Shown here: positions 1 through 64,000 of the stretch, piece after piece
Numbering within the stretch: the first letter of the stretch is position 1
Layout of the letters: each line of letters begins with the position of its first letter
NCBI GenBank assembly: GCA_965215885.1
Contig: CBDCEW010000104.1
Span: 256,001-320,000, forward strand
Direction: 5' to 3'
Length of the DNA stretch: 64,000 bases
From: Candidatus Moanibacter sp.
Lineage (GTDB): Bacteria; Verrucomicrobiota; Verrucomicrobiia; Opitutales; UBA2987
Notes under the pieces: generated by a model
Database searches by the model: none
What the model was told of the DNA's origin: nothing
What the model saw: the letters and a program-made list of their open reading frames with translations, nothing else
Made by a program: the position numbers and the translations under genes

Positions 1-957
1 GAGGGTTTTATCGAAGAGCTCGGCCTTTACGTTTTGCAAGACCCGATAGAAGACATCATAGCAAGGGGCCTTATAGCGGCCTGTTTTGGGGTTTTTCCAG
101 GAGCGTAAGGCGCGCAATTGGGCTTGATTGAGATGATGGGCCAGGCGCACGATGCCCTTGAGGGTCTGTTTGCCGCACATCGTGCCGAGCACAATCATGC
201 TCAGGACCGTGGCGAGCCGATATCTAAGGCCCGCTTTACGACGGAAGTCTTCTATCTGATTGAAGCGTTCCCACAGGCTGCTCATCTGTTCCACTTTGAG
301 GCAGACCGCATGGGAGTTATCGGTTTCATTGAGCGCCTGGCTCTGTGCCGCGGGCAATGGCCCTGAAGCGCGCAAAAGCTCAAGGGCATTAGCCTTGAGG
401 GGTTTGACCCAGATCTGCTTGGGACGCTCATGGCGTTGATAGAAATCTTCGCGTTGGCGGCCATATCCCGCGCTCAAGCCCAAGGGCGTCCACCCGCTCG
501 CTTCGTAGCAAGTGCCCCGGTGAATCTGTGGGTCCACGAACGTTTCCGCTACTAAGGGACGATAGCCAAAAGCCTCCTGCCAGTGATCGGCTAAGACTCT
601 CAGGCACATACCCAACGTCTTGGAGGCCAAATTTGCAAGATCCACCCCGGGCAAAATCAGAAAACGCCGGTTCTGTACTACCAGTTTCAATCGTGCATGC
701 CGTTGCGCCCCGTCCCTCCCGATCCATTCGTCTCGATCCTTCAGCCGGTAGGATGCGGCCCCCCACAAGAGCAGGCCCATCCATTGCCCGTCGATCTGCG
801 CCACATAGCGCAGGGTCTCTCCTGCGCTGCCCGCACTGTGTAAATAATGATGTTGTTTCAATAGATCATTGAATCGCTCCTGCTCTTCGGGCAGGACCAG
901 ACGCAGAGTTAAACGATCTATCGAAGGATTCAGTTGGTAAGATTTTTTGTCTTTCAT
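1..957 (-). CDS. ISAs1-family transposase with N-terminal DUF4338 (DruA-like) domain; partial, runs off the window start
   Basis: Manual translation (not in the ORF track because no stop falls in the window): MKDKKSYQ...LLKQHHYL...GETLRYVA...LLLWGAASYRLKDRDEWIG...VVQNRRFLILPG...NLASKTL...DHWQEAFGYRPLVAETFVDPQIHRGTCYEASGWTPLG (DUF4338 motifs), then IEDFRRKAGLRYRLATVLSMIVLGTMCG (ISAs1 DDE-associated domain). Confidence 0.8.
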   Translation of the reverse strand, partial: MKDKKSYQLNPSIDRLTLRLVLPEEQERFNDLLKQHHYLHSAGSAGETLRYVAQIDGQWMGLLLWGAASYRLKDRDEWIGRDGAQRHARLKLVVQNRRFLILPGVDLANLASKTLGMCLRVLADHWQEAFGYRPLVAETFVDPQIHRGTCYEASGWTPLGLSAGYGRQREDFYQRHERPKQIWVKPLKANALELLRASGPLPAAQSQALNETDNSHAVCLKVEQMSSLWERFNQIEDFRRKAGLRYRLATVLSMIVLGTMCGKQTLKGIVRLAHHLNQAQLRALRSWKNPKTGRYKAPCYDVFYRVLQNVKAELFDKTL

Positions 958-1052
958 CCCATCTTAACATGACTGATTCCCTCGGGTTTGTTTAGCTCTT
1001 TTTTTATCTTCTTGCTTATCAGCTAGTTGCTTCCTGGAATCCTTTTACCCTG
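1..1052 (-). mobile_element. ISAs1-family IS, left end (partial)
   Basis: The minus strand starts CAGGGTAAAAGG at 1052, an ISAs1-like terminus upstream of the transposase. The other end lies outside the window. Confidence 0.55.
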
Positions 1053-1146
1053 CACACCAAAGGTAATCGTGATGTTGCTACTTGCTAAATCGTCCCTAAT
1101 CCCCAATGATGAAGCGTGTCGGAAAAGCGGTGAATGAGGCAGAGGT

Positions 1147-1842
1147 ATGAGACTACAGGAATATCAAGATAAAGACCCAGAGAAGAGTGGAAAGGGCAAG
1201 TACATTGCCTTGGGTTGTCTCTTCGCTAGTGTGCTACTGATAGTCGGTGGATTTTTCGCTTATCGCGGCATCATGAAGGTAGTGACTGACCTAGCTGAAG
1301 AATACACAGACTTACAACCGCGCACCTTGCCGCAGGTGCAAGTTTCGGAATCGGAGGCCGAGGCAACTGTTGCGCGCGTGGATGAGTTCGAGGAAGCTGT
1401 GGAAGTGGGGAATGCTACGCAACCATTCTATCTCACCAGCGAAGAGATTAACCAGCTCATTTACCACCATCCACGCTGGAATGCTCTTGCGGGCATGGTT
1501 TATGTAACGATCGAGGACGACCGAGTGAAAGGTGAAGTCAGCATTCCCCTGGACGAAGTCAGCATTCCTCTGGGCGAAGTCGGCGAGTTCGTGAAGGACC
1601 GTTACTTAAACGGTTCCGCCGTATTCAACATTATTCTGACTGGTGGGCGTCTTCTAATTTTCGTGGAATCGGTGGAGGTTAAAGGAAAACCGCTGCCGGA
1701 GGAACTCATGCAGCACTTGCGTTCCGAGAATCTGGCCAAGGAAGTCGAGAATGACGAGGATCTGAGAGCGTTCATTGAGAAGCTGGAATCCATTACGGTA
1801 GAAGACGGTAGACTGCGCATTGTGCCAAAGGAGTCATTGTAA
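1147..1842 (+). CDS. Hypothetical membrane-anchored protein
   Basis: 231 aa ORF with a GAGG RBS, one N-terminal TM helix (YIALGCLFASVLLIVGGFFAY) and an acidic beta-rich remainder. Confidence 0.75.
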   Translation: MRLQEYQDKDPEKSGKGKYIALGCLFASVLLIVGGFFAYRGIMKVVTDLAEEYTDLQPRTLPQVQVSESEAEATVARVDEFEEAVEVGNATQPFYLTSEEINQLIYHHPRWNALAGMVYVTIEDDRVKGEVSIPLDEVSIPLGEVGEFVKDRYLNGSAVFNIILTGGRLLIFVESVEVKGKPLPEELMQHLRSENLAKEVENDEDLRAFIEKLESITVEDGRLRIVPKESL

Positions 1843-2143
1843 GGAGCAAATCAGGGGGGATGGGACTTGCCCGCGAAAGACGCGAAATAGCGCGAGCCGC
1901 CTTCGCCCTACGGGCTATGGCGCGCCAAGAAGGGGGAGGTACGGCAACGGATAGAAGGAGAGCAACGGATGGGGAGAATTTCAGGTCAGCGGGCTCCCGG
2001 CGAGTGATCGTCTACCGGATCAAACAAGTGCCAAAAATTAGGACAAGGGCAGGACGAAATGCTCCCGCATTCCGATGGTGTTGCCACTGAATTGAGCTAT
2101 TGTGGACCGACCCAAACCCGCTCTGCCGTACGGCAGAGAAGTC

Positions 2144-3592
2144 TCAGTTTTCAGATGCCTCGCTGACTTGCTGGTGGCACGCGATGTCGGGTTTCTTTTT
2201 CCACACTTCGGTAGCCTCTTCGAATGCCTGCGCTAACTGCAGGACGCCGAAGTCGTCCTGATGCCGGCCCACAATCTGGATCCCCACTGGCAATCCCTCG
2301 GCCGTAAATCCACATGGAACCGAGATAGCGGGGTGACCCGTCACGGAAATGTAATAACAGGACTTCATCCAATCGACGTAAGTTTCCATTTTCACGCCAT
2401 TGATCTCCTCGACGTAGCGTTGCTTGACATCGAATGGGGGCACCTGACTGACGGGGAGAACAAGAAATTCGTAGTCCTCCATAAAGATACGGACACGATG
2501 GTATAATTCGGTTCGCTTTTGCTCGGCCCGGGCAATCTCAGGTCCGGTCAGCTTCATGCCGGCTTCAACGTTCCAGATGACAGTGTCCTTAATTTGATCG
2601 CGATGAGTTTCAAGCAGAGCGCCGTAGTTGAGCTCGAATCGCCAGGCGCGCCACACCTTGAAGGCTTCGTCCGCGCCGGTGAAATCCGGCTCGGCACTTT
2701 CGACATTGCATCCCAGTTCCTCAAACACCGTGAGACGGTGGTCGAGAATCGCAGTTACACGGGGATCTACGGGAAGGCCGCCGAGATCGCGACTCCAGGC
2801 GATTCGGACGTCTTTGAAATCGCGCTCAAGTGGCAGCCGAAAATCCTCACCGGGCTCTGCGATTGCGATTGGAGAACGAGGATCGGGTCCGGCAATGGCG
2901 CTGAGCATGAGGGCGGCGTCTTCGACGGTGCGAGCCATAGGACCTTGAACAGGCAGGGGGTACCAGCCGGCGATATTCGGCCACGCGGGTACCCGGCCGG
3001 GAGATGTGCGGAAGCCAACGATATTGCAGTAGTTGGCCGGATTGCGGAGGGAACCACCGAGGTCGCTGCCGTCGGCGATCGGTACCATCCCGCAGGCGAG
3101 TGCGACAGCCGCGCCGCCACTGCTTCCACCGCAGGTCCTGGTGAGGTCGTAGGGATTGAGAGTCTCGCCAAATACTTCGTTGAAGGTTTGTGAACCCGCA
3201 CCGAATTCCGGCGTATTCGTCTTGCCTACCGTGATGGCGCCGGCCTGTTTGAGGCGCTCGACGATCAGGGCGTCGTGATCCGGGATAATGTCGGAGTATA
3301 TGGGAGACCCGAAGGTGGTGCGAATGTCCTTTGTCTCCACGAGGTCCTTGTGCGCAACGGGAAGGCCGTGAAGCGGCCCTATGGGCTCGCCGCGAGTAAT
3401 CGCAACATCTCTGGCAGTCGCCTCCTCTAGTGCCTTATCCGCAACGAGAGTGACAATAGCGTTGACCTTGGGATTGACTCGGTCGATCTGCGTGAGATGC
3501 GCCTCTATCACCTCCCTGACACTTAGCCTTTTATGCCGGATATGATCGGAGAGTTCGGTGGCAGTGAGGAAACAGAGTTCAGTGTTGGTCAT
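2144..3592 (-). CDS. Amidase (amidase-signature family)
   Basis: [29 protein letters not shown] and [12 protein letters not shown] (Ser-cisSer-Lys triad motifs). Confidence 0.93.
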
Positions 3593-3765
3593 TGCTTCGA
3601 ATTTTCGTGAAAAAGCGATTCAGGTTCCTACAGTCAGAGTCTCGGAGGGAAGGTCTCCTTGTTCAGAATATGTCCGACCGCAAAATCACGGATGATGGTT
3701 CTGTCGCTAAGAGCCTGTTGGCAAAAGTCGACTGGTTCTCAGCCTAAATTTCTGAGAGATGCGCG

Positions 3766-5289
3766 TTAGCAGTTGTCCAACGTCCTGAGTTCCCGGCGCA
3801 TGACCTTTCCGGTGCTTGTCTTGGGCAAGTCATCGACGAATTGAATCGCGCGTGGAACTTTGTATGCCGCCAGGTGCTCCCGGCAATGTGCGAGGATAGC
3901 ATCGGAGTCTGGTTGAGTATTTTTTCTCGAAACGATGTAGGCTTTCGCCAGTTCGCCTTTCTCCTCGTCCGGAATACTTCCGACCGCTACCATCGCTACC
4001 GTTGAATGGCTCGCGATGACTCGTTCGATCTCGGCGGGGTAGATGTTGTAGCCAGCCGTGAGGATCATGTCCTTTTTGCGATCAACGATATAAACGCAGC
4101 CGTCTTCATCCATCGACGCCAGATCGCCTGAATGGAGCCACCCATCCGGTTCGATCGCTTCTCGTGTGGCTTCCTCGTTGCCGTAATAACCAAGCATTCG
4201 GAGCGGCCCGCGTACCATCAGTTCACCGACTTGCCCTGTCGACAGCGTCTTGGAAGGATCATCGTGAGCAGCAATACGAATTTCAGTGAAAGGTAGAGCG
4301 ATTCCGATCGAGCCATGTTTATTCGGGCCATAAAGGGGGAAGGTGGTTCCAAGCCCTGCGATCTCAGTCATACCCCAAAGCTCGATAAGAGGGCAACCGA
4401 AGCGTTCTTCCACCTCTTCCATCTTCGCAACAGGCATGGTCTGGCCGCCGACCGTGCATCGGGTAAGGCTGGAGAGATCGTAGCGGTCCAAATCAGGTGT
4501 GTTGAGAAGGTACATGTACATTGTTGGAACTCCTTCGAACATGGTTGCTCGGTGTGCCTGAATACTTTCCAGGATATCTTTTTCCACAAAACGTGGATGG
4601 AGCACGAGTGTCATACCGGTTAAGAATGCTCCGTTCATTATCACGTTTCCGTAGACATGGGCGCAGGGTAGGGCGCTCACGACCGTGTCGGCAGATGTGC
4701 GAATGTGCATTTGGGCGGTCATCGCAGAATTGAGGAGAACACTCTCGTGTTTGAGCATGCCGCCTTTGGGATGGCCCGTTGTTCCGGAAGTATATCCGAT
4801 TGTGGAGAGAGAGTCCGGGGGCACCTCGGCGATCTCGATGCCCGGTTTGTTTTCCGCAATCAGGTCGCTGAGGGCTCGAGCGCCTTCGGGAATCCGATCT
4901 CCGAAAAGAATAATCGCAGATACGTTGGATTTTTCCCGAATTCCGATGAGATCGCCTCCTTTATCCTGGGAGGCGATAATTGCCTTGGCGCCGCAATCAT
5001 TGACGACGAACTCTACCTCCGCGGGAGTGAGCATCACGTTGACGGGATTGATGACCGCCCCGATCTTCAGCACGGCGTAGTAGCTGACAATCCATTCCCA
5101 GCAATTGCCCGAGTAGAGGGTGACGCGGTCGCCCCGTCCAACACCGGCTCCGGAAAGTCCAGCCGCGGCCCGGTCCGACAGATCGTTGAGTTCCCTGAAT
5201 GAGAATTCCCGACCTTCGCAGACGAGGGCGCACTTATCGCCGAAACGATTCGCCGCCTGCGGTAGAATCTGGCCTAAGGAATCAAGCAT
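3766..5289 (-). CDS. AMP-binding acyl-CoA synthetase / long-chain-fatty-acid-CoA ligase family
   Basis: YTSGTTGHPKG, WGMTE, GWLHSGD, DRKKDMI and LPKTSTGK motifs. Confidence 0.92.
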   Translation of the reverse strand: MLDSLGQILPQAANRFGDKCALVCEGREFSFRELNDLSDRAAAGLSGAGVGRGDRVTLYSGNCWEWIVSYYAVLKIGAVINPVNVMLTPAEVEFVVNDCGAKAIIASQDKGGDLIGIREKSNVSAIILFGDRIPEGARALSDLIAENKPGIEIAEVPPDSLSTIGYTSGTTGHPKGGMLKHESVLLNSAMTAQMHIRTSADTVVSALPCAHVYGNVIMNGAFLTGMTLVLHPRFVEKDILESIQAHRATMFEGVPTMYMYLLNTPDLDRYDLSSLTRCTVGGQTMPVAKMEEVEERFGCPLIELWGMTEIAGLGTTFPLYGPNKHGSIGIALPFTEIRIAAHDDPSKTLSTGQVGELMVRGPLRMLGYYGNEEATREAIEPDGWLHSGDLASMDEDGCVYIVDRKKDMILTAGYNIYPAEIERVIASHSTVAMVAVGSIPDEEKGELAKAYIVSRKNTQPDSDAILAHCREHLAAYKVPRAIQFVDDLPKTSTGKVMRRELRTLDNC

Positions 5290-5354
5290 GATTAGAAAGG
5301 TTCAGCATGAGTTGCTCCATTCCGGAGCACAAGACTTTGCTAATTATTCCGATT

Positions 5355-6673
5355 CACTACTGTCCGGTTGTTTTTCTAGGAACGCAGGTTAATCGATTGA
5401 TAACCAACATTTTACATATGATTTCTGCTGTTTTCGACTTGAAATTGCAAAAAGCCTTGTGGACTCTCAAAAATTTCGAGGGTCCAAATCATGTATACAG
5501 GTCGATTCGTTTTTTCTCAAATCATAGATTATCTTCCGCGCCATCAGTTCCATCGTTGCGTCCAACGCTACGGAGGCGACTACAAAGTTCAAAAGTTCAG
5601 TTGCTTCGAACAATTTCTCTGCATGGGTTTTGCCGAGTTGACCTACCGGGAGAGTCTGCGCGACATCGAAACCTGCCTGCGGGCAGTACAACCAAAACTA
5701 TACCACGCAGGGATTCGAAGCGGAGTATCCAAAAGCACGCTCGCCGATGCCAACGAGAAACGAGACTGGCGCATCTACGCCGACTTTGCACAGGTCCTCA
5801 TCGCAATGGCTCGTCCTTTGTATTCAAACGAGGATCTGGGCATCGACCTGGACAATACGCTCTACGCTCTGGACTCCACCACGATCGATCTATGTCTATC
5901 ACTCTTCCCGTGGGCACGTTTCCGCAAGCACAAGGGGGCGGTGAAGGTCCATACGCTTCTCGATCTCAGAGGCTCTATCCCTTATTTTATCGAGATTACC
6001 GATGGAAAAGTTCACGACGTAAACATTCTGGATCTCATCATCCCCGAGGCCGGTGCTTACTATGTAATGGACCGAGCCTATCTGCATTACGAGCGCCTCT
6101 ATCGGATCGCACAATGCGGTTCTTTCTTCGTCACACGCGCCCGCCGCGGCTTTCAGTTTCGCCGCCTCTACTCTCAAAAGGTCGACAAATCAACCGGTCT
6201 GCGTTCGGACCAGACCGTTGCCCTGGTCAGCTTCTATCCTGCCAAGGCCTACCCCGAAAGACTCCGGCGTATCACTTACCTCGACCCCGACAGTTCCGAG
6301 CGCTTCGTGTTTCTCACCAACCAGTTTGCCCTCCCAGCCATAATCATCACCCAGATTTACCGTTTACGCTGGCAGATCGAATTGTTCTTCAAATGGATCA
6401 AACAGCACTTGCGCATCAAGAGCTTTTTCGGCACCTCCGAGAATGCTGTGAAGACTCAAATCTGGATTGCCGTCAGCGTCTATGTGCTCATCGCCATCAT
6501 CCGCAAACGCCTTCGCCTGGAGATCAGTTTGCACAAAATCCTACAGATTCTCAGCTTCACCCTATTTGAGAAAACTCCTATGACTGAACTACTTACAGAA
6601 ACCGATTACACTTTCAATGAACACCGCATTCCTAAACAGTTGGAGTTGTTTGACTTATAACCGGACAGTACTG
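5355..6673 (+). mobile_element. IS4-family insertion sequence, complete
   Basis: 15-bp terminal IRs CACTACTGTCCGGTT (from 5355) and AACCGGACAGTACTG (to 6673), one mismatch. 9-bp target duplication ATTCCGATT at 5346-5354 and 6674-6682. Confidence 0.93.
5491..6660 (+). CDS. IS4-family DDE transposase (DUF4372 N-terminus)
   Basis: MYTGRFVFSQ...RESLRDIE, LDSTTIDL, VMDRAY, YRLRWQIELFFKWIKQHLRIK. Confidence 0.95.
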   Translation: MYTGRFVFSQIIDYLPRHQFHRCVQRYGGDYKVQKFSCFEQFLCMGFAELTYRESLRDIETCLRAVQPKLYHAGIRSGVSKSTLADANEKRDWRIYADFAQVLIAMARPLYSNEDLGIDLDNTLYALDSTTIDLCLSLFPWARFRKHKGAVKVHTLLDLRGSIPYFIEITDGKVHDVNILDLIIPEAGAYYVMDRAYLHYERLYRIAQCGSFFVTRARRGFQFRRLYSQKVDKSTGLRSDQTVALVSFYPAKAYPERLRRITYLDPDSSERFVFLTNQFALPAIIITQIYRLRWQIELFFKWIKQHLRIKSFFGTSENAVKTQIWIAVSVYVLIAIIRKRLRLEISLHKILQILSFTLFEKTPMTELLTETDYTFNEHRIPKQLELFDL

Positions 6674-6842
6674 ATTCCGATTAATAAATCCGGTGAAGGT
6701 TCCCGAGACTATTTCGCATACTGGGGTAGCAGGATCGCCTGTGGTGAGCAACGTCGAACCGCTGCGCGATTCGGTCCGATTGGGAATAGAAATTGGGGAA
6801 TAATCGATTCTGCTGAAAAAGTCGTCTTTCCGGAATCCGCGA

Positions 6843-6915
6843 CCACGTTCTTGCGAACGCGGCTACTGTGCTCCGTAAGTTGTTGATATGTGTAGCCGCG
6901 TTCGCAAGAACGTGG
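6843..6915. repeat. REPIN-like inverted pair of GTAG-type REP sequences
   Basis: CCACGTTCTTGCGAACGCGGCTAC (6843-6866) and its perfect reverse complement GTAGCCGCGTTCGCAAGAACGTGG (6892-6915), 25-bp spacer. Confidence 0.75.
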
Positions 6916-7069
6916 GAGTTCTTCAGCTGAATCATAATTGAGAATTGACCCTCTGGATTCGGTATACCGAATCGCGCGGCGATCCGGCTACGGAATTAAG
7001 ATCGTAGTCAAGTAACACTCCGAAGTTGGAACATTGAAATCGCTAAGCAAATCGTAATTAAATGGACCA

Positions 7070-8629
7070 TTGTCAGGAGAAAAGTCGGTGATTACCGGTA
7101 ACACACTTATCGAACTCGGTTGGCGGCCGGGCCCGGAATTGGGTCGGGCCCTGGCACGTGGAAGGATACTATTGTCCGAGGGAAATTCGCTGAAGGAGAC
7201 TCTTGCTTTACTTGAAGCGGGATACCCGAAAAGGCCGCCGCAAAGACAGACAATGCTCTCAAGGCCGGTACCCTGGAGTGAGGCGATTGCAGCGGAGTCA
7301 TCCGAGGATGAGGAAAATATCGATAAGATCCGAAAAAAGATGGATGAGCTTATGCGTACTCCGGTCATCAAAAAGGGTGCCGTAATGCCGGACGCTTGTC
7401 CCGCGGGAATGGCGCATGCCACAATCCCGGTCGGAGGCGCCATCGTTTCGGAAGGTATTCATCCCGGTGTTCACTCGGCCGACATCTGTTGTTCGATGTC
7501 GGTTACGCTTTTTCTGTCTAAGAAGGAGACGGGGGAATTGCTTGATGCCTTGATGCAATCAACGCGGTTTGGTCCGGGAGGGCGCCCCCAAGGGGATCGG
7601 GTCGCGCATCCCGTCCTAAAAGAGCAAGTTTGGTCAAACAGGTTTTTGAAAGACTTCGAGCATCTTGCGGAGATTCATATGGCGGATCAGGGCGATGGAA
7701 ATCACTTCGCCTTTATTGGCGAGTTGGAACTCTCATCGAATGAAGTTGAATTGCTGCGGCGAAATGGCTATGGCCATCTGGCAAGCTCTTTGGAGACGGT
7801 TGAGATGGCGTGTAAGGCTCTGGTTACCCATCACGGATCCAGGGGATTAGGGGCGCGCGTTTATAAACGGGGAATGGATGCAGCCATCAAGCAAACGGAA
7901 TTGAGTTGTGCGGGAGTTCCAAAAGCCGCCGCGTGGTTGGATCCTTCAACACCGGAAGGGATGGAATATTGGGAAGCGTTGCAATATGTGGGCCGATGGA
8001 CAGAGGCAAACCACCGGTCAATTCACGAGCGTTTTCTAAGTCGGAGTGGGGTTGGGTTTCTAGCGGAATTCGGCAATGAACATAATTTCGTCTGGAAACG
8101 CGACGATGGATATTATCATGGGAAAGGTGCGACACCTTCGTGGAAAGACCAGAAAGGGCGGCCGCTAATCGGCGCCATTCCAATGAACATGGGTTCCTCG
8201 ATCCTGCTTGTCCTGGGGAGCGATAACGATGATTTTTGCTCATTCGCTCCCCACGGTGCGGGTAGAAATGTCTCTCGCAGGCAGGTTACCAGGCGATTCG
8301 AGGACGAGGAAGGCAGACTTTTGCCCGGAAAGGTTCAAGCGGTTTTAGAGGACACAACGAAAGGGCTGGATATCCGCTGGTTCACCGGCAAACCGGATAT
8401 CAGTGAGGCGCCGATCGCCTATAAGAGTGCGGAGCAGGTGCGAAATCAGATTGAAAGGTTTAACCTCGCCACGATCTTTGGCGAAATTAAACCCTTGGGT
8501 TGCATTATGGCCGGCGATCCCGGCGAGCCTTTCTGGATGAAAAAGAGACGAGAAAAGAAGCTCCGACATCGAAGGGATCGGAAGGCGGCAAGACGTGCCA
8601 TAAGGGGAGGGGACTGGGAAGAGCTGTGA
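7070..8629 (+). CDS. rtcB: RtcB-family RNA 3'-phosphate/5'-OH ligase
   Basis: MPDACP..IPVGG, SADICCSM, GDGNHF, HHGSRG, HNF, HGKGATP, HGAGR and EAPIAYK motifs. TTG start uncertain. Confidence 0.88.
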   Translation: MSGEKSVITGNTLIELGWRPGPELGRALARGRILLSEGNSLKETLALLEAGYPKRPPQRQTMLSRPVPWSEAIAAESSEDEENIDKIRKKMDELMRTPVIKKGAVMPDACPAGMAHATIPVGGAIVSEGIHPGVHSADICCSMSVTLFLSKKETGELLDALMQSTRFGPGGRPQGDRVAHPVLKEQVWSNRFLKDFEHLAEIHMADQGDGNHFAFIGELELSSNEVELLRRNGYGHLASSLETVEMACKALVTHHGSRGLGARVYKRGMDAAIKQTELSCAGVPKAAAWLDPSTPEGMEYWEALQYVGRWTEANHRSIHERFLSRSGVGFLAEFGNEHNFVWKRDDGYYHGKGATPSWKDQKGRPLIGAIPMNMGSSILLVLGSDNDDFCSFAPHGAGRNVSRRQVTRRFEDEEGRLLPGKVQAVLEDTTKGLDIRWFTGKPDISEAPIAYKSAEQVRNQIERFNLATIFGEIKPLGCIMAGDPGEPFWMKKRREKKLRHRRDRKAARRAIRGGDWEEL

Positions 8630-8682
8630 ATTGGTAACGGGGCGGCCTCCCGTTCCGACAGATGCCGGTTCGCGCAGGCGGT

Positions 8683-10677
8683 TCATCCCCCTCGCGCGAT
8701 GCGCTGTACCTTGTGTTTTGTCACGGTATTGCCTCGCGCTCCCCGTCCTTTGATTCCGATCGTCGAAAAATCGAATTCGATGACTTTCTTTCTGGCCCGG
8801 GATTTGGGATCGAGATGGAGCAGAACTCTGTTGTCGGGGTCGCCGTTTTCCTGGTGAGCAAAATAGAGAACTCTTGTGCCTATATTGCCTTGGGCGAGAT
8901 CGTAGACTTTGTTGCGAGTGACTCCTCCGACTTGAAACTTCTTCGCATATGTCCGGCCCGACTTGCCGTCGCGATAGATCATAGCGTAGGTACTTTCCAC
9001 TCCCTTCCTGAAGATAGCCAAATGAGCTGGATTCTTTCCCACAAAAGCCTTATCAGAAATCTTTGAAACCAGCATGGTTCCGTCGCGGCGAAAGACAATA
9101 ACATCGTCCATGCGCGAACATTTTTCTATTCTTTGGTCTCGCTTCAAGCCGTAACCGGCGAAGCCTTCTTTGGCATTGAGATACAGACTCTCTGTCGCGA
9201 CGGCGACTTTCGCTGCCACAATTTTATCGAAAGAATCGATCCTGGTTTTCCTTACACGATCTAACCCGAAAGTCTCTTTTAACCCTTCGAAGTAGCGGAT
9301 CGCATATCGAGTTAAATTCTTGAGATTCTTCTGCACGACTGTGATCTCGCCTTCCAATCTCTCAATCTCCTCAGCAGCCTTCATGCTGTCGTAACGGGAT
9401 ATCCGTTTAATTCGAATTTCCAGGAGTCGAACGATGTCATCGCGAGTGATCTTTCGTTTGAGGAGCTTGCAGTACGGTGCCAGACCCTGATCAACCGCTT
9501 GCAGGACGGTTTCCCAGGTAGTCATTTTCTCGATTCTGCGATATATCCTTTTTTGAATAAAGATCTTCTCCAGAGATGCAAAGTGCCAACGTTCATTCAA
9601 TTCGCTTAGCTTGATCTGCAGTTCGCTTTTCAGAAGTTCTCTTGTACGTTTGGCAGATCGTTTGAGAAGCTCGCTAACGGAAAGGAAGCGGGGTGTTTGT
9701 TCATCGATGACGCAAGCGTTCGGAGAAATTGATACTTCACAATCGGTGAACGCGAAGAGAGCCTGCACAGCGTGTTCGGGATCGGTGCCGGGAGGGAGTT
9801 GGATGAGTATCTCGACGTTCTCGGCTGTATTGTCTTCGATCTTGCTGATCTTGATTCGTCCCTTTTGATTGGCGGAAAGGACGGAGTCGATTAGAGAGCT
9901 TGTCGTTGTCGTGAAGGGTATCTCGTGGATGATCAACCGGGTCTTCTTAACAATCTCGATTCGGGCCCGGCTGCGTACCCTGCCTCCGCGCAGACCATCG
10001 TTGTACTCGGAAAAGTCTGCAATTCCTCCGGTTGGGAAATCGGGAAAAATTCGGGGATTTTTCCGGCGCAGCGCGTCGATTGCGCCGTCGATGATCTCAT
10101 TAAAGTTGTGGGGTAGGATCCTCGTCGAAAGACCTACCGCGATTCCTTCGGCGCCCTGAGCCAGGAGAAGGGGGAACTTTGCCGGGAGCGTTACAGGTTC
10201 TCTGTTCCGACCGTCATAAGAGAGTGCCCATTCCGTGATTTTGTCGCTGAAGAGAATCTCAAGTGCGAACCTGGAGAGACGTGCTTCAATGTAGCGCGCC
10301 GCCGCCGCTGGATCGCCCGTGGCGGTGTTTCCCCAGTTACCCTGAGCGTCAATGAGGAATTCCTTCTGACCGAGCTGAATGAGCGCGTCCCTGATTGCGT
10401 CGTCCCCGTGGGGGTGATATTTCATGGAGTTTCCGACAATGTTGGCCACTTTGTTATAGCGGCCGTCTTCCAATTCCTTCATCGAGTGAAGGATGCGCCT
10501 TTGGACCGGCTTAAGGCCGTCGTCAATGTTCGGTACGGCGCGTTCCAGAATGACATAGGATGCGTAGTCGAGAAACCATTCACCGTACATTTCGTCGACA
10601 TGTGCCACAGTCGGTTCGGCGCTGCCAGACGGAGGCCGTTTGCGACTCTCAGTTCTTCTCTCTTTCCGTTTTGGCAT
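8683..10677 (-). CDS. parC: DNA topoisomerase IV / gyrase subunit A (short CTD, ParC-like)
   Basis: YASYVILERAVPNIDDGLKPVQRRIL, KYHPHGD, AAARYIEARL (catalytic Tyr); 664 aa. Confidence 0.85.
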   Translation of the reverse strand: MPKRKERRTESRKRPPSGSAEPTVAHVDEMYGEWFLDYASYVILERAVPNIDDGLKPVQRRILHSMKELEDGRYNKVANIVGNSMKYHPHGDDAIRDALIQLGQKEFLIDAQGNWGNTATGDPAAAARYIEARLSRFALEILFSDKITEWALSYDGRNREPVTLPAKFPLLLAQGAEGIAVGLSTRILPHNFNEIIDGAIDALRRKNPRIFPDFPTGGIADFSEYNDGLRGGRVRSRARIEIVKKTRLIIHEIPFTTTTSSLIDSVLSANQKGRIKISKIEDNTAENVEILIQLPPGTDPEHAVQALFAFTDCEVSISPNACVIDEQTPRFLSVSELLKRSAKRTRELLKSELQIKLSELNERWHFASLEKIFIQKRIYRRIEKMTTWETVLQAVDQGLAPYCKLLKRKITRDDIVRLLEIRIKRISRYDSMKAAEEIERLEGEITVVQKNLKNLTRYAIRYFEGLKETFGLDRVRKTRIDSFDKIVAAKVAVATESLYLNAKEGFAGYGLKRDQRIEKCSRMDDVIVFRRDGTMLVSKISDKAFVGKNPAHLAIFRKGVESTYAMIYRDGKSGRTYAKKFQVGGVTRNKVYDLAQGNIGTRVLYFAHQENGDPDNRVLLHLDPKSRARKKVIEFDFSTIGIKGRGARGNTVTKHKVQRIARGG

Positions 10678-10992
10678 TACTGAACTCGAAAGTTGAAAAG
10701 GAACACTTGCTACGATTCTACTCGAACGCGAATGCGTCCGGCTACCAATTCGTCAATATCAGTCATATTCTTTCGTAGCCGGAGCGCTTCGCGCTTCGGA
10801 CTTCCCAAGTTCCATCCTATAAATCTTCCAGAATCGCTCGCGAAAGTTATTCTGTCGCCAGTCGAGATTCGGACATCCGGAGGCCAGACTTCCCGAATAC
10901 TGCCAGTCACTCGAATGCTCCACGAGTCCTCCGCGAACCGGATTCTCAGCAATGTAATAGAGGTGCGACGCATTGCGAGAAAGTCTTGATCA

Positions 10993-11127
10993 CCTGCCGG
11001 GCAAGCCGGCAGGGGGATCGCGGGTACGACCTGGATGTAGTTCGACTGGCGGACAAGCCGGCAGGGGGGATTGTGAATGTGATCTGGAAGTGGTTTGCCT
11101 GCCGGGTAAGCCGGCAGGGGGGAATCG
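10993..11127. repeat. Three tandem ~53-bp units, each with a CCTGCCGG-NNAG-CCGGCAGG palindrome (REP-like)
   Basis: Copies start at about 10993, 11045 and 11098, and the linkers resemble each other. Confidence 0.75.
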
Positions 11128-11135
11128 AACTTACC

Positions 11136-13715
11136 CTACCCGAGGACGTTTTTCTCCTTAAGGGGAAGGGAGTTCCTTGGTTTTTTGTCGAATTGGTAGA
11201 GGGCGTTGGCCACTGCTCCAGCGGTGGGAACGAGTCCGATTTCGCCCACGCCTTTGGCGCCGTAAGGGCCGTGTGGATCAGGACATTCGACTCCAATCAC
11301 TTCGACTTTCGGCATATACCTCGGTTTGAGGACACCGCAGTCGACGAATCGTTTTGATTTGAGATAGCCATTCTCCATAGGGAGATCCTCGGTCAAGGCA
11401 TAACCCAGTCCCATGTGGATGGCGCCTTCGATCTGCCCTTCGAAGAGGTTTGGGTTCATGACTCTTCCGGCATCGTGGGCGGCATAGACGGTGTCGATTT
11501 TGCCCTTTTCGTCGAGGGTTACGAGTTGGGTGGCATAACCGTATGAATAGTGAGTAATCTCTTCTCCCTTTTCATTGGGATGCCCCGATTTGGTGGTCCA
11601 ATCACAAACCCATTTACCCCGATAGGATTTTCCAGCGAGATCGCCGAGCGAATGAGTCGCGAGGTCCTCGTTGAGTTCCTTACAGGCATCGATCACAGAA
11701 TTGCCGATAAGCGAGGTGGCCCGTGAGGCGGTGGTCATTCCACATACGGTATTTGCGCTCGTATCGACTACGACATCGACAATTTCCGGATCGAGGCCGG
11801 TCTCCTCGCAGAAAGTCTGAATGGCCATATTGTGGGCGCCCTGCCCCATTTCCGTCCATCCGTGATAGATCACGACGCTATCTTCGGAGACGATATCGAT
11901 ACGACACTCGCCTGTATCCGGCATGCCGTTGCCGATGCCGGTGTTTTTAATGCCGCATGCGATCCCGGCATATTTCGCTTCGTAGAAATGATCCTTCACC
12001 GCCAGGAGTGTCTCTTGTAGACCGCAGCCGCCCTCGATTTTTTGACCGGTGGTGGTATAAGTTCCGTCGCGGATGACGTTGTCGTAGCGGACCTGCCAGC
12101 GATCAAAGCCTCCTTGCTCGCACAGATCTTCGACGCACCGTTCCATCGCAAAAGCCACCTGATTGACTCCAAAGCCACGAAAAGCGCCGCAGGGAATATT
12201 GTTCGTATAGACTGCCTTACTCTTTATAGAAACGTTCGGCACGCTGTATGCGCCGGTGGCGTGACCCAGACCACGCTCGGCTACTTTCATTCCAACCGAA
12301 GCGTAGGCTCCCGTATCGAGGACAAGATCGGCTTTCAGACCCGTTAGTTTGCCGTCCTTATCGCAGCCGACTTCGTAGTCCATTATGAAAGGATGACGCT
12401 TCGGGTGCATTATGAGCGATTCCTCCCGATTCAAGGTCAGTTTGACCGGAACCTTCAAATGGTAGGCAAAGAGAGCAACATGACCTTGAATGAGCATGTC
12501 CTCCTTACCACCGAAGGCGCCGCCGCATTGTACCTGTACGACATGTATATCTTCCTGAGGCATGGCGAGGAGGCTGGCCAGTTGGGCACGATCGTCGAAA
12601 ACGCCCTGAGTCTGTGAGTATACACGGAGACCGGTGAATCCGTTACTTCCGAAGGGTTCGACGAGGCAAGACTCGGGTTCCATGAAAGCGTGTTCGACAC
12701 GCTGGGTGGTATAGCGCCCCTTTGTCGTGTAGGCTGACTCCGCCAATGCCTTATCCACATCTCCCCGACTGATGCTGTTTTGAAACAGTATGTTTCCGGT
12801 GGGATGAATCCTTGCGGCCTCCTCTTCGAGGGCTTCGAAAACATCCGTAACCGGTTCCTTTATTTCGTATTCGATCTCGATTAGATCGACCGCTTTACGC
12901 GCTGTTGCTTCAGAAACCGCCACAACACCTGCCAGGACATCACCAATATATCGGGCTTCCTCACCCTCCGCGATCATTATAGGCCAGTCCTGGACGATGA
13001 GGCCGATATTGCGTTCTCCGGGAACATCTCCAGCAGTGAAAATGTGCACGACACCATCAAGATTTTCTGCTTCCTCGGTATTGATTGAGAGCACCTTTGC
13101 CCTTGGATAATCGCTCAATTTGAGGGCAGCGAAGAGCAGCCCGGGCATCTTCATATCGTCGACATAGGGCCGAAATCCCAATGAGGCGGTACCGCATTCG
13201 TATTTGCGGAATCGTTTGCCGACTCTACCGGTAGTGTCTTCCCGGGGAACTGTTTTGTTTTCTCTAATAGCTTGAGCCGCCTCCAGAATGGAATCGACAA
13301 TCTTTACGTAGCCGGTGCATCGGCAGAGATTCATGTTGAGCGCCTTCACGACCTCCTCTCGTGTAGGATCGGGGTTCTTATCCAACAATACTTTGGCCTG
13401 CATGACGAATCCAGGGATGCAAAAACCGCATTGAATTCCTCCTTTTTCGACAAAAGCGTCGGCAAAGGCCTCTTGTAGTCGTTGGTCCAGACCGTCCACT
13501 GTAGTAACGCTTTTTCCTTCCATACGACTCATCTTAGTAACGCATGAGAGAATACCCTTACTGTCTACCTGCACCGCACAGCAGCCACAAGCGGCCTCAT
13601 CGTTGCATCCCTTCTTCGCCGTGATAATTCCTTCGTGTTCCCTGAGGTAATCCAGGAGAGTACCTTCGGGATCACCCTGGAAATCTCTCTGCTCGCCGTT
13701 TAGTATGAAATCCAT
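11136..13715 (-). CDS. Molybdopterin hydroxylase, selenium-dependent xanthine dehydrogenase type (fused 2Fe-2S + Moco-binding domains)
   Basis: N-terminal KKGCNDEAACGCC, QCGFCIPG and NLCRCTGY 2Fe-2S motifs; Moco domain GGAFGGK, AFRGFG, EMGQG, TTASR, GAKGVGE. 859 aa, no FAD domain. Confidence 0.85.
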   Translation of the reverse strand: MDFILNGEQRDFQGDPEGTLLDYLREHEGIITAKKGCNDEAACGCCAVQVDSKGILSCVTKMSRMEGKSVTTVDGLDQRLQEAFADAFVEKGGIQCGFCIPGFVMQAKVLLDKNPDPTREEVVKALNMNLCRCTGYVKIVDSILEAAQAIRENKTVPREDTTGRVGKRFRKYECGTASLGFRPYVDDMKMPGLLFAALKLSDYPRAKVLSINTEEAENLDGVVHIFTAGDVPGERNIGLIVQDWPIMIAEGEEARYIGDVLAGVVAVSEATARKAVDLIEIEYEIKEPVTDVFEALEEEAARIHPTGNILFQNSISRGDVDKALAESAYTTKGRYTTQRVEHAFMEPESCLVEPFGSNGFTGLRVYSQTQGVFDDRAQLASLLAMPQEDIHVVQVQCGGAFGGKEDMLIQGHVALFAYHLKVPVKLTLNREESLIMHPKRHPFIMDYEVGCDKDGKLTGLKADLVLDTGAYASVGMKVAERGLGHATGAYSVPNVSIKSKAVYTNNIPCGAFRGFGVNQVAFAMERCVEDLCEQGGFDRWQVRYDNVIRDGTYTTTGQKIEGGCGLQETLLAVKDHFYEAKYAGIACGIKNTGIGNGMPDTGECRIDIVSEDSVVIYHGWTEMGQGAHNMAIQTFCEETGLDPEIVDVVVDTSANTVCGMTTASRATSLIGNSVIDACKELNEDLATHSLGDLAGKSYRGKWVCDWTTKSGHPNEKGEEITHYSYGYATQLVTLDEKGKIDTVYAAHDAGRVMNPNLFEGQIEGAIHMGLGYALTEDLPMENGYLKSKRFVDCGVLKPRYMPKVEVIGVECPDPHGPYGAKGVGEIGLVPTAGAVANALYQFDKKPRNSLPLKEKNVLG

Positions 13716-14221
13716 GCCTTCGCGTTTCTCTTAATTTGAACTTCAGTTTAGTAGTAGATTATATTCTGGTAGTCGAATAAAGTAAACCGCTCAACTGCTT
13801 TCAAAAGATGCTCGGCCGGCCTTATTCGTTAAAGGCCACCTCTCATCAACGGCCTTGACTCAGTGGACAATTCAATGCGGAAACGCCGCCTGTCCACTCC
13901 TTACTGGCTAGATGATCGGAGGGCTAAGCTCCAAATTCGATCAGTCTAATGCCACTGGATGGCTTCATTCTATTCGAAGAAGGTAGTATGAGCACGATGT
14001 GCTGTAAAGGTCAAATTGCGCAGCGATTTGACATCAGCATCGAGAGAACGAAGAGCCTCGGGCTACCAGCCATCTTGACTTCGTCTTGAATTGCGTAAAA
14101 CATATCGATTCTGATGGTTTCTCGGAAAAAACCGAACGTTATAATCCCGCCTTGCGGAACAAGAAAGTGGCCGCCAACCAAGTGAGGCTTACTTTTTCAG
14201 CAGAATCGAAGGAAGGAGAAT

Positions 14222-15352
14222 ATGATTTCACGCGAGGCAGCTCTAGGATTTAAAGACGCAAGCGGTGACGAATTTGACGATTTCCTGGCGAAGGCATCGG
14301 AGGTTCGCGATAGACACTGGGGCAAGACGCTAACGTATTCGAGGAAAGTCTTTATTCCCCTTACCAACATGTGCCGGGACGACTGCGGATATTGCGTGTT
14401 CGTGAAGAGACCAAGAACGAGGGAAGCGCGCTATATGACTCCCGATGAAGTTCTGCGGGTGACGGAGGAGGGAAAGAGATTGGGTTGCAAGGAAGCGCTC
14501 TTCAGCCTGGGGGAGAGACCGGAGACGCGCTATCAAGAGGCGCGAGACGCGCTCCACCGGTTAGGATATTCCCAAACGATCGATTATCTGCGAGATATGT
14601 GTGAGAGTGTCGCAAGAAATACCGGCCTGATCCCTCACGCCAATCCGGGGACTCTGTCTGAGGAGGAAATTCGGAAGCTGAAGCCGGTCACGGGAAGTAT
14701 GGGAATAATGCTGGAGAGTATCAGTGAGCGTCTATTGCAAAGGGGTGAAGCGCATTATCGCTGCCCTGACAAAGTCCCCGGAAAAAGACTGGAAACTCTC
14801 GCAATTGCGGGAAGGCACGATGTCCCCTTTACTACCGGGATCCTCATCGGAATCGGAGAGACCTGGGAGGAGCGCCTCGATGCACTATTCGCCATCGATC
14901 GCATTCATCGGGAGTACGGCCATATTCAGGAGGTAATCGTACAGAATTTCCGCGCCAAACAGGGAATCGCTATGGTCGATCATCCCGAACCAACACATAT
15001 TGATATGATGCGGACGATTGCCGTTACCCGTTTAGTGATTGATCCTTCCATCAGTGTGCAGGCGCCGCCGAATTTGCAGGATCGCTATGCCGAATATATC
15101 GGGGCTGGTTTGAATGACTGGGGAGGGATATCCCCCCTCACAATCGATCATATTAATCCCGAACGCGCCTGGCCACAGATCTGTAAACTTCGTCAGCGGT
15201 GCCTCATGCAAGGGTATGATTTGCAGGAACGTCTCGCCGTCTACCCGAAATTTCTAAAGGACCCGGAGCGGTATCTCGATAGAGGTATGAGAGAGCCGCT
15301 CTTAAGTGTGGCAGGGAATAACGGAATGGCTAAGGTGCAGAGTCTGTCATGA
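14222..15352 (+). CDS. cofG: FO synthase subunit CofG
   Basis: TYSRKVFIPLTNMCRDDCGYC radical-SAM motif, EALFSLGERPE, PHANPG, QAPPNL, NDWGGISPLTIDHINPERAWP. Confidence 0.95.
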   Translation: MISREAALGFKDASGDEFDDFLAKASEVRDRHWGKTLTYSRKVFIPLTNMCRDDCGYCVFVKRPRTREARYMTPDEVLRVTEEGKRLGCKEALFSLGERPETRYQEARDALHRLGYSQTIDYLRDMCESVARNTGLIPHANPGTLSEEEIRKLKPVTGSMGIMLESISERLLQRGEAHYRCPDKVPGKRLETLAIAGRHDVPFTTGILIGIGETWEERLDALFAIDRIHREYGHIQEVIVQNFRAKQGIAMVDHPEPTHIDMMRTIAVTRLVIDPSISVQAPPNLQDRYAEYIGAGLNDWGGISPLTIDHINPERAWPQICKLRQRCLMQGYDLQERLAVYPKFLKDPERYLDRGMREPLLSVAGNNGMAKVQSLS

Positions 15353-16605
15353 GAGAGGAGTATTCTGAGAGTCGGGGGACTTCCGGTCCCGGTCAGACGA
15401 TGGAAGAACTTTTCGCGTCGATTGGTTCGGATGTGCGAAGTATTCTTGAGAAGGCGCTGTGTGGTGGAGAAATCAGTGTGGATGAGGGCATAGCGCTGTT
15501 TGATACGCGAGGCAGGGAACTAGAGGCGTTGCTGGTTGCGGCCGACAGGATGAGGAAGCGGAAGGTAGGAGATTTCGTATCCTTCGTCATTGTTCGAAAC
15601 ATAAATTTCACAAACGTTTGCTACACGGGTTGCCGGTTCTGTGCGTTCGCCAAGAGGAAAGACGATCCGGAGGCTGAGTTTCTCTCTTTTGCAGAGATTA
15701 AAAGAAGGACCCAGGAAGCGTGGGATCGCGGCGCCACGGAGGTATGTGTCCAGGGTGGCCTCCATCCTAATATTAAAGGCGACCATTACCGGAAGATAGT
15801 AGAAGCTATAAAGGATCAGGTGCCGGATATGCATGTGCACGCCTTTTCGCCCTTTGAGATTCAATATGGATCCAGGCTATTGGGAGTGACCCCACGGGAA
15901 TTCCTGCTGGATCTGAAAGAAGCCGGCTTAGACACGATACCGGGGACGGCAGCGGAGATCCTCGATGTGGAAATTCGAACCAGGCTGACGCGCAATAAGC
16001 TCTCTACGGCAGATTGGGTAACGATTATCAAGACCGCGCATAATTTGGGAATTCGTTCGACTGCCACGATCATGTACGGACATATCGACGAACCGAAACA
16101 TTGGGCTGCACATATCGCACTGATTCGGGATATCCAAAAAGAGACAGGAGGATTTACTGAGTTTGTTCCCCTCGGCTTCGTCCATTATGATGCGCCCATT
16201 TTTCTGGATGGAGAGGCACGAACGGGGCCGACGAGTGGCGAGAATTTACGAATGCACGCGGTGGCGCGGCTGATGCTAAACGGATGGATCGATAACATTC
16301 AGGTGTCGTGGGTTAAGATGGGCCCAAACGCAGCGCAGAGATTGCTACATTGTGGCGTCAACGACCTTGGCGGAACTCTCATGAACGAGAGTATTTCGCG
16401 GGCAGCCGGAGCAAGGTATGGACAGGAAGTGACTCCTTTGGAGATGACTCGGATAATTCGGGGAGCGGAGAGAATTCCAGTGCAACGAAACACACACTAC
16501 AAAATCGTTCGCGTCTTTGATTCAGAGGATCCTCCTGAGTACGAAACTCTTGTTGAGCGCGAATGCTATAATTGGAGTCAGGAGAGTTTGATGCGTGATG
16601 CGTGA
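15349..16605 (+). CDS. cofH: FO synthase subunit CofH
   Basis: RNINFTNVCYTGCRFCAF, GATEVCVQGGLHP, PGTAAEILD, NIQVSWVK, NDLGGTLMNESISRAAG. ATGA overlap with cofG. Confidence 0.95.
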   Translation: MREEYSESRGTSGPGQTMEELFASIGSDVRSILEKALCGGEISVDEGIALFDTRGRELEALLVAADRMRKRKVGDFVSFVIVRNINFTNVCYTGCRFCAFAKRKDDPEAEFLSFAEIKRRTQEAWDRGATEVCVQGGLHPNIKGDHYRKIVEAIKDQVPDMHVHAFSPFEIQYGSRLLGVTPREFLLDLKEAGLDTIPGTAAEILDVEIRTRLTRNKLSTADWVTIIKTAHNLGIRSTATIMYGHIDEPKHWAAHIALIRDIQKETGGFTEFVPLGFVHYDAPIFLDGEARTGPTSGENLRMHAVARLMLNGWIDNIQVSWVKMGPNAAQRLLHCGVNDLGGTLMNESISRAAGARYGQEVTPLEMTRIIRGAERIPVQRNTHYKIVRVFDSEDPPEYETLVERECYNWSQESLMRDA

Positions 16606-16779
16606 TGCCCTTCGACATGCTCAGGGTCTACGCTACGCTTCGACGGGATGCGGGATGTGGTGGCGATAGGAAGACTTTGAGCATCGCCTGCCAAGCCGTG
16701 GTCCCGCTTGGCGGGATTACCAACACTACGAATTTGAGTACTAAGTTACGAAGAAGACAGAATTAAGGAATTAAGAATT

Positions 16780-17790
16780 ATGGAATCAGATAAGAGGAGA
16801 ATGGCGTTGTATCTGCAGGATATGCACTCGCTGCAGGATGGAATTCGATATTGCCAGTACGCCGAGAAGAAAGGGTTTGAAGCCGTTTGGCAGGCCGAGT
16901 CGCGCCTCGTTCGTGATGCTATTGTGCCGATGGCTGCGTTTGCCGCTACGACGAGCAAGTTGAAGATCGGATCAGGTGTGATAAATAACTGGACCCGCAA
17001 CATTGGTTTGCTCGCCTCTACATTCCTGACTTTGGATGATCTGGCGCCGAATCGGGTGATGTGCGGGATTGGCGCGTGGTGGGATCCTCTTGCGGCGAAT
17101 GTCGGGATAAGGAGGCACAAGATGCTGAGGGCAATGCGGGAGACCATCGAGGTAATGCGGAAACTCCTGAATATGGAGACGGTTACTTATGATGGTGAGT
17201 TTCACAATGTAAAAGGGATTAAGCTGGATGTTGTGCACGGAAACACCGATCCGAGAAACGTCCCTTTGATGATCGGCGCTACGGGTCCGAAAATGCTGGA
17301 ATTGGCGGGAAAAATTGCCGACGGGGTGGTCTTGAACTATTGTGTCTCACCGGACTATAACGATCGTGCCCTGGAGTTGATCGAAAAGGGAGCTAAAGCC
17401 GCCGGGCGAACACTCGACGAAATCGACCGGCCACAACTCGTGGTCTGTTCAGTTGACAACGACGAAGATAAGGCCCGTTACGCCGCGAAATGGCTCCTTA
17501 CTCAGTACCTGGCGCAGCAGCCGCATATTGCCGAGGCGAGCAAAACCCCGGTAGATATTGTCGAAAAGATACAATCCATTCTCGGCTGGCCTGCTACAAA
17601 AGAGCAGGTGGAGAAGGCGATGGTGTTTGTTCCGGACGATCTGGTCGACCGCATCACCGCGAGTGGGACTCCGGATCAGGCGCGGGCCAAAGTCAAAGAG
17701 TATATCGACCATGGATGCACCTGTCCGATCTTATACCCGATGGCTGACGATGTACATGCCATGATCGATGCTTTTGCGGTGGAGGACTAA
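16780..17790 (+). CDS. Luciferase-like (LLM) oxidoreductase, probably F420-dependent (Mer-like fold)
   Basis: [54 protein letters not shown]; lies inside the cof operon. Confidence 0.85.
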
Positions 17791-17884
17791 GGAATCTGTC
17801 GGATTCAGCACCGTCGGAATCTCAACCTGTCACGTAGAAATCCGCGTAATAGGGATAATTAGAAAGCTAAGTCCGATCGATTCC
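17791..17884. mobile_element. MITE with imperfect terminal IRs GGAATCTGTCGGATTCAGC / GCTAAGTCCGATCGATTCC
   Basis: Inverted ends flanked by CTAA and TAG. Related ends recur at about 20954, 21002, 21305, 29634, 29657 and at the IS110 insertion site. Confidence 0.65.
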
Positions 17885-17924
17885 TAGAGTCTAATTGCAG
17901 GTTCTCAGATTCTACGGACGGATT

Positions 17925-18857
17925 ATGAGAGTTACAGTACTGGCCGGTGGAGTGGGAGGGGCGAAACTGGTCACCGGTCTGGCGGGGTTGCTCGATCCTG
18001 AAGACCTAACCGTCATCGGTAATGTCGGTGACGATGTCGAACTGCACGGTCTGTGGATCTCTCCCGACATGGACATCCTAACCTATTCGCTGGCCGGGGT
18101 GGTTGACCGAAAGAAGGGTTGGGGATTCGCCGACGAGACGTTCAACACGCTGGATGCAATGCAGCTTTTGGGTGAAGAAACCTGGTTTCTATTAGGAGAC
18201 AAGGATCTCGCTACGCACATATTCAGAACGCGCCTGAGAAGGGAAGGAATTCGCCCAACCGAGATTGCATTGCGAATTTCCGAAAGGTTAGGCGTAACCG
18301 TGCGCGTGATTCCTCCCACCGACGACTCTGTGCGCACGATTATTTTGACGGCTTCCGGGTGGCTGAATTTCCAGGAGTATTTTGTTCGTGAGCAGTGCGT
18401 TCCGGAAATTGAGTCGGTTGCGTATGAGGGAGCGGAAGAGGCGCGTCCAACATCCGAAACTCTCGCAGCGATCGAAAATGGTGAACTCATAATCATCGCT
18501 CCAAGCAATCCGGTGGCCAGTATCGGGCCGATTCTGGCCATACCGGGAGTTAAGAAAGCCATTAGGCAGTCACCTGCTCGTAAAGTATCCGTATCGCCGA
18601 TTGTGGGTGGACGCTCTTTGAAGGGGCCTGCCGACAGAATGCTGCAATATTCCGGCCTCGATGTGAGCCCGTTGGGAATAGCGAGGTATTATGATGGGCT
18701 CATTGACACAATCGTAATTGATTGTGTCGATACAGGGATGGAGGAGGCACTGAAAGCAAATGGTTTGCGTGTATTGACTACATCGACGATCGTGAATACA
18801 GAGTCAGAAAAACTGAGATTGGCAGAGTCGCTTCTCAACTTTTGTGGTGAATCCTGA
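17925..18857 (+). CDS. cofD: 2-phospho-L-lactate/EPPG:FO transferase CofD (FbiA)
   Basis: LAGGVGGAKL, NVGDD, ISPDMD, WFLLGDKDLATH, FQEYFV, APSNPVASIGPIL, VSPIVGG..KGPADRM. ATG at 17925 preferred over TTG at 17895. Confidence 0.95.
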   Translation: MRVTVLAGGVGGAKLVTGLAGLLDPEDLTVIGNVGDDVELHGLWISPDMDILTYSLAGVVDRKKGWGFADETFNTLDAMQLLGEETWFLLGDKDLATHIFRTRLRREGIRPTEIALRISERLGVTVRVIPPTDDSVRTIILTASGWLNFQEYFVREQCVPEIESVAYEGAEEARPTSETLAAIENGELIIIAPSNPVASIGPILAIPGVKKAIRQSPARKVSVSPIVGGRSLKGPADRMLQYSGLDVSPLGIARYYDGLIDTIVIDCVDTGMEEALKANGLRVLTTSTIVNTESEKLRLAESLLNFCGES

Positions 18858-19512
18858 AATGCCTGATCTCAACATTGTGGTGCCGATCAAGGCCCCCGGA
18901 AAAGCCAAGGAGCGGCTTGGTAACCTCCTTACGCGGCAGGAGCGGCGGAAACTCTCTCTCGCCCTGGCTGAGGAAGTCGTTGAGATCGTGACTGAACTAT
19001 CTCGAGACCCTCACGTTCTCGTTGTGACTGATTCTGAATATGTAGGGAGCCTCATAAAGGGAAAAAAAGCTACTGTTTTGTTGGAAGAAGAGGCGCTCGG
19101 TGAGACGCGCGCGATAGAGAGGGCAACTGAGTGGTCGATTGAGAATAAATTCAGGTCCCAGCTGGTCATACCGGGAGATTTGGCCGAATTAAACTCGAGA
19201 GAGCTGGAATTGTTGCTGAAGGAACCCAGACCATACCCTTCCCTGATATTGTGCCCGGCCACGGGAGACGACGGGACTAACGCCGTTCTTTCTACTCCCC
19301 CCGATGTGGTGAGGCATCGTTTTGGATCGAAATCTTTCGATGAGTTTAAAAAAAAGGCGTCGGAGAAAGATATACTTTGTAGGGTTTTGCGGATCGAGAG
19401 TCTTGTTCTGGATCTGGATACAGGCGATGACCTCGCCACGTTTCTGAAGAGGGGGCGAGAGAATCGCGTTAGCCGGCTACTGGAGAGTTGGGGCATTGAA
19501 GAGAGATTCTAG
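18844..19512 (+). CDS. cofC: Phospholactate/PEP guanylyltransferase CofC (FbiD)
   Basis: VVPIKAPGKAKERL, IPGDL, DDGTNA, FGSKSF, LDLDTGDDL. Start may be ATG 18859. Confidence 0.9.
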   Translation: MVNPEMPDLNIVVPIKAPGKAKERLGNLLTRQERRKLSLALAEEVVEIVTELSRDPHVLVVTDSEYVGSLIKGKKATVLLEEEALGETRAIERATEWSIENKFRSQLVIPGDLAELNSRELELLLKEPRPYPSLILCPATGDDGTNAVLSTPPDVVRHRFGSKSFDEFKKKASEKDILCRVLRIESLVLDLDTGDDLATFLKRGRENRVSRLLESWGIEERF

Positions 19513-20296
19513 AGCAGAGGAATATCCGCAGTGTCTCGAGATGCTGGGGATCTCCGGCATCCCGGATATCAAGGAGGATGACAGTCTACCGGAAATCCTG
19601 TTAGGTGCGATGCAAAGAAGCGGAATCCAGCTAGAGGATGGCGACGTGCTCGTTATGGCTCACAAGATTGTCTCGAAAGCGGAGGGGAGAGTATCCTTTC
19701 TGAGGGATGTGGAACCCTCCTACAGGGCCCGCCAATTGGGGAAAGAATTAAACAAAGACCCGAGGAAAGTGGAAGTGATTCTGCGTGAGAGTAATCGCGT
19801 TGTGCGCGCTCACCGGCACGAGGGAAAGTCTGATGGGGTACTGATCTGTGAGCATCGGTTGGGATTTATCTCAGCCAATGCAGGAGTCGATGAATCTAAT
19901 CTGTCTGCACCGGATTCTGTTCTATTGCTACCCGAAGATCCTGACAGGAGTGCCCAACAGATAAGGGATGCGATAAGGAAAAGAACGGGCAGGGATATCG
20001 GGGTGGTCATTACTGATTCTTTCGGAAGGCCCTGGCGGATGGGAATTATCAATGTCGCTATCGGATTGGCCGGTGTTCCGGCTCTGCATGATATGCGTGG
20101 TCAGGTGGACTCTTCGGGTCGGAGATTGAGCGCGACGACATTGGCTGTGGCGGATGAACTCGCTGCCGCATCGGGACTCATAATGAGAAAGACCGCGCGA
20201 ACACCGTGTGTCCTGATTAAAGGCTTGCCGTGGAGCCTGACCGAGAGTTCTGCTAGGGAATTGATTAGAGCAAGAAAAGAGGATCTGTTTTCATGA
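19496..20296 (+). CDS. cofE: Coenzyme F420-0:L-glutamate ligase CofE (no nitroreductase domain)
   Basis: [57 protein letters not shown]; 266 aa. Confidence 0.95.
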
Positions 20297-20988
20297 AAGT
20301 CGCGATTGTTGGGGGAACGGGACCGCAGGGTCGGGGACTTGCCCTTCGCTGGGCCAGGGCCGGTATCGATGTTCTGGTCGGATCGCGCAATGCGGAACGC
20401 GGCAGCCGGATTGGAGAGGAATTGAGGGCGCGGGTGGAGACCGGATTGGGTTCTGTTTCAGGTATGTTGAATGAGGAAGCTGTTAGAGCTGCTGATAAGT
20501 TTGTCGTAATCTCTGTTCCTTATGCAGCCCACAGGGCAACCCTTGAATCGATAAAAAGCTATCTCTCGGGGAAGATTCTTGTCGACGTGGTTGTACCGTT
20601 AGCAGAGGGCAATCCGAAGAAGGTGGTGATGCCCATGGAGGGGTCGTCGACCGAAGAAGCGCAGGCCATACTGGGTGATGAAGTGCCCGTAGTGGGAGCT
20701 CTCCATAACGTCTCCGCATACGTTCTCGGGCGATTGGATCTCCCCATCAATTGCGATGTTCTTGTGTGTGGGAATGACAAATCGGCTAAGGATGGTGTAA
20801 TCGAGCTTGTAGAGAAACTGGGAGTCACAGCTTATAATGCCGGCTTGGCGGAAAGCGCCCGGGCGGTTGAAACCCTCACAGCGATCCTCATCCGTTTGAA
20901 CATCTCAAGAGCCTATTCCTTTAAACACGCAGGGATCAGGATCTGGCCGGAGAGGAATTTGTCGGACCTTAACCCGGAAATGTTCTGA
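20293..20988 (+). CDS. npdG: NADPH-dependent F420 reductase (Fno/NpdG)
   Basis: [51 protein letters not shown]. Confidence 0.92.
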
Positions 20989-21326
20989 GATTTCCGGGTT
21001 TGGAGCCTGTTGGACTTTGGCGACTGGGCAGGTTTACTCCGTTTCCAGTGTAAAACAAGCCTTGCGCTCTTATTTTACATTTAACAAAAATGTAAAATAA
21101 AACCTAGGCTCTACTCTTCCCTGCGAGTACGTGTTTAGCGCTATTTGACGCTGCCCAGGCACAAGGACCGGGGCAGCCAGCAATCGAAGGTATGACGCTG
21201 AACAGGTACCACGGCTTGCCGGGATTAGGAAGATGTCTGTGGTCGAATCCCGCCGCAATGCACAGAAACACTCGGAGAGCGGAACGTTTCCAAGAATCTC
21301 GAAAGCTAAGTCCGACAGATTTCTAG

Positions 21327-21484
21327 CACGGACATTTCACAAACCATCTGCTGCGATCCCGGCAAGCCGGAACGACCTCAGAGGGTCAAAACACGCTTGT
21401 CGCCCGCCGGACTGCGTAAAGGCTTTGATACGCAGTCCCAGCAGGCCGTGACAGTCTCGCTACGAAGTGTGTGAAATGTCCGGG
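21327..21484. mobile_element. MITE with IRs C(A)CGGACATTTCAC / GTGAAATGTCCGGG, flanked by CTAG
   Basis: CTAG at 21323-21326 and 21485-21488. A further solo end GTGAAATGTCCGGGCTAG occurs at about 26552. Confidence 0.7.
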
Positions 21485-21488
21485 CTAG

Positions 21489-23252
21489 CTACATTCGCTC
21501 GAGGGTCTCGAGTCCGAGGAGATGAAGTCCCGTTTCAAGAATTGTGAGGGCGCGGGCACAAAGCATGAGTCGGCGATTGCGAGTAGGTAATTGGTCGACG
21601 ATGACCTTGTCTGAATTGTAAAAAGTGCTGAAGATACCAGCTAATTCGTAAAGGTAGGTAGAGAGGTAGTGAGGGCGCAGGTCGGCGGTTGCCTGATTAA
21701 GAGCGGTGACGAAGCCGACTATTTTCCGGGCGAGGGCAATTTCGTTGGCGGATTCGAAGTCCGAGTCAGATTCTGAAAGGTCATAGGGATCGATGTCGGC
21801 CTTGCGAAAGATGCTGTGTATGCGAGCGACAGCGTAGAGGAGGTAGGGAGCCGTATTTCCCTCGAGGCTGAGCATCCTTTCCCAGGAGAATTGATAGTCG
21901 CTGGTGCGGTTTTGCATAAGATCGGCATAACGAATGGCACCTAAACCGACCGCTTTTGCCACTCGTTTTCGCTCCTCCTCGCTCAGTTCCGGGTTCTTCT
22001 CCGTTACTACACGGAAGGCTCTTTCGACGGCTTCGCTGAGGAGGTCCTTGAGCTTTGTCTCTGAGCCTTCCCGAGTACTTATGGCTTTCCCTTGTTCAGC
22101 AAGTATTAATCCGAAACTGACATAGTGAAGATTGGGAATTTCGCTTTCCCTGGCTTTAAACCACTTTTGGGCGGTCAGAAAAAGCTGCTCGAAATGGTCA
22201 GACTGGCGCGAATCGACGACGTAAATGATCTCGTTCGCGACAAAGTGCTCGGCTCTGTAAAGGAGAGTGGCAAGATCGGAAGTGTTGTAATTGGCTGCTC
22301 CATCGGAGTTTCGTATGATAAAGGGCTGGTCCCGGAATCGCTTATGTTCAGGGTGGAAAACCACGAGGGCGCCTTCGCTTTCCACGGCGATGCGATATTT
22401 TGAGAGTTCTTCGTAAACCGTGTCTACTTTGTCGCGGTAAAAGCTCTCTCCGAGGACTTCGTCAAAGTGGATATTCAATTGTTGGTAAATCTCTTCAAAA
22501 GAGCGATAGCTGATGGCGTTGATACTCTCCCAGATCTTCAGGTTCTCCGGGTCCCCACGCTGGAGCTTGACTCTCTCATTACGGGCCACTTCGAGAGCTT
22601 CGGATTCATTTATCGTAAGGTCGTAACCCTCTCTATAGAGTTCCTCGATTGTATCAATGGAAGCATGGCGAATTCGAGAGTGATCCCATTTACGGCGTTT
22701 TATAGCCATAATGAAGATTCCGAATTGTGTTCCCCAGTCGCCGATATGATTGTCCCGAATCACCCTGGCTCCGCAGAATGAGAGCAGCTGATGGATTGCT
22801 TCTCCTAGTACCGTGGAACGGATGTGGCCGACGTGGAGTTGCTTTGCCGTGTTGGGGGAGCTGAAATCTACTACAACTGTCTTCCCACGGTAAATCTGCT
22901 CAGCGGCGTCTCTCAGATCGGTTTCGGTTTGGTATTTTTGGAGCCATTCCGTAATAAAAGCGGGAGTCAGCTGAAAATTAATGAAACCCGCACCCGCCAC
23001 TTCAAAGGAGAGATAGTCGGGATTGAGACATTCTGTCTCACTCAAGGACCTGCAGAGGTCTAATGCCGCCTGTCGCGGGTTGATTCTGTTTCTCTTCGCA
23101 TAGGGAAGGACCCCATTAGCCTGAAAATCGCCGAAACGAGGGTCCGCGGGGCGAATTGCGGGATCGAAGCTCTCATCGAATTGAGGAAGGGAATGGGCGG
23201 CGGTCGCCACAGCTTTGTTGAGTTCGAGGGCGATATTGAAACAGATTTCCAT
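21489..23252 (-). CDS. argS: Arginine-tRNA ligase
   Basis: DFSSPNTAKQLHVGHIRST (HIGH), DNHIGDWGTQFG, GNTAPYLLYAVAR. ATG at 23252 preferred. Confidence 0.96.
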   Translation of the reverse strand: MEICFNIALELNKAVATAAHSLPQFDESFDPAIRPADPRFGDFQANGVLPYAKRNRINPRQAALDLCRSLSETECLNPDYLSFEVAGAGFINFQLTPAFITEWLQKYQTETDLRDAAEQIYRGKTVVVDFSSPNTAKQLHVGHIRSTVLGEAIHQLLSFCGARVIRDNHIGDWGTQFGIFIMAIKRRKWDHSRIRHASIDTIEELYREGYDLTINESEALEVARNERVKLQRGDPENLKIWESINAISYRSFEEIYQQLNIHFDEVLGESFYRDKVDTVYEELSKYRIAVESEGALVVFHPEHKRFRDQPFIIRNSDGAANYNTSDLATLLYRAEHFVANEIIYVVDSRQSDHFEQLFLTAQKWFKARESEIPNLHYVSFGLILAEQGKAISTREGSETKLKDLLSEAVERAFRVVTEKNPELSEEERKRVAKAVGLGAIRYADLMQNRTSDYQFSWERMLSLEGNTAPYLLYAVARIHSIFRKADIDPYDLSESDSDFESANEIALARKIVGFVTALNQATADLRPHYLSTYLYELAGIFSTFYNSDKVIVDQLPTRNRRLMLCARALTILETGLHLLGLETLERM

Positions 23253-23471
23253 TTTGAATAGTAAGGAGGCTGTGGTAAATTGACCTGCCCCTATCACAGG
23301 GACACCCGAAGCCCTTGCAATAGAAGACGTTACGCTTTTCGAATAGGCTCCGAAAAGAGCGATTTAGGGCCGGTGGGACCAAAAAAGCTCGACATTCCTT
23401 TTCTTAATGACCTAATAATAAAAGGCTTACGCTCTTAGTTGCCTGTTTGATGGGATTAGAATCTGCCGACC

Positions 23472-24806
23472 ATGAGGAAGAAATATATATCCCCACGTAA
23501 GTTCATCAAGCCCTCGTTTGCCTATTTGATTGAAAAGAAGCGAGATGGCGGTGAATTTTCCCAGGAGGAAATTCGATATATCGTTGATTCGGTGATGGAC
23601 AAGCAAATGCAGCAATTCCAATTAGCCGCGATGGCCATGGCCATCTATTTTCAGGGGATGTCTGCGCAGGAGACGGCCACATTGGCGGAAGAGATGATGT
23701 TGTCCGGGGAAGTTATCGATTTGTCCAAAATCACGAAACCAAAGATCGATAAATACTCAACCGGTGGAGTTGGTGATAAGACATCCCTGGTACTAGCGCC
23801 GCTTGCCGCAGCCTGCGGAGTGGTTATGCCGATGATGAATGGAGTGGACGAGGAATTTGTTATTAGCAATCTGGATAAATTATCGGCGATTCAGGGATTT
23901 AATAAATCGATGGATCTCGAACAGTTTGTGAAACAGCTGAAAACGGTCAACTGTGCTATAATCGAACAGGATCCGCTGATCGCGCCGGTCGATGAAATTC
24001 TCTACAAGATGCGACAGAAGACGGCGACGATTCCGAGCCTGCCTCTCATTACGGGAAGCGTCCTAAGCCGTAAACTCGCTCAGGGCGCCGAGGGTTTGGT
24101 TATCGATGTAAAATGGGGAAACGGATCCTTCATAAAAGAAATCGAGCAGGCAAAACAGCTGGCGAGGTCAATTACGCGGGTGGGGCGTTCCATGAAGCGA
24201 CGCTGTGTCGCTCTTGTGACGGATATGAATCAGCCATTGGGAGATTGCGTGGGCACAGGGTTGGAGATAAAGGAAGCGATCGAGTTACTTAAGGGGGAAG
24301 GTCCCGCGGATTTGCAGGAACTAGTGTTGAAACTGGGAATGGAGATTGTCCGATTGGCCGGTGTGGCGGGATCCACGTTGTCGGCTAAACAGACGGTGCA
24401 GCGTCATTTGAGCGACGGATCCGCTCTGGGCCGATTTAAGCAGATGATTAAGGCCCAAGGAGGTAAGGCGTCGCTAGTGGACAATCCGGAGGAATTTCCC
24501 AAGGCTAAATACATACGCAAGTTGCCCGCTCCTAAAAGGGGATACGTGCATACGATTAATGCGGGTATGATCGCTCGAGGGGTACAGCTTCTCGCCCAGA
24601 ACAGAAGAGGAAAGTACGATCCGGCGGTTGGGGTATCGGAAATCAGAAAAGTTGGCACGCAAGTAAAACAGGGTGAACCGCTGATGATGATTCATTACAA
24701 CGATGAAGTTCGACTTGAAAGTGCCCTGGAGTATCTTCGCTCGGCCTATCGTCTCGCACCGAAGCGCCCGAATCCTCCGCAACTCATCGCGGAGAGGGTA
24801 GCTTAG
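23472..24806 (+). CDS. Thymidine/pyrimidine-nucleoside phosphorylase homologue with degenerate active-site motifs
   Basis: IEKKRDG, DKYSTGGVGDKTSL, LDKL, DVKWGNGSF, TDMNQPLG, GVSEIRKVG fold motifs; the glycine-rich loop is replaced (see findings). Confidence 0.85.
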   Translation: MRKKYISPRKFIKPSFAYLIEKKRDGGEFSQEEIRYIVDSVMDKQMQQFQLAAMAMAIYFQGMSAQETATLAEEMMLSGEVIDLSKITKPKIDKYSTGGVGDKTSLVLAPLAAACGVVMPMMNGVDEEFVISNLDKLSAIQGFNKSMDLEQFVKQLKTVNCAIIEQDPLIAPVDEILYKMRQKTATIPSLPLITGSVLSRKLAQGAEGLVIDVKWGNGSFIKEIEQAKQLARSITRVGRSMKRRCVALVTDMNQPLGDCVGTGLEIKEAIELLKGEGPADLQELVLKLGMEIVRLAGVAGSTLSAKQTVQRHLSDGSALGRFKQMIKAQGGKASLVDNPEEFPKAKYIRKLPAPKRGYVHTINAGMIARGVQLLAQNRRGKYDPAVGVSEIRKVGTQVKQGEPLMMIHYNDEVRLESALEYLRSAYRLAPKRPNPPQLIAERVA

Positions 24807-24949
24807 GAATCTTATAGTAGCTCCAGGTTATTCATCCAAGGGGCCGAGTGGAGCCGCAGGAAAAACTCGGCGAGGCCCCTTTGTGAATAACTTGGCCGAT
24901 CAGTGGTTGGCGATGGGTCAAAGAGTTTGTTTGGCTAAGGGTGCAAATA

Positions 24950-25116
24950 TTCAAAGGCAGCCGTCCACTACGAACTTAGGAATCAGTCCGAAGAGGACTT
25001 CCGACAGAATTTCGAGTGGACGGCCTGCCTGGATGACCGAAAACGAACACTCAGTTTACATCCTCATAACAGGATCCAACTATAAGGACTTCGCCTGGAC
25101 ATCCAGTGCCTTTGAA
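24950..25116 (+). ncRNA. Predicted IS110 bridge RNA (target-binding loop 24960-25024, donor-binding loop 25029-25106)
   Basis: Enclosing stem TTCAAAGGCA/TGCCTTTGAA. Two stem-loops, each CGAA-[guide]-hairpin-[guide]-TTCG, whose guides match the target and donor sequences. The true transcript probably starts further upstream. Confidence 0.82.
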
Positions 25117-25149
25117 AAAAGCAAAAAGACAAACTAAAGGAACAAAGGG

Positions 25150-26460
25150 ATGCAGAAAAGGGAAAAAACAAATCGATATAGTGTGGTGATAGGAATTGAT
25201 TGGGCGGATCAGAAAAACGATCTGTGGATCATAGAGAGCGAAACGGGAAAAGGGACCCATCGACAGGTGGCGCAGGATGCGGTCAGCTTGCACGAATTTG
25301 CCGTAGAGATGAGAGAAAAGTATGCCAGCGTGGGCAAGCGCATGGCCATGGTGGTGGACCAGAAGCGAGGAGGGTTGATCAACTTTCTGATGGGCTTGGA
25401 GTTTGTCGATATCTATCCAGTGCATGCGGCCAGGGCGAAGGATTATCGCCGGGCGCTGTATCCATCAGGGGCCAAGAGCGACCCGGTCGATGCGCAAATA
25501 CACGCGGAGTTTTTCCTCAAACATCCCGAGCTTTTTACCAAATGTTTCATACCTGACACGGCCCAAACACGGGAGCTGAACCTGTTGTGCGAGGACCGCC
25601 GTGGATTCGTCGATCAGGCTACCAGCCTCGAACAGCAGTTGGGCAGTTGTCTGAAGCAATATAACCCTTTGGTCTTGAAATTGTTCGATGATCTAGGCAG
25701 TGGCCTGTGCCTGCACTTTATATTGCGTTGGCCGACCCTCAAGAAGCTGCACAGAGCATCGGAGGGTGTCTTGCGAAAGTTCTTCTATAAGCACAACTGT
25801 CGCAGTGACGCCAAAATCCAGGAGCGTCTCGAATTGATCGGTAACGCACGAGCCTTGACCGAAGATGCAGCCATCATTGAAGCATCCAGCAGAAAAGCAC
25901 AGACGTTGGCCGGACAGCTTTTGACCCTGTGCCCGCAGATCAAAGCGTATGAGAAGCGTATCAGGGAGCTATTCAGAAGCCATCCCGATGCAGCCGTGTT
26001 CAGTGGCATTCCCGGAGCCGGCGAGGTCATGAGTCCCCGGTTGCTGTGCGCGTTCGGGACCGATCGTTCGCACTTCGAAACGGCCCAGAACATGACCCAG
26101 TGGAATGGATCCGCTCCGGTCACGATCAACAGCGGGCAGGACAAAAGAACCGGACAACCGAAACGAATGGTCAACTGGCGGTGGGCGGCTCCTACCTTCG
26201 TGCGGCAAAGTTTCGTTGAATTTGCCGAACATTCGATCCGAAACTGTGCCTGGGCAAAGGCCTTTTACCAGATCAAAAAAGAACAGGGCAAACCCCGCCA
26301 AACCATTCTTCGTGCCCTCGCTCTCAAGTGGACCCGCATTCTGTTTCGCTGTTGGCAAAATAGCGAACGCTACGATGAGCAAAAGTATCTCCAATCGCTC
26401 CAACGCACCGGTTCACCGGTGTGGAAAAGACTTCAGCAAGCAAATGCCAACGCCTTGTAA
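25150..26460 (+). CDS. IS110-family DEDD recombinase/transposase
   Basis: VIGIDWADQKND, AKSDPVDA (RuvC-like acidic residues), IPGAGEV, GSAPVTINSG (Tnp-domain Ser), WAKAFY, RALALKW. Confidence 0.95.
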   Translation: MQKREKTNRYSVVIGIDWADQKNDLWIIESETGKGTHRQVAQDAVSLHEFAVEMREKYASVGKRMAMVVDQKRGGLINFLMGLEFVDIYPVHAARAKDYRRALYPSGAKSDPVDAQIHAEFFLKHPELFTKCFIPDTAQTRELNLLCEDRRGFVDQATSLEQQLGSCLKQYNPLVLKLFDDLGSGLCLHFILRWPTLKKLHRASEGVLRKFFYKHNCRSDAKIQERLELIGNARALTEDAAIIEASSRKAQTLAGQLLTLCPQIKAYEKRIRELFRSHPDAAVFSGIPGAGEVMSPRLLCAFGTDRSHFETAQNMTQWNGSAPVTINSGQDKRTGQPKRMVNWRWAAPTFVRQSFVEFAEHSIRNCAWAKAFYQIKKEQGKPRQTILRALALKWTRILFRCWQNSERYDEQKYLQSLQRTGSPVWKRLQQANANAL

Positions 26461-26571
26461 ACACAACATGAGAAAAAACTCAAAAAATCCCTTGACGGAC
26501 TACCTCAGTTTTCTGTCGGTCTATACTGAGTCGGAATGTCGCTCTGTCACGGTGAAATGTCCGGGCTAGCA

Positions 26572-27129
26572 TCAGGTGCGTCCCAGATAGGAGCCGTCGG
26601 AGGTACTGACTTTGATGACATCGCCTGTTTTTATAAACAGGGGCGTCTGAACGACGATTCCGGTTTCGGTGGTGACTGGTTTAAGGGCGGCACTGGAAGT
26701 GTCACCTCGGACGGCGTCGGGTGCCTCCGTTACATTCAGTTCCACTGCTGAAGGGAGCTGGATCTGGACCGCCTGGTCTTCGACAAAGAGCACTTCGTAA
26801 AAATTGCCTTCGGAGAGGAATCTCCTGGAGTTCTCGATAAGTTCCTCGTTGAGAACCGTGTCCTCAAACGTCTCCGGGTTGAGAAAGTGGTAGCCCTCTT
26901 GATCGAGGTAGCTGAATTCTAATCGCTGCGTGTCGGTGACGAGGAATCGCACGGAATCGGTGTTGCGAAATTTCGTGGTTGTGGTGGTGTTTGACTGGAG
27001 ATTGCGCATCGTAACCTGGACGAATCCGGCCTGTCGTCCCTGGGTTCGATGAATCATATCGAGTACGAGGTGAGGCACGCTATTATAGTCTAGCACCTTT
27101 CCTTTACGAATTTCGGTTGGTGAAGCCAT
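26572..27129 (-). CDS. efp: Elongation factor P
   Basis: [51 protein letters not shown]. Confidence 0.95.
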
Positions 27130-27250
27130 CGTTTATTCCTTAACATGGTTTCTGCGCTTTACAATCTCTGACTTAACCCGAATATTTCACACACTTCGTC
27201 ACGAGACGCTCGGTAGTGAAATCTTCGGGTTAGGGACACGAGTTGACGGC

Positions 27251-28591
27251 ATGAAACAAAGAACAATTCTGCGGGAAGCCTCGATAAAGGGTAGGGGGCT
27301 GCACACAGGGGAAGACGTTCGTCTTTCCATCAAGCCGGCTCCGGAAAATCATGGAGTGGTGTTTCAGCGCATCGATCTTTACGGAAAGCCAAAGATCAGG
27401 CCGAATGTCGATGTAGTTTCGGATCTGGTTTACAATACGGGAGTTACCTTCGGACACGCCAAGCTGCATACAGTGGAACATGTGTTGAGCGCATTTAACG
27501 GGGCGGGAGTGGATAATGTCCTTATCGAAATCGATGCAAGCGAGCCACCGGTGCTCGATGGTTCCGCCAAACAATATGTGAAACTTATCGAGGAGGCAGA
27601 ACCAGCGGAGCAGAAAAAGGCTCGGCGATTTGTCGAGCTGGAGGAACCTATATCATTCACCGAAGGGAGCAGATCGCTGATTGCGTTGCCCTATGATGGA
27701 CTCAAGGTTACTTGCACTTCTTCTGATAATCGCGGAATTCATACCCAACATCTCTCCATCGAAATTGATCCGGAATCTTATGTGACTGATATCGCACCTG
27801 CCCGGACCTTTGCGATATATGAAGACATCGAAGAATTGCTGAAATTGGGAAAGATTCGCGGGGGAAGTCTTGATTCGGCGATCGTGCTTAAGGGTGACAG
27901 GGTAATATCGAAGGAGCCTTTACGATTCAAGGATGAGTTTGTCCGCCACAAGATTCTCGATATACTTGGGGACATCGGTTTGCTCGAATTTCCTCTCAAA
28001 GCCCACATAGTTGCGGTAAATCCCGGGCACGCCCTGAATTTCCAGCTTACTAAGGGTCTCCATGACCGTTACAACGGCGAGAGACGGACAACAAAAGCGA
28101 AGAAAAAAAAGCCGGTGGAAGCAGCAGCTGTAGGGCCGACGGAAACACAGCTCGATATCAGGCGTATCCTTGATATCCTGCCCCATCGCTATCCATTAGT
28201 CATGATTGACCGGGTGGTGGAGATAAAAAGCGAGATGGAACTCAAGGCGATAAAGAACGTATCCATCAATGAGCCTTACTTTCGAGGGCACTTTCCGGGC
28301 CGCCCCGTAATGCCGGGGGTATTACAGATAGAAGCGATGGCACAGGCGGCTGGGATACTCATGTTGAGGCATGTGGCAAGTGAGGGGAAAGTGGCCTATT
28401 TTATGAGCTGCGATAAAGTAAAGTTACGGCAGCCGGTTGTTCCGGGTGACCAACTTGAAATCGACGTCAAGATAAACAAGATGCGCGCAAAGAAGATCGC
28501 GACCGCTTCCGGCACCTGCAAGGTGGGGGGAAAGGTAGTGTCATCAGCCGATCTGATGTTTTCAATCTTGGATGCACCGGAAGATACTTGA
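27251..28591 (+). CDS. lpxC: Bifunctional LpxC deacetylase / FabZ dehydratase
   Basis: [36 protein letters not shown] (LpxC), then [32 protein letters not shown] (FabZ). Confidence 0.95.
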
Positions 28592-28720
28592 ACCGCGGTG
28601 CCCTTTTGTTGAATAGCCCGCTTTTCGTGATTGGCGAGCAGCAAAGTGTTGGGGAAAGCATATTGCCTCAAGCGAATCTTCGGAAATCTGTGAGAAAAGC
28701 GGGCTAGGAGGACAGCGAAA

Positions 28721-29497
28721 GTGGCTACGGATATTCACGGCACCGCGGTTATTGAAAAGGGAGCGGAATTAGGTGAGGGGGTTGAAGTTGGCGCCCATGC
28801 CTATATCGGTTCGCGGGTGAGATTGGGGGATGGGTGTATCGTGCATCATCACGCCTCCGTGGAGGGCAATACGGTTTTGGGGAAGGAGAATGAAGTCTTT
28901 CCCTATGCGTGCATCGGGGGAAGGTCACAGGATCTAAAGCAAGCGGGCGGAAATCCCGGTTTATTGATCGGAGACTCGAACATATTTCGAGAGTGCTGCA
29001 CCGTGCACACGCACAAGGAAGAGGGCAAATTCACTAGAATGGGATCTCACAATTATTGCCTCGCCTACAGCCATATCGCGCACGAGTGCGAAATCGGAGA
29101 TCATTTTGTGTTGGGGCACAACAGCACCCTGGGAGGGCACATGATAGTGGGAGATTACGCGGCTACGGGCGGGCATGTAGCGATACATCCATTCTGTCGA
29201 TTGGGTCGCTACTCATATATCGGCGGATGCTCAAAGGTGGTGCAGGATGTCCCTCCCTTTATGCTTGCCGACGGCAGCCCGGCGGAAGTGAAGACAATCA
29301 ACAAGATAGGTCTGGATCGTGGAGGTTTTTCGGAAGAAGAGATTAAGAGTATGCGTGAAATCTATAAGATTCTCTACCGGGAGGGATTGAATCGGTCCCA
29401 GGCGGTTCAGAAGTTGATGAATTTGGAATGTGGAGAGTCAGAAAGCGTGCGCGTGGTTATTGAGTTCATTGAAAATAGTGAACGAGGAATCGCTTAA
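28721..29497 (+). CDS. lpxA: Acyl-ACP:UDP-GlcNAc O-acyltransferase
   Basis: Hexapeptide repeats, SQDLK, FRECCTVH, SHIAHEC, QDVPPF, INKIGLDR. Confidence 0.95.
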   Translation: MATDIHGTAVIEKGAELGEGVEVGAHAYIGSRVRLGDGCIVHHHASVEGNTVLGKENEVFPYACIGGRSQDLKQAGGNPGLLIGDSNIFRECCTVHTHKEEGKFTRMGSHNYCLAYSHIAHECEIGDHFVLGHNSTLGGHMIVGDYAATGGHVAIHPFCRLGRYSYIGGCSKVVQDVPPFMLADGSPAEVKTINKIGLDRGGFSEEEIKSMREIYKILYREGLNRSQAVQKLMNLECGESESVRVVIEFIENSERGIA

Positions 29498-29925
29498 GAG
29501 TCCGCTTTTCTCACGAATCCCTTTGAAGCCGTTCGGCTGATCGGAATCGTGGATTGCTTCGTCGTTCCTCCTCGCAATGACAGGGCTTTGTTTGGGGATC
29601 CCGCTCAGCTGGTTCGCATTCTGTCTTTAGGATGCTAAGTCCGACTGATTCCTGGTAGCCTGTCGGACAATGTATCTAAGAAATTCGCTCTTCCGTCGTT
29701 AGTTATTGGTGACAGAACGGAACATCTAGTGTATATAGAGACAGAGAAAGTAAAAGTGATCCGCCGTAGTTGTGCTGAGCGGGACATCCATCTTCATTCC
29801 GCCGAGACCCTGAGCTCGGGACTTCACTGCAAAAGGATGGCCAGGCAAAGTGCGGCTACCTCCGGAAAATGCACCGGAGTTTGGAACACATGTTGGCATA
29901 GTCCTCTCTCAGCTGAATAGGATAG

Positions 29926-32900
29926 ATGAAAACTCAGTTCATTTTTCATTCGGTGTTGCTGCTAGGTGGATTCTCGCTTTCCGGCGAAGAGAGTAGGGAG
30001 CCCGAATCGGGTTCGAACTATAGCGAAGTCAGGGAGAGGGCGGAGCGACACTACGCGGGGAAGAGCTACCAGTTGGCGAATTCTATTTACGCTAAAGCAA
30101 AGGCCCTGGAACTGAGCGCCGATGAGGCCTTCTGGGTGGAATATCGTTTGGCTGACACGCAGTGGAGATCATTTGCCAGCACGCGAAATGCGGATCCTAC
30201 ACCTCTGATTGAGGCCCGTGAGGTATTGATGCAGTTGTTGGCGGAGCTCGAGGAGAAGGAAGGAACCCCGCCCGGATTGTGGGCTGATATTTCGGAATCT
30301 CTGGGTGATTCCTGGTGGTTCCCCCGTCAAGCGAGGAATTGGCACCAGGCCTGGCAGTTCTACGAGAAGTCGCTCGCCTGGTGGGCCGGATCGAGGGATA
30401 TTGAAGAGGCTCGTGAGCGCTACCTAAAGCTTGTTTGGAAGACATCCGGTCCTCCTGAAATGGCACCTCACTACTACTATGGATCCTATGGTAATTATAT
30501 CCCACTGCCAGTGTTGGAGAATGCGATAAAGATCAGCGAGTCACCCGAAGACCAGGCTCATGCGCACTATCTTATGGCGATGGCCCTGCGCGGCAGGGGG
30601 GGGTCGAAGCAGCATGTGGTTCGGGTCGGTGAGGAATTTGAGGCTGCAGTCAAATGGGGAAGGAAAACTGAATGGTATGATGATGCATTGTATCATTTTG
30701 CACAATGGACTTCCCAATACGGGCACTCGTATTTCGATGAGAATGGAGAATTGAACCTCAAGCCAGACTATGAAAAGGCTCTCACTCTCCATCGTAGATT
30801 GTTGTGGGCGTATGAGAAAGGCGATACTCGTCATTACGACAGTGCTCGTAACGCAATCCAGCAGATTACGAGGCCGACGATTTCCCTTACTGTATCAAAC
30901 GCATTTCTTCCGGGTTCGGAAGTGCAGTTCCATCTTGAGTGGCGAAATGTTGAGAAAGTAAGAATTACCCTCTACCGAGTCGACCTATCACGTGATATTC
31001 GCTTTTCGAAGAGCGAAACCGATCCCTGGCAATGGCTCGAAGCGGGCACGCTAGAAGCAAAAGAGCCATGGAAAGTACTGACACAGCGAAAGGAACCGGA
31101 GCGGCCCTATTACAACCTGTCCGAGGATGTCCGTCTGGATGATGAATTGTCGGCGGGCGCCTACCTGGTGGAGGCGAGGGGCGGGGGCAAACGCGCCCGC
31201 GACATACTCCTCGTGTCCGACTCAGTGCTGGTATTAAAAACGACAAACAGCCACGTCCTGGGATACTTCGCTGAGTCGGCCAACGGTGCCCCAATCCCTG
31301 AAGCTTCGGTGACGCTTTGGGAACGCTATTACAATGGGCGCCACTGGGTCTGGAATCGGCACTCTGGTTCGACCGATGGACGTGGGCTCGTCGAATTTTC
31401 ATTTAAGAAAATGAAAGACAACCGCCAGTATTTCGCGGCGGCTGTGGCGGGAGAGCGAGAAGCCTACGCCCTCTCTTCAAGCAATTTCGTTTACGGTTAT
31501 GGAGAGCAGCCATGGCGAGTGTATGCGTATACCGATAGACCGGCCTACCGACCGAATGAGACAGTCAATTGGAAAATCATTATGCGTCAGACCATCGGTG
31601 ACAGCTATCGTTTACCGGCGGATGAAGAGGTCTTTTACCGAATCAGTAGCCCACGCGGAGAAATGGTCGATGAAGGGCCATTGAAGCTCAATGCCTTCGG
31701 CTCTGCCTGGGGGAATCTTGAACTATCAAGTGAGATGGCACTGGGCGCTTACAGCATAACATTCCTGGAGAGTAGAAACGGTCGACACATAGGGCAAGCG
31801 GTGCTTTTTCGGCTTGAGGAATACAAACTTCCAGAATTCAAAGTCGCAATTAATCTGGGCTCAGGTGCAGAAGAGACCGGTGAAGTATTTCGAATAGGGG
31901 ACACGATATCGGGCACCATAAAAGCCGAGTACTATTTTGGAGGCGCAGTATCCGAGGCGGCGGTGGAGATCGTGGTCTACCAGCGACCGTTTTTCCACTG
32001 GTACCGCCCAATGCCGGAGTTTCACTGGTTGTATGAAGACTTATATCACCCTCCCTACCGGGGACATGGAGGCAAAGGAGCCGTTATTAAACGCGAGAGT
32101 TTGCGAACCGATTCGGGAGGCAAGGCAGCGTTTTCCTTTTCCACGCCGCAGCACTCGGACGGGGATTATGAGTACACCATAGAGGGGCGTGTGGTGGATG
32201 CTTCCAGACGGGAAATAGTGGCCGCTAGCACGATACGCGTAACCCGCCAGGGATACTTCGTATACCTTGAGCCAGAGCATAGGTTGTATAAGCCGGGTGA
32301 TCGGGTCGAAATAAGCATGAAGACGCTTGATGCCAATAACCGGCCCGTATCGGTGGAAGGAAGGCTGCGCCTCACCCGTGAAGAATGGCGCGAACGTTGG
32401 ATCGACCAGCGCGGGCGCGAGATCAGCGACAAGCAGATGGGAGAGTTGAGGAGGAAGTCAGGAAGGCGATTTTCGTTTGGAGCCTCAGCCGCGGACTATC
32501 ATTTGAAGGAGAAGGGCTACTCGGCCGAGGAGATTGAGACTACACGAGTAAGAACGGAAAAGAATGGTGAAGGATTTTACTCATTCGAAATACCGCGCGA
32601 GGGATTCTTCAAAATCGCGTGGATTAGCCAGGATACTAATGGACAGCCTATTCGATCGGATACCGCTGTCTGGGCGGCTGAGGAAGGGAACATTGATATT
32701 GGATACAGACCGGGCGGTGTTTCCATTGTCGTCGACAGAGACACTTTTCGAGTCGGTGAAAGAGCGCCCGTAATGATTTCGATTCCGAGTTCGGGCCGTT
32801 ACGTTTTATTCAGTTCAGGTGCGGAAGAGATGTTAACCCATGAGATCGTGCGAATAGAAGGAACGGTTAAGCTTCTTTATTTGGAGATTGGTGAAGAGCA

Positions 32901-35900
32901 TGTTCCAAACAGTTATCTGGATGCTGTAATGGTTTCGGGAAACGAGCTCTTTTTTGAGCAACGGCAGATCGTGGTCCCACCCACAAAGAACTTTCTGAAT
33001 ATTGAGGTTTCCGCGAATGAAGAGGCGTATGAGCCCCAACAAGAGGGCCACTACACAGTGCGAGTCTCAAATAATCTAGGGGCTCCTGTGAGGGCAGAAA
33101 TTTCCTTTAGTCTGGTCGATGAGGCGGTCTTTGCCATCCAACCTGACCTGGCGCCGGATATCCGCGAGTTTTTCTTCGGCAGGAAACGCCCTTATTCGAT
33201 ACGAACTAACAGTACGTTTTCTCAAAAGCCCTACTTCCGGTTCGATTCGGATAGAGAGGGGGAGGATTTTGGGCCTGTCCCGGCGCCTGCAGTTCCGAGT
33301 GAAGAGGCTATGTCTTTTCAGGGGCGGGCCGAAATTGAGGAGTTTTCCGATTCCGTGGTGATGGAGGGACGGGGATTTCGGCAGAAGGAGGCAGTCTCCA
33401 GGCTCACCCAGGCTGGTGCACTTTTTGAAGGAGAGGGTGTTTCCGAGCCGGCAGTAGTCGTGCGAACGGACTTTCGCAGTACGGTGTTCTGGAGACCCGA
33501 TATCGTGACGGGTGCAGACGGAAGAGCCGAGGTGAAGGTGAGTTTTCCGGATTCGCTTACGTCATGGAAAGCAACCGTGCGAGGAGTGGCGTTGAGCAAC
33601 CGGTTTGGTGCTGGTGACAGCGTGGTGCAGACACGGTTACCTCTTATCGCCAGGTTGCAAGCGCCGCGATTTTTCGTGACGGGGGATCGCCTCCTGGTAT
33701 CGGGTATTTTTAACAATAATACGGAAAGTACCGTGCCGGTGCGTCCTTCGCTGGAAATCGTTAATGGATTGGAGATTGAGGGAACTATTGGTGACAATGG
33801 CGAGTTGACAGGTGGAATACCGGAAACGGTTCTGATATCTCCGGAGGGCGAGGCACGAGTCGATTGGCAGGTTCTTGCGAAGTCTCAGGGGAATGCAAAA
33901 ATCAAGCTTTCTGGAATTGGGGCAGAATTTGCCGACGCCATGGAAAAAACCTATCCGGTCTACGAGCATGGAATAAAAAAATTGATCGGCGTTTCCGGTA
34001 AGATTCGGGAAGACTCCGTAAAGCTCGCCCTCGATTTACCGGCTGAGCGTAAGGTGGAATCAACGAAGCTCGAAATCGCGGTCACGCCCAGCGCGGCGGT
34101 GACAATGCTGGACGCCTTACCGTACTTGTTTGAATACCCCTATGGATGCACCGAGCAAACGATGAGCCGCTTTCTACCGGCAGTGATTGTAGCCAAGACT
34201 CTGGAGGACCTCGGACTGGAGCCGGAAGCGGTTGCCGAAAGAATGTTTGGAGGTGTGGAGCGAGAATTTGCAGGTAGTACCCAAAGCTCAAAAGGGCGAG
34301 GGATGAAGGACCTTAATGCCGTAGTAGAGAGTGGATTGAAACGGCTCTATGATTTTCAGCACTCCAGTGGCGGTTGGGGATGGTGGAAAAAGGGTGCAGA
34401 TGACCATTTCATGACCGCCTATGTGGTATGGGGTTTGACCCTTGCTGAGCAGGCCGGGATAGGAGTGAACGGTAGCGTGCTCAAGAGAGCCCGTTCCTTC
34501 CTGGAAAAGGAATTGGTTGAAGCGGAACAGAATTATGATCTTCAGGTCTGGATGCTTCACGCCTTATCCGTGGGCCAAATTGAGGCGAAGGGTAAGCACC
34601 CGGCTCGTTTTGAAGCGGCAGCATTTCTTAATTTGATGAAGAACCGTGAGCGGCTCACGGCATATACCAGGGCACTCCTCGCGTTGGCGGCGCATAACTA
34701 TGGACAGGAGGAAGACGCATTGCTCTTGATCGATAATTTGCGCAATGGCGTAAAAATCGACAGACGGCCGGATAGATCTGTGCTGATTGCGTCGAAGAAG
34801 GGCGACAATCCGGCAATAATTCCAACCGCGCACTGGGGAGAAGATGGTATCTTTTGGCGGTGGTCGGAAGGGGGAGTTGAAGCTACAGCATTTGCTCTAA
34901 TGGCACTTCTTGCCATCGATCCGAACAATCAACTGGTTGAACCGGTTGCGAACTGGCTGATAAAAAACAGACGAGGCGCGCAGTGGAGCAACACACGCGA
35001 CACCGCCATTACGGTTCTGGCGCTGAATCATTATCTTCTAAGTAGAGGAGAGATGGATGCTGCACTGGAGTACGAACTCCTCATAAACGGTGAGAGAATT
35101 GCTACAACGGAAGTAACGCCGAGCAATATTCTAGACGTATCCAGTGTGTTTGAAATCGACCAAAGTGCGATTCGTGATGGCGAGAATCTAATCGAGATCC
35201 GGCGTCTTACCGGCGAGGGCTCAATTTATTTTGCCGCACAAGCAGAATTTTTCAGTCTGGAAGAACCGATTCCTGCTCAAGGGAACGAAATTTTCGTGGA
35301 GCGTGAATACTACCGAATTCAACCGGTGCCGACTTTGCTTGATGGATATGTGGAGGAAAAAAGATTACTTAAAGACGGAGACCACCTCGCGAGCGGCGAT
35401 CGAATCGAGGTCGTGCTCACGATCGAAGGAAAGAACAACTACGAGTACCTGGTGCTGGAAGACTTGAAGCCGGCTGGATTCGAATCTGTTCAACTGCGGA
35501 GTGGTGAACCGCTCTATGCGCATGAACTGAAAGCTTCGGAAGCTTTAATTCCCAAGAGCTCGGATGGAGATCGGGCTGCCATGGACGACGAGGGTGACCG
35601 GCGGACCGGTCGGCAACGGTGGGTCTACCAGGAACTGAGAGATCGACAGGTAGCATGCTTTGTTGACAGGCTGCCGGAAGGATTCTGGGAGATACGCTAC
35701 CGGTTGCGCGCCGAGACGCCCGGCAGATTTCATGCCTTACCGGTCATGGCTTCGGCCATGTATGTTCCGGAGATCCGGGCCAACAGTAGCGAAGTGCGTT
35801 TGGAAGTTTCCGGGGAAGGCCCTTTCGGCAGCGAACGAGACAATCTTTTGTCTACTTTATCCGGAATGTTGGTACCACTGAGCACCATGAAAGATTGGAA

Positions 35901-35907
35901 TAATTAA
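29926..35907 (+). CDS. Bacterial alpha-2-macroglobulin family protein
   Basis: Signal peptide; YTDRPAYRPNETV, EEYKLPEF, VRTDFRSTVFW, PDSLTSW, YPYGCTEQ thioester motif, GGWGWW, WSNTRDT, LRAETPGRF..PEIR. Confidence 0.93.
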   Translation: MKTQFIFHSVLLLGGFSLSGEESREPESGSNYSEVRERAERHYAGKSYQLANSIYAKAKALELSADEAFWVEYRLADTQWRSFASTRNADPTPLIEAREVLMQLLAELEEKEGTPPGLWADISESLGDSWWFPRQARNWHQAWQFYEKSLAWWAGSRDIEEARERYLKLVWKTSGPPEMAPHYYYGSYGNYIPLPVLENAIKISESPEDQAHAHYLMAMALRGRGGSKQHVVRVGEEFEAAVKWGRKTEWYDDALYHFAQWTSQYGHSYFDENGELNLKPDYEKALTLHRRLLWAYEKGDTRHYDSARNAIQQITRPTISLTVSNAFLPGSEVQFHLEWRNVEKVRITLYRVDLSRDIRFSKSETDPWQWLEAGTLEAKEPWKVLTQRKEPERPYYNLSEDVRLDDELSAGAYLVEARGGGKRARDILLVSDSVLVLKTTNSHVLGYFAESANGAPIPEASVTLWERYYNGRHWVWNRHSGSTDGRGLVEFSFKKMKDNRQYFAAAVAGEREAYALSSSNFVYGYGEQPWRVYAYTDRPAYRPNETVNWKIIMRQTIGDSYRLPADEEVFYRISSPRGEMVDEGPLKLNAFGSAWGNLELSSEMALGAYSITFLESRNGRHIGQAVLFRLEEYKLPEFKVAINLGSGAEETGEVFRIGDTISGTIKAEYYFGGAVSEAAVEIVVYQRPFFHWYRPMPEFHWLYEDLYHPPYRGHGGKGAVIKRESLRTDSGGKAAFSFSTPQHSDGDYEYTIEGRVVDASRREIVAASTIRVTRQGYFVYLEPEHRLYKPGDRVEISMKTLDANNRPVSVEGRLRLTREEWRERWIDQRGREISDKQMGELRRKSGRRFSFGASAADYHLKEKGYSAEEIETTRVRTEKNGEGFYSFEIPREGFFKIAWISQDTNGQPIRSDTAVWAAEEGNIDIGYRPGGVSIVVDRDTFRVGERAPVMISIPSSGRYVLFSSGAEEMLTHEIVRIEGTVKLLYLEIGEEHVPNSYLDAVMVSGNELFFEQRQIVVPPTKNFLNIEVSANEEAYEPQQEGHYTVRVSNNLGAPVRAEISFSLVDEAVFAIQPDLAPDIREFFFGRKRPYSIRTNSTFSQKPYFRFDSDREGEDFGPVPAPAVPSEEAMSFQGRAEIEEFSDSVVMEGRGFRQKEAVSRLTQAGALFEGEGVSEPAVVVRTDFRSTVFWRPDIVTGADGRAEVKVSFPDSLTSWKATVRGVALSNRFGAGDSVVQTRLPLIARLQAPRFFVTGDRLLVSGIFNNNTESTVPVRPSLEIVNGLEIEGTIGDNGELTGGIPETVLISPEGEARVDWQVLAKSQGNAKIKLSGIGAEFADAMEKTYPVYEHGIKKLIGVSGKIREDSVKLALDLPAERKVESTKLEIAVTPSAAVTMLDALPYLFEYPYGCTEQTMSRFLPAVIVAKTLEDLGLEPEAVAERMFGGVEREFAGSTQSSKGRGMKDLNAVVESGLKRLYDFQHSSGGWGWWKKGADDHFMTAYVVWGLTLAEQAGIGVNGSVLKRARSFLEKELVEAEQNYDLQVWMLHALSVGQIEAKGKHPARFEAAAFLNLMKNRERLTAYTRALLALAAHNYGQEEDALLLIDNLRNGVKIDRRPDRSVLIASKKGDNPAIIPTAHWGEDGIFWRWSEGGVEATAFALMALLAIDPNNQLVEPVANWLIKNRRGAQWSNTRDTAITVLALNHYLLSRGEMDAALEYELLINGERIATTEVTPSNILDVSSVFEIDQSAIRDGENLIEIRRLTGEGSIYFAAQAEFFSLEEPIPAQGNEIFVEREYYRIQPVPTLLDGYVEEKRLLKDGDHLASGDRIEVVLTIEGKNNYEYLVLEDLKPAGFESVQLRSGEPLYAHELKASEALIPKSSDGDRAAMDDEGDRRTGRQRWVYQELRDRQVACFVDRLPEGFWEIRYRLRAETPGRFHALPVMASAMYVPEIRANSSEVRLEVSGEGPFGSERDNLLSTLSGMLVPLSTMKDWNN

Positions 35908-35999
35908 CTTTTGAGCTGTTGAATCTGTGAATTGTTAATGGACGGTTGGATGGTCGACCTTCGACTGCGATTATGACGACGAAATTCGAGGATACGTCG

Positions 36000-36707
36000 C
36001 TAATTCGATTTCAGCTCGTGGTGTTTTTTTAGCAACGCCCGGTATACTTCGACATTGGAAATCGCGCCTGTCATTCCCGTATGCTCAAGAGGATTACTTT
36101 TTTCCTCAGCGATGCCCAGCTCTTCTGCCAATTCGTGGCCTGAGAGATCCCTTAACCCCAGGCTCCAGAGCATGGAAGGCAGGTCGAGGATATAGTAGTG
36201 AAAAATCTCCCGCCAGGTGCGGTCGACACTGCGGAAGAGTTGATCGACGAAGGAGATGTCGAACCAGGCATTATAGGCAACGAAGAGGACATTTCGACTG
36301 TCGGCCACGGCATTATGAAAGGCCACCAATTGCTCGACAGCTTCCTTCTGAGAGACGTACCCTCTCTGCTCCCAGAGTTCGACGGAGAATGCGTTGATGG
36401 CGGCAGCGCCCGGCGCGAGCCTCTCCGGATGCCGAGGTAAGATCCGAAGAAAGAGTCGATCCAGTTCGCGTCCGTCGAGGTCGGTAATCACGACTCCAAT
36501 ATCGATTATTTCATGATATCCGGGGACAAGACCTGTTGTCTCCACGTCGATGTGCGCAAGTATCCAATCCGCGGGTGAGTGGCTTGGATTTGAACCTGAT
36601 ACCGTCGTGCCATCGAGCGCCCTGACGTATTCCGGAACCTCCGCGAATGCATCAGTGCCGGGAAATCCGAGGAGAATCGAGAGTAGACCAATCAGGACGT
36701 TTTTCAT
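36000..36707 (-). CDS. DEDDh-like 3'-5' exonuclease-fold protein with predicted signal peptide
   Basis: MKNVLIGLLSILLG..AFA signal; HIDVETTG (ExoI), AYNAWFD (ExoII), EHTGMTGA (ExoIII lacking Asp). Confidence 0.75.
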   Translation of the reverse strand: MKNVLIGLLSILLGFPGTDAFAEVPEYVRALDGTTVSGSNPSHSPADWILAHIDVETTGLVPGYHEIIDIGVVITDLDGRELDRLFLRILPRHPERLAPGAAAINAFSVELWEQRGYVSQKEAVEQLVAFHNAVADSRNVLFVAYNAWFDISFVDQLFRSVDRTWREIFHYYILDLPSMLWSLGLRDLSGHELAEELGIAEEKSNPLEHTGMTGAISNVEVYRALLKKHHELKSN

Positions 36708-36716
36708 ATTAATCTG

Positions 36717-36780
36717 GAAATCTATCTGACCTGGCAGTCTGTCGGCGAAGTCCGACAGACTGCCAGGTCAGATAGATTTC
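36717..36780. repeat. Perfect 29-bp inverted repeat (hairpin) between hpt and the exonuclease gene
   Basis: GAAATCTATCTGACCTGGCAGTCTGTCGG-CGAAGT-CCGACAGACTGCCAGGTCAGATAGATTTC. Confidence 0.9.
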
Positions 36781-37322
36781 TAAATTGGCTGTAATTCCGC
36801 CTTCAGCACACCGATACAGCGGAGATTCCGGTAGCGCTGAGCATAGTCGAGCCCGTATCCGACGACAAATTCGTCGGGGATCTGAAACCCTACCAAATCG
36901 ACCTGGAAATCGACTTCGCGACGGGACCTCTTCTCGAGGAGAACACACGTTCTGAGAGAAGCGGGATTCATCTCTTGAATATATTCAACTACCCTCGTAA
37001 TGGTATTGCCGGTGTCGAAAATGTCATCGACGAGGAGGATGTGATGACCAGTGAGATCGAGAGAGAGCGTGCTTGTGATTTTCGGCTCGCCGAGAGGTTG
37101 CATGGCGTTCCCGTAGCTGGAAACGCGTATGCAATCGATGCGAACAGGGCCGGGTAGGTTTCGCACCAGATCGGCCGTAAAAAGGATCGCCCCGTTAATG
37201 ATTGAGATTACCGTGATTTCGTCATCGTGCGCGTAGAGCCCTGAAATCTCGCCTGCCAGTTCTTTGACACGGACTTTTATCTCGTCCTCCGTAATAAGTA
37301 CCAGTTCCAGGTCGTTTAGCAT
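36780..37322 (-). CDS. hpt: Hypoxanthine phosphoribosyltransferase
   Basis: ILLVDDIFDTGNT PRPP motif, VSSYG, FVVGYGLDYAQRYRNL. Confidence 0.95.
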   Translation of the reverse strand: MLNDLELVLITEDEIKVRVKELAGEISGLYAHDDEITVISIINGAILFTADLVRNLPGPVRIDCIRVSSYGNAMQPLGEPKITSTLSLDLTGHHILLVDDIFDTGNTITRVVEYIQEMNPASLRTCVLLEKRSRREVDFQVDLVGFQIPDEFVVGYGLDYAQRYRNLRCIGVLKAELQPI

Positions 37323-37359
37323 GGTGAACTATTGCCTATCTTTTCTTCGAGCGATGCTG

Positions 37360-40300
37360 TCAATCATGAACATTCTTTGCCGTGATATTTGCGCCTACTA
37401 CTGCCGTATGCCGGCGTAGCTTCTGATAGATTTTCGGCTTGACCTCCCACGTCATGCTTTGGCCGATGTCAGATGTCGCCACATGGTTGTCATCGAAGAG
37501 GAATCCCACCTGAACGGCAGTGCTTCCTTCATTATCTTCGAGCGTCTCCATGAGATCTCGGAGAAATTCATCAGCTGTCTGATCGGGGCGAAGAATCCAT
37601 TCGATGCGGGAAATTAATGACGAAATTCTGTCCTCAAGGGAAACAGCGGAATTAGCGCTGAGGCGTGAATCGCCGTTACGGTTCAGGACAGTCCCCTTGA
37701 GCAGAACGAGCCTGCCGTCAATGAGGAGATCTTTGCACTTTTCGTAGGCCTCGGCGCAGACATTTACGGAGAACGATGTCTTTCTGGTTCCGAGTTGGAG
37801 AATGGCCCAGGGGCGATTGTCGCGCCGAGAGATCTTCTTTGCCACATTAGTGATGACGCCACAGAGGCGAAAAGGAGAGCGGTCAGGCAGGTCGATGGCG
37901 GCGTTTTCCTGAAACGAGTCGATTGCCTCGTCGAGACCGCGAAAAGGGTTCATGGGATGGCCCGAAACGTAAAAGCCGAGGAGTTCCTTTTCATCCTGCA
38001 ATCGCTCTTGTATGGTCATGGCGTCAGTTTCAGCTGTCTCCGCCATCACTCCGACCGCTGATGCCGCGCCATTTTCCAGGAGCACCCCACCTTCATCAAT
38101 ATCGAGCATATCGAAGAATGACTCTTGTCCTCTTTCCCGATCCCGCTGCATGCTCGCGATACCCTGAAGAATGATGTCAAGGTGCTCGATGAGAGCGCCG
38201 CGATCGTCCTTCGAATAGTCGAACGCCCCGGATTTTATGAGACATTCGGATACTCTTCTATTGACCGCTTTTGTGTCTACCCGGTTGGCGAAATCCCGGA
38301 AGTCCGTGAAAAAACCGTTAGCTTCTCTCTCCTCCAGAATGCGTGTGGCGGCCGAGTCTCCCACTCCTTTGATGGCGGCGAGTCCGAAGCGAATGCTGCT
38401 ACTGCCATTTTTGGAAGGTTCTTCGGACTGATCTGAGCCGCCTCCGTTCATGACCGGTGTGAAACTTTCACGAGATTGATTAATCTCCGGACCGTGCACC
38501 GGGATATTCATGGCAGAACACTCGTCGATAAAGTGAGCGACCTTTTCGGAATTACCGAGCTCGCTGGAAAGAAGCGCTGCCATATACTGTACCGGGTAGT
38601 TTGCCTTTAGAAATGCGGTCTGGTAAGTGAGCATTGCGTAGGCGGCGGAATGGGATTTGTTAAACCCGTAACCGGCGAATTTCTCCAGAATGGAAAATAG
38701 CTCGAGGGCCGTTTTACGATCAATCCCATTTGTGCTTTTGGCTCCTTCGACAAAGGTCTCGCGCTGCTCCTCCATCACTTCGCGTTTCTTCTTGCCCATC
38801 GCGCTTCGAAGAATATCGGCTCCACCCAGGGTGTAGCCCGCGAGAACTTTGGCGGCCTCCATAACTTGTTCCTGATAAACCATAACGCCATAGGTTTCGC
38901 GGCAGATGTCCTCCAGGAGAGGATGGGGATATTGTATTGAGGATGGATCATGTTTACCGCGCACGTAGTCAGGAATCCAATCCATCGGTCCCGGTCGGTA
39001 GAGCGCGATGAGGGCAATGATCTCTTCAAACTTGGAGATCCCAAACTGTCGGCAGAGGCTACGCATGCCTCCCGACTCCATCTGGAACACCCCAATCGTC
39101 CTGGCCGCGTTAAGCAGTGAGAAAGCCTTTTCATTTTCCAGAGAAATGGTATCGATATCAAATGTGGGGGAGGCAGTGCGTCGCACGTGATCGACTGCGT
39201 CGGCAATAACGGTAACAGTCTTCAAACCGAGAAAATCGATCTTGGGTAAGCCGAGTTCCTCTACCGGACCTTTGGCGTATTGGGTAGTAAGCACTCCGTC
39301 CTGAAGGGTCAGGGGGATGTACTCAATCAGAGGACGGTCGCCAATAATAACCCCGGCGGCATGGGTTCCGGTGTTTCTGACCATCCCTTCGATGATTTTC
39401 CCATGATCGAGAATCTTTTCCGCGAGCGGATTGGTATTCACTTCGTGCTGCAGTTCGCGACTCTTCTCGAGGGCGCCTCGGAGAGTGATGTTGAGGTCGT
39501 CGGGGACCATCTTTGCAATGCGGTCGGCGTCGGCATAGGGGATGTCGAGGACGCGGGCGACATCCCGAACCACCATCTTGGCGCCAAACTTACCGAAAGT
39601 AATGATATTTGCTACACACTCTTCACCATATTTTCTGCGCACGAAATCAACCACTTCGCCGCGGCGGCGCATGCAGAAATCGATGTCGAAATCAGGGGGT
39701 GAGACTCTTTCAGGATTGAGCATTCGCTCGAAGAGGAGTTTGAAACGGATGGGATCGATGCCTGTGATATTAGTGAGATAGGCTACGATACTTCCGGCTC
39801 CCGAACCACGTCCCGGACCGACCGGAATCTCTTCTGCAATGGCCCAGTTCATGAAATCCTGGACGATCAGGAAAAAATCGACGAAACCGGTTTTTTCGAT
39901 GGTGGCCAGTTCGTAGTCGACTCTTTCGATGAGGAAGCGGGCATAGGCCGGATCTTCCGCGCTATCCGGATCGTGATAATCGGTTCGGTAACGTTTCTTG
40001 AGTCCATCCACGCATAGATGTTTCAGGTATTCCGAGTGACTATTCCAGCTGCTCCCATTCTTCCTGGGAGCGGAAAATATCGGGAAACGGCTTTTCCCGA
40101 AGGGAATATCAACTTCACACATATCCGCCACCTTGGAGGTATTAGCGAGAAATTCTGGCCTCTCTCCAAAAAGCGTCTCCATTTCGCTACGCGATTTCAG
40201 GTAGAAATTATCATTGGCGTATCGCATACGCTCACGATCGGCGACTCGGGAAGCGGTTTGAATACAGAGAAGCGCATCGTGGGCCTCAGAATCGCTCCGA

Positions 40301-40944
40301 TCCACAAAATGGACGTCGTTTGTGCAGACAACTCTAAGATCAAATTCGCCGGCCAGTTTGAGTAAATCCGGGATTATCTTTTGCTGCTCCGGGAGATTGT
40401 GATCCTGAATCTCAACAAAGTAGCTCTCCCTTCCAAAAATATCGACGAACCGGCCCACCCATTCTCTGGCCTCCTTGTAATTCTCGGCCAGGAGATGTTG
40501 GGGAACGATCCCCTGGAGGCATCCCGTGAATCCGACCAGACCCTCGGAGTGGGCTGCAAGTCTCTCCATGTCGGTACGAGGCTTATAGTAAAAACCGTTG
40601 ATGTGGGCGTCGGTTAGGATTCTTGAGAGATTCTGGTATCCCTTGTAGTTGCGCGCGATAAGGCCCATGTGGTAGTACTTATGCCGACTCCGTTCCGGTC
40701 TTTCCGCCCGATCGTGCGTAACGAGGTAAATCTCGCATCCCAGAAGTGGTTTAATGCCGTGCGCCTTTGCCTGTTTGTAGAAATCGATCAGGCCAAAGAG
40801 ATTTCCATGGTCGGTGATTGCAAGCGCCGTCATACCGAGAGTCGAAGCCTTTTCCATCAGGCGGTCGATTCGGCAGGCCCCATCGAGGAGGCTGAAATCG
40901 GTGTGCAAGTGAAGGTGAACGAAATCCTTATCAGCGAGGGCCAT
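37360..40944 (-). CDS. dnaE: DNA polymerase III alpha subunit
   Basis: [19 protein letters not shown] domain, [29 protein letters not shown]. Confidence 0.97.
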
Positions 40945-41233
40945 AGCTGGGAAATGAAGGGCGCTTAGATCGGTAATCCAATTCGCAAATTCGAAGGGGT
41001 ATGCCGAGGCGATTCAAGCAGGAATTGATAGAACTTATTCACATTCCGAGCCTGAGGAGGTTCGGGATAGATGCTTGTTCGTAGGGCGTAGTCGTAATCG
41101 TCGTCGAAGGGCGGTTTGTGCTTCTCGACTTTCGATTACGAATAAGATTGGTTGAGTGTGTGAAATGCGCGGGGTAAAAAAAAGTTGACCTCGTGTTGTA
41201 AAACTGCCTCATTCTTCAACTCTCATTCTAACT

Positions 41234-41434
41234 ATGCCGGTTGAAGTAAGAATTCGTAAAGGCGAACCGATGGAGCGCGCCCTCCGCCGTCTCAAGAAGA
41301 GGCTGGATCGCGAGGGAGTGATTCGCGATGTGCGGGCCAAACGTTATTTTGAAAAGCCGTCTGAGGTAAGACGGCGAAAAAAGAAGATCGCTGCCTTTTC
41401 GAACATGCTGAGAGTTCGCCATGAGAACCTGTGA
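41234..41434 (+). CDS. rpsU: 30S ribosomal protein S21
   Basis: ERALRRLKK..REG....RYFEKPS..RRRK. Confidence 0.95.
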   Translation: MPVEVRIRKGEPMERALRRLKKRLDREGVIRDVRAKRYFEKPSEVRRRKKKIAAFSNMLRVRHENL

Positions 41435-41597
41435 GCTGAGCCCGAAGGTTCTGCGAATCTTCGGGCTAGGTACTCCGATTTGCAGGTTCGGACATTAGGC
41501 GTTTACGGTATTCAGGTTCCAAGGCTGTTGCTGTGAGTGCTGCGCGGCGGCGGGTTCTCTTTCGAAATCGAGGATGCCGTGTGCGACATCAGCCGTA

Positions 41598-42542
41598 ATG
41601 AAGCCGAAAATCGCACTTTCCACCTGTTGGTGCTCACATCGGCACACCGATGGCTACGAAATGGCCAGGGAGATCAGCGAAATCGGATTTCGCTACGTAG
41701 AACTGAGCCATGGGATTCGGATTTCTTTGGTGCCTGGGATTCTCAAGGCACTCGAGGAAGGAATCGTGGAGGTGGTTTCGGTGCACAACTTCTGCCCATT
41801 ACCAACCGGAATAATGGGGGCGGCGCCGAATATCTACGAGCCCACCTCACCTGATCGAATAGAACGCGAGCAATGGCTGCGACACACCAGGCGCACTATT
41901 GAATTCGCTAACCGGGTGGGCGCCGACAGGGCTGTCCTACATTCCGGATCAGTCCGTTTCTTCTGGCGCCATCCGGATAGAGTCATCAATCGCTACCTTG
42001 AGAGCCGCCATCCATCCGAACTGAAGGGTGACGCCACCTATGAGAGGCTCCTGGAGAAGATTTTGGCGCGAATGCGCGCCAAAGAGAGATCATTCATGGA
42101 GCGGCTGAAAAAGTCATTCGGGGAGGTTATACCTTTCGCGAAAGAAAATGGCGTAATGTTGGGAGTCGAAAACCGCGAAGGTGTTGCGGAACTCCCTCTC
42201 GATGGGGAATTGGGCGGATTACTCGATGAATTTAATGACAGCGAGACTTTGTACTATTGGCACGATTCGGGCCATGCCCAACTCAAGGAGAGAATGGGAA
42301 TTGTGACGCACGAGCAATTGCTGCTGGAGAATAACAAACGCCTGATCGGATTTCATCTCCATGATGTCAATGAACAGGAGATGGACCATCAACCCATCGG
42401 AACGGGCACGATCGATTTCCAGATGATCCGGAACTTCATCAGGCCGGAACAGGTTATCGTGATAGAGTTGAACCCCCGCTTGAAGGCGGAAGCGGTGATC
42501 GCCTCGCGAGGTTATCTAAACAAGCTGTTGGAGGGCGTGTAG
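41598..42542 (+). CDS. Sugar phosphate isomerase/epimerase-family TIM-barrel protein
   Basis: VELSH, SVHNFCP, VLHSG, GVENRE, WHDSGHA, HLHD, DHQPIGTG metal-binding motifs. Confidence 0.85.
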   Translation: MKPKIALSTCWCSHRHTDGYEMAREISEIGFRYVELSHGIRISLVPGILKALEEGIVEVVSVHNFCPLPTGIMGAAPNIYEPTSPDRIEREQWLRHTRRTIEFANRVGADRAVLHSGSVRFFWRHPDRVINRYLESRHPSELKGDATYERLLEKILARMRAKERSFMERLKKSFGEVIPFAKENGVMLGVENREGVAELPLDGELGGLLDEFNDSETLYYWHDSGHAQLKERMGIVTHEQLLLENNKRLIGFHLHDVNEQEMDHQPIGTGTIDFQMIRNFIRPEQVIVIELNPRLKAEAVIASRGYLNKLLEGV

Positions 42543-42768
42543 GTGGCGGGTTATGCCGGGTTCGTCCACTGCCGTGCGGTAGGGTCTTACATATCGTTCT
42601 CGTAATCGTGCTCGTTCTCGAGAGTTGCCGAATCACCAGAACGATTATTCTACTCAGCGGGAAGCACGCAATCTGATATGGACGCTTGCAGGGGAAATGA
42701 AAGCCGGGCACGGTATTCAAGTCACAGAAACAGGACAGGAGTTTGTATCCCCAATCAAAGGAAAGAAA

Positions 42769-44082
42769 TTGAAATCGCTGACCAATTTCATGGGTCTCGC
42801 TGCCTTCGCAGGTATCCTCGTCGTTTTGTTAGGGTGCGGCACTATTCCTGAAGAACGTTGGTGGACTTATCAAAAGGATTCCGTCCATTCATCGCTTTAC
42901 CGGGGTAGGGATGTTGCGCTTCCTCTGGAAATGGTGTGGGAGCGTAGTTACTCCACTGAGGGAGGCCCGACCGCGCTGGTGGGCCCAGCTGTCTTCGGTG
43001 AAGACCATGTCTACGTTCCAGTTCATCAGGATCACGAGAGCTGGTTGGTGGCGCTGAGATTGACCGACGGCGCGGAACACTGGATCTTCAGACCCGAAGG
43101 CGAATCGATCGTCCGGGCATATATTCATGCGCCGCCGGTAGTCGTCAACGACATGATCTACGCTGTTTTTCAGATTGAGGAATCTGATGGTCAAACTGGT
43201 GTTTGGATGTACGCCCTTGACCGAGAAGGTGCTCAGTTGTGGAAGTCCACGTCGGATGCGAGGAGTGCTGCCATCGTTGGAACTATGACGGCAGCTAACG
43301 ATCTGATTCTCTACTGCCTTAAACACCCTGGCGGGATATTTCTCCATGCCATTCGGCAGGACAACGGGGAAGAGGCGTGGCGCTTTCCCATTGATATCGG
43401 GGCTGCTTCTTTAAGTGTAAGCTACAAGGAGGTATCTCCGATTGTTATAAATGATATGATTATCGTCCCGACTTGGGCGGACATTCGCGCGATAAAGTTA
43501 GAGGAGCCGCATGAAATTTGGCGGTTTAGTTATCCGGAGGAAGCGAGAAACGGATCGCCAGTGTATGCTGCCTATTCAGGCCATCATCTTCCCCATGTCT
43601 ACGTCTCGTCGGTCCTTAACGATGGAACCGCAAGGCTCTATGCGCTTGACTCCTGGACCGGCAATCAAATGTGGCTGGTGGAGGAACGCGTTTCTTCGGT
43701 CGGCCAGCGATCCGCGATCGGGGCGATCGATTACGGTTCACGGGTAGTTTTATTGGCTGGTGAAAGTATCTTTGGCATCAGTCCGGGCTCTGGAAACGTC
43801 ATGTGGTCCTTACAAGATGACGATTTGGAATTGCAAAGCGCGCCCGCGTTTTCCCGGCATTCGGCGAATACGCCGGGAGTTCCGAATCAGGTTATGTTTT
43901 ATACCAGTCAATTCGGGGTCTACGCACTGAATCCCTTTGATGGCGTCTCCATGTGGTCGGAAGTGCTCTTCACGGGCGGAGTGGCGGACTTCAACAAATT
44001 GCTGGGTGGAGTCAGCATCGATCATGGCCTCGTCGTTGCTTCTATCCGCAATGTGGTTCGCGCTTATGCGTCGGCTGAGTAG
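42769..44082 (+). CDS. PQQ-like beta-propeller (BamB-like) lipoprotein
   Basis: Lipobox VLLGC after a hydrophobic stretch; repeated LVALRLTDGAEHW, LYALDSWTGNQMW, VYALNPFDGVSMW. TTG 42769 or ATG 42790 start. Confidence 0.75.
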   Translation: MKSLTNFMGLAAFAGILVVLLGCGTIPEERWWTYQKDSVHSSLYRGRDVALPLEMVWERSYSTEGGPTALVGPAVFGEDHVYVPVHQDHESWLVALRLTDGAEHWIFRPEGESIVRAYIHAPPVVVNDMIYAVFQIEESDGQTGVWMYALDREGAQLWKSTSDARSAAIVGTMTAANDLILYCLKHPGGIFLHAIRQDNGEEAWRFPIDIGAASLSVSYKEVSPIVINDMIIVPTWADIRAIKLEEPHEIWRFSYPEEARNGSPVYAAYSGHHLPHVYVSSVLNDGTARLYALDSWTGNQMWLVEERVSSVGQRSAIGAIDYGSRVVLLAGESIFGISPGSGNVMWSLQDDDLELQSAPAFSRHSANTPGVPNQVMFYTSQFGVYALNPFDGVSMWSEVLFTGGVADFNKLLGGVSIDHGLVVASIRNVVRAYASAE

Positions 44083-44192
44083 GAATTCAGTTAAGGGGAT
44101 TGCAGTTGGGGTTTGTTGATTCGGCCGCCACCGATTTTGGGGCCTTTTTGAGTTTAAGTAATATTTCTGATTGTGCGAAGCGAGTCACGTAT

Positions 44193-45758
44193 ATGAATGA
44201 AGGAAGAAGATCTTGCTCTCCAGTTTCGGTGATGCTCGGGCTCTTGGTAGTTGGGTTTGTTTCCGCTTGTTGTGGGCCCACTGGGGGCACCCCAGTGCAA
44301 CGCGATTTGGTGATTGTTACCATAGGCAACTCGTATGCGGCAGGAGAAGGAACTCCGGATATGAAATGGAATGAGATTGGACCGAATGCCTTGCCGGTTG
44401 TAGAGCCCATCTGGGATCTTAGGGCGGTTCAGTCAGGAAATCAGTCCTTGGCCGATGAGGCGGTGCAATGCCATCGTTCGAATAATTCCGGCCCTGTGCT
44501 GGCGGCAGCCGCCCTGGACGCACTTAATGGGGTCTCAGTGACATTCAGGTCCTTTGCATGTTCAGGCGCAACGATCGACAGTGGCATCCTGGGCGAACAT
44601 AGAGGCATATTCCACCGGACAAGAAACTTTCCGCTTCTGGACCGTCAAATTGATCAGGTGAGATCCTGGATGATCGCGGAAGGAATTAACAATATCGATG
44701 CCCTCATCGTATATGCGGGTGGCAACGATGTCGGTTTCGGACCTATTATAGCAAACTGCCTGGACCCGTTTATCGGTGATTGCTCTACGGATCCAGAGAC
44801 ATTAACTCTGTTTATCGCCGGCGATGGTGGGAGAGTCATCGGTTTCTTTCAACTCCCGGATGCATTTGCCCGATTGAACACTGCCATTCAAGCCGAGCTT
44901 AGCCCGGGGAACACCTTCATTGCAGAGTACCCTCCCCTCGTGAAGAATAAAAGGGGGAGGTATTGCGATGGATTTGATGACGGCTTTTTGGTCGAAAGTA
45001 ACCTCGATCCCGTTCCAGTAATAACACTCCCCGGTTATTCGAGCAGATCAGGAACGATGACTATCGGTCTGGGCGCGGGCACCCAGAATATTTCTAGGTC
45101 AGAAAATAAATGGGTTTATGAATCCGTTGCGCTGAACTTAAACAACGCGATCAAGACAGCAGCGGAGACTCACGGCTGGAATTTTATGGAAGGGATCGGG
45201 GAGCTTGGTGACACCCATGGGTACTGTGCTGCTGATCGCTGGGTAAATACCCTTAAGGATTCCTGGTTCGCACAGATGGACATGTTCGGCGCTGTGCATC
45301 CCAACGAGAAGGGTCAAGAAGCATATGGGGATGTTCTAATCAAGCACCTTATTGAAGTGCTGGGCGTTAATGATGCACCTGATTTGAAACTCATGTCCAT
45401 GACAGACGATTCACGTGCTATGGTAGGCAGTGAAGAAGTGCAGTTCGAATTAACTTTCGAGATTGAGTTCGCGCCGACCGCAAATCAGCTTGAAGATATA
45501 ACGTTTGAGTACTCAATTAACGACGATTTCACCGATTCGACTCTGTTGCGGCGGGGGCCCGATATCGACACACACTTTCCGGAACTCAAATTCCGAAATC
45601 TGTTTACTGTGAGATTCCAGGAGTCGGTGCCGACGAGCGACAGATATACCGGGCAAGGCCCAACGATCTTTTACCGGTGGAGGGTGGACTATAAAAAGCC
45701 AGGTCTCAGTTCGAGGCGCTTTGAAAGCGCTGTTCGATCCATCGATCTTGAAATCTGA
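44193..45758 (+). CDS. Secreted SGNH/GDSL hydrolase-family (lipo)protein
   Basis: IGNSYAAGEG (block I), CHRS, FACSGA, AGGND (block III), HPNEKGQ (block V). Confidence 0.8.
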   Translation: MNEGRRSCSPVSVMLGLLVVGFVSACCGPTGGTPVQRDLVIVTIGNSYAAGEGTPDMKWNEIGPNALPVVEPIWDLRAVQSGNQSLADEAVQCHRSNNSGPVLAAAALDALNGVSVTFRSFACSGATIDSGILGEHRGIFHRTRNFPLLDRQIDQVRSWMIAEGINNIDALIVYAGGNDVGFGPIIANCLDPFIGDCSTDPETLTLFIAGDGGRVIGFFQLPDAFARLNTAIQAELSPGNTFIAEYPPLVKNKRGRYCDGFDDGFLVESNLDPVPVITLPGYSSRSGTMTIGLGAGTQNISRSENKWVYESVALNLNNAIKTAAETHGWNFMEGIGELGDTHGYCAADRWVNTLKDSWFAQMDMFGAVHPNEKGQEAYGDVLIKHLIEVLGVNDAPDLKLMSMTDDSRAMVGSEEVQFELTFEIEFAPTANQLEDITFEYSINDDFTDSTLLRRGPDIDTHFPELKFRNLFTVRFQESVPTSDRYTGQGPTIFYRWRVDYKKPGLSSRRFESAVRSIDLEI

Positions 45759-45977
45759 CGCGGGTGGCGGAGCCGCCGCGCTAACGGGTGTGGGAACCAT
45801 CCGTGCTTTGAGCGAGGAGTAAGGGAAGAAAGTGTTTATTCGGAACCCTCGCCCTCGAATCTTCGACAACAATAGGATTTCGCTTTTTCCGGGTGTTTCG
45901 GAGAAGCAGTAGATCGAAATCCTCACGAGATTCTCAGTTGCAACACCTTCAACCCGCGCCGAGACTCCCGCTAACCG

Positions 45978-47072
45978 ATGGAGTCCAGAGAAACACTTCC
46001 TTCCCCGATTGAGGCTGATCAGCCGCGCACAGCCCTCGCGCCGATGCAGGACGTCACGGCGCTGCCGTTTATGCGTCTGATCGCCGGATATGGGGCGCCG
46101 GATTATTTTTTCACCGAATATTTCAGAGTCCGCGCCTGCTCCCGCCTCGAACCTCACATCCTGAGATCGATTACCGAGAACACCACGGGCCGGCCCGTAT
46201 TCGCGCAGTTGATCGGTGAAAGTCTACGAGACATCAAAAGAACAGTGGAAGAGCTGAAGCACTTTCCGATCGCGGGGATTGACCTCAACATGGGTTGCCC
46301 CGCACCCAAAATCTATAAGAAAAATGTGGGCGGTGGTCTCCTGCGGGAGCCGGATCGAGTCGAAAGAATTCTTGATCTGCTGCGGCAGTCGATCGACGGT
46401 CTGTTCACGGTAAAAATGCGCATTGGTTTCGACGGAATTGCGCATTTCCAGCATCTTCTCGAACTGATCAATCGATATGGGGTCGATATGCTCAGCGTGC
46501 ACGGCCGTACTGTCAAAGAGATGTATCGAAGCGAAGTCCATTATGACTTAATCAGGTTTGCCGCCGCATCAGTCGACTGTCCGGTCCTGGCCAACGGGAA
46601 CATTACATCCGCCCGAAAGGCGGCCTGGACTCTTAAGTTCGCAGGCAGCGCGGGTGTCATGATTGGTCGTTCGGCAATTCGAAATCCATGGATTTTTCAA
46701 CAGATCCGCGATTATTTCGCCGGAAGACCTGTCTTTGCTCCCGTCCTTTCCGACGTTCGCTGCTATATTGAAAAGCTCTACCGTGGCTTGTGGGTGGATA
46801 ACATCGAGGAGCATCGGCATGTCAACCGGACGAAGAAATTCCTCAATTTTATCGGCCAGGGAGTCGATCGGGAAGGGCGCTTCCTGCACGAAGTGCGCCG
46901 AGCCCGCACCGAGGTGGAGTTGTTTACGATCTGCGACCGGCACCTGATCGATTGTGGCCGGGCCGATGTCCTATTTGCCGACGAACCCTATTCGGGGGTC
47001 GTGGCGCGTCCGAATTCTGAGGCACCGCTTGCACATTCTAGCTGTTCGGACATGCCGGTCGATTTCAGGTAA
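45978..47072 (+). CDS. tRNA-dihydrouridine synthase family protein
   Basis: LAPMQDVT, IDLNMGCP, TVKMRIG, SVHGRT, LANGNI, GVMIGR. Confidence 0.92.
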   Translation: MESRETLPSPIEADQPRTALAPMQDVTALPFMRLIAGYGAPDYFFTEYFRVRACSRLEPHILRSITENTTGRPVFAQLIGESLRDIKRTVEELKHFPIAGIDLNMGCPAPKIYKKNVGGGLLREPDRVERILDLLRQSIDGLFTVKMRIGFDGIAHFQHLLELINRYGVDMLSVHGRTVKEMYRSEVHYDLIRFAAASVDCPVLANGNITSARKAAWTLKFAGSAGVMIGRSAIRNPWIFQQIRDYFAGRPVFAPVLSDVRCYIEKLYRGLWVDNIEEHRHVNRTKKFLNFIGQGVDREGRFLHEVRRARTEVELFTICDRHLIDCGRADVLFADEPYSGVVARPNSEAPLAHSSCSDMPVDFR

Positions 47073-47355
47073 AGTGCGCCTTCACGGCTCGGAGGACGCC
47101 ACTGCGGATTGTGATTCAGACCAGTGGGGCCCCCGGCGCGCGGCCGGATCAAACCCTGCCGTAGAGCAGAGTGAAACTTGCTGTATCGGCAGGACGAAAT
47201 GCTCCCGCATTCCGCTACGCTCAATTTCGGCGCTGGTTGAGCAAGTTCCCCTCCCGCGGAGGGGTCAGGGGTGGGTTCTTTCCAAACTAATTTCCGCGTT
47301 CAAAGAACGTTAGCCAATCGCCTCGAGATCCACTCTCACATTGAATCTTAGATCG

Positions 47356-47660
47356 GTATCGTTGTAACAATCTCTCATGATCGAATTGGTAGTCCTTATG
47401 GTGCTCCTTTCGAGGACGTGAACGATTACGAGGACGAGCACGATTTCGAGAACATAGTCCGGCAAGGGCGAAAGCACTCAATACTCAGACCAGCTTTCGT
47501 TCTTCATCGAGGAGTTCTCTTATCCAACGTCGGTGGGGGCCGGATATCGCGATTTGGTCGATCTCGGCGATGGGTATCCAGGTGAGATTGGGGAATCTTT
47601 CACTTTCCTGACAAGGGAGAAGTCGGGAATAAGATTGAAGATAGATTCCCAGATTTCTTC
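47356..47660 (-). pseudogene. Duplicated, frameshifted 3' fragment of mutY plus downstream sequence (att-like direct repeat)
   Basis: 47498-47596 matches 61466-61564 at 97/99 nt; weaker similarity extends on both sides. Confidence 0.88.
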
Positions 47661-48831
47661 AGAGGTTGATCGCGAACTGACGATACACGATTCGTCCGCC
47701 TTCACCCTGCGGGTGGTCGGTGGTTCGAAACCAGACCTCCAGCTTTCCATCCTGATATAGCGCAAACGGATTGTCGGCCTTGAGGCCACACTCGATGATC
47801 GGCCTGTCGAAGCACCGCTGCCACCGGATTCCGTCATTCGAGACGGCTAGGCCGACTTTTTTCCCGAGGCCGACCTCGTCGGTGGTTCTGGACTTAGTGA
47901 GTGATCGATTGTCGTGGCCGGAGTACAGCATGTAGTAGCGATCTTCTATCTTCATCACGTGGGGGTCCGCGAGAAGTGCCGAGTCCCATCCACTGGCGGA
48001 TCGCGTGAAAATAGGTTCTGATGAGAACCTCTCCCAGTGAACTCCATCCACCGACACCGCAAGACCGATGTCGGACTGCATCTGATTCTTGTAAGCACTC
48101 CCTCGATAGTACATATACAGCAGGTCTCCCACCTGAATTACGTGCACGCCGGCAATGATTCTGGAATCCCAGCCTTCTGTATTAGCCCTGAATACTCGGC
48201 TGGTGTAATCCCATTTCTTCCGGTCCCTTGAGACCAGAAGGGAAACATCCTGAGTTCCGGCACGGTCCTCCCTGAACCAGACATACCACGCATCCCGAAT
48301 CTTTAACGCCGAAGGCGTTCCTCCACCGCGCGGGCCGAAACGATAAATCGCGTATTCAGTTGAGAGTCGCCACTCCGTGGGATTCGTCGCTTGGATGCAA
48401 TGCAGTTCGGTCTGCGCGCCGACGATGGGCACGTACTTCAGAAAGACCTGCAGCCCTCGACCTAGCGGGAGGACGTGCACTCCGGTGACTTTTCGGGGAT
48501 CTGCTGGAGTGAGGAGAACTTCGCTGGAGGTGAGCATTTTCGGTTTTTCGAGGTGGGGAAAGCTTGGCTGAATCTGCTTCGGATGAACACGATCAGTGAG
48601 CGCTGAAGTTGCCCCGCTGGCTGGCTTCCCTGCTGATTGGACCATGAGGTGAGCCTCGGAGGATCCGCTTGCGCAGGCGCAGCATGCGGCTAGACACGAG
48701 ACTCTCGTCAGGGCTCGATTCGTGTCGTTCCATGCTGCCAGCCAAATCCGCTTCGGGACATCCTCTTTCTCAATCGAGTTCAATTTGTTGGTCGCACCTT
48801 TGTCGTCGCCGCTTACATTTCTCAATTCCAT
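47659..48831 (-). CDS. Five-bladed beta-propeller glycosidase-like protein (GH32/43/130 clan); start uncertain
   Basis: Repeats WDS..IAGVHVIQVGDLLYMYYRG..IGLAVSVDGVHWER and WDSALLADPHVMKIEDRYYMLYSG..VGLAVSNDGIRWQR. Confidence 0.7.
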   Translation of the reverse strand: MELRNVSGDDKGATNKLNSIEKEDVPKRIWLAAWNDTNRALTRVSCLAACCACASGSSEAHLMVQSAGKPASGATSALTDRVHPKQIQPSFPHLEKPKMLTSSEVLLTPADPRKVTGVHVLPLGRGLQVFLKYVPIVGAQTELHCIQATNPTEWRLSTEYAIYRFGPRGGGTPSALKIRDAWYVWFREDRAGTQDVSLLVSRDRKKWDYTSRVFRANTEGWDSRIIAGVHVIQVGDLLYMYYRGSAYKNQMQSDIGLAVSVDGVHWERFSSEPIFTRSASGWDSALLADPHVMKIEDRYYMLYSGHDNRSLTKSRTTDEVGLGKKVGLAVSNDGIRWQRCFDRPIIECGLKADNPFALYQDGKLEVWFRTTDHPQGEGGRIVYRQFAINL

Positions 48832-49058
48832 TTATGACAGATTCGCCGGCTTCGAATTTCCGCAGTTTTCATTGGAACCGAGGCCCGTCGCAGCTCAGTT
48901 GAATCAAGTTGGGCGTCATTCGGAGTCGCCCACTGCAAGATTGCTTCTTCGGATCCGGCATATTGCAGTTTAGCATCTTTTAGGTTAGCCCGGACAAAGT
49001 AAACGTTTTCCTGGTTTGCGTAGCCGGGGTCGGACCTTCTAAGCTCTGTGTCAAGCAC
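48822..49058 (-). pseudogene. Degenerate pentapeptide-repeat fragment
   Basis: RANLKDAKLQYA..AILQWA..AQLDSTELRRA. Confidence 0.45.
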
Positions 49059-49201
49059 TGATTACAGGCTCTGTATGCTGGGATGCTTCGTTTTGCGGCT
49101 CTTTAGTTTTCGGTCTGTTCGGCCGCTGCAAAGTATATGGGTTTGACCGGTGTAAGAAATGCCAGCTTTGCCCAATAGGAACAGGAACCAATCCTAGATT
49201 C

Positions 49202-50794
49202 ATGTGGAAATCAGATCTCAATAGCGTCCGCAGTTTGCATAGGAGCTCGTTGCTGAGCACTTGTAGAAGTCTATTCGGTGTCTTCAGTCTCGTTTTCTTT
49301 CTGGTTCTATTTGTTCTCAGCGATGGGGCCCAAATTTCGCGCTCTACTTCACCCGACAGCCCCACGTCCGAGACCAACCTGAAATGTGATGCGCCCCAAG
49401 ATTTTCAGGCGAAGGAATTCAACATTGCCTTTGTCTCCGTCACCAACCTTCGTGCAGATCACCTCCAAACGTATGGCTACTCTCGCGCCACGTCACCTCG
49501 AATAGATCGATTCGCGAAGAAGAGTATCGTCTTTGAGGATGCCTTCTCACACGCCAGCTGGACGCTGCCCGTCGCAATCTCGATCTTCACCTCGCAATAT
49601 CCGTTCACCCACGGGATCATGAATAGAAACGAGTTCAAGCCTCTCTCTTCGTGGGTTCCTACACTCGTCGACATCTTGAAATCAAACGGTTACGCAACTG
49701 CTGCGTTCGTCGGCGATCGAGACTACGCCGCCGGATTCGGTTTGGTGTCAAGATTTGATGAAGTCTACGACCATGTGAACGACAAGGCCCTTATTGACTG
49801 GAAACGGTATGGGGTCCTTGAGAGCACAGTTCCGGACGCGATCACCTGGCTGCGAAAAAACAGGAGCAAGAGGTTCTTTATCTTTCTTCAGGGCTATGAT
49901 ACTCACTGTCCCTTCGCAATTCCAGAAGAGAACGCGATGTTTAATCCGGGCTACGACGGCGACATTGACTTCACAAAATGCTACTGGACGTTCAGGCGGA
50001 CCAAACCGATCAGGGTCACCCCTGAGTCCGGCGAGCCGGACGAGGTCTACATTCTAAAAACGAAGCCGCGAGCCGGCGAGGAACTCGAGGAGATTTTCGA
50101 TTCCGAAGATGTCCGGCACATGATCGCACTCTATGATGGAGAAATTCAGCGCGCCGACCGTCTGGTAGGCGTATTTCTCGACGAACTTAGACGCCTCGGA
50201 TTGGATCAAAATACGATTGTCGTCTTCCTTTCAGAACACGGGGACATGTTTGGGAAACACGGACGATTCATGAGAGGCGGCCCATTGAGAGGCACATTTT
50301 ACGACGATGTTCTCCATGTACCATTGATTGTATACCATCCGAAGTTAACGGCCCGCCGGGTTAGAGGACTGGCTCAGTTGGTGGATATTGCGCCGACGAT
50401 TCTTGACATATTGAATCTCGAAGTTCCGTCGACATTTCAGGGAACATCGCTCCGTCCGCTGATCCTTGATAACGTACTGGTGAACGAATACGTGTTTTCA
50501 GGGTCAGCCTACACACCGAGAAAGAACAACCCGTTCTTTCGTTACAGCTCGATCATCATGTCAATCCGAACGTTGAAATGGAAGATGATCCATGAGAGAT
50601 TGTTCTACGGTGATTCCCCCGAAGATCACCTAGAACTATTCGACTTCGAAACCGACCCCGAGGAACTCATCAATGTCCGCAGGAAGAATCCGAAAATACA
50701 GCAAAGGTTGACGGAGGTCGGTTTTGCATGGCTTCGGAAGATCGGTGCAGATACAGTCGTCTCGAGGCTACAGGAGGCGCCGAAACCTGAATGA
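49202..50794 (+). CDS. Sulfatase-like hydrolase (alkaline phosphatase superfamily), membrane-anchored
   Basis: NLRADHL, TSPRID, ASWTLP, YDTH, LYDGEI, SEHG, LHVPLI, VDIAPTIL, ELFD..DPEE; lacks the canonical C/SxPxR. Confidence 0.85.
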   Translation: MWKSDLNSVRSLHRSSLLSTCRSLFGVFSLVFFLVLFVLSDGAQISRSTSPDSPTSETNLKCDAPQDFQAKEFNIAFVSVTNLRADHLQTYGYSRATSPRIDRFAKKSIVFEDAFSHASWTLPVAISIFTSQYPFTHGIMNRNEFKPLSSWVPTLVDILKSNGYATAAFVGDRDYAAGFGLVSRFDEVYDHVNDKALIDWKRYGVLESTVPDAITWLRKNRSKRFFIFLQGYDTHCPFAIPEENAMFNPGYDGDIDFTKCYWTFRRTKPIRVTPESGEPDEVYILKTKPRAGEELEEIFDSEDVRHMIALYDGEIQRADRLVGVFLDELRRLGLDQNTIVVFLSEHGDMFGKHGRFMRGGPLRGTFYDDVLHVPLIVYHPKLTARRVRGLAQLVDIAPTILDILNLEVPSTFQGTSLRPLILDNVLVNEYVFSGSAYTPRKNNPFFRYSSIIMSIRTLKWKMIHERLFYGDSPEDHLELFDFETDPEELINVRRKNPKIQQRLTEVGFAWLRKIGADTVVSRLQEAPKPE

Positions 50795-52839
50795 GGAAAA
50801 CACGGATTCGCACTATCATAGGTCTGGCACGGGTGCTTGTACTTTCAGTGTGCTACTTTGCCTGGGAACCGTCAACAGCCTCCGTTTCGAATGACACGAC
50901 GCTTGCGAGGAAGCTCTACTGGTTTATCCCGGATGGAATGCGGGCTGACCCCGCGCTTTTCAACATTTACCGCTGGGCCAGGGAAGGGAAATTGCAGAAC
51001 ATTAGGCGTATGATGGAGCGCGGGACATACGGATTCTGTCGGCCTACCTTTCCCTCGCACACGCCAACCAATTTCGCGACCCTGTTCACTGGCGCATATC
51101 CCGAAATTCACGGTGTCAACGACGGTCCAATGCACGCCGAAGGGAGCCCTCTCGATCGTGTTTCGATCGGTGGATTCAGCTCGGCGGCTAAGCTCGTGTC
51201 GCCGATCTGGGTGACCCTTGAGAGAGAGACCGGGTGCAAAGTTATCCTTCTCTCCGTGCCAGGATCCACACCTCCGGAGCTCGATCGGGGGATCACAATC
51301 CGGGGACGCTGGGGCGGCTGGGGCGCGGACTTCCATGCCATCAATTTTCAGGACAGCGACGATCTCTCAATGAGAAGGATGCAAGGTCGAGGATCGAGGC
51401 TATTCTTCTCCGGTCCGCAGCTGACCAGATACGTCAAGAAGAACGCTGCGACAGGGTGGAGTGACCTTCCGGAGACGCACTCGCTTTCCCTTGAGGTGAA
51501 GTTTGACGCCTGAGGAGCAACGGTCTTCGCGTGCCTTATCGACAGCTCTCCAAATCAGCGAATTGATTACGACCGGCTGACCTTTGCGACGAATAAAACG
51601 GCACCGTTAACAACGCTTAAACAGGGTGAATGGAGTGAGTGGCTACCCATCATGCTTCAGTGGAAGATCCCCGGCACGCCTCTGCAGCAGACAGTCGAAA
51701 GTGTCTTCAGGATCAAGGTGATCCGCCTCGAACCCAGCGGGTTCTTTAGAGTGCGCTTTTTCTTCAACAACATCAACAAACACCTGACCGAGCCCGACTA
51801 TGTCGCACGTGACCTGGTCGAAGGTGTGGGGCCGATGGTCGACTTTGTTGACAACTTTCCTCCGCAACTGATTTTTTATCCCGAAGACAAAACAACATTT
51901 ATTGAGGAAGCAGAATTATCCCTCAACTGGCACAGGGACGCTGTGTCCTTTATCCTTGATAAATACAATCCGGATGTCTTCATCAACGACATTTACACGC
52001 CAAACCAGATGCTTACCAGTCGATGGTGGATGGGATTCGTCGATCCACTGAGCGAGCAGTACGGTGATATATCCGAAATTGAACGCGAAAATATCTGGAA
52101 TGAAGTCTACTGGCTTTACCGCAAGCTTGATGACATTGTCGGAATGCTTCTCCGAAAGGCGGACGAAAACACCTATGTCGTGCTGACCTCCGATCATGGC
52201 GCCGTTCCCTTGAACCGCGAGGTTCGCGTCAACAACCTTCTTGCCCGTGAAGGATTGCTTAAATTCGCGATTGATTCGGATACGGGGGAGCCTGTCATAG
52301 ACTGGAAGAACACGCGGGCAGTCTACCTCAAGATGTTCAGCGTCTACGTCAATCCAAAGGGGCTGGCCGGAACGTGGACGAGAGCCTCGGGTCCTGAGTA
52401 CAAGAAGCTGAGACGGCGTGTTCGGGAAATTCTGGTGCATCTTGAGGATGAGAACGGCGTTCGGCCTGTGGTCAAGGTTTTGGATTGGGAGTCTGCCGGC
52501 GAATTAAAACTGCACAAGAATAGATCGGGAGATCTCATCATTGCCAACCGAACGGGCTACGGCTGGAGCGAGGAAATGACTGCAGACCTGGAAGTGTTCT
52601 CAAAGCCCCAGAAGACCGGCTATAAGCAGGCAATCCTCGCAAGTGGGGAGGTAGGCATGTGGACACCTTTTATGATCGTTGGTCCTGGAGTGAAGAAAGG
52701 GTTTTTTCTAGGAAACACGCCCATTGAGATGGTCGATCAGTATCCGACCTTGATGCACCTGATGGATGTAGAGCGACCACGGTTCGTGCAGGGTGCAGTC
52801 TTAACGGAAGTCTTGGAACAGGAGCGCGTGAGCCAATGA
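50791..52839 (+). pseudogene. Type I phosphodiesterase / nucleotide pyrophosphatase family gene split by one in-frame TGA at 51511-51513
   Basis: ORFs 50791-51513 and 51652-52839 share a frame and the gap reads open (KFDA*GATVFACLID...). Motifs PDGMRAD, FPSHTPTNFATLFTG, TSDHG. Confidence 0.85.
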
Positions 52840-53996
52840 GCCCACGATGGTTTCTGATATCCCTTATGGTGCCTCTGACGCTCAGTCTGTCGTTGAGTGC
52901 TCAGTACGGAGAGGACGAGTGGATTGAGATCCCGCTACATCCTAAAGTGGCGGTTGCAAACGATGGCACGTTTGTCGTAGTCACCAGCGATCGGGAGCAC
53001 GTATTCGCACAGCGATACAGATGGGATGAGGAGGAAAATAGAAAGTTGGAAGACGGCGAGCGCATTGAAGTACAGAGGGACATGAAGACCATCGACCGAG
53101 ATGCGGATCACAAGAACCACACGGTTGCAATGTATCCGAATGGAAGGTTCGTTGTCGCTTGGGAATCGTCTGGACGCTCACATGCCAGTCATGTCAGGGT
53201 CTTCAACAGAGATGGGAATGTTAGCGGCGACCGCACCGAGTTCAACAGGCTGCGACCTGCCGTCGCATTAGTTCCAGGCCAGGATTCCCTCGTAGCGTTG
53301 ACATACGTCGATATCCAGCTCCGTGACGTTTTCGTAAGGCTCTATCGAGGGGACATGGGCCCTCAGACGCGCATCCCGCTGCAGAGGAAAGAACGGCGGC
53401 TCTGGACGTCAGTCGTCTCCGCGGTGAACTGTAACACCCTCGTGGTGGCGGCTGAGGAGATTGACAGTTTGCAGGTCTTTATCGCTCGGATCACGATAAA
53501 TCCAATGAAGGTGTGTGAAATAGCTGTTTTAGAGAACGCCCGCAATCCCGCCATAGCAGCCAAGTCGAATGGGAATTGTGTGGTCGTCTGGGAGGACATC
53601 AGTGATAGCAGTGAAATCGCAGTCAAGCTGGCGAGTCTCATAAGCGACCATAGTAAATTGGACGAACCGTTTAAAGTCGTTAACACTGGAAAGGTGAATA
53701 TTGCCGACAACATAGCCGACGTCGACATCAACAACAACGGAGATATCGCCGTCGTCTACACGGACACGGCTCGGGTCGATCGCGTTTTCTCAAAGAGATA
53801 CTGCTTCTCTGAGGGTTCAATCTCGCCCGGCGACAGACTGATGATCTCCCGCGACACGGAGGACCGTCCGCAGGCGCACCACAGATCTCCATCCGTCGCG
53901 ATGCGCGCCAATAATTCGTACGTAGTCGCCTGGGAGTCAGTTCTTAGGGACGAGGAAAATTTGTTACATACTAGACCTTATCCGAAAAGCTACTGA
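52836..53996 (+). CDS. Secreted beta-repeat hypothetical protein; C-terminus replaced by IS sequence
   Basis: Signal peptide; repeated P.VA...G.FVVAWE. The original end HTRVIKLSEAKQPCQGAQP* resumes after the IS at 55893-55951. Confidence 0.72.
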   Translation: MSPRWFLISLMVPLTLSLSLSAQYGEDEWIEIPLHPKVAVANDGTFVVVTSDREHVFAQRYRWDEEENRKLEDGERIEVQRDMKTIDRDADHKNHTVAMYPNGRFVVAWESSGRSHASHVRVFNRDGNVSGDRTEFNRLRPAVALVPGQDSLVALTYVDIQLRDVFVRLYRGDMGPQTRIPLQRKERRLWTSVVSAVNCNTLVVAAEEIDSLQVFIARITINPMKVCEIAVLENARNPAIAAKSNGNCVVVWEDISDSSEIAVKLASLISDHSKLDEPFKVVNTGKVNIADNIADVDINNNGDIAVVYTDTARVDRVFSKRYCFSEGSISPGDRLMISRDTEDRPQAHHRSPSVAMRANNSYVVAWESVLRDEENLLHTRPYPKSY

Positions 53997-55892
53997 TTGG
54001 CCGCAAAGAGGCGCAAAAGGCGCAAGAAAAACTTGAGAAAAATCAGTTTTTCGGCTTGATAAAAAGTGTCGTAACATACTAGTGTTTAACAACTTAAGAT
54101 TAAGAAATGAGTTAAACATGCCAACATGTGCGACAGAGGAGAACAAAAGCGACAAGACGCCCCTTAGCAACCTCATTCTGCCGGTTCCAGACACGGAGTT
54201 TCGTGATTTTCTGGATGAAGTTGAAGAATTGGCCGGGTTCGCGGCGCAAATCATCGAGGCGATCGAGAAGGATCTGGACGCCCATGCGCGTGAGAAGAAG
54301 AAACTTCGATTGGAAGATCGAAGGTTCTTTGAAGGGCGCACAGCGGAGCTGCCGGAGCTGGACATCGAGGAGGAGAATATTCTGGCTGCTGAATTGAATC
54401 TTGGGGTAGGCCGGCCGCGGATGCCGGCTTATGCGGTATACGTGTTCGTGATGATTCGTGGGTTTCTCGGTTCGTTGACCACGAAACCGGCACGGCGGTT
54501 TCTGCGCGAGTCGATGAGCTTGTACGGATTTCTTCAGAGGCGGGGACTGAGGATGCCGGCGGTGACGACGATTCTGGAGAACGTGAACCTGGTCAGCCAT
54601 AGGACCCGCGAGCTGATCTTTGATAAACAGATTGGGTTTATCCTCCAGGAGCAATGGGACGATTTCGGGAAGCTGACGATCGACAGCACCTCGGTGAAAG
54701 CAAACAGCTGCTGGCCCACCGATGGGAGGATTCTGAGCGGTCTTTTGATGCGGGCCAATCGTTTGGGTCAGAAGTTGCATATATTCGGGCTGGAGGATTT
54801 TCGCAAGGGATGGGTTGGGCGTTGGCTGCAGGAGATGGACAAGCTGGAGTTTCAGATTTGTCTGGCCGCGGGCAAACCGAAGTCGAAGGGCAAGCTGAAG
54901 AAACACTACCGGCGGTTGCTCAAGCGGGGCCGCAAGGCGGCCGACTCACTAACGGGGGAACTGAGCCATCTTGAAGAGGGCCTGTCGATGGATTCACTGC
55001 CTCCCACTCGCCGGGAGCTTCTGAAGCGGGTATTGAGCCAGATCAGGCGCGATATTGCCGACGCCAAGCGGGTTGTTGAGTATGCTCATGATCGGGTGTT
55101 TCACGAAAAGAAGCTACCGTCCACGCAGAAGGTCCTGAGCCTGTCGGACGGATCGGCGGCCTACATCAAGAAGGGCAGCCGCAATCCAGTGATCGGGTAC
55201 AAGCCACAACTGGTTCGCAGCGAAAACGGTTTTGTCACCAGCCTGATCGTACCGCAAGGCAATGCGGCAGACTCCATTGAGCTGGCGCCGGCCATCGGCG
55301 ATTCGATCAAGCGCACCGGTGTCATTGCTGAACTGATCAGCACCGATGACGGATATGCTTCGGCGAAGGGGCGCAAGGAGGTGCTGGGCATGGGGGTAAA
55401 GCAGATCAGTATCAGTGGGGCGAAGGGCAAGAAGTTGACCACCCCCGAGGACTGGGAGAGCGAGGCGTATCGCGAGGCACGCCGCAATCGCTCCGCAGTG
55501 GAGTCGCTGATGTTCACGATTAAAGATGGATTTGCCTTTGGCGAACTCGGCCGCCGCGGCATCGATGCGGTAGGCGATGAACTGCTCGAGAAGGTTCTGG
55601 CCTACAACTTCTGCCGCATCATACTGATGAAGAAACGACGACGGGAGGAACTGGAACAGGCAGCCTGAATCTGACCGCTTTGAAGCTCAGAGAAAAAAGC
55701 ACCACGGGATGAGTATGCCTCCAAACAGCGGCAAATATGCGTATTGTGCAGCAAGCCACGCCGATGGCCGCTCAATACCTGCTCATCGGCAGCGCCGGCA
55801 GCCTAAAACCCGAAACCTGCCAGCCATAGGCTGGTCCGCCCGTGGCGGAAGAACCTTAAACCGTCCGCTCGAAAGGCTTTTCGAATGGGGTC
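53974..55892 (+). mobile_element. IS (ISNCY / IS5-IS1182-like DDE), complete
   Basis: 17-bp IRs GACCTTATCCGAAAAGC and GCTTTTCGAATGGGGTC (3 mismatches); ATACTA duplicated at 53968-53973 and 55893-55898. Confidence 0.85.
54082..55668 (+). CDS. DDE transposase (ISNCY/IS5-like)
   Basis: GRPRMP, LTIDSTSVKAN..WPTD, KVLSLSD, IGYKPQL, STDDGY, RSAVESLMFTIK. Start may be ATG 54118. Confidence 0.88.
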   Translation: MFNNLRLRNELNMPTCATEENKSDKTPLSNLILPVPDTEFRDFLDEVEELAGFAAQIIEAIEKDLDAHAREKKKLRLEDRRFFEGRTAELPELDIEEENILAAELNLGVGRPRMPAYAVYVFVMIRGFLGSLTTKPARRFLRESMSLYGFLQRRGLRMPAVTTILENVNLVSHRTRELIFDKQIGFILQEQWDDFGKLTIDSTSVKANSCWPTDGRILSGLLMRANRLGQKLHIFGLEDFRKGWVGRWLQEMDKLEFQICLAAGKPKSKGKLKKHYRRLLKRGRKAADSLTGELSHLEEGLSMDSLPPTRRELLKRVLSQIRRDIADAKRVVEYAHDRVFHEKKLPSTQKVLSLSDGSAAYIKKGSRNPVIGYKPQLVRSENGFVTSLIVPQGNAADSIELAPAIGDSIKRTGVIAELISTDDGYASAKGRKEVLGMGVKQISISGAKGKKLTTPEDWESEAYREARRNRSAVESLMFTIKDGFAFGELGRRGIDAVGDELLEKVLAYNFCRIILMKKRRREELEQAA

Positions 55893-55971
55893 ATACTAGA
55901 GTTATTAAATTGTCAGAAGCTAAGCAACCTTGCCAGGGCGCTCAACCTTGAGGACCTTCGGGAGACTGAGG

Positions 55972-57999
55972 ATGCAGATGGACATGCAAGCCGAGAGGAT
56001 TTCCCAGGACGAGCTTGATAGAAGAATCCAGCAACATGGAGTGTGGCTGGAAACAGGAGAAGGAGAGTTCGCAAACTTTAGAGGATTTGATTTACGTGGT
56101 AAGTCTCTTGTGCGAGCTAACCTGCATGGTGCCGACCTTCGCCACGCTGATCTGCGTGGTGCTGACTTTCGCAACGCAAATCTTAACAAAGTTTTCCTAA
56201 CCGATGCAGACGCAAGACGCTCGAATTTTCAGGGTACGAACCTATCAGAGGCAAACCTGTGCAGAACGAAACTGGCTGATGCCAAGCTCCGTGACGCAAG
56301 TCTTGCTTACGCAGACTTCGTGTCCCCTCCTGATCCCCGCGCCGTTGACAGAGTCGACAGTGGTGGACTTGGCGTAGATGAGGAAGCGGCTCTCCCGAGT
56401 CAAGCCGCCGCCGTGAAGACGACTGACGAACTGGGAGAAGCCGTGGACAGCTCTGATCAAGAAGCCATAGATCAGCAACTCAAACCCCATCAACTGGCCG
56501 GTGCCGACCTGGTGGGGGCTAAACTCCCAAAGGCCATCAGAGGATTTGACGGTCTCCGAGTGGCTGATGAAGCATCGCGGAATGCAAGCGCAGTTTTTCT
56601 CTATCTGCTAGTTGCCTGCGGGTTCAGCTGGTTTACGATTGTCACTACATCAGATGGCCAGCTGCTGAGCAACACGGCCTCTGCACCAATCCCATTCATA
56701 CAGAATGTCTACATTCCTATGGCAGGTATTTTCCGGATATTTCCGATGCTGCTGCTGGGCCTGTTCGTCTACTTCCATTTGGATTTACAAAACCTGTGGA
56801 TGAGGCTGAGTCGACTCCCGGCAGTCTTTCCTGACGGCTACCAGTTGAACGAGAAAGTCTACCCTTGGCTTCCTAAGGGTACGGTGCTGGCCTTTGTGCC
56901 TCGATTAGCGAGTGTAGACCACAAAATTCCCAAGTTTGGTGTGGGCGACATTATAGACTGGCCTGGATTTGTTTCAAAACTAAACACCGATGGGAACACG
57001 GCCCAACAGAGACTTGGTAAGAGGATATGGGAACTGCTTCCTCAAAACATCCAGTCTACGGTCAAGGAATCCGTGGATGGTAGCAGCCTTCAAGAAGAAC
57101 AGAAGTCCAAAATAATCAAAGCAGTGAACAGAATCTTGGACCGTCAAGATTTCTATCAAGAACAGGATTTTCCAGATATGAATTTGCCTGAAGCCGTCCG
57201 TGAATTATTGTCCAACCGGGTAGATCTGTCATCCAGCGATGTACAAAGACTCAATCGCCTTCTAATAGAATCGGCTTTTACAGACGAAATAGTGAAAAGA
57301 TGTATGGAGCAACTCCGACCGGGACTGCGCTTTCCACCACTGTTTCCAGCACAAAGGTTCTTGTCACTCATACTCTTGTGGTGGTTAGTGCCATTTACCG
57401 TTCTCCTGTTTTGGGTATACTCGCTGGTCTTACACGAGACGTTCTGGACATATTTTCACATCGGGGAAGTTGGTATATCCGTGGGTCTGGCCTTGTTCTT
57501 CAGGGGGATCGCAATTCGCACATTGCGGGGTAAGGACTTACATCTCACGATCTCCGTCAGAGGTGCTGGAAGACACATGCTTGTCGGTCTGTGCGTAATA
57601 CTAATCCTTTTGGGGGCCCACCGGGTATTTTGGGCTCCTATAGTTGATGATTCTCGCTATCAGAGTATTGATGATTCGATGCGTAAGGTAGATGACCCGC
57701 ATCCTTTCTCGATTGATTGGATCAGAGCATTCTCAATCGCCGATATTGAATCTGAGCATCTATCAAAACCTCCTGATGCGTGGGATGGGAAAAATTTTGC
57801 AACTATAAAAGTCGCCAATCTTCGCGGAAAAGTCCTTAGACATGCCAAAGGAAGTCATGCGTTCTTCGTAGGCGCGAAGATGAGAAGAGCGAAACTAGAT
57901 TATGGCACGTTCACGGACGCGGATTTCAGAAAAGCAAAGATCAAAGAGGGCTCATTCTTGCGCGCAAAGCTGAATCGAGCGGCAGCTAGGCAAACCTGA
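55972..57999 (+). CDS. Pentapeptide-repeat membrane protein, C-terminus frameshifted/degenerate
   Basis: ANLHGADLRHADLRGADFRNANL repeats and several TM helices. Repeats continue out of frame after about 57990 (ANLSDAKLR). Confidence 0.78.
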   Translation: MQMDMQAERISQDELDRRIQQHGVWLETGEGEFANFRGFDLRGKSLVRANLHGADLRHADLRGADFRNANLNKVFLTDADARRSNFQGTNLSEANLCRTKLADAKLRDASLAYADFVSPPDPRAVDRVDSGGLGVDEEAALPSQAAAVKTTDELGEAVDSSDQEAIDQQLKPHQLAGADLVGAKLPKAIRGFDGLRVADEASRNASAVFLYLLVACGFSWFTIVTTSDGQLLSNTASAPIPFIQNVYIPMAGIFRIFPMLLLGLFVYFHLDLQNLWMRLSRLPAVFPDGYQLNEKVYPWLPKGTVLAFVPRLASVDHKIPKFGVGDIIDWPGFVSKLNTDGNTAQQRLGKRIWELLPQNIQSTVKESVDGSSLQEEQKSKIIKAVNRILDRQDFYQEQDFPDMNLPEAVRELLSNRVDLSSSDVQRLNRLLIESAFTDEIVKRCMEQLRPGLRFPPLFPAQRFLSLILLWWLVPFTVLLFWVYSLVLHETFWTYFHIGEVGISVGLALFFRGIAIRTLRGKDLHLTISVRGAGRHMLVGLCVILILLGAHRVFWAPIVDDSRYQSIDDSMRKVDDPHPFSIDWIRAFSIADIESEHLSKPPDAWDGKNFATIKVANLRGKVLRHAKGSHAFFVGAKMRRAKLDYGTFTDADFRKAKIKEGSFLRAKLNRAAARQT

Positions 58000-58350
58000 G
58001 TGACGCAAAACTAAGAATTGCTCTGAAGTCCATGCAAAACTCAGACGTGCGATCTCGAAAATGCGGACTTCAGAGTTGTCGAACCTCTGCGCGGATCTCC
58101 GGTGCGGATAGAAAACGTCGCCCAGATGCGGTTCAAGGTGCGGCACCTCACAAATGCAGAGTTGACTGGACCTCAAGAGGCTGATTTAATTGACAAGAAA
58201 GATGTGGTCACCTGGCGCTCGCCGTTGAACGACCGGGCGGACCGAAGCATCGGCTACGTTGGCCTGAACGACCTGGACGTTTCCGGCATCGGCGAGAAGA
58301 AACGTCACCGCCGTGCCGTCACTGGACCAGACGGGCGCTGGCGTCTCTAG

Positions 58351-60197
58351 TCCTCGAACAAGTGTGATTGGAATATACCTAACGCAATAAAAAGCTCGAA
58401 ACGCGCTTAGATACTGGGAAAACTGTTAATCGACCAAAAAAACCACCCAGAAAAAAAGGACGTTTCGAGTGAAAAGAAGATACCGCAAGAACCTCCACAA
58501 TAGCAAGAGAAGAATAAAGCATCGGCTTAGAAATCGGGGCTGGCCTGAACAGGCCAAACCGATGTTCAAAGCGAGCAACATCCACTACGAGACGGCCGAA
58601 CGAGGCAAAGGGGTGAGTTGTGGAGGGATAGGAGCGATTCACCTGATGGTGAAGAGACTGGGGTTGGTGGAAGAGCTCGACCAGAGCGTGCAGTTGCTCA
58701 AGCGCCACCTGCCGTATCATGAGAGTGATCATGTGCTCAACATAGCCTACAACGCATTATTGGGAGGGATCCGGCTCGAAGACATCGAATTGCGCCGCAA
58801 GGACGAGGTTTTTCTGAATGCCTTAGGAGCGCAGAGGATACCGGATCCGACGACCAGTGGAGACTTCACCCGACGCTTTGATGAAGGCGCGATCGAAAAA
58901 TTGATGGAAGGGATCAACCGGATACGGCAAGGGGTGTGGAACAAGCAGGCAAAAGGATTCATGGAGGAGGCGTTCATCGATGTGGACGGGACGATAGCGC
59001 AGACGAGAGGGAAGTGCAAAGGGGGTATGGGAATAAGCTATAAGGGGATCTGGGGCTATGCACCGCTGATCGTGAGTTTGGCAAATACCAGGGAAGTGCT
59101 CTACATGGTGAATCGACCGGGCAATGAGACTAGCCATGAGGGATGCGTAAAGTGGATTGATCGGGCGGTGGAACTTGTGCGTGCGCATGCGGGGAAAATC
59201 TGCTTGCGAGGGGATACGGACTTTTCGTTGACAGAAAACTTCGATCGGTGGGATGAAGAAGGAACGGGATTTATCTTCGGAATGGATGCGCATCCCAAAG
59301 TGGTGGGACTGGCCGAGGAGTTCAGAGAGACGGCCTGGAGCGAACTGGAGCGGTTGCCCAAGCATGAAATAGCGACCGAATCGAGAGCTAAAGCGCCGCG
59401 AGTGAAGGAAGGGATCGTGCACCAGAAGGGTTTTGAAAACAAGGTGCTGGAGGCAGAAAGTGTGGCCGAGTTGGACTATCGGCCCAACAAGTGCAAAAAG
59501 ACCTATCGGATGGTGGTGGTGCGTAAGAACATCAGTGTGCAAAAGGGCGAAGTAGTGCTCTTTGATGAGATCCGCTACTTTTTTTATATCACAAATCGTA
59601 GGGACCTGACTAAGGAGCAGGTGGTCGCCTTTGCGAATCAACGCTGCGATCAGGAGAACGTTATTGAGCAACTCAAAAACGGGGTTAATGCGATGCGTAT
59701 GCCCGTGGATGATCTTTTGAGCAATTGGGCCTATATGGTAATGACAGCATTGGCCTGGAACCTGAAGGCGTGGTATGGATTACTCATGCCCAACCGCCAG
59801 CGGGGGTTGGAGATCGTGAAGATGGAGTTTCGGCGCTTCCTTCACGCCATCATCTTGCTCCCCGCGCAAATCATCCGAAGCGGGCGCCGAATTGTTTATC
59901 GGCTTTTAAGCTGGAACGAGTGGATGGGAGATTTTATCAGCACCTGGGAGCGATTCCGATCTATGTCGCCTGGGTAGCAGATCAAGTAACCGCGAACGCA
60001 CAGCCACAACGGAAGGACTGTCGGCGTATCCCAAAAAGGGGACAGAACTAACGTTAAAACAGAACGGATATGACTCAAAAAAAGCAAAACATGAAACCAG
60101 CCCAAGGGTGGCGGCGGCAAAACTACCGCCAGCATGGCAAATAACGTTAGGAATAACGAAGTTTCCTGTTCAACCTTTAAACGCGCTTATTTTAGGG
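58351..60197 (+). mobile_element. IS1380-family insertion sequence
   Basis: Imperfect IRs TCCTCGAACAAGTGTG and (reverse complement) CCCTAAAATAAGCGCG; CTAG on both flanks (58347-58350, 60198-60201). Confidence 0.75.
58469..59977 (+). CDS. IS1380-family transposase
   Basis: HLPYHESDHVLNIAYN, IPDPTTSGDF, FIDVDGT, YKGIWGYAPL, LRGDTDFS, RCDQENVIEQLK. Confidence 0.93.
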   Translation: MKRRYRKNLHNSKRRIKHRLRNRGWPEQAKPMFKASNIHYETAERGKGVSCGGIGAIHLMVKRLGLVEELDQSVQLLKRHLPYHESDHVLNIAYNALLGGIRLEDIELRRKDEVFLNALGAQRIPDPTTSGDFTRRFDEGAIEKLMEGINRIRQGVWNKQAKGFMEEAFIDVDGTIAQTRGKCKGGMGISYKGIWGYAPLIVSLANTREVLYMVNRPGNETSHEGCVKWIDRAVELVRAHAGKICLRGDTDFSLTENFDRWDEEGTGFIFGMDAHPKVVGLAEEFRETAWSELERLPKHEIATESRAKAPRVKEGIVHQKGFENKVLEAESVAELDYRPNKCKKTYRMVVVRKNISVQKGEVVLFDEIRYFFYITNRRDLTKEQVVAFANQRCDQENVIEQLKNGVNAMRMPVDDLLSNWAYMVMTALAWNLKAWYGLLMPNRQRGLEIVKMEFRRFLHAIILLPAQIIRSGRRIVYRLLSWNEWMGDFISTWERFRSMSPG

Positions 60198-60322
60198 CTA
60201 GCCGGCTCAACGGGAGGGCGATCTGGCATCGTTTCTTTTCCCGACCGTAGTGATGGCTTGCACGCCGTCGTTTGGAATCGAGTTTTCGATTGACTGGACT
60301 GCGTTCTCAGAACGTACATTCC

Positions 60323-60931
60323 TCAGTTGCTGCGCGGTCCGGATGGACAGCTGAAGGAAGCGAAGAACGTCTCCAGTTTACGATCGATAATGTCGAGTGG
60401 CCCGAAATATCTCAATCGGTAGAAGGTTCGCGAATCCTTACAGTAGATCCACCCGATGAGAGACTTGAACTTAACGGTATCTGCCGTTCCAGCGCCGTAT
60501 CCGAAGCGCTCGCTTGCGAAGAGGATATAGAACGAACCCACTTCGCCGTTTCTCGACTTTTTGATAAACCCTGGCCGGTACTTTTCGTCTACGACGATCT
60601 TCTTCGAGATGTCGCCTGGGTATGGAGAGAGGGCGCTTGCATAGAGCGCCTCGATTCCCATCGCACCACTCTCCTCAAGCTGCTTCGCCGATTTTTCGTC
60701 GATATTTGGAAGCGCTTCGATCTTGAGCGTGCTGTCGGTGCTCTTGTAGATGAGAACTCTCGATTGTCTTCGCGACAACGTATCTACGAGGGTGAATCGC
60801 GTGAGGTGTGGAGATGTCAATGAGTCCAGTGAGCTCGTTACTTTGTTTGTTTGGCAAGTGGCAACAGAGGTCCAACCAGCAACGCCAATACAGGCGAGCA
60901 CGATGCGAAGGAATATTCGTTTGGGCACCAT
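60323..60931 (-). CDS. Hypothetical secreted protein
   Basis: 202 aa ORF with a signal-peptide-like N-terminus and protein-like composition. Confidence 0.6.
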   Translation of the reverse strand: MVPKRIFLRIVLACIGVAGWTSVATCQTNKVTSSLDSLTSPHLTRFTLVDTLSRRQSRVLIYKSTDSTLKIEALPNIDEKSAKQLEESGAMGIEALYASALSPYPGDISKKIVVDEKYRPGFIKKSRNGEVGSFYILFASERFGYGAGTADTVKFKSLIGWIYCKDSRTFYRLRYFGPLDIIDRKLETFFASFSCPSGPRSN

Positions 60932-61461
60932 TTAGACCTTATTGTATAGGTTACGAAAGCCAAAGCACCAGGATATTAGCCTCGTCTATGGAATCTGAGC
61001 GTCGATCGATGAATCGAGCTTTCGACCAGGCATCGCTCAAACTTTAATCCGAGGATTCGATGCCTCGCCGCAGTCCCGCAGGCGGAGCGAAGTCGGGTGT
61101 GAATTTGGATTGAAGGAGGTATGAACGTGCGGCGAAGGGCTCGTGGGTGTCGAGCCCATTTTGACCCCCGTATTCCCGGCAGGATGTAGGAGAGGCTTTA
61201 TGCCTCGATAGGAATGATGTTCCGTCGCAGGATAAACCCGCTCCTGCGTTACAACAGTGTCCTGCAATTCGCGCTCGTCCTCGTAATCGTGCTCGGCGAT
61301 ATAGTCCGCAGCAGACTCCCGGACTGAATTCTCCGAGGAGTATCGCTGTAAGAGTTGCTAATGATCGAACTGTTAGTACTTATGGTGCTCCTTTCGAGAA
61401 CGAGAACGAGGACGATTTCGACAACGTAGTCCGGCAAGGGCAAAAGCACTCAATTTTCAGA

Positions 61462-62511
61462 TCAGCGTTCTTCATTGAGGAGTTCTCTTATCCAACGTCG
61501 GTGGGGGCCGGATATCGCGATTTGGTCGATCTCGGCGACGGGTATCCAGGTGAGATTGGGGAATTCCTGCACTTTCCTGAACAGGGAGGAATCGGGTATA
61601 TGTTGGTAGATAGACTCCCTGATTTGCTCGTTGCTGATGGCACGTCTCTTTCTGGCGATGAGGTTATCGGGAGACGGTGAAGAGACGATCCCATCGGCTT
61701 GGGGTAGCTCGAAAAGAGTGGCAAGGCGTGAACTATCCTGTGGCGCGCGGTGCAAAAGGATTGAATCGTTATTCCTGACCCAAAGACGATCGACTACACG
61801 GTGAACAGTCCTTTTCCGGAGGAACCGAGGGAAATTATCCGGGTCGCCTCTCTGGCCAGCGGTGCAAAACCGGAAAACGGGACAGACAAAACAGAGTGGC
61901 CGCCTGCGCAGGCAGACGGTTGCCCCGAGTTCCATCATCGCCTGATTGTGTTTACCCGGATTCTTTTTATCGAGAAGCTCAAGCGCGAGAGGAGCGAGGC
62001 GCCTGGCCGCGGCGGCGCGATCCTTAAAGGTCTCTTCAACCGCAGTGAGACGAGAGAGAATCCTCATGACATTTCCATCGAGACAGGCGGAAGGGTGGCC
62101 GAAGCAGATGCTTGTAATGGCCGCTGCGGTGTAATCGCCTACTCCGGGAAGCGCCTTCCACTCTTCGGGGTTGTGAGGGAGTGAATTCAAGGACGAGATC
62201 TTCCTGGCGAGTTGAGAGAGGTTCCTTGCCCGTGAATAGTAACCCAACCCTTCCCAATGTTTTATCACCTCTTCTTCCCGGGCTTGCGCGAGGGTGGAAA
62301 AATTGGGGAACCTGACCATCCAGCGCAGGAAATAGGGAATAACGGTATTTACCTGGGTTTGCTGGAGCATGAATTCGGAGATGACTGTCTTATAAACAGT
62401 GGGAGCCTTGCGCCAGGGCAGGTCGCGGTGAGAGGTCTCGTACCATCGCTGAAGATTGTCGGCGAATCCTGCCGGATCGCGAACTGCGGAGTCTTTTTTG
62501 ACCTTGGGCAT
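61462..62511 (-). CDS. mutY: A/G-specific adenine glycosylase
   Basis: RDLPWR, ISEFMLQQTQV, WEGLGYYSRARNL, LPGVGDYTA, LDGNVMR, 4Fe-4S motif CLRRRPLCFVCPVFRFC. Confidence 0.95.
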   Translation of the reverse strand: MPKVKKDSAVRDPAGFADNLQRWYETSHRDLPWRKAPTVYKTVISEFMLQQTQVNTVIPYFLRWMVRFPNFSTLAQAREEEVIKHWEGLGYYSRARNLSQLARKISSLNSLPHNPEEWKALPGVGDYTAAAITSICFGHPSACLDGNVMRILSRLTAVEETFKDRAAAARRLAPLALELLDKKNPGKHNQAMMELGATVCLRRRPLCFVCPVFRFCTAGQRGDPDNFPRFLRKRTVHRVVDRLWVRNNDSILLHRAPQDSSRLATLFELPQADGIVSSPSPDNLIARKRRAISNEQIRESIYQHIPDSSLFRKVQEFPNLTWIPVAEIDQIAISGPHRRWIRELLNEER

Positions 62512-62629
62512 CTTTGATATAGTGGTACGTGTTTTGCGTGATTGTTATTGTTTTAGTTCGATGTTTTTAAACACGTAGAAACATTGACGATTGGCTGCCG
62601 GTCGGAGATACGTCTATAGAAGAATCGCA

Positions 62630-63616
62630 ATGGCGAGGAAATCAAAAAAGCGCGAGGAAGAAGAACCCTCCAAGCTGACCAGTTACACAATCGAACTAGA
62701 CGACGGGCAGATGGATAAGCTGGAGGAGCTTTGTGATCGGCAACTTTATGGATACTATGAGGTCAACTATGCCCGCTTCGCTTTCAAGTCGGAACAAGGC
62801 AAGGTAAACGTCGTAGGGTACAAAAGTGGTAAGGTCGTCATTCAAGGGAAGGGGACGGAGGATTTCGTCCAGAATGTGCTCGAATCGGAAGTCACGGGGG
62901 ATCCCAGACTCGGTTACGAGGAGTTTCATCATCCCGAATGGTTCGAACCTCATGCCGGTCTCGATGAGGCGGGGAAGGGTGATCTTTTTGGCCCCTTGGT
63001 CTCGGCCTGCGTGGTCGCCGACGGTGAGATGGTGCGCGGATGGAGAGAGGCGGGAGTGAAGGACAGCAAGGGCATTACCGACTCATCCATAATAAACCTG
63101 GAAAAGACGATCAAGAAGACGAGGGGAGTTGTGGTAAAGACAGCTTACTGCGGAATGGCTAAGTACAATCAATTGATGGCCAGGCCGAACGCGAATCTTA
63201 ATCGACTGTTAGCCTGGTTGCATGCCCGTTCCCTGGAGAGCGCCTTGGAGAAACGGCGCGTCTCGTGGGGTCTCCTTGACCAGTTCAGCAAGAAGCCTCT
63301 CGTCCAAGGCTATTTCGACGACGAAGATTTCGAACTCAAAATGAGACCCAGAGCCGAGTCCGATCCGGTGGTTGCGGCAGCCTCGATCTGTGCGAGGGCG
63401 GAATTCATCCGGCAGATGTGGGCGCTCTCGAAGCGTTTTGGCACACAACTGCGAAAAGGCGCGGGTGCGGCGGTGAAGGAGCAGGCCGAGGAGTTGGTCG
63501 GCAAACTCGGCGAGGATGCCTTGGGGAATTTTGCCAAGCTCCACTTCAAGACCGCTTATGAAGTCCTGGGCTTGCCCGTGCCCAAGAAGCAGATGAGAAA
63601 GTTCGTAAGACGATGA
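62630..63616 (+). CDS. rnhC: Ribonuclease HIII
   Basis: N-terminal TBP-like domain (YKSGKVVIQGKG), GLDEAGKGDLFGPL, GVKDSK, LDQF, AESDPVVAAASICAR, KLHFKT. Confidence 0.93.
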   Translation: MARKSKKREEEEPSKLTSYTIELDDGQMDKLEELCDRQLYGYYEVNYARFAFKSEQGKVNVVGYKSGKVVIQGKGTEDFVQNVLESEVTGDPRLGYEEFHHPEWFEPHAGLDEAGKGDLFGPLVSACVVADGEMVRGWREAGVKDSKGITDSSIINLEKTIKKTRGVVVKTAYCGMAKYNQLMARPNANLNRLLAWLHARSLESALEKRRVSWGLLDQFSKKPLVQGYFDDEDFELKMRPRAESDPVVAAASICARAEFIRQMWALSKRFGTQLRKGAGAAVKEQAEELVGKLGEDALGNFAKLHFKTAYEVLGLPVPKKQMRKFVRR

Positions 63617-64000
63617 GAATGGAACCGTGGGAGTTCGATCTCGATGCGATGGAGGATTTCGATTGTGTCATAGGAGTCGATGAAGCAGGCCGTGGCGCCC
63701 TGGCAGGCCCTGTGGTGGCGGGAGCTGTCTGTCTGAGAAGAGAGTTCTACGAGACGGAGTGGTGCCGGCGCCATTCCGGCAGGGTTGATGATTCCAAAAA
63801 GCTAAACTGCAGCCGGCGCGAATGCCTTTTTGCCGAAATCATGCTGCTGAAAAGGGAGGGGATGCTTATGGCGGAGACCGGGGTCGCCGGAGTGGCGGAG
63901 ATTGAGAAGGAGAATATTCTCGGGGCCACGCGTACGGCAATGCGGCGCGCCCTGGAAGCCATTGCCGCTTCAGGTTTAGACGCTGGTGATATCCCGGTGG
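63613..64000 (+). CDS. rnhB: Ribonuclease HII (partial, runs off the window end)
   Basis: Manual translation MRMEPWEFD..VIGVDEAGRGALAGPVVAGAV..VDDSKKL..EIEKENILGAT; ATGA overlap with rnhC. Confidence 0.92.
   Translation, partial: MRMEPWEFDLDAMEDFDCVIGVDEAGRGALAGPVVAGAVCLRREFYETEWCRRHSGRVDDSKKLNCSRRECLFAEIMLLKREGMLMAETGVAGVAEIEKENILGATRTAMRRALEAIAASGLDAGDIPV

Follow-up and report, generated by a model that had tools for sequence, protein, structure and literature searches.

An IS110-group insertion sequence in the window, the 64,000-nucleotide stretch of verrucomicrobial DNA analysed here, raises the question of how it came to its site. The preliminary description held that the element carries a guide programmed against a dispersed MITE family, that is, one mobile element targeting another. 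In our reading it is very probable that positions 24813-26514 are an active or recently active IS110-group element that works like IS621 and is homed by its guide to short repeats. The features of the locus are listed in Table 1.

Table 1. Positions of the insertion sequence, its RNA loops, its target site and the related repeats in the window.
Feature	Position	Strand	Basis or context
Intact ~97-bp repeat copy, AGGAATCTGTCGG ... CCGATCGATTCCT	17790..17885	.	Directly after TAA stop of luciferase-like monooxygenase gene
Repeat end variant AGGAATTTGTCGG, 1 mismatch	20953..20965	+	Motif search
Repeat end variant AGAAATCTGTCGG, 1 mismatch	21312..21324	-	Adjoins second repeat type
Left target half TAGGAATCT, ends in CT core	24804..24812	+	TAG is the stop codon of thymidine-phosphorylase-like gene 23472-24806
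IS110-group insertion sequence, 1702 bp with one CT core counted	24813..26514	+	10 genome copies; X11 contig skips the same bases
TATAGT, -10-like hexamer, left end	24813..24818	+	Read from sequence; kept in G006 element; junction-promoter analogy
Bridge RNA core (predicted): basal stem with two arms, internal loop in each	24950..25120	+	Fold of 337-nt left end
Target-binding loop (predicted): CTTAGGAATC (24975-24984), hairpin AGTCC-GAAGA-GGACT, TCCGACAGA (25000-25008)	24975..25010	+	Fold, junctions, G006 covariation
Donor-binding loop (predicted): CTCAGTTTAC, hairpin ATCCT-CATAAC-AGGAT, CCAACTATAAGG	25050..25087	+	Sequence and fold
Recombinase gene, 436 aa	25150..26460	+	DEDD_Tnp_IS110 residues 14-173; Transposase_20 residues 283-374
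TTGACG, -35-like hexamer within 54-nt right end	26492..26497	+	Read from sequence
Right target half GTCGGT..., then truncated repeat body	26515..26570	+	Ends at efp stop (26572-27129, minus strand)
Repeat end variant AGGAATCAGTCGG, 1 mismatch	29641..29653	-	Motif search

The element, its copies and the empty site

Ten full-length copies, 99.5-100% identical and all with the recombinase frame intact, were found in the genome under study (G000). Some of these may be strain variants, because the assembly is a draft of 105 contigs with an estimated contamination of 5.5%. The host genome is unusually rich in mobile DNA; the nearest named matches to its ArgS are from Puniceicoccaceae/Opitutales and are 58-59% identical. 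All 10 PF01548 matches across it belonged to this same element, and none revealed a second IS110 family aimed at other repeat sub-families. Searching the genome contigs with the protein or with a 7-sequence alignment gave no confirmed relative, and a search of 401 genomes across the phylum gave relatives of at most 44% identity, in 7 other genomes.

The recombinase contains the N-terminal DEDD RuvC-like domain (PF01548, E 1.2e-17) and the C-terminal transposase domain (PF02371, E 2.3e-09), both above the curated cut-offs. It is distant from the solved transposase chains of IS621 and ISCro4, matching them weakly (E about 1e-4) and in the C-terminal domain only, and is longer than the 328-residue IS621 chain. 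In the weak ISCro4 alignment, INSGQD and AKSDPVDA of the query stood opposite YESGSS and SKTDAVDA. Residues D17, D111, D114 and S328 were invariant among 7 relatives and are candidates for the catalytic acidic residues and the C-terminal serine.

The element has no terminal inverted repeats. Its junctions read AATCT/TATAGT and TTTTCT/GTCGG, with the CT core present at both and once in the empty site; the left flank of the window copy ends with gcTTAGGAATCT and the right flank begins with GTCGGtctatactgaGTCGGAATgtcgctCTGTCACGgtGAAAT. At 337 nt the non-coding left end is much longer than the 54-nt right end, which is the layout of the IS110 group and unlike that of the IS1111 group. IS1111 of Coxiella belongs to the latter and carries its guide RNA on the right-hand side, so that the long left end sets the present element apart from it. 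If the element circularised, TTGACG-N17-TATAGT would span the joined ends in the manner of a junction promoter.

The reconstructed empty site had been said to align without gaps to the repeat copy at 17791. The alignment holds: that copy reads GGAATCTGTCGGattcagcaccGTCGGAATctcaacCTGTCACGtaGAAAT, and 37 of 51 positions are identical. In run X11, another public data set, a 5438-nt contig passes directly from 24809 to 26512; exactly 1702 bases are missing from it, and 3 letters at the joint are ambiguous. Because this contig joins both flanks, the empty site exists as real DNA, and an allele without the same 1702 bases speaks for mobility of the element. Stretches of runs X1, X2 and X13 that no contig covered were left out of the evidence, as were the depth figures.

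The common flanks might instead belong to a longer element with terminal repeats of its own, as BLAST alignments between copies do extend about 8 nt past each end of the 1702-bp unit. However, the 13-mer made by joining the flanks is present 256 times without any insertion sequence, the flanks lead into differing repeat bodies and genes, and the X11 contig retains them. The empty-site contig and the intact sites refute this reading, to which we give practically no credence.

Target motif and guide loops

The preliminary description had set the position of the other copies beforehand as a refutation check. Nine of the ten full-length copies were flanked by AGGAATCT/GTCGGA or AGGAATCT/GTCGGT, that is, they are inserted at the CT within this motif. 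The tenth lies off the motif, within an open reading frame, where the sequence mimics the donor junction of the element itself; Pfam searches with both halves of the frame interrupted at contig C84 gave no family match.

The 13-mer AGGAATCTGTCGG had 256 exact matches genome-wide against 0.2 expected from base composition (about 1300-fold), 465 with at most one mismatch and 781 with at most two. Only 31 of the 256 exact sites (12%) were within ORFs of at least 150 aa, compared with 79% of the genome. The motif is therefore enriched genome-wide, which was the second refutation check set beforehand, and mostly intergenic, as had been proposed. Within the window, 11 matches with at most two mismatches were found where 2.31 were expected, a number that none of 100 shuffles attained. 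The match at 24978 is the element's own guide; others, at 17790, 17873 (minus strand), 20953, 21312 (minus strand) and 29641 (minus strand), agree with the repeat ends listed previously, and the repeats near 21002 and 29657 are more diverged end variants (GGAGCCTGTTGGAC and GGTAGCCTGTCGGAC). A second repeat type, with terminal inverted repeat GCTAGCCCGGACATTTCACA, is located at about 21321-21490.

A shared motif at the junctions could also arise if one insertion had been spread by segmental duplication or repeat recombination, rather than by repeated targeted insertion. The right flanks of the element in contigs C25 and C59 are nearly identical, and the C84 insertion site was found twice (C84:54652-56353 and a partial copy, C84:1-491), in keeping with such spread. 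Against it, the left flanks of all nine on-target copies diverge past about 10 nt, the right flanks represent no fewer than four repeat bodies or contexts, and 23 loci in G006, a related genome of another genus, repeat the pattern with other flanks. Further different flanks, loose ends in other data sets, break at the same bases. Spread of a single insertion is thus very improbable, and repeated targeted insertion is preferred.

The left end folded computationally into two arms with internal loops (z-score -6.08), and the same two-arm architecture was predicted for the G006 element. Between the two elements, compensatory changes were found in the target-loop hairpin (AGTCC/GGACT to AGTCG/CGACT) and in the basal stem (A-U to G-C); one stem position among those compared is broken in the G006 RNA, where a C-G pair is replaced by C·A. 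An Rfam search of 24600-26700 with E up to 10 returned no bridge-RNA family and three chance-level matches only. The target loop matches both halves of the site, its left guide CTTAGGAATC in top-strand sense and its 9-nt right guide TCCGACAGA as the complement of that strand. The right guide had been read correctly before, and the left guide is added here. In the donor loop, CTCAGTTTAC matches the right end of the element, CTCAGTTTTC, at 9 of 10 positions, and ACTATA in CCAACTATAAGG is the complement of the left-end TATAGT. At the level of sequence the left end encodes a bridge RNA; that this RNA is produced and bound by the recombinase, and that a circle is formed, would follow from the likeness to IS621.

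We propose that the element would excise as a circle, as known from its family. The donor loop would pair with the element's own ends and the target loop with both strands of TAGGAATCT/GTCGGA, and recombination at the CT core would lodge the element within the target's terminal inverted repeat. Because this target is an abundant, mostly extragenic repeat, the element can land at any of hundreds of nearly identical sites at low cost.

The repeat family

A consensus of the repeat family was built from 120 aligned copies. Its members have terminal inverted repeats and occur in forms of 35, ~65 and ~97 bp; among 205 inverted pairs, 105 measured 90-99 bp, 14 measured 80-89 bp, 14 measured 60-69 bp and 31 measured 30-39 bp. 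The commonest form, of ~97 bp, is MITE-like, with terminal inverted repeats of 13-15 nt and a non-palindromic body. There are also 31 REP-sized palindromic copies (32-35 bp), some with matched changes in both arms. TAG mostly precedes one end of the repeat and AAG or CAAG the other.

The family is short, non-coding and dispersed and has terminal inverted repeats, and to this extent the name MITE given to it previously stands. No target-site duplication was seen: the same 4-mer flanked both sides in 12 of 128 pairs, 11 times as the palindrome CTAG, and AG...CT belongs to the repeat itself in 97 of 128 pairs. The autonomous element predicted to share these ends was searched for as a recurrent spacing of inward-facing ends at 500-4000 bp, and none was found, in a draft assembly that could hide a single copy. 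About six end "pairs" of ~1625 bp, considered as candidates, actually consist of the IS110 element's own guide and the far repeat end. The label MITE is thus only half earned and is not established.

It is conceivable, if somewhat doubtful, that a tyrosine transposase of the RAYT type moves the repeats, which would then be REP/REPIN-like palindromes rather than MITEs derived from DDE elements. The family does include extragenic multicopy palindromes in the range of ~20-40 bp, the missing target-site duplication and autonomous element agree with this origin, and Y1_Tnp matches number 29 in the genome, around a dozen lying in frames of some 330-400 aa. However, of 15 Y1-type frames examined, none was flanked left and right by the motif within a distance of 700 nt and with at most 3 mismatches, and the commonest form looks like a MITE. 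The parallel drawn earlier with REP targeting by IS621 is sound in that an abundant extragenic repeat is used; its further claim that the repeat is of a different class is unsupported, because of the 31 REP-sized palindromes.

Guide and target in a related genome and in known systems

When 13 related genomes were searched, both the element and the motif turned up in G000 and G006, and neither was found in the other 11. The G006 element has 80% nucleotide identity to that in the window, and its left guide is TTAGGAGGC. Of 23 loci examined there, 20 had readable left junctions, all at CTAGGAG(T/G/C)CT (CTAGGAGTCT in 17, CTAGGAGGCT in 2 and CTAGGAGCCT in 1); the GGAAT variant was used by none. 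Intact sites in G006 numbered 222 for TAGGAATCTGTCGGA, 198 for TAGGAGTCTGTCGGA and 50 for TAGGAGGCTGTCGGA, against 124, 4 and 1 in G000. Since GGAG junctions are used and the equally abundant GGAAT sites are not, the guide tracks the repeat sub-family. Pairing is nevertheless imperfect, as the base beside the core is mismatched to the commonest target, G against T, in 17 of the 20 junctions.

These data bear on whether the recombinase protein itself reads the repeat end, the complementarity of the RNA loop being incidental. A stem-loop encoded by the target is described as adding specificity for ISPpu10 in a 2026 preprint (10.64898/2026.03.19.712850), and by the consensus the sequence about the cut in end A of many ~97-bp copies is able to pair as TAGGAAT...ATTCCTA. 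Against this, the target loop spells both site halves on the strands that a bridge RNA would require, the element ends are likewise spelled in the donor loop, and in G006 a changed guide base goes with a changed sub-family, 222 GGAAT sites being left unused. Direct reading by the protein is therefore improbable. Site choice would rather be set by the guide, a change of one guide base (GGAAT to GGAG.) accompanying use of the other sub-family.

As a tentative extension, which we hold to be plausible but short of probable, this IS110 lineage may diversify in step with a superfamily of short repeats that is specific to the lineage (ends CTAG-NNNNN-CTGTCGGAC), with point changes in the left guide redirecting the element to the sub-family then expanding in its host. 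The right guide would read the invariant half of the repeat's end, and the left guide would aim at GGAAT in G000 and at GGAG. in G006, where the GGAAT sites are ignored. The junctions would then map mismatches, the core-adjacent base being tolerated and the base before it decisive. Each insertion, by splitting the terminal inverted repeat, may disable that copy of the repeat.

Targeting of repeats and MITEs by IS110/IS1111 elements is already in print, and the present case is a new example of a known habit. IS621 of Escherichia coli is an IS110-group element with a bridge RNA (Durrant et al. 2024, PMC11208160). It shares with our element the domain pair, the long left non-coding end, the two-loop target/donor RNA, the CT core and an abundant extragenic repeat as target. 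It differs in that its target is the E. coli REP, whereas here AGGAATCT/GTCGGA lies at the tip of the repeat's terminal inverted repeat; for IS621 a lengthening of the RTG-RT pairing, originally 4 bp, to 7 bp is mentioned, and the right guide here has 9 nt. According to two reports (PMC12288879; 10.64898/2026.03.19.712850), all copies of ISPpu9 and ISPpu10 of Pseudomonas putida, likewise of the IS110 family, are in one repeated extragenic sequence, in another host phylum and another repeat. In Coxiella burnetii, IS1111 inserts into QMITE2, with 20 of 21 copies repeat-associated (Wachter et al. 2018, PMC5896051); this member of the wider family also homes to a small repeat with MITE-sized and REP-sized versions, but its target is the GTAG REP inside the MITE, whereas here the cut falls inside the terminal inverted repeat itself. 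IS4321/IS5075, which target transposon terminal inverted repeats (an entry in the reference list of PMC11208160), similarly insert at a fixed position inside another mobile element's terminal inverted repeat, but they have subterminal inverted repeats and their hosts are large Tn3-family transposons, as against an IS110-group element in repeats of 35-100 bp.

The case leaves knowledge of the mechanism unchanged. The tenth copy is a natural donor-mimic off-target insertion, of a kind reportedly described recently for IS621 in the laboratory. The two 80%-identical elements, one decisive guide base apart and in different sub-families of the same repeat, amount to a natural reprogramming experiment in which both sub-families are available in the genomes concerned, and the position beside the core gives a natural read-out of mismatch tolerance. 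Repeat-homing bridge-RNA elements are thereby extended to a little-studied verrucomicrobial lineage.

The insertion sequence and its insertion sites

The recombinase of the IS110 element contained DEDD_Tnp_IS110 at residues 14-173 and Transposase_20 at residues 283-374, as shown by Pfam, and matched the solved ISCro4 and IS621 transposases weakly in the C-terminal domain (E about 1e-4). Non-coding ends of 337 nt before the gene on the left and 54 nt after it on the right were found, a combination of long left end and short right end that characterizes the IS110 group rather than the IS1111 group. The element is located between the stop of a thymidine-phosphorylase-like gene and that of efp on the opposite strand, which indicates that no gene was interrupted. 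Joining of the element ends would place TTGACG 17 nt ahead of TATAGT. This arrangement is conserved in G006, a related genome, and we interpret it, purely by analogy, as a junction promoter.

Coordinates of features in the window (caret, junction)
Feature	Position	Details
Insertion sequence	24813-26514	1702 bp
Recombinase gene	25150-26460	436 aa; sole long gene of the element
Arm 1, predicted target-binding loop	24975-84; 25000-08	CTTAGGAATC (24975-84), hairpin AGTCC-GAAGA-GGACT, TCCGACAGA (25000-08)
Arm 2, predicted donor-binding loop	25050-59	CTCAGTTTAC (25050-59), hairpin ATCCT-CATAAC-AGGAT, then CCAACTATAAGG
ORF of 84 aa	24883-25137	Within the left end, overlapping the predicted RNA; no Pfam match; probably not a gene
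Stop of thymidine-phosphorylase-like gene	24804-24806	TAG of TAGGAATCT (24804-24812)
Repeat end abutting stop of luciferase-like gene	17788-17802	TAA^GGAATCTG
Coenzyme F420-related cluster	16780-20988	Luciferase-like monooxygenase, CofD, two further ORFs, F420-dependent NADP oxidoreductase

The junctions of the window copy read cTTAGGAATCT^TATAGTAGC on the left and CTCAGTTTTCT^GTCGGtctatactga on the right. The preliminary description had proposed that the empty site, reconstructed by removing the element and one CT, resembles a dispersed repeat. It aligned without gaps to the repeat at 17790-17885, matching at 37 of 51 positions in our count. The empty site also exists as DNA, since a 5438-nt contig of the public sequencing run X11 joins window position 24809 to 26512 and omits exactly 1702 bases; the joint has three ambiguous letters, as expected with TCT on both sides. 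Further repeat ends listed in that description were found at 17873, 20953, 21312 and 29641, and those near 21002 and 29657 were diverged variants.

The assembly of the genome holding the window, G000 (6.36 Mb, 105 contigs, estimated completeness 90%, contamination 5.5%), contained 10 full-length copies with 99.5-100% nucleotide identity; a further copy, at the start of a contig, was partial, and a fragment of 211 bp was also present. The recombinase frames were intact in all ten full-length copies, which were the only IS110-type genes in G000. The fragment (G000:C99:54428-54638) is of the recombinase gene, has 97% identity and adjoins a repeat end, and an 88-bp stretch at G000:C6:7714-7799 shows 77% similarity to the first left-end hairpin. 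Both may be remnants left by elements that are older or related.

The proposal that other copies would sit at the same motif was upheld by nine of the ten. Read in element orientation, these nine were preceded by AGGAATCT and followed by GTCGG(A/T). Beyond about 10 nt, the left flanks of these nine all differed. Seven right flanks started with GTCGGA, followed by the 'A' end of a repeat of about 97 bp, the body of a different repeat or a spacer with the look, by eye, of a tRNA-gene cluster. The other two, including that of the window copy, started with GTCGGT, the 'B' end. The copies on contigs C25 and C59 have a common right flank, so these events may not be independent.

The target motif and the short repeats

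The motif AGGAATCTGTCGG, a 13-mer at the tip of the terminal inverted repeat and cut at its CT core, was enriched genome-wide as anticipated, with 256 exact sites in G000 vs 0.2 expected from composition; 465 sites matched with at most one mismatch and 781 with at most two. It was mostly located outside genes, as only 31 of the 256 exact sites (12%) lay wholly within ORFs of at least 150 aa, which cover 79% of the genome. T-motif-A was the commonest context (124/256 sites). Nearest inverted pairs of the motif fell mainly in the 90-99 bp class (105); the 80-89 bp and 60-69 bp classes had 14 pairs each, and the 31 pairs of 30-39 bp were palindromes of 32-35 bp such as AGGAATCTGTCGGACCCTAAGTCCGACAGATTCCT. 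The constant half CTGTCGGA also follows other 7-mers, among them TAGCAGC (38 sites) and CCTGAGC (16 sites), which indicates that the motif belongs, as a single branch, to a broader set of repeat ends, written as CTAG-NNNNN-CTGTCGGAC. None of the other branches in G000 was found with this IS.

The targeted repeats, which have terminal inverted repeats of 13-15 nt, are short and extragenic and occur in very large numbers, in mosaics with other short repeats. They had been described as a dispersed MITE family at which the IS110 guide is aimed. The abundant, mostly extragenic repeat stood. The MITE label is disfavoured in that neither a target-site duplication around the short repeats nor a longer element with their ends in G000 was found when looked for. 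The REP label is disfavoured in that the motif did not bracket any of the 15 Y1-type transposase frames that we examined. As there are results against each label, we name them short TIR-bearing repeats, for which both 'MITE' and 'REP-like' are possible terms. Matches to Y1_Tnp (IS200/RAYT-type) numbered 29 in G000 and 75 in G006, and the G000 set includes 9 near-identical frames of 152 aa together with a dozen of about 330-400 aa that are diverse.

Adjoining short-repeat families were seen at window positions 21321-21490 and 26554-26570 and at many sites in the genome. A unit of about 175 bp with ends AAGAAAATGAACCTGAGATTTG (49 copies) and a short-repeat unit with ends GCTAGCCCGGACATTTCACA lie edge to edge with the targeted family. 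Further neighbouring units have ends CTAGCAGCCTGTCGGAC (38 sites), units with ends CTAGCCCGGACATTTCACA also occur in the mosaics, and CTAG begins or ends most modules. The mobile-DNA load of G000 is unusually high, with 519 repeated regions of at least 500 bp in the 6.4-Mb assembly. An element of about 1945 bp, found at G000:C4:19584-21524 and about 130 other places (about 131 self-BLAST matches per copy), has ends CTAGACC(TT/CC)AT(C/T)CGAAAAGC and ORFs of 425 aa and 160 aa.

The predicted bridge RNA and the off-motif copy

The left end folded at -122.5 kcal/mol with a z-score of -6.08, and 0 of 100 shuffles were as good. The predicted fold at about 24950-25120 comprises a basal stem and two arms; in each arm there is an internal loop with a short hairpin cap. 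By predicted fold and guide reading, this layout is that of the IS621 bridge RNA as described in PMC11208160; a family matching the left-end RNA was not found in Rfam.

In the first arm, CTTAGGAATC reads as the top strand does to the left of the cut; this agreement extends over 8 nt (TAGGAATC) at the majority of sites and over 10 nt at the window site. TCCGACAGA is the complement of TCTGTCGGA, which spans and lies right of the cut. The earlier observation that the right guide fits the repeat better than the site used in the window was correct, with 9 nt at GTCGGA sites vs 8 nt at the window GTCGGT. In the second arm, CTCAGTTTAC matched the right end of the element, CTCAGTTTTC, at 9/10 positions, and CCAACTATAAGG complements TATAGT of the left end. 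The similarity of the target loop (24975-25010) to the repeat's 35-bp palindromic form goes further than pairing demands, and AGGAATCAGTCCG of the loop agrees with the 13-mer at 11/13 positions and was itself scored as a motif match. This resemblance may be due to chance or may bear on the origin of guides.

The tenth copy (G000:C84:54652-56353, minus strand) lies within a long open frame, which it splits into parts of at least 121 and 481 codons and in which no Pfam family was found. The target motif is absent from this site, CACCTCAGTTTACT^TATGGGGAGC, also read as CCTCAGTTTACT^TATGGGG, which resembles the joined ends of the element, CCTCAGTTTTCT^TATAGTAGC. Its left half matched the donor guide at 10/10 positions, better than the true right end. 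The same junction occurs again at the contig start (G000:C84:1-491) and, as a loose end, in X13, another public sequencing run. According to a 2026 preprint (10.64898/2026.08.31.748434), insertions of IS621 occur where donor half-sites alone are matched, by which 47% of non-target insertion reads were explained. The C84 copy appears to be a natural example of such donor half-match off-target insertion.

Guide and target in a related genome

Besides G000, one of 41 related genomes, G006 of the same family and another genus (8.3 Mb, 3 contigs), matched the recombinase about 25 times at 79-80% identity. Protein relatives at 70% and 59% were also found. The G006 element is 1714 bp long and has 80% DNA identity to that of the window. 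The right guide and donor loop are nearly unchanged, and the left guide reads TTAGGAGGC vs TTAGGAATC in G000. Comparison of the two RNAs showed one disruptive change and, in the stems, two that were compensatory.

We examined 23 loci in G006, of which 20 left and 22 right junctions were readable. The left junctions read CTAGGAGTCT at 17 loci, CTAGGAGGCT at 2 and CTAGGAGCCT at 1, and the right junctions GTCGGAC at 20, GTTGGAC at 1 and GTCTGTA at 1. Intact sites of TAGGAATCTGTCGGA numbered 222 in G006 and 124 in G000, those of TAGGAGTCTGTCGGA 198 and 4, and those of TAGGAGGCTGTCGGA 50 and 1; the first two were absent from the other 11 relatives. Blind choice among these G006 sites would yield 20/20 GGAG-type junctions with a chance of about 6e-6 (0.547^20), which indicates that the A-to-G guide change goes with the repeat sub-family used. 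The core-adjacent base was mismatched between guide and target at 17 of the 20 G006 sites and is evidently tolerated. The equivalent position is mismatched between donor guide and donor in both elements; in IS621, the mismatch-tolerant position of the left donor is reported to be position 7 (Durrant et al., PMC11208160).

Homing of IS110-family elements into REPs has been described for IS621 (PMC11208160) and for ISPpu9 and ISPpu10 (PMC12288879; 10.64898/2026.03.19.712850). IS4321/IS5075 home into the terminal repeats of Tn21-type transposons, as cited in PMC11208160 and PMC5896051, and IS1111 homes into the MITE QMITE2 of Coxiella, with 20 of 21 copies associated according to PMC5896051. Apart from the repeat class, the observation of an IS110 element guided into an abundant short repeat was confirmed and its interpretation is supported. 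Repeat homing by IS110-type elements is already in print, and the window element adds a well-supported case. Its added value lies in the paired genomes, which show natural retargeting.

Follow-up and report, generated by a model that had tools for sequence, protein, structure and literature searches.

Positions 24813-26512 of the window (the whole stretch of DNA analysed here, 64,000 nucleotides long) hold an intact, recently active element of the IS110 family that encodes its own two-loop guide RNA, and we consider it very probable that this is an active IS110-group insertion sequence homing by bridge RNA. The mechanism has been known since 2024, and the element represents ordinary biology, i.e., a known mechanism in a well-documented further member. 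Much current work aims to develop bridge recombinases into programmable tools that insert, excise and invert DNA, and to our knowledge only a few orthologues have been characterised. The present element comes from a large clade distant from IS621, with guides, core, ends, target and junction promoter all readable from its sequence, and it offers two natural experiments: a sister element with one guide base and one target base changed, which leaves abundant decoy sites untouched, and one fixed insertion at a donor-mimicking site. Both are ready positive controls for specificity rules beyond the IS621 clade. Thousands of predicted orthologues are reportedly listed in the supplementary tables of Durrant 2024, and this clade may already be among them; a search of the literature in print found no paper linking “bridge RNA” with “Verrucomicrobi”.

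Structurally, the element consists of a 337-bp left end, a recombinase gene (436 aa) and a 52-bp right end, with a CT core on each side. Every coordinate and string of a preliminary description of this DNA was recovered base for base, including a 436-aa open reading frame at 25150-26460. The features, in window coordinates, are:

24802..24810, + strand: left target (LT) CTTAGGAAT, of which AGGAAT (24805-10) is the sole part common to all nine canonical sites
24811..24812, + strand: CT core, left copy (empty-site joint 24809->26512 with three ambiguous letters)
24813..26512, + strand: whole IS110-group element, 1700 bp, with ten full-length genome copies differing at no more than three positions
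24813..24818, + strand: right donor (RD) TATAGT, also the -10-like hexamer of the joined-ends promoter
24824..24894, + strand: long 5' hairpin of the left end (fold of 24813-25149)
24950..25116, + strand: bridge RNA core, with an outer 10-bp helix (TTCAAAGGCA at 24950-59 / TGCCTTTGAA at 25107-16) around both guide loops
24960..25024, + strand: target-binding stem-loop, with outer stem 24960-69 / 25015-24, CGAA/TTCG clamp and inner hairpin 24985-24999
24975..24984, + strand: left target guide CTTAGGAATC, identical to LT followed by the first base of the core
25001..25009, + strand: right target guide CCGACAGA (25001-08), in which CCGAC pairs with RT and AG with the core
25008-09, + strand: target-loop handshake guide AA, complementary to the donor TT preceding the donor core
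25029..25106, + strand: donor-binding stem-loop, with outer stem CTGGATG (25029-35) / CATCCAG (25100-06) and inner hairpin ATCCT/AGGAT
25050..25059, + strand: left donor guide CTCAGTTTAC, 9/10 against the right end, with the mismatch at the base before the core (donor position 7)
25079..25088, + strand: right donor guide ACTATA plus AG (core), i.e., ACTATAAG at 25079-86, then handshake bases GA
25150..26460, + strand: recombinase gene, 436 aa, with a RuvC-like DEDD domain, a long coiled coil and a Tnp domain with Ser328
26461..26512, + strand: right non-coding end, 52 bp, with -35-like TTGACG (26492-97) and left donor CTCAGTTTT (26504-12)
26513..26514, + strand: CT core, right copy, seen in the sequence, in all copies and at the empty-site joint
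26515..26519, + strand: right target (RT) GTCGG, seen in the sequence and at the canonical sites

Both domains typical of IS110 recombinases were found in the 436-aa protein: the N-terminal RuvC-like DEDD domain (PF01548, E 1.2e-17, residues 14-173) and the C-terminal Tnp domain (PF02371, E 2.3e-9, residues 283-374). Residues D17, D111, D114 and S328 are invariant in 38 of 38 aligned relatives, as is the S328-G329 pair, and position 70 is D in this element and E in 34 of the 38. Judging by order and spacing, D17, position 70, D111 and D114 together with S328 probably correspond to the DEDD/Ser set of IS621 (D11/E60/D102/D105); the second catalytic position of the present element would thus be D in place of E. 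In sequence searches only the Tnp domain aligns to IS621 and ISCro4 (E about 1e-4), and the best-scoring NCBIfam family, NF033542 (IS110 family RNA-guided transposase), gives 119.2 bits, below its 140-bit cut-off, a score by which the recombinase appears as a divergent member. When the AlphaFold model (pLDDT 89.2) was compared to the PDB with Foldseek, ranks 1-10 were taken entirely by recombinase chains of IS621 or ISCro4, with E values from 6e-13 to 9e-12. The best solved match, at E 6e-13 and TM 0.65-0.67 on the target, was the recombinase of IS621, with an identity of only 16-17% in the structural alignment. Domains and best structural match thus bear out the IS110 DEDD recombinase of the preliminary description. 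The protein is longer than that of IS621 (436 aa vs. 326 residues; Hiraizumi 2024, PMC11208158), mostly by a ~70-residue helical bundle (~residues 172-239) that the model inserts in the coiled coil. Overall, the recombinase clade comprises 1584 proteins at E <= 1e-10.

The 6.36-Mb host genome contains 10 full-length, near-identical copies of the element (at most three positions differ), all of them with intact open reading frames, the same ends and the CT core on both sides. The divergent ends or cores that would have spoken against the preliminary description were not seen among them. Nine of the ten lie in xxAGGAAT-CT...CT-GTCGG, the site read by the target loop, and the three bases outward of AGGAAT vary among these nine canonical sites. 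This qualifies the 10/10 match previously noted for the left target guide: the match is more than chance in that nine of ten copies share the site, but its full length is partly luck, only AGGAAT and the core being common to all nine. The target 13-mer is highly repeated in the host genome, with 256 exact occurrences and 465 matches at <=1 mismatch, vs. 4 for a reversed control. The locus at 24811 also exists as an empty allele: contigs of three of four public runs join 24809 to 26512 with 1702 bases absent and three ambiguous letters, the joint falling exactly at the CT cores, and the locus is therefore polymorphic for presence and absence. The earlier view of an intact element is well founded on these near-identical copies and this empty allele. 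On a few flanks the target had first been read as a REP-like palindrome, a reading that we rejected: the AGGAAT arm has a downstream pairing partner in only 55 of the 256 exact sites. The mean folding energy of the repeat is -3.83 vs. -2.89 kcal/mol for shuffles, and the single exact target site in the window shows no excess stability over shuffles (z 0.62).

Minimum-free-energy folding of 24940-25125 reproduced the two-loop fold proposed for the left end, at -67.8 kcal/mol (z = -7.17); none of 200 shuffles was as stable. A search of 24500-26800 against Rfam 15 at E <= 1 returned no family, which means that no curated model matches and does not signify absence of an RNA. Related loci, of which a single-protein query had found none, were collected with an alignment query, and a covariance model of the bridge RNA was run on them. 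This model matched upstream of the recombinase in 125 of 161 loci (genomes, 52 of 81; metagenomes, 73 of 80), directly before the open reading frame and in its coding orientation; 29 genome loci (enterobacterial relatives included) and 7 metagenome loci gave no match at E <= 1. All full matches upstream of an open reading frame were on the coding strand. In an alignment of 71 distinct sequences, fitted to the model in a way that favours the structure, 93.7% of cells pair, vs. 32-46% with partners slid, and 44 of 48 helix pairs change on both sides, a count reached by 0 of 500 shuffles. G-U pairs are common in the helices, which fits an RNA on this strand. One locus with two model matches, taken at first for a tandem dimer, turned out to hold two distinct insertions separated by 63 bp, each with a target of its own.

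Further upstream, base changes in the sister element described below preserve the pairing of the 24824..24894 hairpin (alignment judged by eye), which may be a counterpart of the 5' stem-loop of the IS621 bridge RNA. Two public RNA-library runs hold contigs over the element, which do not prove transcription, strand or ends; one such contig of 234 bases spans 24866-25099 at a depth above its neighbour, contigs as such showing no RNA ends, strand or level.

The covariation of guides and targets that the preliminary description had asked for was found at two scales. Among relatives, non-redundant loci gave 54 unique guide pairs (48 of 111 loci were left out, an end not being placeable), for which the mean longest run in common with the own flanks was 6.35 (left) and 7.59 (right), compared to 3.32 and 3.75 with the flanks of other loci. 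The observed sum was reached by 0 of 2000 permutations. In the 54 retained pairs, guide and flank had fewer than five consecutive bases in common for 14 left and 6 right guides. At closer range, a sister element from another genus (80% identical in the protein, about 81% in DNA across the element) carries the left target guide AGGAGGC instead of AGGAATC, reported as one changed guide base. Left flanks were obtained for 16 of 18 loci examined, with 15 TAGGAGT-CT, one TAGGAGG-CT and no AGGAAT, so that the sister insertions lie solely at guide-matching AGGAG(T/G) sites (16/16). Empty AGGAAT sites are 2.5 times commoner in that genome than AGGAGT sites (591 vs. 237), and by our arithmetic the chance of 15/15 under blind site choice is ~1e-8. 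The guide matches to target and donor DNA described earlier are present in the sequence, and for the target guides they exceed chance. In the donor loop, the left donor guide matches the joined right and left ends at 9/10 and the right donor guide at 8/8. Donor position 7, where the one mismatch falls, matches the left donor guide in only 10 of 32 relatives, and it is described as mismatch-tolerant in IS621 (Durrant 2024, PMC11208160).

A further regularity concerns the base that follows the core-pairing AG on its 3' side. Among CT-core relatives, this base of the target loop matches donor position 7 in 27/27 cases and target position 7 in 1/27, and the corresponding base of the donor loop matches target position 7 in 25/27 and donor position 7 in 1/27, i.e., the handshake pattern of non-cognate position-7 pairing described for IS621 (Hiraizumi 2024, PMC11208158). 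In the present element, position 7 is T in the target as well as in the donor, which leaves the handshake bases unable to discriminate between the two. It also allows the target-loop base to pair with the cognate target, a pairing reported to hinder strand exchange in IS621 (PMC11208158).

When the right and left ends are joined across the core, TTGACG (26492-97) and TATAGT (24813-18) come to lie 17 nt apart, which is a consensus match only; in the integrated copy, the -35 place is occupied by CGGAGA. A sigma-70 scan of the integrated element gave 0 sites vs. 1.7 expected, which fits a promoter existing only across the joined ends, and a promoter rebuilt across the core has been described for IS110 (PMC11208160). 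If RNA transcription, RNA-recombinase binding, circular form and chemistry are carried over from IS621, the element would depart as a circle or an equivalent joined form, its right and left ends meeting across the CT core. The joined ends would create the near-consensus promoter TTGACG-17-TATAGT, from which the left end would be transcribed into an RNA folding as an outer helix that holds two internal-loop hairpins. The first loop would read genomic AGGAAT-CT-GTCGG, the second likewise the joined ends CTCAGTTTT-CT-TATAGT, and the loop-bound 436-aa DEDD/Ser recombinase would exchange strands at the CT core, giving an insertion without duplication beyond the core. The RE-CT-LE circle junction was seen neither in contigs of the four public runs (contigs drop rare forms) nor in the assembly. 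By extension from IS621, the guides are potentially reprogrammable, as the preliminary description had suggested.

Guide-directed homing has to be weighed against a target choice made by the protein, in a real IS110 member that recognises, e.g., a repeated palindrome shape and for which loop-flank matches would be a by-product or an auxiliary check. The high repetition of the motif would agree with such a choice, as in REP-homing IS110 elements, and the target stem-loop of ISPpu10 is reported to add specificity beyond base pairing (preprint 10.64898/2026.03.19.712850). Yet a one-base guide difference from the sister element accompanies a one-base site difference despite abundant alternatives, guides track flanks in 54 relatives with unrelated targets, and the repeat is not a consistent hairpin, all of which makes protein-chosen targeting highly improbable in our view; an additional protein or structure layer on top of guide pairing is possible. 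It would also be conceivable that the left-end motifs work as DNA, as subterminal protein-binding sites or DNA hairpins, and that no bridge RNA is made, in line with public RNA-library contigs that give no proof of a transcript and with an integrated copy that has no sigma-70 promoter. This we judge extremely improbable: the helices keep pairing through G-U and U-G states that would be A-C mismatches on the other strand, the structure is on the coding strand in all full matches upstream of an open reading frame, the junction promoter points into it, and the homologous IS621 RNA is experimentally established (PMC11208160).

With bridge-RNA guidance retained, the element might still be a recently dead fossil, i.e., one that spread earlier and whose RNA-target match is an inactive relic. 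The unseen circle junction would be in keeping with this, as would the shared T at position 7, which removes handshake discrimination and, by comparison with IS621, might lower activity (PMC11208158). Against it stand the ten copies with intact reading frames and at most three differing positions, the same site empty in contigs of three of the four runs, and a copy that breaks a long open reading frame and is for this reason unlikely to be old; we therefore consider a dead element very unlikely. The interpretation as a bridge-RNA-guided IS110 element, as initially proposed, is supported by the protein domains, by an RNA layout and strand rules as in IS621, and by the covariation.

Bridge recombinases with bridge RNAs are described in the IS110 group for IS621 of E. 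coli and for ISCro4 (Durrant 2024, PMC11208160; Hiraizumi 2024, PMC11208158; PDB 8wt6/8wt9, 9t56). The present element resembles both in its DEDD RuvC-like domain, its Tnp domain with a conserved Ser and its CT core. Like IS621, it has a long left end that encodes the RNA and a short right end, with the target loop first and the donor loop second, a variable target loop and a conserved donor loop, a promoter rebuilt across the joined ends, and homing to a short interspersed repeat; the position-7 handshake pattern of IS621 is shown by its relatives. The loop arms also follow the strand rule given for IS621 (PMC11208160): the 5' arm has the sequence of the top strand and so pairs with the bottom one, the 3' arm pairs with the top strand, and the core is part of the pairing. 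One difference from IS621 is a covarying outer helix of 10 bp that joins the two loops; another is the longer left end (337 bp vs. a 191-bp left end with a 177-nt RNA).

The IS1111 group, reportedly the subject of work by Siddiquee in 2024 on seekRNA elements, shares the recombinase family and the RNA-guided logic. IS1111 elements are described as carrying the RNA in a long right end and 7-17-bp subterminal inverted repeats (PMC11208160), whereas the present element carries its RNA in the left end and has a right end of just 52 bp, which is not an IS1111 arrangement. A parallel in target use is found in the REP-homing elements ISPpu9 (PMC12288879) and ISPpu10 (preprint 10.64898/2026.03.19.712850) of Pseudomonas putida, which by their description are likewise multi-copy IS110 elements with all insertions at copies of one repeated intergenic sequence. 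In ISPpu10, however, a GC-rich target stem-loop is described as a second specificity gate, and the repeat used here forms no consistent hairpin (55/256).

The tenth copy sits in ACCTCAGTTTA-CT-TATGGGG, which matches the left donor guide at 10/10 and the right donor guide at 6/8 and is not matched by the target loop. The 11-mer read by the left donor guide occurs at only two places in the genome, one of which is this site. Such a location fits the known donor-donor (DBL-DBL) off-target recombination described for IS621 and IS622 (Perry 2025, preprint 10.1101/2025.05.14.653916; Xie 2026, preprint 10.64898/2026.08.31.748434). We see the chances as evenly balanced that the donor loop serves as a second homing device in the wild and that the tenth copy is a natural, fixed donor-donor reaction. 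The cases described in those preprints come from laboratory insertion assays, whereas the tenth copy lies fixed within an open reading frame of a natural genome and would, if this reading is true, be a natural example of a reaction known so far only from such assays. Its flanks were also considered as the ends of an older related element, a candidate that was set aside: when 400 bp from either side were compared to the element by BLAST, only short, chance-level matches came up, and the two flanks read as one long, interrupted open reading frame.

Every string and coordinate of the preliminary description, which had proposed an IS110 element with a readable bridge RNA from the sequence alone, proved correct when checked; its observation is confirmed and its interpretation supported. 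Among IS110-group elements that encode a bridge RNA in the left end, this one is divergent yet typical. The bridge-RNA mechanism itself was already published in 2024. This element brings to it a clade that is both large and distant and has a closed three-way RNA, an empty allele, a guide/target switch of a single base found in nature, and a probable natural donor-donor insertion. Its parts and neighbours are as follows.

Features of the element and its surroundings (window coordinates)
23472-24806: pyrimidine-nucleoside-phosphorylase-like gene; the element lies 5 bases past its stop codon
24811-24812 and 26513-26514: CT cores, enclosing 1700 bases
24813-25149: left end, 337 bp
25150-26460: recombinase ORF, 436 aa
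26461-26512: right end, 52 bp
26572-27129, opposite strand: elongation factor P gene, ending 58 bases from the element

A 446-aa ORF at 27251-28591 has, by eye, an LpxC-like N-terminal half and a FabZ-like C-terminal half.

The recombinase carries PF01548 (DEDD_Tnp_IS110, 1.2e-17) and PF02371 (Transposase_20, 2.3e-9), and its best NCBIfam model, “IS110 family RNA-guided transposase”, scores 119.2 bits, under the 140-bit cut-off. Across an alignment of 38 relatives D17, D111, D114 and S328 are unchanged, and residue 70 (D here) is E in 34 of the 38. From their order and spacing, we infer that D17, position 70, D111, D114 and S328 correspond to D11, E60, D102, D105 and S241 of IS621 (residues as described by Hiraizumi 2024, PMC11208158). 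Sequence alignment to solved structures covered the Tnp domain only (ISCro4, 8.8e-5; IS621, 1.7e-4). The top ten PDB matches of an AlphaFold model (pLDDT 89.2, pTM 0.84) were exclusively recombinase chains of IS621 or ISCro4 (TM 0.65-0.67 on target, 16-17% identity, E 6e-13 to 9e-12), followed by TIGR-Tas and Nop5-type proteins. Our protein is longer than IS621 (436 aa vs. 326 residues, PMC11208158), and most of the excess is modeled as a bundle of short helices (~residues 172-239) between long helices 138-171 and 240-277, which we read as a predicted insertion in the coiled coil. One 763-aa relative (P0115, on a 3.9-kb contig) has kinase, WD40 and other Pfam domains besides both IS110 domains; either a fusion or an error in gene calling could account for this.

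The RNA fold drawn in the preliminary description is the minimum-free-energy fold of 24940-25125 (−67.8 kcal/mol, z = −7.17, 0/200 shuffles equally stable). An outer 10-bp helix contains two hairpins; in both, a CGAA/TTCG clamp and a short inner hairpin close off a large internal loop. The 5′ arms of the loops are identical to the top strand, thus pairing with the bottom strand, and the 3′ arms are complementary to the top strand; these strand rules, core included, are those published for IS621 (Durrant 2024, PMC11208160).

To follow this RNA beyond the window, we built a covariance model (171 positions, 48 pairs) from two sister RNAs, that of the window and that of G118, a genome with a sister element. 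Protein relatives numbered 1584 at E ≤ 1e-10; 160 loci were retrieved (proteins 34-46% identical), their sources being Verrucomicrobia, Acidobacteria, Planctomycetes, Proteobacteria, Cyanobacteria and metagenomes, and 81 genome and 80 metagenome loci were searched. Full-length matches on the coding strand, directly 5′ of the ORF, were found in 52/81 genome loci (57 rows) and 73/80 metagenome loci. The model found no match in 29/81 genome loci, enterobacterial relatives among them, and the RNA of these loci may be too diverged for it. Among 71 distinct metagenome sequences, standard pairs filled 93.7% of pair cells (vs. 32-46% with partners slid by 1-3 columns), 44 of the 48 pairs changed on both sides and all ten outer-helix pairs covaried; 0/500 shuffles reached these values, in an alignment that was fitted to the model and so biased toward the structure. 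G-U pairs were frequent, which argues for RNA rather than DNA pairing. Between the window and G118, compensatory changes turn A-U into G-C in the outer helix and C-G into G-C in the target loop's inner hairpin. As in IS621 (PMC11208160), first-loop guides are highly variable across the family and second-loop guides conserved. Position 24944, 6 bases before the outer helix, is C in the window's copy only and A in the other nine host copies and all four public runs.

The check proposed for this RNA, guide-target covariation among relatives, was run on 130 model matches, 111 of which yielded all four guide segments. Element ends were placed from the donor guides only and target guides then compared with the flanks; 48 of the 111 were dropped as one end was unplaceable, leaving 63, or 54 with unique guide pairs. 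Guides match their own flanks: the mean longest shared run was 6.35 bases with the own left flank vs. 3.32 with those of other loci, and 7.59 vs. 3.75 on the right, a sum reached in 0/2000 permutations. Runs of at least 7 occurred in 32/54 (left) and 40/54 (right) own pairs, vs. 0.9% and 3.2% of non-own pairs. For 14 left and 6 right guides the run shared with the flank was shorter than 5 bases, which could reflect misplaced ends or off-target copies.

Among 27 unique relatives with a CT core at both ends, the target-loop base that follows the core-pairing AG on its 3′ side matched donor position 7 in 27/27 and target position 7 in 1/27, and its donor-loop counterpart matched target position 7 in 25/27 and donor position 7 in 1/27; position 6 gave no handshake signal in this set. 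The pattern is that of the non-cognate “handshake” pairing of IS621 (PMC11208158). In the window's element, position 7 is T in target and donor alike, so handshake discrimination is absent from this element, and the target-loop AA (25008-09) is complementary throughout to the donor TT. The 9/10 match reported for the left donor guide was seen again, its sole mismatch (A against T) being at donor position 7. Relatives match there in only 10/32 cases, A against T being commonest (12/32), and IS621 tolerates mismatches at the same position (PMC11208160), hence 9/10 is family-typical and no defect. A subgroup excluded from the handshake count (L101, L119, L095, L099, L111, L130, L191 and other loci) has right donor guides ending in ...ATATTGCC, and its ends point to a GA/AA-like core in place of CT and to one extra base between CTCAG and core. 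At L080 (820-2640, a Bryobacterales MAG), two relative copies stand 63 bp apart, each in its own repeated target CTCCGCTGGTC-CT-CCGCTG; neighbouring copies also occur in L121/L122 and L062.

In the 6.36-Mb host genome (105 contigs) there are 10 full-length copies, with 0 to 3 differences from the window's copy, and three fragments (489, 210 and 72 bp). Nine of the ten occupy the site xxAGGAAT-CT | CT-GTCGG(A/T)C. The 10/10 match claimed for the left target guide holds for the window's copy, but its three outermost bases vary among sites, so that effective left recognition is AGGAAT plus core. The 13-mer of the empty site recurs as a short interspersed repeat (256 exact matches; 465 at ≤1 mismatch vs. 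4 for a reversed control; 4 in the window vs. 0.13 expected) with consensus gcTAGGAATCTGTCGGACTtAg, frequently in inverted pairs; a consistent hairpin was rejected (55/256 sites). A second motif, GTCGGAAT(C/G)TC, which repeats the GGAATCT of the target, often recurs ~20 bases past it (window 26515-26545 and many empty genomic sites), so the repeat unit is longer than the 13-mer.

Four public runs, all as contigs, were aligned to 24500-26800. Contigs of three (two RNA libraries, one of unrecorded kind) join 24809 to 26512, skipping 1702 bases, with a TCT that fits either side. These contigs represent the window's own locus lacking the element, with breakpoints precisely at the cores, which fixes the boundaries and shows the insertion to be polymorphic in nature. 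In run X1, a short contig end before 24811 joins the left end to ...AGGAATCTGTCGGACTTTGAATTC, which points to one more insertion, from a different sample, ~17 bases past a target motif in a poorly matching site.

G118, of the same family and another genus, has >20 copies of the sister element (~81% DNA identity over the element, protein 80% identical), with the same ends and core. Its left target guide is CTTAGGAGGC, vs. CTTAGGAATC in the window. Among 18 loci examined, left flanks were TAGGAGT-CT in 15/16, TAGGAGG-CT in 1/16 and AGGAAT in 0/16, and right flanks CT-GTCGGAC in 17/18. Empty sites in G118 number 591 for AGGAAT-CT-GTCGG vs. 237 for AGGAGT, so that 15/15 under blind choice between the two has a probability of ~1e-8 (our own arithmetic). 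The pair is a natural single-base guide/target switch. Position 7 of the G118 guide, next to the core, is mismatched (G against T), which is evidently tolerated.

The tenth host copy (G000:C84:54654-56353; locus L009 1501-3200, minus strand) lies in ACCTCAGTTTA-CT | CT-TATGGGGAG, a site with no match to the target loop. It resembles the joined ends of the element itself, matching the left donor guide 10/10, A at position 7 included, and the right donor guide 6/8. The 11-mer CTCAGTTTACT occurs twice in the genome (~3 expected by chance), once at this junction. Recombination of donor with donor-like sites via two-donor-loop complexes is described from IS621 and IS622 assays (Perry 2025, 10.1101/2025.05.14.653916; Xie 2026, 10.64898/2026.08.31.748434, where the “LD+RD” class comprises 4 sites with 11 reads). 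We consider it an even call whether this copy is a natural, fixed case of the donor-donor reaction. Remnants of another element as the source of the flanks were rejected by comparing the flanks with the element; the flanks form one long open frame interrupted by the element. This frame looks like a multi-pass membrane protein.

Transcription of the RNA, a circular form, RNA binding and reprogrammability would be expected here by analogy. No circle junction (back-joint) was found in the four public runs, all contigs, a form that drops rare molecules. A scan of the integrated copy, which has CGGAGA at the −35 place, found no sigma-70-type site. Joining right end, core and left end puts TTGACG (26492-97) 17 bases before TATAGT (24813-18), a match to a consensus that may not be the host's, and the IS110 circular form is described as rebuilding a promoter across the core (PMC11208160). 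The right donor half would thus also serve as the −10 box, which helps explain why donor guides are conserved.
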